A stretch of 62,676 nt of DNA, counting the filler, from Collodictyon triciliatum (Eukaryota): the NCBI GenBank assembly GCA_043381765.1. It is 31 parts of 31 records of this genome, joined end to end, with 100 filler letters (N's around TTAATTAATTAA, not from the genome) between each part and the next. Parts side by side here need not be neighbours in the genome. Positions count along the whole stretch, not along the records: positions 40,760 to 42,664 come from JBHJMP010009937.1; positions 42,765 to 44,669 come from JBHJMP010009938.1; 29 more parts are not named here. One strand, given 5' to 3'. The notes under the pieces were generated by a model, which saw only the letters and a program-made list of their open reading frames with translations, made no database searches and had not been told where the DNA came from. This document shows, one piece after another, positions 1-62,676 of the stretch. Every line of letters begins with the position of its first letter. Position 1 is the stretch's first letter. Made by a program: the position numbers and the translations under genes.

Positions 1-1912
1 AAAGATATAATGATATGGAAACCTATGTATGGGGCGAGCATGTGCACCAGGTATTTTCCGTGCTACCGATTTTATGACCATATCGAATACGGTGAGACTA
101 CCATCTGATGATGAACAAATAACAATATCTTGACGTAGAAAAAAAAACAACTGATCAGTTAAAAAGATATGAATGTAAAAATTATATGATTAATCATGTC
201 ATACAATACAAGTGCAGGGAATAATAAATAAGTTCTTTTTTCCAGCGAAAGTGACCTAAATGGAAATTTCCTTACGTGATAAAAAGGAATTTATGCATGC
301 AAAGTCTGTGATACGTTGGGCCTCTGATGATAATTTCACAGCTGATATATACTTATTGTTATTCCGGAACCTGTTTTTATATTTTTATTACATTTATTTC
401 ATCGATTTGAGAAGGTGTTATACATACAGGGATATTAGATCAAAAACATCCTCTGAAAGGTGCCATTTAAGATTGCAAGTCTTTCTTTCGCCATTACCGA
501 AGGAAGCCGTCCTTAGGGGTTTCCTCAATCACGTATTTGTACCCAATCAACTTATTGCCACAACTAAGCAGAACACATTTATCCATATAATAGAACTTTG
601 ATTGCCAAATTGGGCCTGAAAACTCTGGATTCTCCTTCATTTAATTATTTTAAAAAAGTGTAAAAAATATTGATAATTTAAAAAAAAATATAAACAGCTA
701 TATTTATGGCCATACTTGGAGAGTCAGATTATGTATATGAACATGAGCATTATGTTTTTAAAAGAAAAGACAGAGAATTCCAATACCCTTGCATCATCCT
801 TTGTATTGTTGACAACGTTCCGAAAAATGACCAATGTGTTTGGATTTCCACTGCCCCAGAGCCGAACCGTTCTATCAGCAAAGAAAGTCAACAAATAACC
901 ATTCTTGAGACTATACGAAACTGAAAGAACCGGGGCGCTGTGTCCTATCCATCAAGTTAACAGGTAGATTATGGACAAGTGGTATAATGAAGAACTTCGT
1001 CCACAATCTAGTGCCACTATATATTGTTGGATACACAAGCAAAAACTGATGAGCTGAATGTCACTTTATAAAATACCTCGATAGTTTGTTCCTTCTCCTT
1101 TAAACTTTGCTAAAGAGAGCTTTATTTCACGAGTGACTTTATCAGACCCGCAGCTGGTTATTCTCTCTCAATTGCCTTGATTGATACAAATCGACAGTAT
1201 TAAGATTCGCTTTCTCTTCCTTTTCTTTTAAAAACCATCATCACACAGAAACACCCAGGTGAAAATGAAAAAAACAAAAAGAAGGCAGTGATAATGAAAA
1301 ATATTCACATGAGTGAATCAGGCGTAGAACGGCGCTGGATTGTGGCAGAATAACATATGCCCGAGGTCGAGGGACATGAGGAGGCTCACGATTTATGGGG
1401 TACTTTTTTTCCAGTAAGTTCCTAGAATGTCATATGAAAGAATGCAATATCAAAACATATCTCAAAAATCTCATCTGTCCCAATACATACGATTTTTTTC
1501 AATTTGAAAATCAGCTATTATTCATTCAGTCGTTGGCTTTCCTTTTAAAACAGTTTAAAGAAAAAAGAAAAGGTGATTCTTATGTATATAAGCCAGGTAT
1601 GTGTATGTGTGTGATTAAGTCTTTTTTTTAAAATTTTTTTATTTACTATATATGATTAAGTGCTGGTTATAAATGCGAAACCCTGATGAGACTAATCTCT
1701 TTAAAGTTGTCTTTGGATTCGTTGAGTCGACTGAAGTAGCTCCGTATTCTGACGACTTTATCCTTGAGTGAAATGTGACTGGGTCTTAACAATCTTTGGA
1801 ATTTTTTCCTTCAAAGTTGAGGACGCTGGAGCCATACATGCAAAAAGAAGGGAAAAACACGGCTGAGATTGGGTTATAACACATGTGACTTCTGTGTCAA
1901 TCAGTCCAATAT

Positions 1913-2012
1913 NNNNNNNNNNNNNNNNNNNNNNNNNNNNNNNNNNNNNNNNNNNNTTAATTAATTAANNNNNNNNNNNNNNNNNNNNNNNNNNNNNNNN
2001 NNNNNNNNNNNN
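1913..2012. other. Artificial contig-joining spacer (N44-TTAATTAATTAA-N44), first of 30
   Basis: The same 100-nt linker with stops in all six frames recurs about every 2 kb. Contig lengths fall from 1912 to about 1898 nt, i.e. a length-sorted concatenation. Confidence 0.99.
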
Positions 2013-3924
2013 ACTCAAAATTGGCGCAATATATTGACACTTTTGAAGTATCTTCTACCTTAAAACTCCTCCACGAAAAACCATCTCACCTGTATTTGGA
2101 TTTCCTGTCTAACATATGCATCGTGAACAGAAGAGTGAATGAAAAAAACCAGAGAATTGTTCGGGATGTCATGTTATCCCCTGATTCTGAATTCTCACAA
2201 TTTAGATATTTCTTTGATTTAAAGATAATTAATGGAGTTCCGCATATATTTCCTTGTCCGAGTACCCAAATATCCTGGAATCAAACAAATTTGGTAGAGT
2301 GGGGTAGAGACCCATCCAACATCGAAAACATTCAATATTTCACTTCGAGCCTGAGACTTCTCTCGTCAATTTGTCAGGTAGTTAAACCACTTCTACAATT
2401 TTTTTTAAAAAAAGCAGAGAAAAATCAGTTAACCTTAGACTCTACAAGCTGCGACGTCTGAAATTAAGGCGTCATTTAATTTTTGTTCTTTTATTTCTAA
2501 TAGGGAGAAAATAAGGCATCCCAGAAACTCGTTCGTAAAATTCTTAATTTGGAAACTCTTTTAAGCTGCATAGAGACAATAATCAATCTGGGTTTAGGGA
2601 CATATCCAATTAGTATTACATACGCTTTACTTGACTGCGTTTTGCATATCCATTATATTTCTAAGAACAAAAGAACTATACCTGTAATTCGATACATACG
2701 TCAGTATGGAAAGCAGACAATTAAGAGCCATTTACTAAACTATTCGACAATAAAGCGTAAAAAAGGTGCTGTTCAACTGTTAGACTCATCCATACCTCGG
2801 ATGCGCACAATTGTTGAGAAAATTCTTCGTCAGTTTCCCTCAAGATACGATAGCGCTTGCTTTGAAACAAAGGGAACACTTCCGTGCATTCTTATTGTCA
2901 CATTAAGAACCGTTATTCAGATGATTGATTATGGTGAAATATGCGATTCTGGTCATGTTTCTTTCGAAATAAACGTCAAATTACAGGAATACATATATAA
3001 CATATTCCAAAGCACCACGTGGGCTCAGTATATGGAAGAGGGGAAACGATATAAAAATAACTCACGTCATAAGATCTACAACATGTTTGATAATCATACT
3101 GGAATTCCTGTGGTAAAGTTTTATATCATTCTACCTGTTTGGCATATGCTTTTTAAAAATCTATAGCATCTAATTTTTATTATTTTCTCTAGCAAACTAA
3201 ATCTAATGAATTGATTTTTCTTTTCTTTACTTTTTAATTTTATTCTTATAATTCAATTTTCCTGCTTTTAATATTCAAAATTAGCATTGTGGAGCGAAGA
3301 TGCATATTTTCCAGCTTCTTAACAAGCTCGTAGATGTTCATATGGACAGGCAAATATCAAAGGTAATTGAAAGCAACGGAGATATGAATTTCATATGGGA
3401 CAATCCATTTCCGTACTATAAATTTGACAAGTTTTTGGGCTTTATGATGGAGCTAAGCTACTCGCCATTTCCATTACTCCGAAACGAACTTGTTCGGACG
3501 ATGAATCGACTAGACCAACACCCCAAAGAACTACTCGATCACTTGAAGCAAGTTCAGATGATAGCATCAGAGGAAGAAAATGCCTTTATCGAACTCAACA
3601 ATTTAGTTGCTCAACTCAAGGAAATTCTAGAAAAGAAAGACTGGCTAAGCTATCAGGAAAACCTACATGCATTATATAACAGGATGACTGAAGTAGAAAA
3701 GCATTTGATGACATCCCAAACATGCATATGCTACAAACAGTACATGGTATCTCATCTGAGAATTCATGATGAGGTCATTTACCCCGTTCTCAAAACTGTC
3801 TTAAAGTTTATTGAAGACATTGATGACGATGCCACTAGCGATATGCGCTCATTGCTGTTTGAATCTAACATGGGCTCAGACGGAGACTTATCAGACTTTA
3901 GTGATATTGGTGCCGAGGTTTATG
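2013..3924 (+). CDS. Inositol 1,4,5-trisphosphate/ryanodine receptor-like Ca2+ channel, internal fragment (3 exons)
   Basis: Phase-0 GT-AG introns 2378-2503 and 3113-3284 join three ORFs in frame. YLDFLSNICIVNRRVNEKNQRIV and YFTSSLRLLSSICQ|GENKASQKLV...LLSCI resemble ITPR RIH-region segments (FLDYLSDLC..., YYRYQLNLFARMCLDRQ...). Confidence 0.8.
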
Positions 3925-4068
3925 NNNNNNNNNNNNNNNNNNNNNNNNNNNNNNNNNNNNNNNNNNNNTTAATTAATTAANNNNNNNNNNNNNNNNNNNN
4001 NNNNNNNNNNNNNNNNNNNNNNNNCATCTCGTGTAGGTCACCTCAAATTTTTCATTATTTTTACATAG

Positions 4069-4566
4069 GATTATGGGAGTAGAGATTAAGGCAAATAAGA
4101 AAAAAGAGCGTGAAATCGCCCTTCTTCGAGGTCAGTGATTTTTTTTTTCCTTTATTCGATTCAAAGTGTAGCGAGGTTATTCGAGGTCAGTGATAAAAGA
4201 AAAAGGCATAATTCTTTTTACATAGGATAGTCCTGTTGGCTAATGTAAATACTACTTTCGTTCTGAAAAATAGCCTCTGATCCACAACTGAGCTTAAATT
4301 TCGGAGATGAGGAGAGCATCAATAAGCCAAATGGTAAACAGAAGACTTCTACCCCAAAAACTAACTCAAGCGGTCGATCCCGCCAGATCGACGTTGAAGA
4401 CGACTTTTTTATGCCACCACCAAACGGGGAGGACGAAAAGAAAAATGAACAAGACGATGAAGAAGATGATGGGGATGAGGACGATAAGGAAAATGAACAA
4501 GACGATGAAGAAGATGATGGGGATGAGCACGAGGATGAGCATGAGGACGAAGAGGATGAAGAATAA
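4069..4566 (+). CDS. C-terminal exons of a protein with a long acidic (D/E) tail
   Basis: Exon 4069-4130 and exon 4274-4566 join in phase 1: IMGVEIKANKKKEREIALLRA|SDPQL...EQDDEEDDGDEHEDEHEDEEDEE*. Confidence 0.6.
4140..4179 (-). mobile_element. 40-bp 5'-truncated LINE 3'-end stub with 15-bp TSD
   Basis: polyT-CCTTTATTCGATTCAAAGTGTAGCGAGGTTA flanked by exact direct repeats TTCGAGGTCAGTGAT (4125-4139, 4180-4194). Same 3' end as the longer copy at 52019-52470. Confidence 0.92.
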
Positions 4567-5302
4567 ACTGCGCGACTTTTTTTCGTCCTACCTTCATCCA
4601 ACTCTGTCTAATTCTCTATGCTTCACACTTTTTTAAATATTTTCTTTATTGATAGATATCTCGATGACACTTTGTAGAAAATATTGGTAGTGCCGTGATA
4701 ATATCGTAGAACCCAAGAAGTTGGCTCGTTCTCTTACAAATTCATGTTTTCGTTCACATCTGCGTCATGGAATATGCATATAAGAATCAGGATATGACAG
4801 CATTTAGACAATAACAAACAGGAGGAGAAAAGGCGAATACAATCGTGCAGTATATACCAATATCCAAGTTCGCCAAGTTTTTCTTGAGAGGAAGCCCATA
4901 TCGGCGACCGAACAGCTTTTTTTTTTTTTCATTTATTTGCAGGAAAATACTTAATGTTAGAACAACAAGATGATAAAGTACACTCAAGAAATAAATAAAT
5001 AAATAAAAATTAACATGGTGTCTAGATGCGATGAGGAAGAAAAATTATACGATACCAACAAAACCAGCGTGATAAAGTATCGCACGAGGACAATTATGTT
5101 TGCATGAGATGGTGAACATGTAGCGTCACGGTTATCTCCTGTCTATGATATCATGTACGAATAAATCACTTGAATACAATTCGAGATGAACATAAAATAC
5201 AGAATACGAGGGCATATATAGCGTCTATAGAATAAATTTATTAATTGACTGTTTATATGCTTTTTTTGTCTTTAGTTTCTTTGTTGGTTCTGTCTAACCC
5301 AC

Positions 5303-5760
5303 CTCGATGTTGCAAATGATAATCCCATAGATCGCAGCCGTTCCAACAATCATTTCATACATAAAGACCGGAATATACTCCATGTAGTAGTACTATATCA
5401 ACATAAATGTATATCGTAGGAATATAGTGAGCGTTGTGAAGTCTGCAAATAGCTCAATATTTTGCTAGAAGTGACAGGTAGGGAAATAGGTGTATGAAAT
5501 GGGTTCAAGCAGAAAAAGATATACAAAGGGGATAAGAGAAAAGAATATAGATGTGGAGGGAACAGTTTGATAGGACTGACAATCTGAAACATGGAGGCAG
5601 AAAGCTGCCAGATGGATATGGCTCCAAATATCTCTATCCCAGCTGTTGCCAGTGAACCTAGTCCAATGACATACAAGACATATTCAAGGCCGCTTTGTCC
5701 CTGCCACTCGAGATAAGGCCATATGGTCAAGGAAACAAGAAGCTTGATGTAATAAGTATT
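5303..5760 (-). CDS. Multi-pass membrane protein fragment (two exons), unknown family
   Basis: Exons 5760-5581 (180 nt) and 5392-5303 (90 nt), both phase 0 with AG/GT borders. Hydrophobic translation ...YVLYVIGLGSLATAGIEIFGAISIWQ...|YYYMEYIPVFMYEMIVGTAAIYGIII. Confidence 0.55.
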
Positions 5761-5789
5761 CTATTAGATACATCATTTCTATTATGTGT

Positions 5790-5875
5790 TTTTTTTGTTT
5801 TTTTTTGTTTTTTTTTTGTTTTTTTTGTTTTTTTGTTTTTTTGTTTTTTTGTTTTTTTGTTTTTTTTGTTTTTTT

Positions 5876-5933
<58 letters not shown>

Positions 5934-5935
5934 TT
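5790..5935. repeat. polyT/(GTTTTT)n low-complexity tract at contig end
   Basis: Seen directly. Confidence 0.95.
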
Positions 5936-6035
5936 NNNNNNNNNNNNNNNNNNNNNNNNNNNNNNNNNNNNNNNNNNNNTTAATTAATTAANNNNNNNNN
6001 NNNNNNNNNNNNNNNNNNNNNNNNNNNNNNNNNNN

Positions 6036-6155
6036 ATACATACATACATACATACATACATACATACATACATACATACATACATACATACATACATACA
6101 TACATACATACATACATACATACATACATACATACATACATACATACATACATAC
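6036..6155. repeat. (ATAC)n microsatellite
   Basis: About 30 perfect units. Confidence 0.98.
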
Positions 6156-6730
6156 AAAAGAAAAGCAAAGGAACTCAAACAGCGATTAGAACTAACCAGT
6201 ATGTAAAAAGAGCACAAAAACTAAAACTTTATTCGTGGACTTATTGGGCAGGGCCACACAGAGATTTCCTTTTGGATGATTTTTGAGGCTCGCTGTACTT
6301 CCTTTTGGGTTTGGCCGATCTATTTTCGCATACTCTGATTATTTTATCGTGAGACATATATATTATTTTTGTAATGAACAAAATAAGTGTTGATTCTTTT
6401 GTCCAGCTTTTTTCTCTTTCCCTTATATCTGTCCTTGTGTATAAATTCATGTGTGTTCCATTCGAATATTAGATCTCTGATATTTGCATATTTTCTTCTC
6501 ATGGGTAAAGGAGAAAAACATTATACGTAAAGAGGGCTTGCTTATCTTAATGAATGGAAATACCCATCTATCCGATTGTTAGCAGGGTCTATTTGAAGCA
6601 ACTGGAATTGTGCCTGCTCCCTATTTAAAAAAAAGAATTCATTTTACAGCGAAATTTTCCCTTTTGGGTTCATTTCCTTGGTAATCCGATGATTGGGCGC
6701 AGGAGCGGGAGGCAGGATAATAATCATACC

Positions 6731-7680
6731 GTTCTGTCTTCGACTCCTTGGTTCTAAGGTCCTCCAGTACGCCGCGTAGTGGATGGAGTCTATCTTATTA
6801 AAAAGTATTTTGGTAAGATTATGAGAAAACTATTCTCAATTGAGATATCAAATTGCAGTGACTTGCCTTTCGCTGTATGATTCCACGCTTTTGTTTTCTT
6901 TGATATGCTACATTTTTATAAAATCACTCAAAGTGGAAGTAAAGTGCAAACCTTATTAATTAAAAATGCACTAATTTGAAGAGAATACATCAATATAAAA
7001 GCGAACATGGTGTCTGCATGTGAAGCAATCATCGCTTGTGCATACGTATGCACGTTTTATTTCTTCGGCTGATTTCATCCGAAAGTCTATCAACACTTGA
7101 ATGCTCCTCAAGTGGTCTTTGTATCCATATGTTAGAATGAATGGAAATGATATAAAGAAGCAAATATTCATAATTATTTTGTAAAAGAACCTTTGAAGTC
7201 AAACTGGTTTATTTTGAAAGTGCTGTCAGTTTGAAAATACTTGCTCCTCATCATCGTATCCGTCCTACAGAGAAAATGGCAATATAAATTATTTTATCAA
7301 TCGCTTATTGGAGTGAAGAAAAATCACCTTGAGCTGTTCTTATCCTGGCCATCTGGTGGTGTGTATAAAAATTTAATGAATATGTTTTGATAAAAACAAC
7401 CATAAATATAGATAATCCTTACACTTGACTCGAAAGTCATCAGGAAAAACACCTGTGTTGATGAAACCTGGATTATGTAAGTTTTCTGAAATGAGCATCC
7501 AGACATCTTCGATAATAATACTTCTAGAAGGTACCTTGCTTCGTCAAAAAATCATGAATCTTGCTGACTGGGTGATATGACATCTACGAAATTTAATTTA
7601 CCAAAATGCAAGAATTCGATAAGCATACATTTATATATTATTTACCTTGGACTCTTGGAAACATTCAGTCTTTGTAAGAA
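6731..7680 (-). CDS. Probable multi-exon gene of unknown function
   Basis: Several short minus-strand segments bounded by AG/GT (e.g. DVWMLISENLHNPGFINTGVFPDDFRVK; DRLHPLRGVLEDLRTKESKTER). No family recognised and the model is unresolved. Confidence 0.35.
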
Positions 7681-8046
7681 AAATCAGAGGGGATTTAATC
7701 CATTTGGAGATTATCAGATTCCTTATCTTGAGATATTTAGCTCTGTCGACAGAAGCTACTTTTGCTCTGGAAAATGTATTTGTATGCCACAATTAATTAT
7801 TTGGGTAGAATTGCTTATATATTCATGTATATATTGAGCTTGTTTTTTGTTTTTTGTTTTTTGTTTTTTGTTTTTTGTTTTTTGTTTTTTGTTTTTTGTT
7901 TTTTGTTTTTTGTTTTTTGTTTTTTGTTTTTTGTTTTTTGTTTTTTNNNNNNNNNNNNNNNNNNNNNNNNNNNNNNNNNNNNNNNNNNNNTTAATTAATT
8001 AANNNNNNNNNNNNNNNNNNNNNNNNNNNNNNNNNNNNNNNNNNNN

Positions 8047-8049
8047 AAA

Positions 8050-8136
<87 letters not shown>

Positions 8137-8155
8137 ATGAATAATAAATAAATAA
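8047..8155. repeat. (AAAT)n microsatellite
   Basis: Seen directly. Confidence 0.97.
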
Positions 8156-8235
8156 AGTTCAAACATATTTAAAATAGAACAAGAACAGAAGCAGTCAAAT
8201 AGGATAATATGCAAAATATAAAGAAAGGAAAGGAC

Positions 8236-8986
8236 CTGTGGCAACAATCAGCGATGAAAGTAAAATTTACAGACGAAGGGAGCAAAGATGCCACATAACG
8301 TAAGTCGTTGTCACGTATGAGATTAAAGTCAACACCAACAAGACACTTGTCGAGTCAGTGGGCGCTGTTAGACAAACAGAAAAATGACATACCAAAACAT
8401 CTCACAGAATAAACGGTTTCTAAATGGGATAACTTGCCTCATCCAGACCATCAACCTCTGACATAGTCAAACAATTGACCTAGATAAATCGCAGTCGTTT
8501 AATATCGATTGGTTAACTGAGCAACATTAAATATAAAATAGATCCAAAATCGCTCTAACTATCTTGGAGATTGTTCTGTATATCACAACGTTTTTTTTTT
8601 TAAAATAAAAAACCTGAACTCCGTGGCCTGAAAAGTGAAATAATACAACATCACCAGGTTGTGCGGTACTACACATCTCACATAATTCATTAAAGATGTT
8701 TCTTGCTGTGGGTTGGACAGGTCTTGCAATCAAAGAAATAATCAGTGCGCATTTTCACATATTCGTCTTATTTACCATATAAAAACCATTATGTAAACGT
8801 CACGTATATTTGCTCAACATACGATTCACGTGTGTCTGTAACAACTCGTATATTCTTGAAACCATATTTATCTGAGAGCAAGCGATGCATACTTCTAGCA
8901 TCATTGACAGCACCTCTAAGGTACGCTGATGTTGTTTTCGGATACGAAATTCCAACAATCAAGGCTTCACGTATGTCAGGTGCCAT
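8236..8986 (-). CDS. Metacaspase (peptidase C14), p20 domain, no N-terminal prodomain; 3' part missing
   Basis: Exons 8986-8823, 8722-8614, 8479-8438, 8345-8236 give ALIVGISY...LRGAVNDA...QPTARNI...GDVVLFHFSGHGVQ|...DGLDE|CLVGVDFNLIRDNDLR...FIADCCH. Catalytic His (SGHG) and Cys (DCCH) motifs are present. Confidence 0.93.
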
Positions 8987-10057
8987 ATGATTTACAATTA
9001 ATAAAAAATTTTATAATATATTGATTGCTTCAACGAAATGACCATAAGCACCGACATTCATGCGTGGATTTTGTGATTTTTTTAAATCATGTATCAAGCA
9101 TCAAGTAAATTTTTTCTCCGACATAGATGAGTTGAATTAACATCACCTCTCTTTTCTGGTTTCCTTTTAACAGGCATATGAATCACGATGGCATCCTTAT
9201 CTATTTAACTTCGATATTTAGTTATTTATGTCACCAATACTTTCCAACCTTATTTTTGTCACACAATTTGATCTACCATTATTGTTATCATTATTTTAGC
9301 GAATGAAGGAAAAAGAAAATATTACAAATACCAAACATGACATATTGATTGCAAGGATGGGTAAAATAATCATATTCTTAAAAATTAGCATCGAGACAGA
9401 GAGGGATTCGAAACGGAAAAAGCATTCTAACCTATATCAATAACTTTAATATTCCCTTTTCCATCTTCTACGCCGCGATAGTTCCCTTCTAATCCTTCTT
9501 CCTGGATTTATTTAAAGGAGTTTAAGAAATTAAAATATGGAGGTAAGTCATACATTTTTTTAAGGGGATAAATGAAAGTAGTGAGCAGTTAAACATACGG
9601 TATGAGGTTCACTGTTAGCTCTTTGGGTGATTACTCTGGTGCTAGGAGCATGAAGATTCAAAACAAAGCGATATATACGCCAAAACCAAAACATAACAAA
9701 GGATTTCAAATAAATCCACTGTCGCTTCAGAAAGGATCGGCGGAGCCTTGGAGTTGTTTCTTCAAGCGTCTGGAAGCATGCTCCAGTTTTAGCCCTGCTT
9801 CGTTGCTCCATTCCCAACATATCCCCTATATCATCATGTACAATAATGATGAAGAGAGGGAAAATAGGTTACAAGAAAAAAAAAAGTAAAAAAGTAAAAA
9901 AGTAAAAAAGTAAAAAAGTAAAAAAAGTAAAAAAGTAAAAAAGTAAAAAAGTAAAAANNNNNNNNNNNNNNNNNNNNNNNNNNNNNNNNNNNNNNNNNNN
10001 NTTAATTAATTAANNNNNNNNNNNNNNNNNNNNNNNNNNNNNNNNNNNNNNNNNNNN

Positions 10058-11632
10058 AACCATCCACACCAATAGCACCTGACCTGACTTTTACAAATGA
10101 ACCGGCAAGCGAAAGAGTCACTGCAACACCAAAGTTGTTTAAGTCACCTGTTAACATAAATTCAAATTCAAAGCCATCATATGAAGCACCCATATTGCCA
10201 AGTGTAATATTCTTCTGTGATGAAATAGAATTTGAAATAAGTGTTGTAGCGGGTGCCGTATTACCTGAATCATATACGTATGCGGTGCTGCTATTGGATG
10301 CAATCACCACGGTTTTTTTGGCTACTTGAGGGGTTGATATACTTCCTGATATTGTTCCGCTTACGGTCAAGTCGCCAGACACACTCATACCTGAATTATT
10401 AATTTCAACCCTCTGAACTCGTGTCGGCAAAGTTGCCCCCGTGCCTGTTGCCCCTAGAAATCTAAAATATGTATTTCCGTGCTCTGTACAAAATATTTCG
10501 TTTGTTCCAGTACCACCAACTAATCTACTCATAACCGTTTCAGTAGCTGGCCAGTTTGTGCCATTACCCAACCTGTAAGTTGCTACTGTTCCTGTAGTAG
10601 AATCACTAAATGTCATCTGTATGTGCCCCGTTGCGCCTCCTGTACTTCCAATAAACTGTATATTAGAACTTGGAATAGATACGTTGTTTCGAATACTTGA
10701 ACCTCCGCTTAATCTCAAATTTCCTCCTACAACACTGCAAACTTGTGATCCATTAGCTACAAAACCAATCCCATTATCAGCACCGACCATTGTTCTCACT
10801 AAACCAGAATTTGTAGAATTTTCGAAACTATAAGAAGGGGCCGCGGTAGAGCCATCAGGGACTGTGAGCCCATCATTTCTTATAGTAACTCTTTCAGTTC
10901 CATCTGTTCCAAAACGAATAGTATCATTTGTTCCCCAAATACCTGTTCGGCTTTCAGCTGGAGTTGCAGTATTGTCTCCAAATAATAAATTCGGCTGTTC
11001 TGCTGTGCCTGCTCGTGTAAGATTCAGTGTGCTACCGCAACTCACAAACTCACCTGTTACTCCAGTAAGTAATAAATTGGGCGACCAAGCTGAATTATTT
11101 CCTTCACCATACAACACTCGACCCTGATTTACTGTTCCACTACTGGGTACCTGTCTGACATTTGCAAAAACACCATCACTTCGTAACCAACTGGCAACGT
11201 TATTAATATATGGCAGCCAGCTAGCTACTGTTCCGTCTGTTCGAAGAATGCCAGCAACTGTTTGCGGAGGCACCTGCGAAATCGCCCCCAACTTGCTGTG
11301 CTACCATTATTTGTTAAATATTGATTTGCATTTCCCCCAGTTACACCAGGCACTTGATTTACTGACTGCCAACTAACAACATTTCCATTAGTTTGTAAAA
11401 AATTACCCGTCTGCCCCGCCTGTGGAGGAAGCTCTCCTTCAATTCCAGTGTACTGGTAACCGGTTGCTGTATCATTTACTTCCAAAAATTTATTTGCATC
11501 GGCTGCTGTTATAGTTGGCAAAATAAAAGATGTTTCTGTTGTGTCTGTGTATTCACCATTCGTCCCGTCTGTCACAAATGAATAGTCATAGGGATATCTA
11601 CTTGAATTTGATCCGATTTCGTATGAAGTCAT
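10058..11632 (-). CDS. Viral fiber-like protein, split by a 1-nt frameshift at about 11285-11289; 3' truncated by contig end
   Basis: Intronless and G/S/T/N-rich. Repeated L-x-T-[ND]-G-x3-SW units (FLQTNGNVVSW, YLTNNGSTASW, ILRTDGTVASW) and GSTAAPSYSF / GTAEQPNLLF motifs resemble phage and giant-virus fibers. ORFs 11632-11225 and 11291-10058 overlap at a G5 run. Confidence 0.7.
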
Positions 11633-11636
11633 ATAT

Positions 11637-11705
11637 TTGTCAACATTTTTTTTAAAAATGTTTACAATGCCGAGAATACATACAAACAGGAGAGTAACTC
11701 CTGTT
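11637..11705 (-). terminator. Two intergenic hairpins directly after the stop codon of the capsid-like gene
   Basis: AACAGGAG-agtaa-CTCCTGTT (11685-11705, 8-bp perfect stem) and TTGTcAACATTTTT-ttt-AAAAATGTTtACAA (11637-11667, 13 bp with one mismatch). Confidence 0.5.
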
Positions 11706-11968
11706 ACTCTACGGGAACGAGCTTGAGCGTAATGTCGACACTGGCCGTCTGCGGGAAGTTAACCTGATTGTTGTACTGGTCAATAAATGTAATATTGAAT
11801 CGTGTCGGCAAAACCGAAAAGACTTGTTGCGTAAATTCTTCACTTGCTTCTTCTACGAATGTGTACTGGTATTTACTATTACTTAGATTCAATGGACACC
11901 TATAAGCAATATCAAAACGCTCAGGGACATCTGTGTTGAAATTCAAATTTGTAATTCCCTGGATAGTC
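11704..11968 (-). CDS. Possible minor capsid (penton-like) protein C-terminus of a Polinton-like virus or virophage
   Basis: Intronless and beta-rich, ending FNITFIDQYNNQVNF...VDITLKL. This resembles the I-x-x-x-DQ-x-x-x-x-x-x-F...LxL C-terminus I recall for Polinton/PLV pentons. Co-oriented with the fiber gene. Confidence 0.45.
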
Positions 11969-14900
11969 NNNNNNNNNNNNNNNNNNNNNNNNNNNNNNNN
12001 NNNNNNNNNNNNTTAATTAATTAANNNNNNNNNNNNNNNNNNNNNNNNNNNNNNNNNNNNNNNNNNNNTTTAAATAAATTAGTGACTTTTACATGTTGCG
12101 TCTACTGGTTGCGCATTCATTGTCTGATTTAAATCAGTCGCGTCACTTGGACTTTGCCGGAAGTTAGGCCTCGGATTGAATCCAAGTCAGGGCTTTGGTT
12201 GTTACAGCTATAAAGGATTGTATGTAAAAGCTCGACCCACAATAGATATATTTAGATGAGTCATGAATTTTGTTTCTATACTACACCGACCTGCATGTGA
12301 ATCCAAAACGCGTTCGTACTTTCAACCAAGGCGCAAAAACTAGGGCGGGCTGTATAATAATAATAAAACCCTTTCTTTAAACTAAATATAAAAGGAAAAA
12401 AATCAATAAGCCACATTGACCTTAGCGACAGTGTGAGATCAGTAACTTACAAAAAAAGATATTTCTAGCAGTGATCTAATAAGTTATTATTTTTACAGAA
12501 TATCCAATAATATCATATATTTCTTTTGAAAAGTTAAAAAAAGTAATATTATAGCATAAACCTTTGCCTTGTGTTGGGTTTTGTAAGCCATTATAATGTG
12601 TCAGTATAAGAGCAACAATCAGCAGTGGAATGTATCAAAGTGCTTTGATTTACTGGTTTTTTAGGTCACAGACTGCATCCCTTTCCTCCAGATATCTGAA
12701 TGGATAAGGTCGATATGTGGGTCATTTGATGTGCACAATGTGCTTTTCTCTTCAACTAAGACAATGCGATGTCCTAGTGCTTTTGTTTCTTGCTATGTGA
12801 ATGTTAATGTAAATGTTAATGCGAATATTCTTTCCATAGGTACGCATTTTATTATGTGCGGTTGCAATATTTCCCTTTGTTCAAAGGCCGTTACTAAAAA
12901 AAAAAAAGAATCGACCAAGAATTGATTTATTTTCGCGACAGATTATGTATAATTCATAAAAAATTGTACATGTTAAGACATAATCAATGAATCTTTCTTC
13001 CATTTCGCGGCAAAACCAGTCAAATCTGTCAAATCTATGTTGCATCTCACAAAAAAATATGAGAAATCGGTAAAGAATTGATAGTGTGATGGAAGAGATG
13101 GATTGGTTTGCAGTATGTGCATTCATTTTCATATTCCTAGCTATATTTACTTTCAAATAGTCACAAACTCGCTTATTCAGATATCCAAGACACTAGCCCC
13201 ATTTTTTCCACATTTGCTCCATCCACCACTTTCCCTAGATTGTTTCGTATTATTATTCATGTGTGTATTCTAATACAAAATTTATAATAAAAAAAATTTA
13301 CTTATGCATTTGCCTTATAAAATGTAAAATATTATCAATTCCATAACGAGAAAAATAGCTCGTCAGTGCATAGCAGATCAACTCACAAACGCATTTCTAC
13401 TGACCCCATCAGCGAAAGCACACAGATAGCCAAGAACAAAAGCCAAAGACCAGCAGAACGGAACAGAGATAATTCATAGAATCCCTATGGCGGGTCATTC
13501 TTTTTACCACACAAACAACAATATCAACATATGCCAAGCAAACTGAAGAAGCCAACATGAAAACATAGCTTTATTTTTTCTTATAAAGGCAAAGGTTTAA
13601 ACCTAAGCAAGTTTGATATTTGATTTCAAATTGATATTTTATTTCAAAAAGCCAAAAGACTTTATCGAGAGGGGGGTAGTCTATCGGATGCTGGGAAATA
13701 ATACAAACTATAAAAGATACAAGCAAGGACACAAAACGATTCCTTCCAACAAACCTAAATGTGTTTGGCTTAGTCCTTGCCTTGTTTAATATCTGGTTCT
13801 ACCATTACTCATCATCCCACAACTCAAAAAACTCTTGAAAACTCAATTGCGTATCCAAATAATAAAGAATTCAAGTCTTCTAATATTACGTGCCAATTTT
13901 TTCAGGGCTCTCATTTATACAGCAACCTGCAAGCCAAGAAGAAACGGGACTATTCAAGTTATGAGCATCCTGTAGCAGNNNNNNNNNNNNNNNNNNNNNN
14001 NNNNNNNNNNNNNNNNNNNNNNTTAATTAATTAANNNNNNNNNNNNNNNNNNNNNNNNNNNNNNNNNNNNNNNNNNNNCCAACCAAAAAACTTTTTCACC
14101 CCCCCCAACCCCCAAACCCTGAAAAAAAAAAAAAAAAAAAAGGATCATCTCTTTAATCTCTTGTTCTAAATTTTTTTTTTGACAAATGAAACATGACGCA
14201 TGTTCTTATGATTGAATGATTAAGATGACGAATGAATTGAAAATAACAAGACAAGTGATGTCGAACACACGATTATTTTATATGTAAAAGCCGTGACACA
14301 AACTCTGGACGTGCATTTGTACCTCTCTTTTTCTTTTTTTCTTTTTTCATCCCATGATAAAAGAAATCTACATGGCGGGGCCTGAATGGAGTTTATGTAA
14401 ATACGCAAGACATAAAGAAGCAGACCCGCCTTGCTTTTGTTTGGACACACATCAATTCACAAAGGTTGAAAATACTATTCTTTATGACAAGAAACCTTAA
14501 CCGGCTACATAAAATAAAACCCTTAAGTAGTATAAAAATGAAGATAGCCTAAACAACATAAAGACGTTGATATGCAAAATTATATGTCACTTCCAACGCA
14601 CGATTTGCCGTGCCGTGAGAGGCTGAGACTCTTACATCTCTCAAGCATTCAGCTGATGTGGTACTTCAACGTAGGGGCAGGTCGGCTACATATCTAGCGC
14701 AGCATCGTCTGTAATTTCGACACAGGCCGCTATCTCGGGAAACGAAAAGCCATCCAATGGAAAATCACAAACACCCACCCTTCCAATTACAAGTAATAAT
14801 TATACTAATGGATTCATATTCTGGTCAATCCTTTTACCTACTCATACTCGAGTTGAAAAGTAGTAGAGTCAGCTGAACTCTGCGCAAACCAGAGTTTTCT

Positions 14901-16088
14901 TTTCCTATTGTCTATGCACTCTTATTATCATCATTATCATTACGAGTGTCATTATCATTATTTGTCCTTATATATCCACTAATTGTATTTGGTTACTGCG
15001 AGGCTGTTCACGTCTACATTTTCATTCTAGATATATCAGGAAACAAAACAAAATACAGCGATATGTTAGATAGCTACTTGCGATTATCGTCCAAGTAGAG
15101 TGGATGAGCTGTCAGCTTCTGCCATGATATTTGGATAATCTCCACTGTACAGAATAAATCAACAGGGACAAACATGAATTGTACTGTGGTGCTTTTCCCC
15201 CTTTCAACTTGTGTTGCTTTATTTCATGCCCAACTCCAGCCAGCATCGCGCGGTTCCAATACTTGCGCAGCTGCAAAAAGAATTTCGCCCGTGGTCGGTA
15301 GAATTATACCGCAAAACACGGTATATTCGAATAGTTTCAAACATATTCAATCGACAAAAGAAATAAAGAAACAAGCGCCCCCTTTTTCTTTCTTCTCTCA
15401 TTTGGAAAAACAAAAACATTCCAAAAAGAAAGAAAGAAGGAAGGAAGGCTACAAAATACAAAACTGGTGCAAAGTTTCAGCTTTTATTAATTGGATTGAA
15501 TCGAGCGGGAATGTGCGAAGGTGGAAGTAGGCTGTGCACATAACACACTATTTCGCACCAGCTATCATCTTCAGACGTTCGACTTCTCGTTCCAACTCAG
15601 TACAGCGCGAGGCATAAAACATGGCGTCCTGTGTTTACGAATATTATCAGCGAATTTAGAGGGGATATTGCTTTGTTGGTTTATGAATTCATCGTTATAA
15701 TAAAGGCGAGCGAATCCTCTGTACACTTGGCGTGAATCAGTTCAAAAAGAGTATGAAAATAAAATTGGTAATCCGGACCTGTACGGCGTCCTGCAAAAGA
15801 CCATGATACTTGTGTGTCGTTTCTTGTTTTTCAGTTTCAAAATGCTCGCGGTATCGCCTAAACATCTATTTTCCAAATTATGCATTTTAATTAATTATTT
15901 TTATAGCTATTTGTGTACAAACTAGTTGACATTAAAAGTGACATACTTGAAAGAACTGTAGTTGTTGTTTTTCTAGTTCTAGCTGCATNNNNNNNNNNNN
16001 NNNNNNNNNNNNNNNNNNNNNNNNNNNNNNNNTTAATTAATTAANNNNNNNNNNNNNNNNNNNNNNNNNNNNNNNNNNNNNNNNNNNN

Positions 16089-16275
16089 TATTGTCTTATT
16101 GTCTTATTGTCTTATTGTCTTATTGTCTTATTGTCTTATTGTCTTATTGGCTTATTGGCTTATTGGCTTATTGTCTTATTGTCTTATTGGCTTATTGGCT
16201 TATTGGCTTAATGTCTTATTGTCTTATTGTCTTATTGTCTTATTGGCTTATTGGCTTATTTGCTTATTGGCTTAA
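16089..16275. repeat. (TTATTGTC/TTATTGGC)n 8-mer satellite with two interspersed variants
   Basis: Seen directly. Confidence 0.95.
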
Positions 16276-16382
16276 TGTGTTTTATTATTTTATTTTGGAC
16301 AAGGATGTATCTAGTTTGCATTATTGAATAATTGCTATATAGAGTCAATAATAACGAATGTTGTTTGCGTTACCCCACTTTT

Positions 16383-16414
<32 letters not shown>

Positions 16415-16594
16415 TTTTTTTTTGTTTTTTTGTTTTTTGTGTTTTGTGTTTTGATTATATCTTGGAAAACTTTTCTTCTGTTTGATGCATTTGCATTACT
16501 GGGACAAAGAAAAGCACGCATAATGGACCTTCGCGGTTTGTTGAAGGGTTTTGGCTGGATTTTTGGCCAATCTAATATCGCAATTCAATCGTAG

Positions 16595-17736
16595 CGGATG
16601 CCGCCTTTGCCGCACAACAGACTGTCACCTGGGCAAAGGAGAGGAACTTGCCGCTTCGCGTTGCGGCTGTGTATGAGAACCTAAGTCAATCCAGCACATA
16701 TCTAGGTGCAGATGCAATCACAAAGGGATTAGAGACCGACGCAGACGTGGTTATCACGGGGCGTGTGGCGGACGCAGCTTTGTTCCTAGCTCCCATGATT
16801 CACGAATTTGGATGGAGCTCGTCGCTGCATGCTGACCGAATCGCCCAGGGACTAGCCATCGGACACCTTCTCGAGTGTGGCACGCAAGTCAGTGGCGGTT
16901 TCTTTTGGCACGCGGACAAATGGAGAAATGGAGCCTTTGACTGCAACATCCCTTACAGACCAAAGCTCCCAATCGCAGAGATTCACGCTGATGGGACCTC
17001 TATCATGGGTGCTGTAGCTGGGAATTCAGAGTTCTCGCCCCGAACATGCGCCCAACAGCTCTTGTACGAAGTCCATGACCCGAACTGCTATATGACGCCA
17101 GACTTGGCCGTCGACTTCTCGAATGTGCGCTTCCGTCAAAAATCGCCCGGTTTGATTCAAGTAACCGGAGCAAAGTCTCGATTTGTTCCTAGCCATCTGC
17201 TGCGCCTCCATGCCAGACCAGCAGGCTATCGCGGTTGGGGTGAGATATCATACATCGGTCTGAATTCCTTAGAAAGAGCTCGCATGGCCGATGCTCTGGT
17301 CCGTGTGTGGTTCAGCGAGAGATTCCCGCACTCATGTGATAAAATTATGAGCTCTTTCATCGGCCCGCGAGATAACGGTATCTCTTCAGTGTGTAAGCAC
17401 GCTCCGCACTTTGAACTTTCCCAAGAGACAAGACTCCATATGGACGGGATATTTACGAGCGTGGAGGAGGCGAGGATTCTTTGTGAAGAGGTTGACGCCT
17501 TATATACAAATGGCCCAGCAGGAGGTGGTGGGATACGAGTAGGTTTCAACGAAGAGATTGAGCTAGAGCGAGAATTTGTGGATAGAAATAGCATCCATTA
17601 TCATGTTTCTGTGTATGATTCTACGGTGAATGGTGGTTGTGGAGCATATGCCTGCGAAACCAACACAACAAATGCCGCAGATGTCAAATGGGACGCCATC
17701 GAGGACATTTCCAACTGGGGTATGAGTAATACTTAA
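16595..17736 (+). CDS. AtuA-family (DUF1446, acyclic terpene utilisation) protein, large internal exon
   Basis: YLGA...DVVITGRVADAALFLAP, GHLLECGTQVSGG, QLLYEVHDP..Y.TPD, GWGEISY, LYTNGPAGGGG. The exon starts after TAG at 16594; a likely donor lies near 17720. Confidence 0.92.
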
Positions 17737-18139
17737 TGTTTACATTCTCATCGTTAAGATATCATATTACACCGATACAGATAGTTTCTTTCAAACGAGA
17801 ATCCAGCTTTCTTTTTTCTTTTTCTTTTTCTTTTTTCTTTTTCTTTTTCTTTTTTCTTTTTCTTTTTTCTTTTTCTTTTTCTTTTTTCTTTTTCTTTTTT
17901 CTTTTTCTTTTTTCTTTTTCTTTTTTCTTTTTCTTTTTTCTTTTTCTTTTTTCTTTTTCTTTTTCTTTTTTCTTTTTCTTTTTTCTTTTTCTTTTTTCNN
18001 NNNNNNNNNNNNNNNNNNNNNNNNNNNNNNNNNNNNNNNNNNTTAATTAATTAANNNNNNNNNNNNNNNNNNNNNNNNNNNNNNNNNNNNNNNNNNNNGG
18101 CTTATCATGCTTATTCTAATTTTAATATATATGTATTAC

Positions 18140-18477
18140 TTTTCTTGGCGACATTTTTCTAAAAGAATATTTGTTTGCTCTCGGAGGGCTCGAATACAGT
18201 CCCAATCTTTCGACAAGGTGAGTTGGCTCCACGTTGGGTCCTGAACTTGGCAGACTGTATATTAGTATAAAATCATATAACAAGCATCCGTGCCAGGCAT
18301 TCAGAGAGTTTATGAACAGTACCGTTTTAATCCACCCATTGAAGAAGATATTTTCATCTTTGGAATGTTGGGAATGCTGCATACAATATAATTAATCGCA
18401 AATAACAGCCCTCATAATTTTCGTAATATGATACTGGTGGCATTATCATAATCAAGTATGCAACATCTCTTTGTGCA

Positions 18478-18554
<77 letters not shown>

Positions 18555-20008
18555 GGATGAGGATAATGGTGTTTACAACTGAGGTGATGGTTATTTATTT
18601 AATAAAATGTCTAAAAGTATAGATTTTGCACGCGATGGAATCTATCGCAGGTTTACCATATGAATGTCCTGAGCTAGAAATGGTAAAATAGGTGCAATTG
18701 TGGTCGTGAGTGTCTCGAGCGTCTATTGTTAAAAGGGATGGATGGAGAGAAGTTGAAAAAACTTGAATTATAGGCAAACAGGAAAGTATCCAGTATGCAA
18801 CAAACGAAAGTAATACTTTTTTTGTAAAAAGAAAAAAAAAAAGGAAAGAAAAGAGTGGATAGTGCGAATGTAAATTGTTGATTTTACATTAAAGAAAAAA
18901 ATTAGATTTCTTACCTTGCTCATTACGTATTGAACAGATCGGCGCTCATGGCTGGACGGGCCGCTTGCGTACATTCGGTCTTTTGTTATGTCGAAGTAAA
19001 AGTTTGACAAATCGCTGTGTTGGATTTGTGTAAAGTATATGTAACAGCAGTGAGTGCAGAGAGCCCCTGATATCATCATCCTTTTTCATTTTTTCATTTT
19101 TTTTCCTTTATCCTTTTTCATTTTTTTCATTTTTTTCATTTTTTTCATTTTTTTTTCATTTTTTTTCATTTTTTTTCATTTTTTCCATTTTTTTTTCATT
19201 TTTTTCATCTTTTTCCTTTTTTCCTTTTTTCCTTTTTTATTGGCCAATTTTAGAATAGTGTGGCTTGAAATATAAGAAAACCTTGTCACAAATTGGTTGA
19301 TGCGATGGTAGACTGATGTGGTATGGTGAATTTGGAAAATGAATCGTGGTGAAAGTAATTAAAAAATTGTGGTATTTTTGTGTGTGTGTGTGAAATATTG
19401 AAGGATTTTTTTTTCCTTTATTCGATTCAAAGTGTAGCGAGGTTATGCCATACAAAGGTGAAATATTGAAGGATAATTGAAGAGCACAACAGTAAATGCA
19501 CTAGTAACCAACCTTTTGCGAAAACAAATGCGTCATAATCCCTTGTAACATTACGTGAAAAATCTGACAGCAGATGTAGCATATATCTATCGACCTGGAA
19601 TTTCAATCGGCTCTAATATCAGTTTTTATTCGTATATTTTGTTTGCGTGTCTATTTATGTGGGTTCATTTTTTTTCAAGAAGGGAGAAGGATAGTCATAC
19701 CGATCTCAAATGGATTTTGTCCGCATCCGTCGGAGAGTAGTCATTTAGATTAGCAAGGATGAACCGACAAGTATTTCTAACCTTCGAATACGATTGCTTC
19801 ACCTTTTCTGTTTAAATAAATCTCCACTAATTCAGTGACACTGAGGCTCATGGAAAGACACAGAGAACAAAATAATAAAATTAAGTATGTGTAATGCAGG
19901 TTTGTGTGGGACTGACCGAATGCAACGGGGCTCATGACTACATCCCAAGTGTAATCAGTAGAAGAAACCCACCATCTCAGGACATCTGCTCCGACACCCT
20001 TCAAAAAT
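18140..20008 (-). CDS. ileS: Isoleucyl-tRNA synthetase, bacterial/organellar type, anticodon-binding region (at least 8 exons)
   Basis: Spliced: [41 protein letters not shown]...|[26 protein letters not shown]...[45 protein letters not shown]. Confidence 0.95.
18478..18553. repeat. (AAT)n microsatellite in an IleRS intron
   Basis: Seen directly. Confidence 0.97.
19407..19457 (-). mobile_element. 51-bp LINE 3'-end stub with 17-bp TSD, inside an IleRS intron
   Basis: Exact direct repeats GTGAAATATTGAAGGAT at 19390-19406 and 19458-19474 flank polyT plus the conserved LINE 3' end. Confidence 0.93.
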
Positions 20009-20108
20009 NNNNNNNNNNNNNNNNNNNNNNNNNNNNNNNNNNNNNNNNNNNNTTAATTAATTAANNNNNNNNNNNNNNNNNNNNNNNNNNNNNNNNNNNN
20101 NNNNNNNN

Positions 20109-20184
<76 letters not shown>

Positions 20185-20282
20185 ATTTTTCTATGCAACT
20201 ATAACCACGACTTATATTTTTCCGCGACAGTCTCACTGATTCCAATAAACACATATAATCGGTGAAATATTTCGGGGTGCAG

Positions 20283-21027
20283 GTATACATGGCACCTGAA
20301 ATATTCCAAGGTAGGCCCCCCACAACAAAGATTGATGTTTACGCATATGGTCTCCTACTGCATGAGTGTGTGTACAGAAAGGTTTTTGAAGTTTTTTTTT
20401 CTCGTAAAACTAGTGATTATGTATTTTTTTTTTTTGTCAGTGAGTATAAACACAATCAATTTTCCATGTAATTTAAATAATTCTGAGATAGCCACAACCC
20501 GCCAAAACTAAATGGTTTTTTAACTAAGCTTTTTTTTATATATAATTTGTAAACCACAGACCCTCTTCGACTGTCGAGCTTATGAAGAAATAAAAGCATG
20601 TAATTCTCGAACAATAAAGTTTATCATGAAACTTCACTCATTAATTAAATCACTTCGAATATGCGACACGCTGTTCATTAATACCTTTTTTGTTCTAAAT
20701 CATTTTTGTATGTTTTTTTCATGTCTACATATATTATAATGCTAATATTATTCTCCGCCTCACGGCTGTCTATTTACTGTTTCATTTGCGTACTCAAGCG
20801 ATTTGGGACGTACTAATTATGTTCAATATTTTGATTCCAAAACCATAGTGGTGCTTGGGGGATATCGACCAGGGTTTTATCCAGGAGTTTATAGACCTCT
20901 GCAGGACCTTATAACTGGGTGTTGGAGTGCCGATCCCGAAAAACGACCTGTTATGTCCGAGGTGTTGGAGTCTCTCAACTCTCTGGCTCCTATATTGAAT
21001 CGCACAAAAGAAAGCTGTTTCTATTAA
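20283..21027 (+). CDS. Protein kinase, TKL-like, C-lobe (subdomains VIII-XI), spliced
   Basis: YMAPEIF...TKIDVYAYGLLLHE ... GGYRP...LITGCWSADPEKRPVMSEVL. Confidence 0.9.
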
Positions 21028-21799
21028 GAAGAACCGCATAAATCCTCATACATCGGGGACTGCTGGCGACACCACCAGCTGGAATGCAGTGGTAATGAAG
21101 TATTCAAGAGAGGAATACGTTGGCAATATCCCTATAATTTTTTTTTCGTATTTTTCTGTCTTTTAGCCAATGTGAAACGGGATTATAATTACACACCCAG
21201 CGTGTGAGAACTCGCTAGACAGGCCAAGGACGGGAGCAATAAAAAAAAAAGCCGACTAACTATACGGAGTCGTGGGGGATTGAAAACTTTACATCTTGTG
21301 ACGAGATTCTATGCGGCACTTACTCCTTTTTGCATACTTCGGAATCAAATGCAAAAATAGAAAGCTCGTGGTAGTACGAAGTCAAGCAGCATCAGGTACC
21401 CGATTAAGCTGTGATGCAGTTTGATTTATGCTGTCGCATATACATTCCAGATATGCTAATCTATCTTCTCATACTTTATTGGTAAATTAGTATGGTATAT
21501 CATGGAAACCAGATTGAAATACCCCACTTCGGCACTTTTTCTGGGTGGCATAATCAGAGAACGGCTTGTCGTCTGACATTCGCGCTATTTCGCGCTACAA
21601 CAGAGACGCTCTCCCAGAGATCGACGCGATACATCAGACGAAACACGCCCGGCCAGAGTCGGCAGAGAGCAGGCCAGTTAGAGTCAAGCGCTGTTCGAGT
21701 CCGAAGATCAAAACTGTGGAGCCGGGAGGCGGTCGATCGTCGTTCAGCTTCCAGTTTTCTCTACGGCCTCGTTTTGCAAAAAAAAAAAAAACAAAAAAA

Positions 21800-21851
<52 letters not shown>

Positions 21852-22314
21852 AAAAAAAACAAAAAAAACAAAAAAAACAAAAAAAACAAAAAAAACAAAA
21901 AAATGGAGGCGGGAGGGGGTAGATCAAAATAAAAAAAAAAATAAAAAAAAAAAAAAAAATAAAAAAAAAAAAAAAAAAAAAAAACAAAAAAAACAAAAAA
22001 AAACAAAAAAAACAAAAANNNNNNNNNNNNNNNNNNNNNNNNNNNNNNNNNNNNNNNNNNNNTTAATTAATTAANNNNNNNNNNNNNNNNNNNNNNNNNN
22101 NNNNNNNNNNNNNNNNNNAAAGAAAAAAGAAAAGAAAAAAGAAAAGAAAAAAGAAAAGAAAAAAGAAAAGAAAAAAGAAAAGAAAAAAGAAAAGAAAAAA
22201 GAAAAGAAAGAAAGAAAAAAGAAAAGAAGAAGAGCAAAAAATAACAAAAAATAATTTGTACACAATCAGTGCGGGGGTGCCTACACCGGACTCACCGAAA
22301 TCGCAACAAATCAA

Positions 22315-22342
22315 TCACTTTGAATCGAATAAAGGAAAAAAA
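22315..22342 (+). mobile_element. 28-bp LINE 3'-end stub with 17-bp TSD
   Basis: CACTTTGAATCGAATAAAGG-polyA flanked by AAATCGCAACAAATCAA (22298-22314, 22343-22359). Confidence 0.9.
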
Positions 22343-22516
22343 AAATCGCAACAAATCAAAAAATAAAATCCAAATAAGGAAAATCAAAATCTATGAACAT
22401 TCACTCCCACAAGAAACCCGCAATACAGTGTTCAAATCCCCAAATGACCAAATTTCAACAATTCGCACAGATCGACCCACCACCAAAGTTCGAAATACCG
22501 TGTGCGCAGCCCATCC

Positions 22517-24027
22517 ATGAGAATCTCCAAAGGATATCGGGGGTTTCATGGAGTCCTAGTACTGCTTCTGATGCTCTCTCTATTATTGACAACATCGAGG
22601 GTTATATGCAACGCATCGCTGGGTAGTTCAACAAAACAAAAACGCCTTTTGACCTTCATCGAGGACACCCCAAGCCCACCTGACATGATGCACATGACTT
22701 GGACACCCTTAAGTCCTACATCCTTGCGTCCATACAAGTCTTCCATGGTAAACATAACAGTACCTGTTGAATGGCTCCATTCTGATCGCCTGGAAAGAGA
22801 TATTTGCTTGACTACGAGTGAAATGCATGATTCGGGGAAGAAAGCGCATTGCATCTCATGTCTTCGAGGAAATATACCATATTCTCGCCTTATTTACCAT
22901 CATGAGAAAGAAGTTGAGTTACACAGGCCTGAGATACACAAGGACGCATTTTATCCAACCACTGTGTGCAATGCTATAGTAGCATTTATGATTCCTTTCA
23001 TCAGCACAACTTGCATCGATGTAAAAATCTCAAGAGATAACATAAAATTGCCTATCAACGTACAGTTCTGCGGAACAGAGAAAAAACATCAAACAGCCTT
23101 CTCTTACCAATTCACTATCCTAAGGAACTCTACGAAACCCTCGATCATATCCCTCATTACCTCGCCACACATCGATCACCCTGACCAACTTCCGGAAGTC
23201 ACCTTAATAAAATTATTCTGCGCTCCATACAGTCAACATCGTAAGCATTATAAGCGTATATTGACAGTCGCTCGAATCAAATTGCAGATATAAAATAGCC
23301 TTAAATTTACTTATTTGTATATTGTGAACATATGTCATTATAAAAATATGTCATATGCTATATTCATAAGCATTAAATCTCCGACCAACTCGAAATAGGA
23401 TTGGACCATATATTCATTACTGATGATCTACACACATCGGTAACGAAGACGAAGTTAAGCACGCCTGGAGTAGAGCCTAGTGATACTGAGAAACCTGCTC
23501 TATATTTTGACGTTATTGGAGAATCAACAAACTGGGAAACAAAAATAGAAACAGAAATAAAAATCGACCACAAACCTCAGGTGCAACAACAGTCTCCATC
23601 CCAGTCTCCATCCCAGTCTCCATCCCAGTCTCCATCCCAGTCTCCATCCCAGTCACAGTCTGTTTCTGAATCCATGGATATAGAATCCCTATCTCCATCC
23701 CAATCTCAGTCTCAATCCCAGTCACAGTCCGTTTCTGAATCCATGGAAACAGAATCTCAATCTCAATCTCAATCTCAATCTCAATCTCAGTCTCAGTCCC
23801 AATCCCAATCTCAGTCTCAGTCCGTTTCTGAAACCATTGAAACAGAATCTCAGTCTCAATCGCAATCTCTGTCCCAGTCCCAGTCCGTTTCTGAAAGTAT
23901 AAACACGCAATCCCAATCGCAATCCCAGTCTCAGTCTCAGTCTCAGTCTCAGTCTCAGTCTCAGTCTCAGTCTCAGTCTCAGTCTCAGTCTCAGTCTCAG
24001 TCTCAGTCTCAGTCTCAGTCTCAGTCT
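22517..24027 (+). CDS. Secreted or surface protein: signal peptide, globular domain, Ser/Gln(/Pro)-rich mucin-like stalk; 3' truncated
   Basis: [33 protein letters not shown] looks like a signal peptide. Phase-1 intron 23241-23398 joins ORFs 22502 and 23401. (SPSQ)n and (SQ)n repeats run to the contig end. Confidence 0.8.
23930..24027 (+). repeat. Coding (TCTCAG)n microsatellite = (Ser-Gln)n
   Basis: In frame within the ORF. Confidence 0.95.
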
Positions 24028-24127
24028 NNNNNNNNNNNNNNNNNNNNNNNNNNNNNNNNNNNNNNNNNNNNTTAATTAATTAANNNNNNNNNNNNNNNNN
24101 NNNNNNNNNNNNNNNNNNNNNNNNNNN

Positions 24128-25020
24128 TTGGGCAGCCTATCTGGTCCTGGCGCCTTTCCGTTGTGTAGCGACTTGACCGCTTTCCACAATTCGCCTGCAT
24201 CTATTGGTGCTATCATGCTGGTTGCTTGCGAGGGTGAGGCCTTAGAGCAGTTTGTGGTGATAAGCTCGAGAGTAGCAGCATCATAGTCTCGCCTTGACCA
24301 TATCTTTGAGAAGAAGTCGTGGGTGTTCCTTTTGTTGTTGCGAGGTAATAAATGCTGCATGTCCTCAGATGGTGTGCAGGACGGATACAAGGTCTTTCCT
24401 TTTTCCTTTCCAAGTCCAAAGAACTATTTCTCCATCTGCTCGAAGTCTCGCAAGTATCTCGCTTCCCATTTTTCGCGGTATTTGTGGATATCTGATGTTA
24501 GCTGCTCGGCAAGTTTATCTTCTAATATCTCGCCAGTTTTTCTTTTTGTGTGCGTTTCCACCCCGATGGCCTACCGGCTGCTTTCATCAGAGCCTCTTTT
24601 TCCCTTTCAAGCTTCTTCCGCTCCTCTCCATCCTTATTTTTGAACCGGCTCGATTTTTGGATAAGAATAGAGAGCTGCTTTTTGAGTATTGGCCATTCCG
24701 CCTCGATGGGCGCATCACCTGGGGTGTTGAAGTAAGCCCTGAGCTTGTTTTGTATGTTTTGTATCAACTTAGGGTTGTTGTATGCCCTCCAGTCTACATA
24801 CCTCGCCTGCCATTCACAACCACCGGCTGAATCGATGTTAGCCAGGATAGCACTGTGGTCGGACAGCGCAGAATAGACTGTTTTAAGTTTCTTGAACCAC
24901 GCATGCAAGTCCCTTAAGCAGAGGAAGCAGTCGATTCTGCTCCACGTGAAGCCGCTTTTTGTATGTCCTCTACACGTTGCTCCTAGAGAGTGGGAATTGA
25001 GCGTCTTCCAAGGGTCTTGC
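24128..25020 (-). mobile_element. Decayed L1/Tx1-type LINE ORF2 (end of APE endonuclease, linker, start of RT)
   Basis: WSRID...SDHSAIL (APE motifs) and ELWKAVKSLHNGKAPGPD (RT domain 0), interrupted by stops and frameshifts. Confidence 0.88.
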
Positions 25021-25583
25021 AGCTTGTGCTACTCTAAGACTTTTCATAAAATCTATCCCATTTACAATACCCCCTATCTTGAATTTAATGTAAGGATAAT
25101 TTTATATATGACATTATACGTGAAAAAGGCGTAAATGAAAGACCAATAAATAATCGCAGTGGCAGCAACAATATTGTTTCTGTACTTTGCCCTATATCTT
25201 TTATCTCAATCAGGGTTTCATCGACATAATCCCAACCCCATTACAAGGCGCTGTTTTGGCCTGTTTGGGGATTCCAGAAGATATCGAGGTGTTAAATGCT
25301 CCAAAAGCGACATTACGATATTACTCCCGGATGAAAATGGAAGGATTCTAAACAGATGGAGAAAAAAAAAAGAAGAAAAAGAGGCAGCCGAAAAAGGCCG
25401 AAATATGCTTGTTGAGCCGAAAGAAACCCAGAACTTTCTGCTCTTGGGTTGCCACCCCTTCGAAGACCTCATGCTTTGCTCTGTTTTATGGACTATTTGG
25501 TCTTTCAGTCTCGCCTTGTCTGTCATATATGTCATGTCTGTCATGTCTGGTCCAAGGAGCGCGGTTCGCCGGGCTGGGCTCCA

Positions 25584-25874
25584 TCAGGCAGCGCCGGTCG
25601 GGAGGGGAAGAGGCGACTGCATCTGCTGCTGCTGGGCAAACATCATGTCCATCTCGGAGCTCCACACCAGGGGGAAGAAGAAGATGAGTGTGCCCGTGCC
25701 GAAGGTCCAGAGGGCGGTCTTGGAGAGGGCGAAGGCGCGCTCGGCCAGGGGCAGGGCAAGGCCGCGGGTGGCCACGTCCTCCTCGTTTAGCGACAGCAGA
25801 TTCACCAGGCGCGCAGTGGCGCTCGTCTGCGGGCTGCTCGGCAGGTTCTCGACGCTTCCAAGGAAGTCTGACAT
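25584..25874 (-). CDS. TOM22: Mitochondrial import receptor Tom22/Tom9-like
   Basis: 96 aa, GC-rich, intronless. Single TM segment with W-x2-GT-x6-P (TALWTFGTGTLIFFFPLVW) followed by a short E/Q-rich tail, as in the Tom22 family. Confidence 0.7.
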   Translation of the reverse strand: MSDFLGSVENLPSSPQTSATARLVNLLSLNEEDVATRGLALPLAERAFALSKTALWTFGTGTLIFFFPLVWSSEMDMMFAQQQQMQSPLPLPTGAA

Positions 25875-26997
25875 TGCTGGTCTGGCCGGGTACGGGCTGC
25901 TGTGTGCCTGTTTGGAGGTGGCGCCGCTTTTGTTTGATGTTTGTTGTTTGTTGTTTGTTGTTTGTTGTTTGTTGTTTGTTGTTTGTTGTTTGTTGTTTGT
26001 TGTTTGTTGTTTGTTGTTTGTTGTTTGTTGTTTGTTNNNNNNNNNNNNNNNNNNNNNNNNNNNNNNNNNNNNNNNNNNNNTTAATTAATTAANNNNNNNN
26101 NNNNNNNNNNNNNNNNNNNNNNNNNNNNNNNNNNNNTTTTTTTTGTTTGGACTCAGATGTATGGGAAAATAATGCTGTAACAACAGAAAAGGGGCTTCTT
26201 TCGGCGCCGCTTCCCAATGTTCTCGTTCTACCTGGCTTGCAGTCCGAGGCGATAGGCCACAGCAACAGAAACCACACCTTCTCATTTAATTTCCATCTCA
26301 CATAGGTACTTTATTTAACTGTATGCAGCGCCACTGGAAAATTGGTTGGGAAATCATGAGCACAGCTACTTTTACACGACAGCGGAGACACAAGCGCCGG
26401 GTCGTGCAGAGCTTCAGCAGCCAGATACAACGACGGTGTTCGAAGGAGTCCTTCTGCCCTTAAAATCTAATGCGGAAATTATTGAATTTTTTTTATTAAT
26501 TCTTGCAAATTTTATCGTTCCTTTAAAAAATGTGAATTATGATGCTTGTGTAATATTTTTATTGAATTGAATAATTATATGAATTCAATCACCACAATGG
26601 CGATGTGGTTTTGTGGCGTCCATATAAGCTCAGGAACAATCTAGTGCAGGTTATAAGCTCAAATGCGCTTTCCATCACCCAAGCCCAAACGTGCTGAAGT
26701 CATTATTCCCAAGCAGCAATCAGGCCTAAGCCAGACAAACACAATACCCTATCTCTCACATGCCTCACAAATCTCCGAGGCAAAGCATGGGAGGAACACA
26801 CAGCAAACATCCACCCAAGACACTAAGCAGATCAAACTCCCCCGAAAGAAAAAGAAAACAAAGATCCCCAATCGAGGCTGAACAATGAGACAAATACAAT
26901 AATAACAATGATGATGAACTTACGCGTCCAACACAAGCGCGAAGAAAGCTCACCGCACTAATCAGAATCCCGATCCGCGTCTCAAAGCACAGCCGAA

Positions 26998-27447
26998 ATG
27001 AGCGTCAACCTGACTGGAGTGTGGAACTTCGACGCAGCCGCCAGCTCGGACCCCGAACCCGTGGCCCTCCTGGAAGGCTTCAACTGGGCCATGCGCAAGC
27101 TGATCAGCAGCGTGACGGCGTTCACGGTCACCATTGTGCAGGACGGAGACGACTTTGACTTCAAGCTGGAGTCTGCAGCCAAGAGCGACTTCCTTGTCAT
27201 CACGATCGGCTCGGCGCCCGTGGAGAAGGACATCGACGGGATTCCCAACAAGATCAACGTCTTCTACGACGACGACGGGAAAGTCATTGTCGAGCAGAAC
27301 CGCTTCACAGACGCTGAGGGCCGAAGAGTCCTGCGCGCTCATCGCCGCTCCTTGGAGGACGACGGCAAGACTCTGATCCAATACACCACCGTGGACGTCG
27401 AGGGCGAAAGCGCCTTCTGCCGCCGCGTCTTCCGCAAGGTCGAATAA
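26998..27447 (+). CDS. FABP/CRABP-like calycin (intracellular lipid-binding protein fold)
   Basis: 149 aa, no signal peptide. N-terminal NLTGVW (GxW), G-F-N-W-A-M-R-K portal helix, IVQDGDDF, and C-terminal CRRVFRK. Strong GC3 codon bias. Confidence 0.8.
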   Translation: MSVNLTGVWNFDAAASSDPEPVALLEGFNWAMRKLISSVTAFTVTIVQDGDDFDFKLESAAKSDFLVITIGSAPVEKDIDGIPNKINVFYDDDGKVIVEQNRFTDAEGRRVLRAHRRSLEDDGKTLIQYTTVDVEGESAFCRRVFRKVE

Positions 27448-28145
27448 TCTGCCCTGCCTCTCGACTCGCCTGCTTGTCGAAGCTCGTCTGCTTCGTCCCC
27501 TCCCTTTCCCCCACCCCATAAACTCACTTGCACACCCGCAAAGCTCTTCTCGCTCAGCCTTGGTTGCCATTCCAGCTTGCCGCGGCTGCTTCTGGTGTCC
27601 TGTGCTGTCTCTCTTGGCTGTCGCGTGTCTGAATCCCGTATCGTGCGGGTTATCTCCCCCTGCCGCCTGCGCCCTTGACGGTGCTCCACATATGCAAGTA
27701 CCATACATCACCATTGTGGAATTTTCTTCAACGGAATGGGTTTTTGCCAAGGGAAAACACGAGGACGAAAATAAGAGAAATAAAACTAGATGAGCCTGGA
27801 ACTGTGAGAAATCGACAAAAGACATAGTTCCGACTACTTCATTGCTGTGTTTTACTGACACGCCAATAATATACTTGTCGTTCTTAAGCCTTTCTTTTCC
27901 ATTATTCGCTTTCCTTTCCTCTCCTTTCCTTTTTCTTTTCTTTTCCCTTTTCTTTCTCTTTCTCTTTCTCTTTCTCTTTCTCTTTCTCTTTCTCTTTCTC
28001 TTTCTCTTTCTCTTTCTCTTTCTCTTTCTCTTTCTCTTTCTCTTTNNNNNNNNNNNNNNNNNNNNNNNNNNNNNNNNNNNNNNNNNNNNTTAATTAATTA
28101 ANNNNNNNNNNNNNNNNNNNNNNNNNNNNNNNNNNNNNNNNNNNN

Positions 28146-28680
28146 CATTTTTTATCATTTTTTATCATTTTTTATCATTTTTTATCATTTTTTATCATTT
28201 TTTATCATTTTTTATCATTTTTTATCATTTTTTATCATTTTTATCATTTTTATCATTTTTATCATTTTTATCATTTTTATCATTTTTATCTTTTTTATCA
28301 TTTTTTATCATTTTTTATCATTTTTTTATCATTTTCTATCATTTTCTATCATTTTCTATCATTTTCTATCATTTTCTATCATTTTCTATCATTTTCTATC
28401 ATTTTCTATCATTTTTTATCATTTTTTATCATTTTTATCATTTTCTATCATTTTTTATCATTTTTTATCATTTTTATCATTTTTATCATTTTTATCATTC
28501 TTTATCATTCTTTATCATTCTTTATCATTCTTTATCATTCTTTATCATTGTTATCATTTTTATCATTTTTATCATTTTTATCATTTTTATCATTTTTATC
28601 ATTTTTATCATTTTTATCATTTTTATCATTTTTATCATTTTTATCATTTTTATCATTTTTATCATTTTTATCATTTTTCA
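28146..28680. repeat. (CATTTTTAT)n 9-10-mer array made of homogeneous blocks of variants
   Basis: Successive runs of CATTTTTTAT, CATTTTTAT, CATTTTCTAT and CATTCTTTAT. Confidence 0.95.
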
Positions 28681-30148
28681 TATTTCTTCAACACTGTAAT
28701 ATTTTCGGCAGTAAAAAGTCAAAGTCAATTACATTTTTTTGTCATTTGTAACATGGCTGTTTTTTACGCTTTTTCAAATGGTGCTGTAATTACACGACAA
28801 AAAGACGCACACACTTCAAATTAGGCGTGGATAAAACAAGAAGGGCATCAAAAACCCAAAACAAAAAGCCAAAACAAATACAGAAACAAAAAATAACGAA
28901 GAAAAAAAAACCGCGCAATGCAAAGACTCGTGTGTTCTTGTTTTTTCGCAAAAAAGAAAAAAAGTTTATTTACACCAAACACAACACGCCGCGTGTGTAA
29001 ATAACTCTTTCCTTGGCAACACTCTCCCTGTCTTCATCCCTGCATAACTTTGTTGTGACTGTGAACATTTCCCATACCGTTTGAAGTATATCGCCCTCAT
29101 TTGCGTTCGAGAAATAAAAAACACAGGTTATCATGGACAGCAGGAAACTTGCTGGAGAAGGCAGAGANNNNNNNNNNNNNNNNNNNNNNNNNNNNNNNNN
29201 NNNNNNNNNNNNNNNNNNNNNNNNNNNNNNNNNNNNNNNNNNNNNNNNNNNNNNNNNNNNNNNNNNNNNNNNNNNNNNNNNNNNNNNNNNNNNNNNNNNN
29301 NNNNNNNNNNNNNNNNNNNNNNNNNNNNNNNNNNNNNNNNNNNNNNNNNNNNNNNNNNNNNNNNNNNNNNNNNNNNNNNNNNNNNNNNNNNNNNNNNNNN
29401 NNNNNNNNNNNNNNNNNNNNNNNNNNNNNNNNNNNNNNNNNNNNNNNNNNNNNNNNNNNNNNNNNNNNNNNNNNNNNNNNNNNNNNNNNNNNNNNNNNNN
29501 NNNNNNNNNNNNNNNNNNNNNNNNNNNNNNNNNNNNNNNNNNNNNNNNNNNNNNNNNNNNNNNNNNNNNNNNNNNNNNNNNNNNNNNNNNNNNNNNNNNN
29601 NNNNNNNNNNNNNNNNNNNNNNNNNNNNNNNNNNNNNNNNNNNNNNNNNNNNNNNNNNNNNNNNNNNNNNNNNNNNNNNNNNNCGCATAGACTTGATGAA
29701 GTTGAAGAGAATCACCAATCAGGCAAAGACGAGCGACAGCAAAAACGAGGCATTTATATCGAGAACCGCCAGCGGTCTCTGTATCGATTTTTCTCCCCGA
29801 GACCCGACCATGTAAGCTGCCCGGCATTCAAACAGCGAAAGGACACCATTTTATTCCAACATAAGTGCAATGTCCTATTTACTTTTTTATCTTAACCTTT
29901 TTATCTCTTTTTTTTATCTTTTTTTATCTCTTTTTTTATCTCTTTTTTTATCTCTTTTTTTATCTCTTTTTTATCTCTTTTTTTATCTCTTTTTTTATCT
30001 CTTTTTTTATCTCTTTTTTTATCTCTTTTTTTATCTCTTTTTTTATCTNNNNNNNNNNNNNNNNNNNNNNNNNNNNNNNNNNNNNNNNNNNNTTAATTAA
30101 TTAANNNNNNNNNNNNNNNNNNNNNNNNNNNNNNNNNNNNNNNNNNNN

Positions 30149-32056
30149 AAGCAACATGCAAATCGTGTCCAGCTGGTGCATGCAACAATAAAACTGGCAC
30201 ATTTAATCAATCATCATGTATTTCATGCCCAAACGGAAGCTACAGCTTATCTGGAAGCTCATCATGCATCTCATGTTCACCAGGACTCTATCAAAAAGAA
30301 AGCATCACAAAAGACTCCGAATCATGCTATGCTTGTCCAAAAGGCTCATTCAACTCATACCCTGGCTCATATGGAAACAAGTCATGCATTGAATGTCCAC
30401 AAGGCACTTGGAATGATAGAGATGGTCAAGCATCATGCACATCATGTCCAGCTGGTACATACAACAACAGAACTGGCTCGTTCAATCAATCATCATGTAT
30501 TTTATGTCCAAACGGAAGCTACAGCTCAGAGAGAAGCTCGTCATGCAGTCTGTGCTTATCAGGATTCTATCAAAAAGAAGAAATCACAAAAGACTCACAG
30601 TCATGTTATGCTTGTCCAAAAGGCTCATTCAACTCAAACTCTGGCTCATATGGAAACAAATCATGCATCGAATGTCCACAAGGCACTTGGAATGATAAAC
30701 ATGGTCAAGCATCATGCACATCGTGTCCACCTGGTACATGCAACAATAAAACTGGCTCATTTAACCAATCATTGTGCATTTCATGTCCGAATGGAAGCTA
30801 CAGCTCAGAAAGAAGTGTATCATGCAGCTTATGCTCACCAGGGTTCTATCAAAAAGAAGGAGTCAAAAAAGACTCCAAATCATGCTATGCTTGTCTAAAA
30901 GGCTCATTCAACTCAAACTCCGGCTCATATGGAAACTCATCATGTATTGAATGTCCACAAGGTACTTGGAATGATAGAGATGGTCAGGCATCATGCACAT
31001 CGTGTCCACCTGGTACATGCAACAATAAAACTGGCTCATTTAACCAATCATTGTGCATTTCATGTCCGAATGGAAGCTACAGCTCTTTTGGAAGTGCATC
31101 ATGCAGCTTATGCTCATCAGGATTCTATCAAAAAGAAGATATCACAAAAGACTCCAAATCATGCTATGCTTGTCCAAAAGGCACATTCAACTCAAACTCC
31201 GGCTCATATGGAAACAAATCATGTATCGAATGTCCAAAAGGCACTTGGAATGATAGAGATGGTCAAGCATCGTGCACATCATGTCCAGCTGGTACATTCA
31301 ACAATCAAACTGGCTCATTCAATCAATCATCATGCATTTCATGTCCAAACGGAAGCTACAGCTCAGCTGGAAGTGCATCATGCAGCTTATGTTCATCAGG
31401 ATTGTATCAAAAAGAAGAAATAATCAAAGATTCAAAATCATGCTATGCATGTCCAAAAGGCTCATTCAACTCAAACTCCGGCTCATATGGAAACAAATCA
31501 TGCATCGAATGTCCACAAGGTACTTGGAATGATAAGGATGGTCAAGCATCATGCACATCATGTCCAGCTGGCACATTCAACAATCAAACTGGCTCATTCA
31601 ATCAATCGTCATGCATTGAATGTCCAAATGGAACCTACAGCTCAGAAAGAAGCGCATCATGCAATTCATGTCCTACTCGCTCAACAACAACCTCAAAAGG
31701 TTCTAAATCAATCGATGAGTGCAAATGCATATATTCTTATGTATCATTCAATGGTGCTTGCACATGCCCTCCGGGACAGTTTGAGGACGAAAATATATGT
31801 GTTCCATGCAGACTTAGTTCATACAAATCAACAAATGGCACAAATTTCTGCCTTTCATGCGGAGATAAGTTTACGACAAAAAATAATGGCTCGATTACTT
31901 CAACCGATTGCGTTTGTAGTACTGGATTTGAACTCAGGAATTCTAATTGCGAATGCAAACCTGGATGGTATGAAAAGCAAAAGAACTGTTACGAATGTCC
32001 ACCAAGCACTTACAATGAAAATTATGGACAGACATTGTGCAAAGAATGCCCAATAA
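30149..32056 (+). CDS. Cys-rich repeat surface protein (GCC2/GCC3, ephrin-receptor-like CxxCPxGxY repeats), internal fragment
   Basis: The frame is open from the contig start, upstream of the listed 30772 start. A 279-bp (93-aa) unit starts at 30166, 30445, 30724, 31003, 31282 and 31561. Many N-x-S/T sequons. Confidence 0.9.
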
Positions 32057-32342
32057 NNNNNNNNNNNNNNNNNNNNNNNNNNNNNNNNNNNNNNNNNNNN
32101 TTAATTAATTAANNNNNNNNNNNNNNNNNNNNNNNNNNNNNNNNNNNNNNNNNNNNTTTCTTTTGTTTTTCTTTTGTTTTTCTTTTGTTTTTCTTTCGTT
32201 TTTCTTTCGTTTTTCTTTCGTTTTTCTTTCGTTTTTCTTTCGTTTTTCTTTCGTTTTTCTTTCGTTTTTCTTTCGTTTTTCTTTCGTTTTTCTTTTGTTT
32301 TCTTTTATTATTGTTGGAGAGGACTGAAAAAACTGTCAAGAG

Positions 32343-32738
32343 ATGCTCTTCAAAGCAATCATTGAATTCGAGAAACATGCCCGCATAGCCTCCACAAAAG
32401 CAAACACGTCAACAAAGACTTTATGCCCCTTTCAACCCAATCAGCTGCTACAAGCCCGAAAAGGTAAGACCACCTTGTGTGCCACCTCAACCCTCGTACA
32501 TTCGTGCTGCCATATCGCCTCTTATTTTTTTTATTTTTTAGTTATGCTCTTTTCCATCTCTCAAAAAATGTGAATTATGGTCCTTTCAGAACTTAATCAT
32601 GTCGCGGAGCCTACGCCAACCAAGTTCCAAGGCCCTGTCAACCCCTTCCAAGCTAAGCTTCAGCAAGCCATGCAAAGTCGACGTGCGCACATTGAAGACA
32701 ACACAGAGGCTATTGACGATGATTGGACACTAAGTTAA
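32343..32738 (+). CDS. C-terminus with WH2-Central-Acidic (VCA/WCA)-like motif; putative Arp2/3 nucleation-promoting factor
   Basis: Phase-1 intron 32464-32589 gives QLLQARK|ELNHV...FQAKLQQAMQSRRAHIEDNTEAIDDDWTLS*. Confidence 0.65.
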
Positions 32739-33675
32739 GCGCTGGGTGTAGATATTTAAAAAAAGAAGCGGTATTCCCATTCTGTCCTTTCTTTCTGTCA
32801 TCATCGGCACGGAACGCCGCATGTGTTGATTTCAGTACACGAAGCAGTCGAGAGACGCTATCCTACAGGCTCAAACTAGCTACAGTTTTCTTCTTTCTTC
32901 ACCAGCCGCCAATCCTGTTTATTTACAGCATTCATTCGCTCCCACTGTCTCTATCCTTCTCTTTTATCTTGGCAAAAGCTGTGCCTCCACAGGGCATTAA
33001 ACTCTGCCACTGTGTCGTGTTTCCTTGCAAAAGCGTACTCCCCGCGCCATCGGGTGACACACACGAATAAATTAGGCAGCACAATGTGAATTTTCCGTCT
33101 CCACCAAAATTGGCACCCTGTTTCCTTTTCTGCACTGTTCAGCCGGCTATATAATCTGTGAAGAACCTGTTATAGGCGGAAGCTGTCAAATTCTCTGGCC
33201 CAACGCAGGCGACCCAAACAAGACCCAAAGCCCAACGCCCAAAGACTAAGACAGAGTTACATGGCTGGCGAGTGGATGCGTTGATTAAGAACATGTTTTG
33301 CCAAGTGATCCTGTACAAACGGCACAGAGCTCCGCAGATTGTCTATCAAATCGTTTTTATAATTTTTTTTTCTTTGCCAACCTTTGACATTATAATTGCG
33401 ATTGTTTGCTATTATGCTTGTGCGCGGCTATCGCAATCACTCGCAGTCCCCCGTCTAGTATTGCCTGTCACACTATTCCCAACACCTTCTCGGGTTGCCA
33501 TTTTTTTCTCTTTCACTTCGCCTCTCTGCCCCGGCAACCATTTAATCTGCTTGGCTGGCTGTTGTCATTATCGGGTGTGTTTGTTTTTTATCACCAGACA
33601 TATGATAAGACTGGGGTGATGCATTCCCAAGACGTAGCTCGATTGACACAATAAACAAAAGGAAACGCCAACAAG

Positions 33676-33786
33676 ATGCCTGCCATCAGACTATTCGTGG
33701 GGTACGGAGACTTTCATCGGGTCTTTGCTGTCAATTTGGGTGAGGCCACGACCGTGGGCGAAGTTAAGCAACAACTCTCAACAAAG
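33676..33786 (+). CDS. First exon of a protein with a ubiquitin-like N-terminus
   Basis: MPAIRLFVGYGDFHRVFAVNLGEATTVGEVKQQLSTK followed by donor GTAAAT; UBL-like IxLFV...TVxEVKxxL pattern. Confidence 0.5.
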
Positions 33787-34624
33787 GTAAATCCCTCTCA
33801 TTTTTCTCTTCCTCTTCCTCTTCCTCTTCCTCTTCCTCTTCCTCTTCCTCTTCCTCTTCCTCTTCCTCTTCCTCTTCCTCTTCCTCTTCCTTTTCCTTTT
33901 CCTTTTGCTTTTCCTTTTCCTTTTCCTCTTTTCTTTTCTTTTTCTTGTCTTTTTCTTTTTCTTTTTCTTACTCTTATTCTTACTCTTATTCTTACTCTTA
34001 TTCTTACTCTTATTCTTACTCTTATTCTTACTCTTATTCTTACTCTTATTCTTACTCTTATTCNNNNNNNNNNNNNNNNNNNNNNNNNNNNNNNNNNNNN
34101 NNNNNNNTTAATTAATTAANNNNNNNNNNNNNNNNNNNNNNNNNNNNNNNNNNNNNNNNNNNNTCGCTTTCAAGAAGGAGGCGAGCGCATCTGTGAGCCT
34201 GCGGGCCTTGTTCTTGTTGTAAACGACTTGCTCGACCCCGTGCAAAAATACTGTCCGATCAGACAGACTTGCGAGCGGCTTCCATGCACAGGTCTTTCTA
34301 GACTTACCTGCAACTCGGGGTTACTCCGCACCCGTGTTGGAACCAGAAGAACTGGCTGCAACTTGCAAAGCTTTCGGAGGGTTACTGATAGTGTTTTCTG
34401 TCATGTGCAACAAGCTTGAGTGCCCCTATATAACAAGACAAACATGTCGAATTCTTCTAAGTATTATATTTCAAAGTTGAAATTTTTTTTATCGAATGTG
34501 GGATAATGCCGTTCACGACCATAATTTTGGTCAATTCACCAAAATAATATTTAAAAGCAGAGTGGATAGATATTTTCAAAAAAATTAAGTACATAGGCGC
34601 GAGATGTGGTGGATTGGCCTTGGT

Positions 34625-36130
34625 TTGCTAGCCATCATTTGCGTGGGCGCTACTTGGTGGCCGAGTGGCGGAGAAGTAGTCGGTAATCAGGAATTGCATC
34701 CTGCGGTTTGGCCTGTAGCCTGGGTCTTGTGCTTGCATGAGAGAGGCAAGATGAGGTTTAATATATTTCTCAGCCTCTTTCCACATGTCTCTTCTCACGG
34801 GGTCTGAGTAGTGGAGAACGTACAGGTGGCGGAGGAAGCTATTGAGGAAAGAGATTTGTATGATGTCATTCAGCCTGTTATCAGGAATGGGTGGCTGGTT
34901 GTTGAGTCATGCTTTGTGTGAGTACATGCGCGCTATCCACATAGTCCATAGCGAATGGCCTCGCGTCAATGCCCAGAATGTTTTTGCATCTGGACGCAGC
35001 TGTTGTAGAGGCCCAAATATCGCCTGGATTGGGCCAACAGCCGCAGCTGTCTTGAGTGTCAGTCGAAGAATCTCGCTGGCTGTTTCGCGCAGGTTTTGAG
35101 CGAAAGGACATTGCACAAATGTGTGCTCAATGGATTCATCACCATTGCTGCAAAGTGTGCATTGTTGGGAGACTTTGCCAGCTTTTGCCGCGCGTGTGCC
35201 TATCCATAGCTCCCTATTGGTGATATTAAGCATTAGAGAGCGGCGATTTGGAAGGACTTGCGGGGTTGGTGCTTGTCTCCAGATTGCGGTGAGCGGGGTG
35301 TGGGTGATGCTCAGTGTTTCTCCCCACCGTTGATGTTTTGACTTTTTGTAGGGTGTCGGCGGCGATATTTTGTATCGAAAGAATTTGGAGTAGGCCATAG
35401 CCATCGAGAACTGCATAGACTGTGCACCGTTAGACGAGCGTTCGTTCTTGAGGCGGAAAAAGAATGGAGATGGGATGTCGTATGAGATTGGTCTGCGTGA
35501 GCGACATTTTCCTTTGTTATTCAGGACGGCTGTGGTTGGCTGTGCATATTGTGTGCGGAGTGCGGTGGAGCTTGGCGTTGTGATGTACGAGCCGCCTTCT
35601 TTGAATGAGATTTCTCTGATGGTGGCCGCGATGCCTTCGTGAACCTGTTTGATGATGCAGAAGCCTTTCTGGTTGTCCCAGCATATTTGTCCTGCTGCCA
35701 ATGGCTCGTTCAGGGGTATTGTCATTTCGCAGTGAGTATACAGAATCTGCCAACGCGAGAGCAAAGGCTCTGGTGTATTTGGAGGTGGTCGTGGGATTGT
35801 TCTTTGTTGCAACTGTGTTTTGAAGTCTGCACACAGTTTGGTGATGAGTTTCCACATCCCAGTTTGCCAAAACCCTTTCGGCTGCATGAACATGTCCGTC
35901 CACCACTTCATGGTCAGTGATATCCATGCGGTTTTGGGTGTGATGAGTCCAACGCCTCCTTCTGTGGGTGGCTTAATCAGTGTTTTGATTTTGTATTGCT
36001 GTCTCTTTGTTGTGATGAAGGTGCGGCATATGCTCTCCAGTGTGTCGAGATGCTTTTGTGGTAGATGAGAGCCCTTCATGTTGTGGATGAGGGTCGATAG
36101 CATGAGTTGGTTCCATAGCCTCGCTTTTCC
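34625..36130 (-). mobile_element. L1/Tx1-type LINE ORF2 C-terminal region (post-RT, zf-RVT CCHC knuckle), disrupted
   Basis: KPPTEGGVGL, CTLCSNGDESIEHTFVQC and LWTMWIAR motifs. In-frame TGA at 34907 and a frameshift near 34795. Confidence 0.9.
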
Positions 36131-36140
36131 NNNNNNNNNN

Positions 36141-36647
36141 GGTGGAGCCTGGCGTTGTGATGTGCGAGCCGTCTTCTTTGAATGATATTTCTCTGATGGT
36201 GGCCTCGTTTCCTTCGTGAATCTGTTTGATGATGCAGAAGCCTTTCTGGTTGTCCCCGAATATTTGTCCTGCTGCTAATGGCTCGTTCAGGGGTATTTTC
36301 ATTTCGCAGTGAGTATACAGAATCTGCCAACGCGAGAGCAAAGGCTCTGGTGTATTTGGAGGCGGTTGTGGGATTGTTCTTTGTTGCAACTGTGTTTTGA
36401 AGTCTGCACACAGTTTGGTGAGGAGTTTCCACATCCCAGTTTGCCAGAGCCCTTTCGGCTGCATGAACATGTCCGTCCACCACTTCATGGTCAGTGATAT
36501 CCATGCGGTTTTGGGTGTGATGAGTCCAACGCTTCCTTCTGTGGGTGGCTTAATCAGTGTTTTGATTTTGTATTGCTGTCTCTTTGTTGTGATGAAGGTG
36601 CGGCATATGCTCTCCAGTGTGTCGAGATGCTTTTGTGGTAGATGAGA
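36141..36647 (-). mobile_element. Second, slightly diverged copy of the same LINE segment (matches about 35565-36070) across a 10-N gap
   Basis: Near-identical sequence with scattered substitutions (GFW/GLW, ICWD/IFGD). Confidence 0.85.
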
Positions 36648-37002
36648 NNNNNNNNNNNNNNNNNNNNNNNNNNNNNNNNNNNNNNNNNNNNTTAATTAAT
36701 TAANNNNNNNNNNNNNNNNNNNNNNNNNNNNNNNNNNNNNNNNNNNNACAAAAAACACATACAAAAAACACATACAAAAAACACATACAAAAAACACATA
36801 CAAAAAACACATACAAAAAACACATACAAAAAACACATACAAAAAACACACACGCAGACAAAACACACACGCAGACAAAACACACCCACAACACATAAAT
36901 ACCCTCCCATTTGCCACAGATTGAAATGAACAATAAAATACGCACACATATATTGTCTGTGAACGTGACGTTGTTCTAATCTATTCAAATTAATACATAT
37001 AG

Positions 37003-38495
37003 GTCTTTTCTTGTCTTTTAACCGTATCTTTGGTTTCATGTGTTCTCTGCACTTTCAGTAACCCTGCTGATATTCTTGTAAAAAAGAAGTATTTTGTCAA
37101 AGACGACACAAGTGAAACCGAAAAGGGTAGTGCTGGAAATAAGATCGATGAATCCACATTTCCTCTTTATTGCCCATTCTGCGAAGTAAATGTGTATGTA
37201 ACTATGTATATTAAATATTTTCCTCCTCTGTGTATATTTGTATCTTATTCCTTGTCCAGTTCATTCTCTCCTTATTATCATACTTAATATATATATGATA
37301 TGAATCCCTGAGTCTTAAATATATTTGCATATATTTAAATTTTTTCAACTCCTTGATAGCTAAACTATCGTGTGTTTTTTTGTTTCATATACTTCTGTTT
37401 AATCTAATTTGATTTTATTTATTCATATGTCCTAGACATATACCTCTAATATCCTATATAATCAAAAAAATTATGTAACTTCCAACCTTTGAAACAGGAG
37501 ACAGAAAAGCAAGCATTGCAGGATATGTGATAAATGTGTTGGTGTTTTCGATCATCGTATGTTTACCTTATTGTTTTTCATTCTACTGTCACTCATTTAT
37601 CTACTTATCAATTATTTCATGTAATTTGAGGTAGAATCATGTCGCCATGAGTTTTTTTTTTTTTTTGATACTATCTTACCTTTCGATACAAAATTATTAT
37701 GAAAATACATTTTACGGCCTACTCATGTTTAGATTAAAATCCTTTTTATAATGTCAATGTTTAGATTGCAAATGGTTAAATAATTGTGTAGGGGAGACTA
37801 ATTACAGGTAATTTACTATATAAGCTCATACAGAGATGGACGCTATGTGTAATTCTTTATGAAAAAACAATTTGGATCGAATGAATGAAACTTTTAAAAC
37901 CATATGATTTATATCATACTTTTATTTTTTCATTTTATTAGAATATTCTTCGTTTATGTCGCTTCTGTTTTTATGACGGCCTCTTGTATATTCATTGTGA
38001 GCTTGGTCTTGATGGTTGGAATTATAAAAAAAGAATCCATTGTATTTGGTATCGTACCAATAAAGGATGGTATGAAGAAAATTTAATTAAATTGATATTA
38101 TAGTTTGTAGATCACTGACTTCACATACACATTTTTTTATTTTTTTTTTAATATAAAGACTGTCTATTAAAAATTATAATTATTGTTCGAATAAAGGAAA
38201 AAAAATTATATTTATTCTCAACGTCAAAAAAAAAGTTTATCCTAAAAGTTCAAAACCACAGCTGTCTTTCATGAACATGTCCATAAGGCACTATCTATTA
38301 GTTTTCATAATTAATTTCCCCCCCCCCCCCCCCTCTTTTTTTTTTTTTTTTTTTTTTTCTCTTGACACATAGCCAACCATGTATTTCCTTCACTCGAAGC
38401 AACAGGATGTGCTACAATTGCTGGATTTTTCGTTTTCATATCCCTGCCGACCTCATATTTAATCGGACAGCTTTTATTCTTTCATATATTTTTAG
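37003..38495 (+). CDS. DHHC-type protein S-acyltransferase (palmitoyltransferase), 5 exons
   Basis: NPAD...YCPFCEVNV|RQKSKHCRICDKCVGVFDH|HCKWLNNCVGETNYR|IFFVYV...|...QLLFFHIFL. An intron splits the DHHC motif. Confidence 0.93.
38185..38200 (+). mobile_element. Possible minimal (about 16 bp) LINE 3'-end stub in a DHHC intron
   Basis: TCGAATAAAGGAAA flanked by AAAAATTATAATTATT / AAAAATTATATTTATT (one mismatch, AT-rich). Confidence 0.55.
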
Positions 38496-38753
38496 GTATA
38501 GCTCTCAAACTTGATTCTTGTTCTGTGCTATTTTGATGACATTTCTTGTTGTTCTAATGGCTCCTTTCTTGACTTTCTGGTTCTGAACCCCCCCCCCCCC
38601 CCCCCTTTCCCCCCCTTTTTTCAATCCCACCCCACCCACCAACACTTTTCATANNNNNNNNNNNNNNNNNNNNNNNNNNNNNNNNNNNNNNNNNNNNTTA
38701 ATTAATTAANNNNNNNNNNNNNNNNNNNNNNNNNNNNNNNNNNNNNNNNNNNN

Positions 38754-39781
38754 TCTTTTCAGCAATCAATTGAATGGTAAATTTTAATTGTTATTTCATG
38801 TATTATTGATGCGAAACTAACTTTATATTACAGGAACAGTTCCAAACTTCAGTGGAATTCCAAATATATTAGATATTTATCTTTCCGGCAACCAGTTGAC
38901 TGGTAAGTTTTAGTTATTACTTTCATGTAATATATATAAAGCTAAATTTACATTACAGGAACGGTTCCAAACTTCAGTGGGATTCCAAATGTTCTAGGAA
39001 TTTATCTTGGCAACAACCAGTTGACTGGTAAGTTTTTATAATAATTTCATGTATTACTGATGAAAACTAAATTTATATTACAGGAACAGTTCCAAACTTC
39101 AGTGGGATTCCAAGTATTCTAATAATTTATCTTTTCAGCAATCAATTGAATGGTAAATTTTAATTGTTATTTCATGTATTATTGATGCGAAACTAACTTT
39201 ATATTACAGGAACAGTTCCAAACTTCAGTGGAATTCCAAATGTTGAAATAATTGATATTTCCAGCAACCAATTGAATGGTAAATTTTAATTGTTATTTCA
39301 TGTATTATTGATGCGAAACTAACTTTATACTACAGGAACAGTTCCAAACTTCAGTGGGATTCCAATCGTTTTAGAGATATATCTTTTCAGCAATCAATTG
39401 AATGGTAAGTTTTAATTGTTATTTCATGTATTATTGATGCGAAACTAACTTTACATTACAGGAATAATTCCAAACTTCAGTGGAATTCCAAATGTTAGAA
39501 TAATGTATCTTTTCAGCAATCAATTGAATGGTAAGTTTTAATTGTTATTTCATGTATTATTGATGCAGAGCTAACTTTATATTACAGGAACCGTTCCAAA
39601 CTTCAGTGGAATTCCAAATGTTAGAATAATGTATCTTTTCAGCAATAAATTGACTGGTATGTTTTAAGTACTATTTCATGTATTATTGGTACAAAACTAA
39701 CTTTAATTACAGGAACCGTTCCAAACTTCAGTGGAATTCCGAACGTTTTAAGAATTTACCTTGATAGAAACCGATTGAATG
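38754..39781 (+). repeat. Tandem array of 125-126-bp exon+intron cassettes (at least 8 units)
   Basis: Introns 38777-38833 and 39153-39209 are identical; 39279-39335 differs from them by 1 nt. Confidence 0.97.
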
Positions 39782-40659
39782 GTGATTTCCACTTATTTTC
39801 CCTTTCTATTTCTTAGATTTTCATATTTTCTCAAACATTAATGAGTAATTTTAGGCGCAATTCCAAACTTCTCAAATTTGGGGAAACTGGAGATTTTCTC
39901 TGTTAATGACAATCGGTTGGAGGGAGAGGTTCCAGATTTCAAGTATTGCGAAAGCATCCAGGAAATAATACTGTTCCGAAATAAGTTGTCAGGCACATTG
40001 CCGATGTTCAATCTGAATAACCTGATAAGACTGGATGTGAGCGAAAACCAAATCAGTGGCTCTATTCCCAATTACTGGATATTGCCTTCAATTAAATCCA
40101 TCGACTTGTCTTGGAACAAAATGAAAGGCACAATCCCAACCTATTTTCAGGAATTACAAGAGCTGAAATCACTCGTTTTATCACACAATAAATTTTCTGG
40201 AAGCATGCCTGATTTATTCTGGGATCTGCCGAATCTTGTCACTATAGACTTAAGAAACAACTCATTTTCAGGAGACGTTGGTGGTTTTATTGTTCCATTT
40301 GCAGGCAATTATTATTTTTATGAAAACCTTTTGCTTGATGACAACCAACTCTATGGAGCATTGAATTGGAGACTTTATAACTCTGTTATTAACGTAAAAA
40401 CATTAAGTATTAAGAATAACAACATCACCAAGCTTGATTACCTTACAACTCTATTGAGATGGAATTCCCTTGACCTCACTGGAAATCCGATTGTTGGAAG
40501 CATTCCTGAATCATACATAGGATTTTCAAAGCTTGAGCATCTGGGATTGAATACAACATCGATGAATCATGGAACAGCTAATTTCCTTCCTGATTTCATG
40601 AATTTCACAACAAGTTTCAATCTGCAAGACGAAACGAAACGCTACCTTTGTCCTTCCAT
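38754..40659 (+). CDS. Extracellular-type (plant-specific class) LRR receptor-like protein with one LRR per exon; internal fragment
   Basis: 69-nt phase-1 exons at 38834, 38959, 39084, 39210, 39336, 39462, 39588 and 39713, then a long exon 39855-40659 of LxxLxLxxNxLxGxIP repeats. Confidence 0.95.
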
Positions 40660-43584
40660 NNNNNNNNNNNNNNNNNNNNNNNNNNNNNNNNNNNNNNNNN
40701 NNNTTAATTAATTAANNNNNNNNNNNNNNNNNNNNNNNNNNNNNNNNNNNNNNNNNNNNTTTTTTTTTCTTTTCCTTTTTTTTTCTTTTTTTCTTTTTTC
40801 TTTTTTTCTTTTTTCTTTTTTCTTTTTTCTTTTGTGCACAAGGAATGTCGAGACAAAACAGCAAGGCAAGACTGTCTGTCCTCCCTGTATTGTTGCAAAG
40901 TTGTGTATCCACAAACCAGCGCTGAATAATTTCCGGTTTGGTGCAGCCAATATGTAATATTTTTCTCTCTATTTCGGGTGCATTTATTCTGGACATGTTT
41001 CGATCAGCAACATGTAAGTAATATCATATAATTTGATTACATATTAAACAGACTAGAACTATTCAGTAAACCTGTGATTATATATATTTTATATACTTAT
41101 AAATTCCACATTATATAGATGACGTCACGTTAGCGAAGCATTCCTTATTCCAGAATTATAAATTTTTATTGAATATAAATAACTTAATCTCATTACGGAT
41201 AATACTCTGTCCAATCTTCCAGGTGCTTTGGCCTTTGTTTTGCATCGGGTGCAGGAAATCGCAGAAATACAACCTGCTTGTGAGTGGTTTAGCCTCGATT
41301 GTGTCGTCGAAGGCGCCTGCTCCCTATCATAAAATCAAGGACAGACTCGGTAATCGGGCTCAGCAATACTGTTCTTTTCATTCGTCATCTTTTATTTCGC
41401 TTCCTTTCGTTTTCTTTTCTTTTTCTTTTTCTTTTTTCATTTCTTTTCTTTACTTTTCTTTTTCTTTATTTTTATCTTTTTTCTTTTGTCTTTTTTCTTT
41501 TGTCTTCTTTCTTTTTTCTTTTTTTATGGCCTTTCTTACTCATATCCCAGTGGTACTTTTGTGATTTATTTACATGTTTTCTTCGGTTTTGAATCATGAA
41601 CTAATTTATTAAACAACCAACAAAACTCCCTGTCTTATTCTTCCAGCAGAATGAATCCTATGTTTTCATCTTACATAATACAAAATAAAAACAACAAATA
41701 TAAGAAACAAGCAAACAAACTGACAAAGACGGCTTGCGATTATTGTACATTTTGTTTTCCGCTACACCTCCCTCGCGTTTTGCATTCCATCCCTTCTTGT
41801 ACTGGAGCTAAGAGTATCTGTATAATCCATAAAAAGACCATCGGGTGCTTTATGGGCCGTTCATTACGCTCAAGACACGTTTAATTTCGACTTTAGCGGT
41901 CCTCCTGAACCAAAACAAAGTAACCCATCTCTATGTCTCATTCATTTATTATGTTTCTCACCACTTTAGCTATTCCCATATTGTTCATATCTGCCTGCCT
42001 AGAACAACTCTTAAAAATACACATTTCTTCGAGTAGAACATTTTCCATATTACCTTACTTGGTTGGCACACTACATAACTTTATTTAGAATTAAAAAGAA
42101 ACGAAGGTACCCTCAAGATTTCTTCATAGAAACATATCATCTAATCCCTTGCAATAGAACTGATTAGTTAGCCTAAATGATTGCCTGAGTATTCACATAA
42201 AATCCAAAATATTCTCTAACCTCAAATCAATACTTTAATCACAGGTACAAGAGCTCTCCTATCTCTGGCAATAGAACAGTCTGCATAGTAAATAATTGAA
42301 AAAATTAGTTCGAATTATACAGGACGAAGGTCATATTTTTTTTCATGGTGATAATCAACTGGGTACTTTCAGTAAATCATGGACAACTGATATCTTCCCC
42401 AAAATACACACGGTTTCACGGACTTGCGTTTCACCGCCAGTTTTCGCCATCTCCAAAATTTCACTCTTCACAACCTCCCAAGACATTAAGACACTGTCAA
42501 TTATCACACAATACAGATATTTCCTTTTCAGGGTTTCCCACGAGTCCCATCTACAACATAGACCGTGATATGGTCACTCAACCAAGACAAAGCGAAGATA
42601 AATTTCAACCACAGATTCGACCGCAGCATATGTTAAGCAGACTTCGCTTCATTAATTATCTCAANNNNNNNNNNNNNNNNNNNNNNNNNNNNNNNNNNNN
42701 NNNNNNNNTTAATTAATTAANNNNNNNNNNNNNNNNNNNNNNNNNNNNNNNNNNNNNNNNNNNNAAAGAGAGAAGAAAAGAGAGAAGAAAAGAGAGAAGA
42801 AAAGAGAGAAGAAAAGAGAGAAGAAAAGAGAGAAGAAAAGAGAGAAGAAAAGAGAGAAGAAAAGGAGAAAAGGGTAGATGATGCTGTTTACCTCTAGGTC
42901 GCGGTTAAATTCATGAAAGCGATCCACCATCCCAGTTGTCGTTGCCTTTGGGGTAGTAGCGAAACAGAGAAGCAAGCAGGTATGGTCGTTAGAGAGGGAT
43001 GAAAACATGGCCAAGAGCAAAAAAAGCGACGCTTTTTCATGGGATAGTGGAGACTTTTTGGTATTATCAGCCACTTTCACTTATTGTTTCTACTTCTGAA
43101 GCTCTTGCTTCGTCTTTGAGGTGGGTCTGTGCCGATCACGCGCGATGTCTGTTTCTTTTGAAGTGAAGATTGTCCTTCTGGTGCGGATTTGATTGAATCT
43201 AGGTTCTCTTCGTATGGACATGATATCCACATTTGCACATCGAGATTCTACCCATCTGGATTCCCTTGATCTGGATTCTTTGACTCCTGATGTAACGCAT
43301 CAGGTGTTTCTTCTGGGGGTTTTATGACTTTCGTTGCGAGGTGGGCGATTTGATTGGAGTGGTAGAAGATTTGCATAACAAGAGAGGCATTCAGCCAAAG
43401 ATTGAATAGCTCCAATGTGCCACATATGGTATGTTTTGATATTGTTGTGAGAATATAATTATTTCATACTTGATTTTTCGACAGAATACCCTGAAGGTCG
43501 AATTAGGTTGGTTGTGTGATGAGACTACATGTGTTAATTTATTTTGTTTGGGTCTGCTTATATTGCCTACTAGAATAAGTATAA

Positions 43585-43689
43585 CAATCTTTCGATTGAT
43601 AAACCTGGTCTGCTAGTATCCAAGGTCTCACCACTTTTTTCAAAAAGATTGTGTAGTGTTGAAGGCTGCCAGGAAAGACCCGACAGCCT
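43585..43689 (-). ncRNA. Candidate Fanzor omega-RNA scaffold
   Basis: Four back-to-back hairpins immediately 3' of RuvC-III (43689-43663, 43658-43629, 43628-43601, 43598-43585). They contain G-U pairs on the minus strand and a CAAUC-GAAA-GAUUG tetraloop. Confidence 0.6.
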
Positions 43690-43734
43690 GTTTTTTAAAG
43701 AAAGGTGTATGCATATTTTTAGGATTAAAAGCAC

Positions 43735-44669
43735 TTTCTTGAGTATATTATAAGCGCTGTTTAAGTCCCTTGTCAAGAATACACTTTGCTTGCTTTCTGA
43801 GTGATTGTATTCTTTAAATATGAGACATCTAAACAACTTTTTTGAATTTCCTTTCAGTTTCATATATTCCAGTTCTTTTTCGCAGTTGCAGCACATCTTG
43901 GAGGTTCTAAATTCATCTACACTGATTGTTTCAAACCGTTTGGATAGTATTTTTCGTAATGCACTTCTGATTGTTGGCATAAAATCTTTCATCGGAGATT
44001 TTCTGCTCCAGTTTCCATACGCCAACAACATCCTTGCCAAATGTCTTTTCGATTCCGTTCATAAACAACTGTTCACTTCTTTATGTATTAACATACTGTC
44101 TCCATCTCACCTTTCGAAAAGTTACGTGTTCATAAAATCCGGAAAATTCTATCTGGTATCTTGATTTCATAGATATATATTTTCGAAATTTTTCATAATC
44201 GACCGCGCATGAATTATGTTTATTCCGTTTTGTCTCTAAATCGATTAAAGATGCTCTTGATGTCTCAAACTGCTGATTCTCTTCAAAAAAACCTGAGACC
44301 AAAAGAAATAGCACTTGGTAGATCTGTTGCCGTGCATATCGCTGAAATAATTGTACTTTTTTCTCGCGCAAGAGTATTTTGTAATTTTTAAGAGATTTGC
44401 TTTTATGTCTTGTTTGGCGCGCCGTGCAACGTAATTTCTTACCTGTCCCATCCACCATGTAAACATAATTAAACTTGCCTGCATCAACTATTTTTTTTTT
44501 CACTAATAAAGATAGCTGCTCTTCGGAAAGTTCATCTATACAAACATATTCTTGGTTTTTATTATATTTGTATTGAGATTTTGAATTTGAAATAGCTTTA
44601 TTGTTTTCAAATAATAATGATACCGCCAACTCGTCTGTTTGTATCATGTATTTAAAATTCTAATATCTT
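43735..44669 (-). pseudogene. Fanzor1 (eukaryotic TnpB-family RNA-guided nuclease), decayed and 5' truncated
   Basis: RuvC-I-like KIVDAGKFNYVYMVD, FRKVRWRQY, AYGNWS...MK.FMPT...LRK.L, VDEFRTSKMCCNC, RDLNSAYNI. Stop at 44081, frameshift near 44030, second Zn-finger Cys pair lost. Confidence 0.88.
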
Positions 44670-44769
44670 NNNNNNNNNNNNNNNNNNNNNNNNNNNNNNN
44701 NNNNNNNNNNNNNTTAATTAATTAANNNNNNNNNNNNNNNNNNNNNNNNNNNNNNNNNNNNNNNNNNNN

Positions 44770-45962
44770 TTTGGACATATAATGCAAGAAGATTTACTAA
44801 TTGAAGCAAAATCAGGATTGAATGTTCCATCTGAGCAAGTTTTGCATTGAACTTGGCTTACTTCATCATTGAAGGTTCCTGGTTCACAATCATTGCAATT
44901 AATATTACTTGTTTTATTACTATATGTACCGGCTGCGCATGAAAGACATGATGATTGACCAGTTAATGGTTGTATGTTCCAGCAGCGCATGAAAGACATG
45001 TTGCTTGTCCAGTTAATTGATTGTATGTACCAGCTGCACATGGATAGCAACTTGCTTGTCTGGTTAATTGATTGTAAGTTCCAGCTGCACATGAAATACA
45101 CGCACTGGAGCTTGTTGAGCCGATGGATGGATTGTACGTTCCAGCTGCGCATGATCTGCAACTTACTTGTCCAGTTAATTGATTGTATGTTCCAGCTGCG
45201 CATGATATACAAGCGCTGGAGCTCGTAGAGCCAATTGATGGATTGTATGTTCCAGCTGCACATGATATACAAGCGTCGGAGCTTGTTGAGCCGATTGATG
45301 GATTGTATGTTCCGGCTGTGCATAAAGAACAAGACGACGTTCCTCCAGCACTATAGCTTCCATATGGGCATAGTTGACAAGACTTTGTGACTGAATCATA
45401 GAACCGACCAGCGACACAAAGTACCCAGATTTTGATTGTATTATCCCAGCTTCCAGAAACAATTTTTGAACCATCAGAAGTAACAGCAACACTGAAAACC
45501 CTATCATTATGACCATTCAATGTGCGAATCAAAGCTCCGTCAGAAAGATTCCAGATTTTGATTGAATTATCATCGCCTCCAGAAACAATTTTTGAACCAT
45601 CAGGAGATACCGCAACACTGTAAACACCGTAAACACCACTAGTATGACCAGTCAATGTGCGAATCAAAGTTCCGTCAGAAAGATTCCAAATTTTGATTGA
45701 ATTATCATCACCTCCAGAAATAACTTTTGTGCCATCAGGAGTTACAGCAACACTCCAAACATCATTAGTATGACCAGTCAATGTACGAATCAAATTATCT
45801 TGCCCTTCAACAAGACACATTTGGCAGTGGAGCATCAATCCTAAAAATATATCAATTAAAATTCTATGTATTTTGAAGTCAATAAAGTTAAAACAATTAA
45901 AGTATCATTAATAACTCACCCAACAGCAACAAAGCTGCAAAAGTCTTTAAATTCCATCTCAT
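44770..45962 (-). CDS. Signal peptide + 3 WD40 repeats + Cys-rich (GCC2/GCC3-like) repeats; 1-nt frameshift near 44967; 3' truncated
   Basis: Exon 45962-45920 and phase-1 intron 45919-45841 give MRWNLKTFAALLLLGLMLHCQMCLVEG-QDNLIRTLTGH. Then three GH...IKIW repeats and CxSCAAGTYN repeats. Confidence 0.85.
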
Positions 45963-46298
45963 TCTAAACTAATGTGACATGTATTTAAAATATTAAAATA
46001 AATTTTTTGACATTTTCTAATACTCAGCAACATATTAGCTTTTCATATGATATTGAATCATCATTATACTCAATTATTATTGATTGATTCAGAAAAACAT
46101 CGTATAGACCATGCAAAACTTCAATAAAACTCATATAATAAAATATCTCAAAATATGAATACTCTTATTTATATCAATTGTTAAACATGACGATTTTATT
46201 TGATGGTAAAGTGACTTATTCAATCAATGCATCTATATTAAAAATGAAAAATAGTTATCATCTCAAAATAAATCGATATCAACTCATAAATTGATTGA

Positions 46299-46340
46299 TG
46301 ATATCAATATATACTTAATATTAAGTATATATTGATATCA
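46299..46340. repeat. Perfect 42-bp palindrome with no spacer
   Basis: TGATATCAATATATACTTAAT|ATTAAGTATATATTGATATCA. Confidence 0.95.
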
Positions 46341-47831
46341 ATTGATAAATACTTATAAATTAATTCATTAGTCTTCGGTTATATTTTTAACAAAATCATT
46401 TTTGTATCAATTATAAGTAGATTTTTATTTTATACTGATAGGAAAATCACTTATCAATTATTAGATGAATCATTTCTTAAAAACAAATCAATCAATTTAG
46501 ACATACGGAAAACAATATTAAGTATTGGACTCATGCAAATTAGCCTCATTGTGAATAGGACATGAGAATAAATCAAAAAAATCAAGTTTAAGTTTAAATG
46601 ATAGGACAATACATCTTATAATTTGAGCACAATAGATTTAGTTTATCTTAGTTATACATCAATAAATTGTGATNNNNNNNNNNNNNNNNNNNNNNNNNNN
46701 NNNNNNNNNNNNNNNNNTTAATTAATTAANNNNNNNNNNNNNNNNNNNNNNNNNNNNNNNNNNNNNNNNNNNNACCCAACTCCGTCGCAATGCGTGATTT
46801 ATGAGTGATTGTTTGATTTGTGCAGTTTGTTCGTATCCTTGTTTATCCAGAGAACCGTCTTTTGTTTGTTTACCCGTTCCCAATGCAATCATAGATTCCC
46901 AGCTGTTTTTGGAAATGACGCCCAGAACAGGACCACATTTGTGGAAAATATAATGTAACATCTCACAAAGCTCAAATAATATACTAATTAGATATTAGTG
47001 TGTACAAATATTATAGATAATTATGCATGATCTTGTTATTAACATTAAAATAAGCCATATGATATAACATCCAGGGTGGGTATGTTTTGAACTGATTGCG
47101 GAAAATCATTTCATTCACGGTTGTCCATATGTAGACCAAGTGTCCAGATTCAGGATTTCCAGTAACGGTATAATTTTCTCATTTGGAAAGTCGGGTAAAT
47201 AAGGCTACTTTTTTGGATGATTCTGTGCGAGGGAATAAGGCGAGGCCTTTGTTATTCGGGTTGTCCGGATAAGGAGCCATCATCACGAATGATAAAATAG
47301 CCAAATAAGGTATCAGACTTCAGACAGAGGGTGAAAGGCGATAGCAAAGCAAAGGCACGGCTCTTCTGTTTGGGGTGGATGGGTGCGCTGAGGAGGTGCG
47401 CGATGGGGAAGGCCTTGAAGGAGGCGAATTCCTTGCACGGTAGGTTTATTTGGCGAGAGAAAACCATAAGCGGGGATGCCCAGGACTGACCAGGAAAATA
47501 CAAGAACAATCATAGCGGAGGGCTTGTTTTATTAAGAAACTTGGTAGAGGCGGTATATAATCAGGCTTGGCTATTTGACAGAGCGAGTGGACTCTTTCTG
47601 AATCTTTTCTCAATAGAAGCGACCACGCAGCAAACAACACGAGTTACCGCACAGAACCATATCAATCATGTCTGGGGTTAATATCAGGCATCCATCATAG
47701 CCCAATAGCACTATACTTTTGAAATTATGAAGACCTTAATCCTTAACCCAATCGAATCAACTTTGGCTCACACGAACTCCCATGCACACTCACAAACAGA
47801 TCCGAGCGCTACGCAAGCAGTCGTTGGCCAG

Positions 47832-48322
47832 ATGAGCACAACTAGCCCCAATTCGCCTCGCTCTGCTTCCAGTGCAACAACCCAGACACGTGTTCGAGAT
47901 GATTACGAAGATATTCCGAACTGCCCACCCGCGCCAAAGCTTCGCTCGAAGCCGCCCCCCATCAGCATCCTGAAGCGAGTAGACCTTCCAAAGACACATC
48001 AGATCTTGCGCAGCCCTCCGTCTTTCTCTACAAACTTTGCTACCAACAATGCGCTAACCCCTGCAGAGCTTCTACTAGTTTGTTTCTTAAATTCTTGCGT
48101 CATTCTCACGCAATTCTTTTTTTTTTATTATCTACTTTTTTCAGTGCTTGTGGTTTAGAAGAACTAGAGTAGCTCCGTCATCAGCATCTTTACTTTTTTA
48201 ATCTATATATATATTCTCACCACAAGTCATGGTTTCCTTCTACTATTCAACTCCAGGCAGTGGAGACCATTCTGGCGAACGACATGGCTGATTTCTTGGT
48301 TGACGAAGATGAATATGATTAA
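47832..48322 (+). CDS. Small S/T/P-rich protein with a CPPAPK motif and acidic C-terminus
   Basis: Exons 47832-48077 and 48257-48322 join in phase 0: ...IPNCPPAPKLRSKP...ELLL|AVETILANDMADFLVDEDEYD*. Confidence 0.5.
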
Positions 48323-49254
48323 CTCTTGCAGGGCGACGGCTGACCGCAGCATCGCTTTGCCACTGTGTTTTTATTTATGAATCAACGCATCAGACAGTCA
48401 CTCCCCTCCTGTTCGGTATCCCTATTTTTTATACACTATTTCCTTATTCAAATGCCGTTATCTCCATTCCACCGCCCGTACACCAACTGCAAAGATGGCT
48501 GGGCGAGGAAAAGCCTCTCACAAACTATCACTTTCCCTTCACTCTGCCAAAGTGTAGAAGCCTAAGTTGTCCAGACCATAAACTACGAATAAAAAAACAA
48601 GAAAAAACAAAAAAACAAAAAAAACAAAAAAACAAAAAAAACAAAAAAACAAAAAACAAAAAAACAAAAAACAAAAANNNNNNNNNNNNNNNNNNNNNNN
48701 NNNNNNNNNNNNNNNNNNNNNTTAATTAATTAANNNNNNNNNNNNNNNNNNNNNNNNNNNNNNNNNNNNNNNNNNNNTTTTTCTTTCCTTTTTTCTTTCC
48801 TTTTTTCTTTCCTTTTTTCTTTCCTTTTTTCTTTCCTTTTTTCTTTCCTTTTTTCTTTCCTTTTTTCTTTCCTTTTTGAGAAAAGAGTTCAATTTCGAAT
48901 ATCACAGCGGATAGGAGTGTGTTTACAAGAGGCATTCAAGATTAAATACGCCATTTACATCATGCACGATTGTAAATAGGCGATGTGGACCATCGATTTT
49001 TATCATCGGGGCCCAGAAAGCATCAACAACATCAACATATCAGTTTATAAAAAAACACCCGGACTTTCGAAGTGGAGGGACAAAAGAAACAAAATTCTAC
49101 TCCTCCTACACCGGCCAAAATCCGTACGACGCTATTCACCTTTCCATATCCAAATTGACATAACTTACATTTTATCACCGCATAGCTCCTCATTTGTTTC
49201 CTTACCAGTCGTTTTACATATTACATGATTTATTGCTTTTTTATTTTTATTTTC

Positions 49255-50091
49255 TGGAGAAGTGAGGCGAGAAAGAAGGAATATCTTAGAATGTTCCCAT
49301 CATGCAAGGTAATATAATTACATAAGCAATATCTGTCAAATGAACCGTGGGTTTATCTTATGAATGGGATGAGAGTGTTTTAAGTGAAATTAGGCTTAGC
49401 CAAATAATTTGAGTTCTGTCGATGCATGAAAATGAAAACAATAGGCATCTTTATCAAACATACCTTCTCTGTCTAGAACTGCTTAACAGGCGAGGCAACT
49501 CCAGAGTATTCGACATCAATTCAGGTGGCAAAGAGTCTCAAAGAGGATTGGCCGGATGCTAGGATATTATTAATGATTCGAGACCCGGTCGAACGGGCTG
49601 ATTCACATTTCCGTATGGTTGTAAGGAAAAACGCTACGGAACTGTTTCCTGGACTTGGTTCGTTTGCCCAACAAATCAAACATAACTACCAATATGGAAA
49701 GCAATTCCATATATTTGATGAAGATGAAGGAAAACTAGATATGGAGACTCTTCAAACTCACCGGCATCTGTCAATTTTGGAACGTGGTATGTATGCCACT
49801 ATGATTGAAGAATGGACAAAGATATTTGACAGCAGTCAATTCATGGTTGTATTTTACGAAGATTTGGTCGACCCAGCCAAACAAAGCTGTGTTTTGCGTG
49901 ACATATTAAACTTTTGCGGTCTCCGACCCGGCTACTTATCAAAGGATGAGTTTCATCTGCCTTTTTCTAATGTTGGAGAGTCTAACAAAGTTAGAGATGA
50001 AGAGACAATCAGCTTCCTTCGAGAGTTTTACAAACCGTTCAACCGTCGTCTGAAAGCCGTTTTGCAAAAGGATATTCCTTATGCCATGTAA
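49255..50091 (+). CDS. PAPS-dependent sulfotransferase (heparan-sulfate/Sulfotransfer_1-like), C-terminal exons
   Basis: EYLRMFP..|LTGEATPEY...ARILLMIRDPVERADSHF (3'-PB motif), GMY...W, YEDL, LREFYKPFNRRL. Confidence 0.9.
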
Positions 50092-62594: not shown

Positions 62595-62676
62595 CAAAAC
62601 AAAAACAAAAACAAAAACAAAAACAAAAACAAAAACAAAAACAAAAACAAAAACAAAAACAAAAACAAAAACAAAA
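62595..62676. repeat. (ACAAAA)n microsatellite at window end
   Basis: Seen directly. Confidence 0.97.

Follow-up and report, generated by a model that had tools for sequence, protein, structure and literature searches.

In the VLR genes of jawless vertebrates the LRR solenoid is diversified through cassettes whose differences lie mostly on its concave face; these cassettes are non-spliced donor segments that are copied somatically into an incomplete gene. The pattern of an LRR-exon array with variable patches and uniform flanks is already described in other organisms. In the youngest LRR group of Tetrahymena the intragenic repeats include introns and exon number is highly variable; the published account attributes these arrays to unequal crossing-over, both inside a gene and from gene to gene, and states that its authors were aware of no comparable exon uniformity in another eukaryote (PMC6564038). 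The combinatorial, immune-like idea put forward in a first-pass annotation of the Collodictyon triciliatum locus studied here is a published hypothesis for the ROCO genes of brown algae, as set out in the two accounts cited (PMC3341825, PMC11378527). At the Collodictyon locus, all cassette exons are 69 nt long (8/8) and all introns are phase 1 (9/9, terminal intron included), a uniform-exon array of the Ectocarpus ROCO and Tetrahymena type. Somatic assembly of the VLR kind was considered and rejected, the cassettes being contiguous exons with canonical splice sites in one frame.

Exon and intron structure and the encoded protein

The array opens a 1906-nt contig (38754-40659) within the window, i.e. 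the whole 62,676-nt stretch of DNA analysed, which is a chain of about 31 unrelated ~2-kb contigs (about 1.9-2.0 kb) often ending in simple repeats. A partial exon is followed by eight units, each comprising a 56-57-nt GT-AG intron and a 69-nt phase-1 exon that encodes one 23-aa LRR (Table 1), and the eight complete exons and eight introns bear out the first-pass count of at least eight such units. In Tandem Repeats Finder, 38754-39783 is a repeat of period 126 in 8.2 copies, at 85% matches and a score of 1384. The eight strand variants originally listed, NILDIYLSGNQ to NVLRIYLDRNR, are correct when checked against the exon translations, and the scaffold GTVPNFSGIP, described as almost invariant, is present in seven of the eight units, the remaining one reading GIIPNFSGIP. 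Codons 12-22 read [IV]xx[IM]x[LI]xxNxL in 8/8 cassette exons with a period of 23 aa, which is the LRR core pattern. A 23-nt scaffold word, allowing up to three mismatches, has eight occurrences against none expected, all on the plus strand and all inside the array, and no reversed or orphan cassettes were found with this word in the contig or the window.

Table 1. Features of the array, its flanking linker and the adjoining long exon, in window coordinates
Feature	Position	Strand	Description
Artificial linker	38654..38753	.	a run of 44 N on each side of a 12-nt all-frame stop spacer; repeated at intervals of about 2 kb
Tandem cassette array (partial exon 0 and eight units)	38754..39781	+	period 125-126 nt
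Partial exon 0	38754..38776	+	23 nt; equals tails of exons 3, 5 and 6
Intron 1	38777..38833	+	57 nt; identical to intron 4
Exon 1	38834..38902	+	69 nt; phase 1-1; patch NILDIYLSG
Intron 2	38903..38958	+	56 nt; most divergent, 28-33% from all others
Exon 2	38959..39027	+	69 nt; patch NVLGIYLGN
Intron 3	39028..39083	+	56 nt; 16-32% from others
Exon 3	39084..39152	+	69 nt; patch SILIIYLFS; overlapped by metagenome pieces X2 and X3
Intron 4	39153..39209	+	57 nt; in homogenised group
Exon 4	39210..39278	+	69 nt; patch NVEIIDISS
Intron 5	39279..39335	+	57 nt; 1 mismatch to intron 1/4
Exon 5	39336..39404	+	69 nt; patch IVLEIYLFS
Intron 6	39405..39461	+	57 nt; 2 mismatches to intron 1/4
Exon 6	39462..39530	+	69 nt; patch NVRIMYLFS; scaffold GIIP
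Intron 7	39531..39587	+	57 nt; 7% from intron 1/4
Exon 7	39588..39656	+	69 nt; patch equal to exon 6 patch (0/27 nt differ)
Intron 8	39657..39712	+	56 nt; edge unit, 14-32% from others
Exon 8	39713..39781	+	69 nt; patch NVLRIYLDR; metagenome piece X1 100% identical
Terminal intron	39782..39854	+	73 nt; GTGATT...TTTTAG; phase 1; outside cassette intron family
Long intronless exon	39855..40659	+	805 nt; open to contig end

Donors begin GT in 9/9 introns, the cassette acceptors end YACAG in 8/8, and a CTAAC-like branch motif is visible in the cassette introns. Each cassette intron interrupts a Gly codon between the first and second bases, and the exon ends are uniform, 8/8 beginning GA and 8/8 ending G. 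The in-frame skippability of such symmetric exons was rightly recognised at first pass, as skipping would preserve both the frame and the Gly junction codon. No frame stays open across more than one unit without splicing (12 ORFs of at least 35 aa, the longest inside the array being 55 aa). Read-through is rejected for both intron lengths, the 57-nt introns carrying stops in all three frames under the standard code and the 56-nt introns shifting the frame; the two lengths cannot both be divisible by three, which counts for real introns. Once spliced, the sequence gives an open LRR reading frame of 459 aa. The terminal intron has an in-frame alternative acceptor at 39845, also stop-free. Elsewhere in the window long standard-code ORFs argue against a ciliate-type code, a pattern scan gives few other intron candidates and the AtuA contig shows no intron.

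The array is part of an LRR solenoid whose other LRRs lie in one long exon, which encodes about 11 more LRRs, plant-type and mutually divergent, and the start of a C-terminal flank. Pfam matches to the long exon are LRR_1 at 63.5 bits (cut-off 20.6), LRR_4 at 66.8 (27) and LRR_8 at 65.3 (27), with E about 1e-18. The first-pass assignment to an extracellular-type LRR is upheld by the NQL[NT]GTVPNF tail (NxLxGxIP type) and by the nearest solved relatives, which are plant ectodomains, FLS2 (4mn8_A, E=4.3e-70) and GSO1 (6s6q_A, E=4.6e-70) being the best and those of MIK2 and PEPR1 also found. Contig protein searches with the long exon returned 1427 longer and 9 similar-length matches, generic LRR proteins at up to 41% identity, with none from the source genome among them. 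Transcripts of Diphylleia rotans were the best matches for 2/2 proteins tested (41% and 45% identity), and the long exon aligns to residues 240-740 of a D. rotans homologue. Over the whole of this exon, D. rotans transcripts reach 41% identity.

The Diphylleia homologues carry a signal-like hydrophobic segment at the N terminus, LRRs, a Cys-rich region and no fewer than four hydrophobic segments at the C terminus. By homology, at 33-41% identity, the full Collodictyon protein would comprise a signal peptide, LRRs, a Cys-rich stalk and several membrane-spanning segments, the contig ending before the predicted membrane part. In the contig protein and the two closest full-length homologues Pfam detects only LRR families and no kinase, and a ROCO gene is ruled out, these same proteins having no ROC-COR GTPase domain by Pfam. 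For the C-terminal part of the homologue the ESM Atlas gives leads only (DUF7630, Ephrin_rec_like and TRP-like clusters at 0.94-0.95), and a structure prediction of the long exon made without an alignment (mean pLDDT 52.1) supports no claim. The GC content of the source is low (37%).

Contig context and environmental DNA

The opening 112 nt of the contig (38754-38865) are an exact copy of 39130-39241, the longest exact repeat, spanning an exon tail, the intron and the scaffold of the next exon. As the contig thus begins inside the array, repeating an inner unit, the array is truncated with its context lost and eight units are a lower bound. The rest of the gene is missing on both sides of the contig, and for cassette order and number there is a single short contig of a very fragmented assembly to go by.

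Freshwater metagenomes contain near-identical pieces. Four runs of freshwater or subsurface metagenomes (short contigs) contain 6-12% of the sampled words and cover the stretch in parts. The segments 39665-39815 and 39821-39971 are each matched at 100% identity by a 151-nt piece from a lake metagenome, and piece X1 is exact from 39665 on, taking in the remainder of intron 8, exon 8, the terminal intron and the beginning of the long exon. Further pieces join this exon scaffold and intron to patches that the contig lacks, and one such piece is a mosaic of contig cassettes. Piece X3, running from exon 3 through intron 4, departs from the contig exactly at the start of exon 4's patch, which leaves the exon 3-to-4 junction without independent support. 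Among JGI metagenome contigs the 23-nt scaffold word had 0 matches, and a protein-guided scan gave 425 pattern matches, of which tblastn confirmed 0.

The departure of X3, the extreme fragmentation into contigs that often end in simple repeats and the exact repeat at the contig start would all fit an assembly artefact, i.e. reads from several paralogous LRR genes, or from an array longer than this one, having been collapsed or joined into a chimera whose unit number, order and some intron-exon pairings are unreal. We consider this quite unlikely. Leaving aside the copy at the contig start, no exact repeat in the array exceeds 61 nt, a span that ordinary reads can bridge, the units are individually distinct with each keeping its frame and splice sites, and X1, from an independent sample, matches the last cassette, terminal intron and long-exon start exactly. 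A wrong order would in any case still leave the cassette family and its pattern of variable patch and uniform flank.

Variation within the array and its origin

The exact identity of 38777-38833 and 39153-39209 seen at first pass was confirmed. The broader claim that the introns are alike in most units stands for five of the eight (introns 1, 4, 5, 6 and 7; pairwise 0-9%) but fails for introns 2, 3 and 8, which differ by 14-33% from the others; the 57-mer intron is matched with up to three mismatches in only 4/8 introns, and 28 of the 57 intron columns vary across the eight units. Likewise, the non-coding DNA is better conserved than the patch codons 11-19 (pi 0.158 vs 0.306; p=0.005), but neither than the whole exon (intron pi 0.158 vs 0.177; p=0.53) nor than the scaffold codons, whose pi of 0.094 is below that of the intron. 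The near-identical intron subset has a pi of 0.046, a value biased downward as the subset was chosen after viewing the data. A functional RNA in the intron was rejected (fold z=-0.31, no Rfam family), the single Rfam match in the search being sub-threshold, elsewhere and on the opposite strand. As the intron is free to vary, belongs to no Rfam family and has no unusual fold, the near-identity of the five introns indicates recent common ancestry, not constraint.

Amino-acid variation is concentrated at the canonical exposed LRR codons 13, 14, 16, 18 and 19 (p=0.0008), the summed distinct residues at these five codons being equalled or exceeded by 26 of 33,649 five-codon choices. The variable residues are the x positions of LxxLxLxxN, in agreement with the first-pass placement of the variation on the predicted binding face. 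Scaffold codons have pN 0.035 vs pS 0.21 and exposed codons pN 0.39 vs pS 0.38; a count of minimal state changes puts the non-synonymous/synonymous ratio of the scaffold at 0.25 and that of the patch at 0.93. The excess of non-synonymous change that the first-pass proposal took as a criterion is not apparent in the patch, whose ratio lies below 1; the exposed-codon ratio of 1.49 would be compatible with positive selection but derives from just 13 vs 2 changes, too few for a test. The best reading is that the binding face is weakly constrained, with a ratio of about 1, and the scaffold is under purifying selection. Patch distance is 0.19-0.44 in 27/28 unit pairs, and several patch codons differ at 2-3 positions between units.

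Identity between units extends in long tracts that reach from the 3' scaffold across the intron into the 5' scaffold and break off at the variable patch. Five of the 28 unit pairs reach a per-pair permutation p <=0.0014, the longest tract covering 39 of 56 polymorphic columns, in a test that is blind to the difference between homogenised flanks round an old patch and young units with a fast patch; the patch offers too few strictly synonymous differences to tell these two cases apart. With the low statistical power of eight short units, patch distance and upstream-intron distance are uncorrelated (Mantel r=0.06, p=0.42) and variation in the 3' scaffold goes along with that in the downstream intron (r=0.54, p=0.02). 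Between units 1 and 4 there are 12 site differences in the exon and 0 in the intron (hypergeometric p=0.0005). Units 6 and 7 show 4/57 intron differences and 9 differences in the flanks, and the identity of their patches marks them as a recent whole-unit duplicate. Of the first-pass proposal that homogenised introns act as recombination arms, the part concerning exchange agrees with these intron and scaffold tracts ending at the patch, but no combinatorial use is seen.

These observations could be accommodated if units 1, 4, 5, 6 and 7 were recent duplicates whose patches were diversified by strong selection on point mutations, without conversion. The introns of the five units do differ by only 0-9% and their patches by 22-41%, the variation is carried by canonical binding-face positions with an exposed-codon ratio above 1 (again from 13 vs 2 changes), and positive selection is reported at equivalent positions of Ectocarpus LRR exons in the account cited (PMC3341825). 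We nevertheless find such an origin unlikely, as the ratio for the whole patch stays below 1 and pN about equals pS at the exposed codons, the multi-position codon changes would need a rate 6-10-fold above that of the introns across nine codons, and units 6 and 7, with nine flank differences and none in the patch, are unlike the product of an always-faster patch.

Germline unit duplication with gene conversion or unequal crossing-over, leaving a weakly constrained binding face in the ectodomain middle of a receptor-like protein, is in our judgement the probable origin of the array. Growth in the germ line would proceed by unequal crossing-over that duplicates whole exon and intron units, units 6 and 7 being a putative example, and partial uniformity would be kept by gene conversion or unequal exchange. 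The exchanged tract is predicted to take in the last four codons of an exon, the intron and the first ten codons of the exon after it, so that the 27-nt patch (codons 11-19, the β-strand face), which is as diverged as the oldest introns, would sit between exchanged tracts. The patch would evolve under little constraint (ratio near 1) and the scaffold would be purified (about 0.25), the presumed result being a rigid, uniform scaffold in which each turn shows different exposed residues. Perfect homology blocks of about 105-112 nt are likely to promote the gain, loss and exchange of units on an evolutionary time scale. Programmed diversification at the level of the cell is not implied by this germline reading.

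A combinatorial repertoire, in which cassettes are skipped or chosen in transcripts or mitotic recombination occurs between identical introns to give immune-like recognition, appears very improbable, even though every exon is phase 1-1 and of one length, any exon-exon junction rebuilds the Gly codon and perfect homology blocks of 61-112 nt are available to it. Introns as short as these (56-57 nt) are as a rule spliced by intron definition, under which splicing errors leave an intron in place and do not skip an exon. The metagenome pieces that join scaffold and intron to patches not in the contig would suit a repertoire, but these extra variants may equally be unassembled units, paralogues or other strains, and the contig and window contain no reverse-strand or orphan cassettes. 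The isoforms of the Diphylleia homologue were rejected as evidence of LRR skipping; they vary at the termini, by a 249-aa N-terminal truncation and C-terminal variants, and not by LRR units. Transcripts of Ectocarpus ROCO genes with differing sets of LRR exons are described, but the 2024 paper states that somatic recombinants have not been reported in brown algae (PMC11378527). We would give little credence to the stronger proposal that, in a deep-branching freshwater protist, an LRR ectodomain joined (by homology) to a multi-pass membrane module is diversified within an individual lineage by mitotic unequal exchange between the 105-112-nt identical blocks of intron and scaffold or by regulated in-frame cassette skipping. 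Were it true, clonal cells would show different patch stacks, the repertoire would be independent of those of animals, plants and brown algae, and the unmatched environmental cassette variants would be its footprint.

Comparison with known repeat arrays

According to the two accounts cited (PMC3341825; PMC11378527), the LRR-ROCO genes of the brown algae Ectocarpus and Saccharina, which have type I LRR exon arrays, share with the Collodictyon array one LRR per exon, uniform exon length and symmetric phase, exons that can be duplicated, lost or skipped in frame, an exon that begins at the G of GxxP, and variation at concave-face residues, where selection is reported for the algae. They differ in having 72-nt exons in phase 2 (PMC11378527) rather than 69-nt exons in phase 1, and in encoding cytosolic LRR-ROC-COR GTPases rather than plant extracellular-type LRRs (PMC3341825; PMC11378527). 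Their introns are described as longer and may contain orphan or reversed LRR exons, whereas those of Collodictyon are tiny and partly homogenised, with no orphans seen (PMC3341825; PMC11378527). In the young LRR genes of Tetrahymena, too, uniform LRR exons follow one another in long tandem arrays and the introns share one phase, but as reported these are exactly 90-bp exons with phase-2 introns, in a ciliate with thousands of such genes and an association with a retrotransposon, compared with the single fragment of 69-nt, phase-1 exons found here (PMC6564038).

The HNWD genes of Podospora (het-d/het-e), as the cited study presents them, also have variable repeat number, with exchange in the array homogenising the repeats and a few interaction-surface codons remaining hypervariable, and their evolutionary mechanism is the one proposed for the LRR array (PMC1805685). 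There, however, the units are WD40 repeats within one exon, with no introns in the unit, in intracellular NLR-like proteins, and positive selection and inter-locus exchange are demonstrated, RIP being proposed to contribute (PMC1805685). Plant LRR receptor kinases and receptor-like proteins have the same NxLxGxIP repeat type and are the closest solved structures by sequence. The Collodictyon contig, cut at both ends, shows no kinase, N-terminal cap or single-pass transmembrane segment, its repeat is 23 aa rather than 24, and the Diphylleia rotans homologues end in a Cys-rich region and several hydrophobic segments, not a kinase.

The array is a compact example of how a repeat protein keeps its scaffold uniform while its contact residues vary, and as the homogenised block contains the whole intron, non-coding DNA joins in the concerted evolution of coding repeats. 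With it, arrays of one LRR per exon now include an extracellular-type LRR, in a lineage for which collodictyonid (CRuMs) transcripts are the best database matches. This lineage being far from brown algae, ciliates, plants and animals, its array suggests that the architecture has arisen repeatedly and independently.

Structure and completeness of the cassette array

Tandem Repeats Finder reports the array with a period of 126 and 8.2 copies (85% matches, score 1384). The contig opens with the final 23 nt of an exon, followed by eight cassettes, each an intron plus an exon encoding one 23-aa LRR, with introns of 57, 56, 56, 57, 57, 57, 57 and 56 nt (units 1 to 8) and exons invariably of 69 nt. 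Donors are GTAAGT (four), GTAAAT (three) or GTATGT (one) and acceptors TTACAG (seven) or CTACAG (one), every cassette intron interrupts a Gly codon behind the first base, and all exons start with GA and end with G. The spliced translation is stop-free for 459 aa, and no unspliced reading frame stays open over more than one unit. Intron matches with at most three mismatches number four and matches to a 23-nt scaffold word eight, where shuffles expect none of either; the scaffold word does not occur in the window outside the array. Repeat finder, splice sites, phase and open spliced frame bear out the essentials of the cassette description in the first-pass annotation, whose eight strand variants are all correct and whose claimed identity of 38777-38833 with 39153-39209 is exact.

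Features of the window
Feature	Position (strand)	Description
Tandem Repeats Finder call	38754-39783	LRR cassette array
Source of exact copy at contig start	39130-39241	repeats the initial 112 nt
Terminal intron	39782-39854	73 nt; links array to exon open until contig end
Long exon (P0001)	39855-40659	
Extent of tblastn matches	38824-40657	queries: two closest full-length homologues
Linkers, examples	38654-38753, 40660-40759	44 N + 12-nt stop spacer + 44 N
Simple repeats at contig ends, examples	30000-30048, 32157-32305, 36748-36850, 40763-40833, 42765-42869, 48778-48877, 16089-16290	
Further simple repeats	38320-38360, 38588-38625	
Tandem repeat, 279 nt	30149-31663	5.4 copies, 88% matches; inside Ephrin_rec_like ORF
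Ephrin_rec_like ORF	30151-32055 (+)	>635 aa; Cys-rich repeats, 13 stretches, E=4.8e-95
WD40 + Ephrin_rec_like frame	44966-45904 (-)	Cys-rich repeats
Tandem repeats of 51, 60, 111, 135 nt	44923-45318, 45508-45761	overlap WD40/Ephrin_rec_like frame
zf-RVT ORF	34910-36130 (-)	E=1.1e-07
AtuA family ORF	16576-17733 (+)	386 aa, single-exon, E=4.7e-71

The 62,676-nt window (GC 37.4%) is interrupted every ~2 kb by linkers, each a 12-nt all-frame stop spacer between two 44-nt N-runs, which split it into about 31 pieces of ~1.9-2.0 kb whose lengths slowly decrease along it. The pieces do not form one genomic stretch, each being a short contig of its own from a highly fragmented assembly. Since the array lies on the 1906-nt piece 38754-40659, the rest of the window is not its genomic neighbour; tblastn matches of the full-length homologues are confined to this piece. 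Perfect microsatellites (8-13-nt units) or long poly-C/poly-T runs lie at the start or end of many contigs, and the fragmentation appears to be caused by such simple repeats. The array contig itself starts with a 112-nt exact copy of an internal stretch, the remaining exact repeats in the array being no longer than 61 nt. The assembler evidently halted inside this repeat, so that the array is truncated and eight units are a minimum. The array is real and well described, though truncated and without genomic context.

Small shares of the sampled words occur in four metagenome runs (X1-X4). Two 151-nt pieces from X1 (lake water) are identical to 39665-39815 and 39821-39971, so that an independent sample confirms the final cassette, the terminal intron and the first part of the long exon. 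X3 follows the contig through exon 3 and intron 4 with two differences and leaves the contig exactly at the patch of exon 4 (the patch being exon codons 11-19, 27 nt, and the scaffold the other codons); the junction of exons 3 and 4 has no independent support among the metagenome pieces. X2 holds a unit resembling exon 3, with a patch pieced together like a mosaic from contig cassettes. In the subsurface metagenome X4, numerous short pieces reach 85-90% identity to the long exon (39919-40659) and one of 106 nt is identical (40554-40659); a related gene or organism occurs there. Cassette variants thus exist beyond those on the contig, and they could stem from units left out of the assembly, from paralogues or from other strains. 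Neither a scaffold-word scan nor a protein-guided scan of JGI metagenome contigs gave a confirmed match.

A receptor-like protein predicted by homology

Every cassette shows an LxxLxLxxNxL core at codons 12-22 followed by a GxVP tail, with a period of 23 aa, and such tails are typical of extracellular plant-type LRRs. The long exon matches Pfam LRR_1, LRR_4 and LRR_8 (E ~1e-18, all over cut-off), its closest solved relatives being the plant receptor-kinase ectodomains FLS2 (4.3e-70) and GSO1 (4.6e-70). Database searches with this exon gave only generic LRR matches, headed by three Diphylleia rotans transcriptome proteins (identity 41% and 33%, 100% query coverage). The Diphylleia homologues open with a hydrophobic segment at the N terminus and a long run of LRRs. 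Next come a segment aligning with the contig end, a Cys-rich region and four or more strongly hydrophobic segments, and Pfam detects no kinase or ROC-COR domain in these proteins. By homology only, this architecture would make the gene product an LRR receptor-like protein with a multi-pass membrane part, before which the contig stops. In the full-length homologues P0005 and P0003 the multi-pass region matches no Pfam family above cut-off (DUF7630 reaches 22.4 bits against a cut-off of 27), and their combination of LRR ectodomain, Cys-rich stalk and multi-pass region may represent an undescribed receptor family.

Elsewhere in the window, the Ephrin_rec_like ORF is a second internally repeated extracellular-type protein, and the pairing of WD40 with Ephrin_rec_like repeats in one frame is unusual if it is a single exon. 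The ORF with a reverse transcriptase zinc-binding region is probably a retroelement remnant. The AtuA ORF, unrelated to the LRR gene, likewise has its best match in a Diphylleia rotans transcript (45% identity), with land-plant proteins close behind (40-47%).

A divergent patch and the proposed homogenisation of its flanks

The first-pass annotation held the introns to be identical or nearly so in most units, which is true of introns 1, 4, 5, 6 and 7 (0-9% pairwise, a subset picked post hoc) and not of introns 2, 3 and 8, each 14-33% from every other intron. Across all eight units, a number giving low power, nucleotide diversity rises from scaffold codons (0.094) through introns (0.158) to the patch (0.306; patch above intron, p=0.005), and introns are statistically equal to whole exons (0.177, p=0.53). 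As 28 of 57 intron columns vary and the introns show no Rfam family and no unusual fold, the intron is without intrinsic constraint.

In LRRs the concave β-sheet is lined by the x residues of LxxLxLxxN, which in the cassettes are codons 13, 14, 16, 18 and 19. They carry 3, 5, 2, 4 and 4 distinct residues, whereas the remaining 18 codons average 1.56; only 26 of 33,649 five-codon choices equal or exceed their sum. The scaffold is under purifying selection (pN 0.035 vs pS 0.21, state-change ratio 0.25). For the exposed codons pN is 0.39 vs pS 0.38; the state-change ratio is 0.93 over codons 11-19 and 1.49 over the five exposed codons, the latter resting on 13 replacement vs 2 silent changes. The patch looks unconstrained rather than demonstrably positively selected.

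Patch distance is 0.19-0.44 in 27 of 28 unit pairs and shows no correlation with the distance of the intron upstream of it (Mantel r=0.06, p=0.42); the final four codons of the exon vary together with the intron that follows (r=0.54, p=0.02). Permuting the 56 polymorphic columns in a GENECONV-like test revealed significantly long identical tracts in pairs 1-4, 4-5, 1-5, 5-6 and 1-6 (per-pair p <=0.0014, 28 pairs tested), the longest covering 39 columns, which start in the tail of the upstream exon, span the intron and continue into the next exon as far as the patch. Between units 1 and 4 there are 12 exon differences and no intron differences (p=0.0005). Units 6 and 7, identical in the patch, differ at four intron, three 5' scaffold and two 3' scaffold sites, which looks like a recent whole-unit duplication.

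The most economical reading of the array is duplication with homogenised flanks and a free patch. Unequal crossing-over would duplicate whole units and so extend the array, while gene conversion or unequal exchange would homogenise, in part of it, a block of ~105 nt made up of an exon tail, the intron and the head of the exon after it, sparing the 27-nt patch to evolve almost freely. Its escape may be due to mismatches that halt conversion tracts, to selection for turns that differ, or to both. A less likely alternative, in which the units are young and their patches change very rapidly by adaptation, would require a 6-10-fold rate excess over introns, with several two- and three-hit codons, yet no measurable replacement excess.

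The first-pass annotation went further and proposed a combinatorial, immune-like repertoire generated by cassette skipping or recombination. Its premise of in-frame skippable exons holds arithmetically for any cassette, and recombination could use the identical blocks as substrates. The differences between the Diphylleia isoforms do not involve LRR units, and where introns are very short, retention is usually favoured over exon skipping. On present evidence the repertoire interpretation is highly unlikely.

Relation to known repeat arrays

Like this array, the Ectocarpus ROCO genes have one LRR per exon in symmetric phase, and PMC3341825 also describes shuffling, selection on the concave face and a speculation on adaptive immunity. 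PMC11378527 widens this idea to four brown algae, adds alternative splicing, notes that somatic recombinants have so far gone unreported and cites a one-LRR-per-exon structure for gonadotropin receptor genes. Concerted repeat evolution with hypervariable contact residues is described for fungal WD-repeat het genes (PMC1805685). Searches of open-access papers turned up no account of such an array, either in collodictyonids or in a plant-type LRR with multi-pass membrane architecture. The array adds a further instance to an architecture and an evolutionary mechanism that are both already known.

What the first reader, a model, noticed from the sequence alone, without database searches (positions are those of the whole stretch)
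43556..43689. Four contiguous hairpins behind the Fanzor RuvC-III motif: a candidate omega-RNA scaffold
Seen on the minus strand: AGGCUGUCGGG-ucuuu-CCUGGCAGCCU (11 bp, 2 G-U); CACUA..CUUUU-ugaa-AAAAG-UGGUG; AGACCuUGG..CCAGGUUU; CAAUC-GAAA-GAUUG. They are separated by 0-4 nt. The wobble pairs and the GNRA loop work only on the Fanzor-coding strand. Established: Fanzor/TnpB omega-RNAs overlap or follow the ORF 3' end and take their guide from the flank. Inference: the element end lies near 43580 and the next 15-20 nt (about 43579-43560) would be the guide.
Basis: partly seen in the sequence, partly recalled or inferred. Interest (0 to 1): 0.7.

Follow-up and report, generated by a model that had tools for sequence, protein, structure and literature searches.

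The report
Likely guide-RNA relic, dead Fanzor1 gene
A strong RNA hairpin and three weaker ones sit at the end of a broken Fanzor1 nuclease gene, where such genes normally encode their guide RNA, so this is probably the fossil of a known kind of RNA, and its proposed end and guide are not supported.

Summary
The four hairpins exist at the stated coordinates on the minus strand. Only the first part stands out. Hairpin 1 (43663-43689) with hairpin 2 folds far better than shuffles (z -4.74, 0 of 200). The hairpin 3-4 part does not (z -1.2 to -1.45).

The window is a chain of about 30 short contigs. This contig (42765-44669) holds a 5'-truncated, dead Fanzor1 gene with at least three frame breaks and two lost zinc-ligand cysteines.

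Full-length relatives show that the original reading frame ended at TGA 43642-43640. Hairpin 1 therefore lies in the last 16 codons, and hairpins 3-4 lie behind the stop.

Giant-virus and metagenome relatives carry a conserved, covarying RNA module at the same place, with a sharp conservation drop. The window does not match it above noise with covariance or HMM models. No DNA of close relatives and no reads could be examined.

The omega-RNA reading is plausible (about 0.5) but unproven. An element end near 43580 and a guide at 43579-43560 are unsupported: the folds pair part of that "guide" into a stem.

The scan has already noted dead Fanzor1 copies in this genome and Fanzor1 guide-RNA scaffolds in giant-virus DNA. 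This is an ordinary member of a known kind.

The parts
42765..44669 (.). The single short contig (1905 bp) that holds the finding. It is bounded on both sides by the spacer N44-TTAATTAATTAA-N44.
   Evidence: 30 such spacers at about 2-kb steps, with pieces of falling length. Features beyond a spacer are not neighbours.
43640..44659 (-). Dead Fanzor1 gene, cut at the 5' end by the contig end. It starts at residue 305 of the 648-aa relative P0001. It is read in four frame pieces: 44659-44081, about 44080-44030, 44058 to about 43714, and 43711-43640.
   Evidence: 50% identity (piece 1) and 70-71% identity (piece 3) to P0001 and P0050. P0001 matches solved Fanzor1 structures. Pfam Cas12f1-like TNB domain, E 2.7e-5, below the cut-off.
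43744..43770 (-). RuvC-III motif codons (RDLNSAYNI)
43712..43713 (-). Approximate place of the third frame break. Two bases stand where relatives have one codon between ...LKI and HT....
   Evidence: Three-frame translation read against the tails of P0001 and P0050.
43663..43689 (-). Hairpin 1: 11-bp stem (2 G-U) with a 5-nt loop, inside the codons QAVGSFLAAF of the original reading frame. It is the candidate first stem-loop of the omega-RNA.
   Evidence: z -4.74 together with hairpin 2; the only G+C-rich hairpin of 11 bp or more in the window. Model R2 aligns it to helix A of relatives.
43640..43642 (-). TGA that ended the original reading frame (...NTTQSF*)
   Evidence: frame 1, read against P0001 and P0050.
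43629..43658 (-). Hairpin 2: CACUAC/GUGGUG with an inner U/A run. It spans the original stop codon.
   Evidence: In the 261-nt fold its 3' arm pairs elsewhere.
43601..43628 (-). Hairpin 3 as proposed. It is not the preferred fold.
   Evidence: It forms only in the shortest (48-nt) fold. Its stretch has z -1.22 to -1.45.
43585..43598 (-). Hairpin 4: CAAUC-GAAA-GAUUG
   Evidence: Predicted in every fold, but its stretch is not above shuffles.
43568..43618 (-). Alternative closing stem, UACUAG (43618-43613) with CUAGUA (43573-43568), enclosing hairpin 4.
   Evidence: R2 aligns it to helix P1 of relatives.
43516..43634 (-). Alternative long-range stem, GUGGUGAGAC (43634-43625) with GUCUCAUCAC (43525-43516). 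It has 10 bp, 1 of them G-U. It is a possible but unproven later end of the structure.
   Evidence: 261-nt fold, z -2.86, 3 of 200 shuffles as good. By my rough estimate a stem of this size is expected about 0.3 times by chance.

Best explanation
The hairpin cluster, above all hairpin 1, is most likely the remnant of the omega-RNA scaffold of a now dead Fanzor1 element.

In the intact ancestor, the 3' part of the Fanzor transcript would have folded into a first stem-loop (hairpin 1) and further stem-loops behind the stop. This part starts about 16 codons before the stop. The Fanzor1 protein would have bound this scaffold. The 15-20 nt transcribed from just beyond the element's right end would have served as the guide for cutting matching DNA.

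Shown here:
- The hairpins are present.
- Hairpin 1 stands out statistically.
- The cluster works only on the coding strand.
- It sits across the end of the original reading frame.
- Relatives hold a conserved, covarying module with a sharp end at that place.

Inferred: that the window's hairpins are that RNA.

The 3' end of the scaffold and the guide cannot be placed. The end is more likely at or beyond about 43562 than at 43580. In this copy the nuclease is dead, so the RNA has no partner of its own.
For: 1. Gene identity. The ORF pieces are 50% and 70% identical to the full-length protein P0001. P0001 matches the solved Fanzor1 structures GtFz1 (E 2e-28), PpFz1 and SpuFz1.

2. Position. The tails of P0001 (...LFKKQAVGYSSTALTVTHKRMRM) and P0050 (...LFKKQAVGFHSAACMVTHRNM) match the window's third frame (...FFKKQAVGSFLAAFNTTQSF*). 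Hairpin 1 therefore lies in the last 16 codons and the stop lies in hairpin 2. Published Fanzor1 omega-RNAs lie just there (PMC10432273, PMC10711439, PMC11423790; passages read).

3. Statistics.
- Whole stretch: z -3.42 on the coding strand against -1.05 on the other.
- Hairpins 1-2: z -4.74, 0 of 200 shuffles as good.
- 38 of 5486 background windows fold as well after G+C correction.
- Hairpin 1 is one of 5 hairpins of 11 bp or more in the window, and the only G+C-rich one.

4. Relatives. Of 160 fetched loci, 148 were usable.
- 145 of 148 carry the 5' motif and 131 of 148 carry the 3' motif of one module.
- The long stem has compensatory changes in 6 of 12 pairs.
- In the 12 closest loci, five helices give 85.7% paired cells against 73.4% in shuffles. 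23 of 39 pairs have double changes, against 4-10 in slid controls.
- Information content falls from 1.5-2.0 bits to 0.39 or less within 2 nt after GGTGTAA (103 unique sequences).
- The module keeps its sequence whether it lies before or after the stop codon.
- Its first helix A (12 bp, G+C-rich) starts 64 nt after the start of the RuvC-III motif. Hairpin 1 starts 81 nt after it.

5. Model R2, built from the 12 closest loci, has its best hit on the contig exactly at 43562-43699 on the minus strand: 10.6 bits, E 0.008 for the contig.

6. At the codon positions fixed by the amino acids, P0001 and P0050 can keep pairs 3, 4, 6 and 7 of hairpin 1. Ala to Thr would turn a U-G pair into U-A. This is inference, because the codons were not seen.
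Against: - Hairpins 3 and 4 are not above chance, and hairpin 3 is not in the preferred folds.
- The core model R1 finds nothing on the contig (best E 1.3, wrong strand). nhmmer with the 12 closest loci finds nothing there.
- The R2 hit is at noise level over the whole window: E 0.26, second of 12. The best hit, at 6970-7063, is an unrelated palindrome behind an A-run. The R2 hit therefore mostly restates that hairpin 1 is a strong hairpin.
- Model R3, which is R2 without helix A, gives only 4.4 bits at the place, third on the contig.
- By protein alignment hairpin 1 is not at the same codons as helix A. The shared Gly codon ends the 3' arm of helix A but ends the 5' arm of hairpin 1.
- The gene is dead: at least three frame breaks, two invariant cysteines replaced (C587 to F, C590 to Y in P0001 numbering), and a 2-residue gap beside the RuvC-I aspartate.
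- No second copy, no DNA of the closest relatives and no RNA data could be examined.
Confidence: 0.5

Rival explanations
1. Hairpin 1 is a real, stable hairpin but not a guide-RNA scaffold. It could be a chance or codon-driven feature of the C-terminal coding sequence, or an mRNA-level element. Hairpins 2-4 would be ordinary chance pairings in A+T-rich DNA.
For: - Hairpins 3-4 fold no better than shuffles.
- No model or HMM of relatives matches above noise.
- Several other places in the window, roughly 15-20 by my reading, fold as well after G+C correction.
- An unrelated palindrome at 6970-7063 scores higher with R2.
- The peptide KKQAVG is conserved in P0001 and P0050, so protein constraint could keep the 5' arm.
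Against: - Only 5 hairpins of this size occur in the window, and this is the only G+C-rich one. By my rough estimate, the chance that one falls within 100 nt of the end of the only Fanzor gene is about 0.004.
- It works on the coding strand only.
- Relatives have a covarying 12-bp hairpin in the same part of the gene.
Confidence: 0.3
2. The inverted repeats act as DNA. They would be subterminal or terminal repeats of the transposon's right end, recognised by a transposase, and not an RNA structure.
For: - In Fanzor1 elements the terminal inverted repeat is itself part of the scaffold region (PMC10711439, passages read).
- In relatives, the conserved 3' strand ending in GGTGTAA sits at the conservation boundary.
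- Earlier notes of this scan on giant-virus DNA describe the same (e1-5558743, e1-5599575). These are leads only.
Against: - Hairpin 1 has two G-U pairs, which are mismatches in DNA and on the other strand.
- It lies inside the coding sequence, about 100 nt or more from any plausible element end.
- The left end is missing, so no terminal repeat can be shown.
Confidence: 0.1
3. The hairpins mark the end of the transcript, as a hairpin signal for 3'-end formation like the one giant viruses use. Most relatives of this gene are in giant viruses.
For: - Most of the 80 viral loci fetched are giant-virus bins.
Against: - Hairpin 1 lies before the original stop codon and is G+C-rich.
- Nothing marks the contig as viral.
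Confidence: 0.05

Closest known systems
GtFz1 omega-RNA (Guillardia theta Fanzor1; PDB 9cer; PMC10432273 and PMC11423790, passages read)
   Same: - GtFz1 is the best solved match of the window's closest full-length relative.
- Its RNA is about 150 nt, with a first stem-loop and three more.
- It overlaps 17 C-terminal codons. Here there are four candidate hairpins, and the first overlaps the last 16 codons.
   Different: - No sequence comparison with the GtFz1 RNA was made.
- Here the RNA, its ends and its guide are not shown.
- Two of the four hairpins are not above chance.
- The nuclease is dead.
3' module of giant-virus and metagenome Fanzor1 loci (L001-L160), the kind of scaffold described for SpuFz1 and SfAV Fanzor1 (PMC10432273, PMC10711439, passages read)
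   Same: - Same gene family (36-47% identity to P0001).
- Same place and strand.
- A G+C-rich first hairpin of 11-12 bp in the C-terminal codons, followed by further helices.
   Different: - The window shares no sequence or model match with it above noise.
- Hairpin 1 is shifted by about one helix arm relative to the protein alignment.
- The relatives' sharp conservation boundary has no testable counterpart here.
Ghost omega-RNA loci of Spizellomyces punctatus (PMC10432273, passages read)
   Same: A scaffold without a working nuclease gene of its own, which could only act with a protein made elsewhere.
   Different: - Ghost loci are conserved, expressed and shown to be active.
- Here the gene remnant is still attached, and nothing shows expression or an intact partner.

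Membership tests
Fanzor1 (eukaryotic/viral TnpB-like RNA-guided nuclease) | Sequence similarity to established Fanzor1 proteins | tested here: met
   The ORF pieces are 50% and 70% identical to P0001. P0001 matches GtFz1 at E 2.1e-28, PpFz1 at 2.7e-24 and SpuFz1 at 3.7e-23.
Fanzor1 (eukaryotic/viral TnpB-like RNA-guided nuclease) | RuvC-I Asp, RuvC-II Glu and RuvC-III Asp present | tested here: met
   VDAGKFN, VDEFRTSK and RDLNSAYNI are present. Two residues are missing beside the RuvC-I Asp, and the invariant Pro is Ala.
Fanzor1 (eukaryotic/viral TnpB-like RNA-guided nuclease) | Zinc-finger cysteines of the TNB domain | tested here: not met
   The second pair is lost. Relatives read RCLICKEC and the window reads RCLIFKEY. 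C587 and C590 are invariant in 31 family members.
Fanzor1 (eukaryotic/viral TnpB-like RNA-guided nuclease) | One intact, full-length reading frame | tested here: not met
   There are at least three frame breaks. The first 304 residues are missing at the contig end. This is a pseudogene of the family, not a working member.
Fanzor1 omega-RNA (reRNA) | Encoded on the nuclease strand at or overlapping the 3' end of the ORF | tested here: met
   hairpin 1 lies in the last 16 codons, and hairpins 3-4 lie behind the original stop.
Fanzor1 omega-RNA (reRNA) | Stable stem-loops, with a first stem-loop plus at least one more | tested here: inconclusive
   Hairpins 1-2 have z -4.74. The hairpin 3-4 stretch has z -1.2 to -1.45.
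Fanzor1 omega-RNA (reRNA) | Conserved among copies, with a sharp drop at the scaffold/guide boundary, and covarying stems | not testable with these tools
   - No whole genome is held, and there is no second copy in the window.
- The closest relatives are known only as proteins.
- None was found in the viral or genome collections.
- In more distant relatives the feature is met.
Fanzor1 omega-RNA (reRNA) | Match to the scaffold of related Fanzor1 loci | tested here: not met
   - R1: no hit.
- nhmmer: no hit.
- R2: 10.6 bits at the place, but E 0.26 and second rank over the window.
- R3: 4.4 bits.
Fanzor1 scaffolds beyond the first stem-loop are reported to vary freely (PMC11423790, passage read), so this weakens the homology claim, not the function claim.
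Fanzor1 omega-RNA (reRNA) | Small RNA made, with a variable 3' guide of about 15-21 nt from beyond the element end | not testable with these tools
   No read data could be examined. The element end cannot be placed on one copy.

The most novel reading that the evidence does not exclude
The small clade formed by this copy, P0001 and P0050 may use an omega-RNA scaffold that has turned over completely relative to its giant-virus cousins. It would share no detectable sequence, and its first stem-loop would be re-seated about one helix arm further down the C-terminal codons. Dead copies like this one might still supply scaffold-plus-guide RNAs in trans to an intact paralogue, as ghost loci do in Spizellomyces.
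Probability: 0.12. Interest if true: 0.45.

Novelty: new member of a known kind. Interest (0 to 1): 0.25.

Why it matters
If confirmed, this would add one more, decayed, example of the known Fanzor1 design, in which the guide-RNA scaffold overlaps the end of the nuclease gene. It would come from a little-sampled clade found in a freshwater eukaryote. That gives modest value for mapping how fast Fanzor scaffolds diverge from those of giant-virus relatives. It opens no new question and offers no working nuclease.

The practical lessons are two. The window is a chain of unrelated short contigs, so features on either side of a spacer are not neighbours. A guide position read off a single copy is not reliable.

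Tried and rejected
- Whole-genome search: no genome is held for this window.
- Second copy in the window: none by blastn or tblastn.
- Sequencing runs: the six rows listed are small-share holders (5-12% of the words). Five are freshwater or lake metagenomes and one is a coded organism guessed to be RNA. No holder is on record as RNA.
- Closer DNA relatives:
  - P0001 as query found none in the genome or viral collections.
  - A back-translated FKKQAVG pattern gave 16 viral hits. None encodes a Fanzor.
  - The metagenome scan's best match was 47% identical to P0001.
- Rfam: only sub-threshold chance matches, the best being MIR5225 at 21.7 bits against a cut-off of 72.
- blastn of the tail against all 176 loci: nothing below E 0.3.
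- A MAFFT alignment suggested that hairpin 3-4 equals helix B plus the CAATC..GATT motif of relatives, and that a 3' block near 43460-43500 equals their GTCGGCG...GGTGTAAAA. I rejected this as unsupported because nhmmer and R3 give no score above noise.
- Earlier scan notes looked up by sequence: no look-alike stretches.
- Pfam on P0001, P0050 and the first ORF piece: no family in the local copy.
Full report
**What the window is.** The window contains 30 spacers of the form N44-TTAATTAATTAA-N44 at steps of about 2 kb. It is therefore a chain of short unplaced contigs, sorted by falling length. The finding lies on one contig of 1905 bp, window 42765-44669. The WD40/cysteine-repeat ORF at 44963-45904 is on another contig and is not a neighbour. 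No whole genome is held for this window.

**The gene.** On the minus strand the contig carries a Fanzor1-type gene, cut at its 5' end by the contig end.
- The first ORF piece (44659-44081) aligns to residues 305-497 of the 648-aa metagenome protein P0001 at 50% identity.
- The piece 44058 to about 43714 aligns to residues 516-621 at 70% identity, and to P0050 at 71%.
- P0001 matches the solved Fanzor1 proteins GtFz1 (E 2.1e-28), PpFz1 and SpuFz1.
- The copy is dead. The stretch RSEQLFMNGIEKTFGKD sits in a third frame between the two pieces, which gives two frame breaks. A further break lies near 43713-43712.
- Two cysteines that are invariant in 31 family members are replaced: RCLICKEC in relatives, RCLIFKEY here.
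- Two residues are missing next to the RuvC-I aspartate.

**Where the gene really ended.** The tails of the two closest proteins are ...LFKKQAVGYSSTALTVTHKRMRM (P0001) and ...LFKKQAVGFHSAACMVTHRNM (P0050).
- The window reads ...FFKKQAVGSFLAAFNTTQSF* in the frame that follows the third break. The original frame therefore ended at TGA 43642-43640.
- The TAG at 43572-43570, which closes the table-11 ORF, is not the original stop.
- Hairpin 1 therefore lies in the last 16 codons (QAVGSFLAAF...). Hairpin 2 spans the stop. Hairpins 3 and 4 lie behind it.

**The observation.** All four hairpins are present as described, 4, 0 and 2 nt apart.

| Stretch folded (minus strand unless noted) | Energy, kcal/mol | z-score | Shuffles as good |
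|---|---|---|---|
| 134 nt | -39.5 | -3.42 | 1 of 200 |
| 134 nt, plus strand | -28.4 | -1.05 | 27 of 200 |
| Hairpins 1-2 | -25.6 | -4.74 | 0 of 200 |
| Hairpins 3-4 with flank | -14.4 | -1.45 | 16 of 200 |
| Hairpins 3-4 without flank | -8.6 | -1.22 | 26 of 200 |

- The signal is not spread evenly: the hairpin 3-4 stretch is not above shuffles.
- In the preferred folds hairpin 3 gives way to a stem, UACUAG (43618-43613) with CUAGUA (43573-43568), that encloses hairpin 4.
- In a 261-nt fold the 3' arm of hairpin 2 instead pairs with 43525-43516. That stem has 10 bp, and the fold has z -2.86.
- Against the window itself, 38 of 5486 windows of 134 nt fold as well after G+C correction.
- Only 5 places have an uninterrupted hairpin of 11 bp or more. 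Hairpin 1 is the only one that is not A+T-rich.

**Relatives.** The protein family is large (48 proteins). The metagenome and viral collections gave 160 loci, mostly giant-virus bins, at 36-47% identity to P0001.
- I dropped 12 loci whose sequence after RuvC-III was too short, held N or had no stop. 148 were left.
- 145 of 148 carry TTGATTTTAC-type sequence, and 131 of 148 carry AAATGTTCAAAGGTGTAAAA-type sequence 40-60 nt further on.
- From 40 representatives at 90% similarity or less, I aligned 37. I dropped L004 (wrongly delimited), L023 (a long insertion) and L089 (no 5' motif). The two blocks form a long stem with compensatory changes in 6 of 12 pairs.
- In the 12 loci closest to P0001, five helices give 85.7% paired cells against 73.4% in shuffles. 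23 of 39 pairs have changes on both sides, against 4-10 in slid controls. One helix is a 12-bp G+C-rich hairpin in the C-terminal codons. I took the structure from one member's fold, which favours it.
- The module keeps its nucleotides whether the stop codon lies before or after it.
- Its information content falls from 1.5-2.0 bits to 0.39 or less within 2 nt after GGTGTAA (103 unique sequences of 148).
- This is the published Fanzor1 pattern: a conserved scaffold at the right end, followed by a variable guide (PMC10432273, PMC10530073, PMC10711439; passages read).
- Earlier notes of this scan describe the same on other giant-virus DNA. I used them as leads only.

**Does the window match that module?** It does not match above noise.
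- The core model R1 has no hit on the contig and none near it over the window.
- nhmmer with the 12 closest loci finds nothing there.
- Model R2 (12 loci, five helices) has its best contig hit exactly at 43562-43699 on the minus strand: 10.6 bits, E 0.008. It aligns helix A to hairpin 1, helix B to hairpin 2 and helix P1 to the UACUAG/CUAGUA stem.
- Over the whole window that hit has E 0.26 and ranks second. The first is an unrelated palindrome behind an A-run at 6970-7063.
- Without helix A (model R3) the place scores 4.4 bits, third on the contig.
- The R2 hit therefore mainly restates that hairpin 1 is a strong hairpin.
- By protein alignment hairpin 1 also sits about one helix arm further downstream than helix A.

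**Clade-level hint.** At the codon positions fixed by the amino acids, P0001 and P0050 can keep pairs 3, 4, 6 and 7 of hairpin 1. With UCN serine codons they can also keep pairs 9 and 10. Ala to Thr would change a U-G pair to U-A. This shows compatibility and is not evidence, because I could not see their DNA.

**What could not be done.**
- No DNA of the P0001/P0050 clade could be obtained.
- No read data could be examined.
- The left end of the element is missing. Conservation drop, covariation in this clade, expression, terminal repeats and the guide therefore remain untested.

**Verdict.** Hairpin 1 is real and unusual. It sits where Fanzor1 genes encode the first stem-loop of their guide RNA, and GtFz1's RNA likewise overlaps 17 codons and has four stem-loops (PMC10432273, PMC11423790; passages read). 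I rate the omega-RNA relic reading at about 0.5.
- The claims that four hairpins make up the scaffold, that the element ends near 43580 and that 43579-43560 is the guide are not supported.
- The folds and the one model alignment put part of that stretch into a closing stem. They place any end at about 43562 or later.
- The gene is dead, and the kind of system is well known.

Noticed in passing
window 1913-60778 (30 spacers): The window is a chain of about 30 contigs of 1.9-2.0 kb joined by N44-TTAATTAATTAA-N44. There is also a 516-N gap at 29168-29683 and a 10-N gap at 36131-36140. Apparent neighbours across spacers are artefacts.
   Followed up: yes
L001-L160, about 60-230 nt after the RuvC-III codons: Giant-virus and metagenome Fanzor1 loci share a covarying 3' module (TTGATTTTAC ... 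GGTGTAAAA). Conservation drops sharply 1-2 nt after GGTGTAA. In some loci the stop codon lies upstream, yet the nucleotides are kept.
   Followed up: yes
window 46299-46340: A 42-nt A+T-rich palindrome with a stem of up to 19 bp. It is the longest hairpin in the window.
   Followed up: no
window 44963-45904 (minus strand, a different contig): An ORF with WD40 repeats followed by ephrin-receptor-like cysteine-rich repeats (Pfam WD40 E 4.9e-35, Ephrin_rec_like E 1.2e-22). It is cut by both contig ends.
   Followed up: partly
window 6970-7063 (minus strand): A 16-nt perfect palindrome (GTGCATACGTATGCAC) behind an A-run. It gave the top chance hit of the Fanzor scaffold model R2.
   Followed up: partly
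window 42765 to about 42830: The contig ends in a pyrimidine-rich microsatellite, read as (CTTTT/CTCTT)n on the minus strand.
   Followed up: no
P0051 (136 aa): A short predicted protein 63% identical to the window's third ORF piece. It keeps the RCLICKEC zinc-finger motif but loses similarity to the family tail right after the RuvC-III motif, so it probably comes from another decayed copy of the same family.
   Followed up: partly
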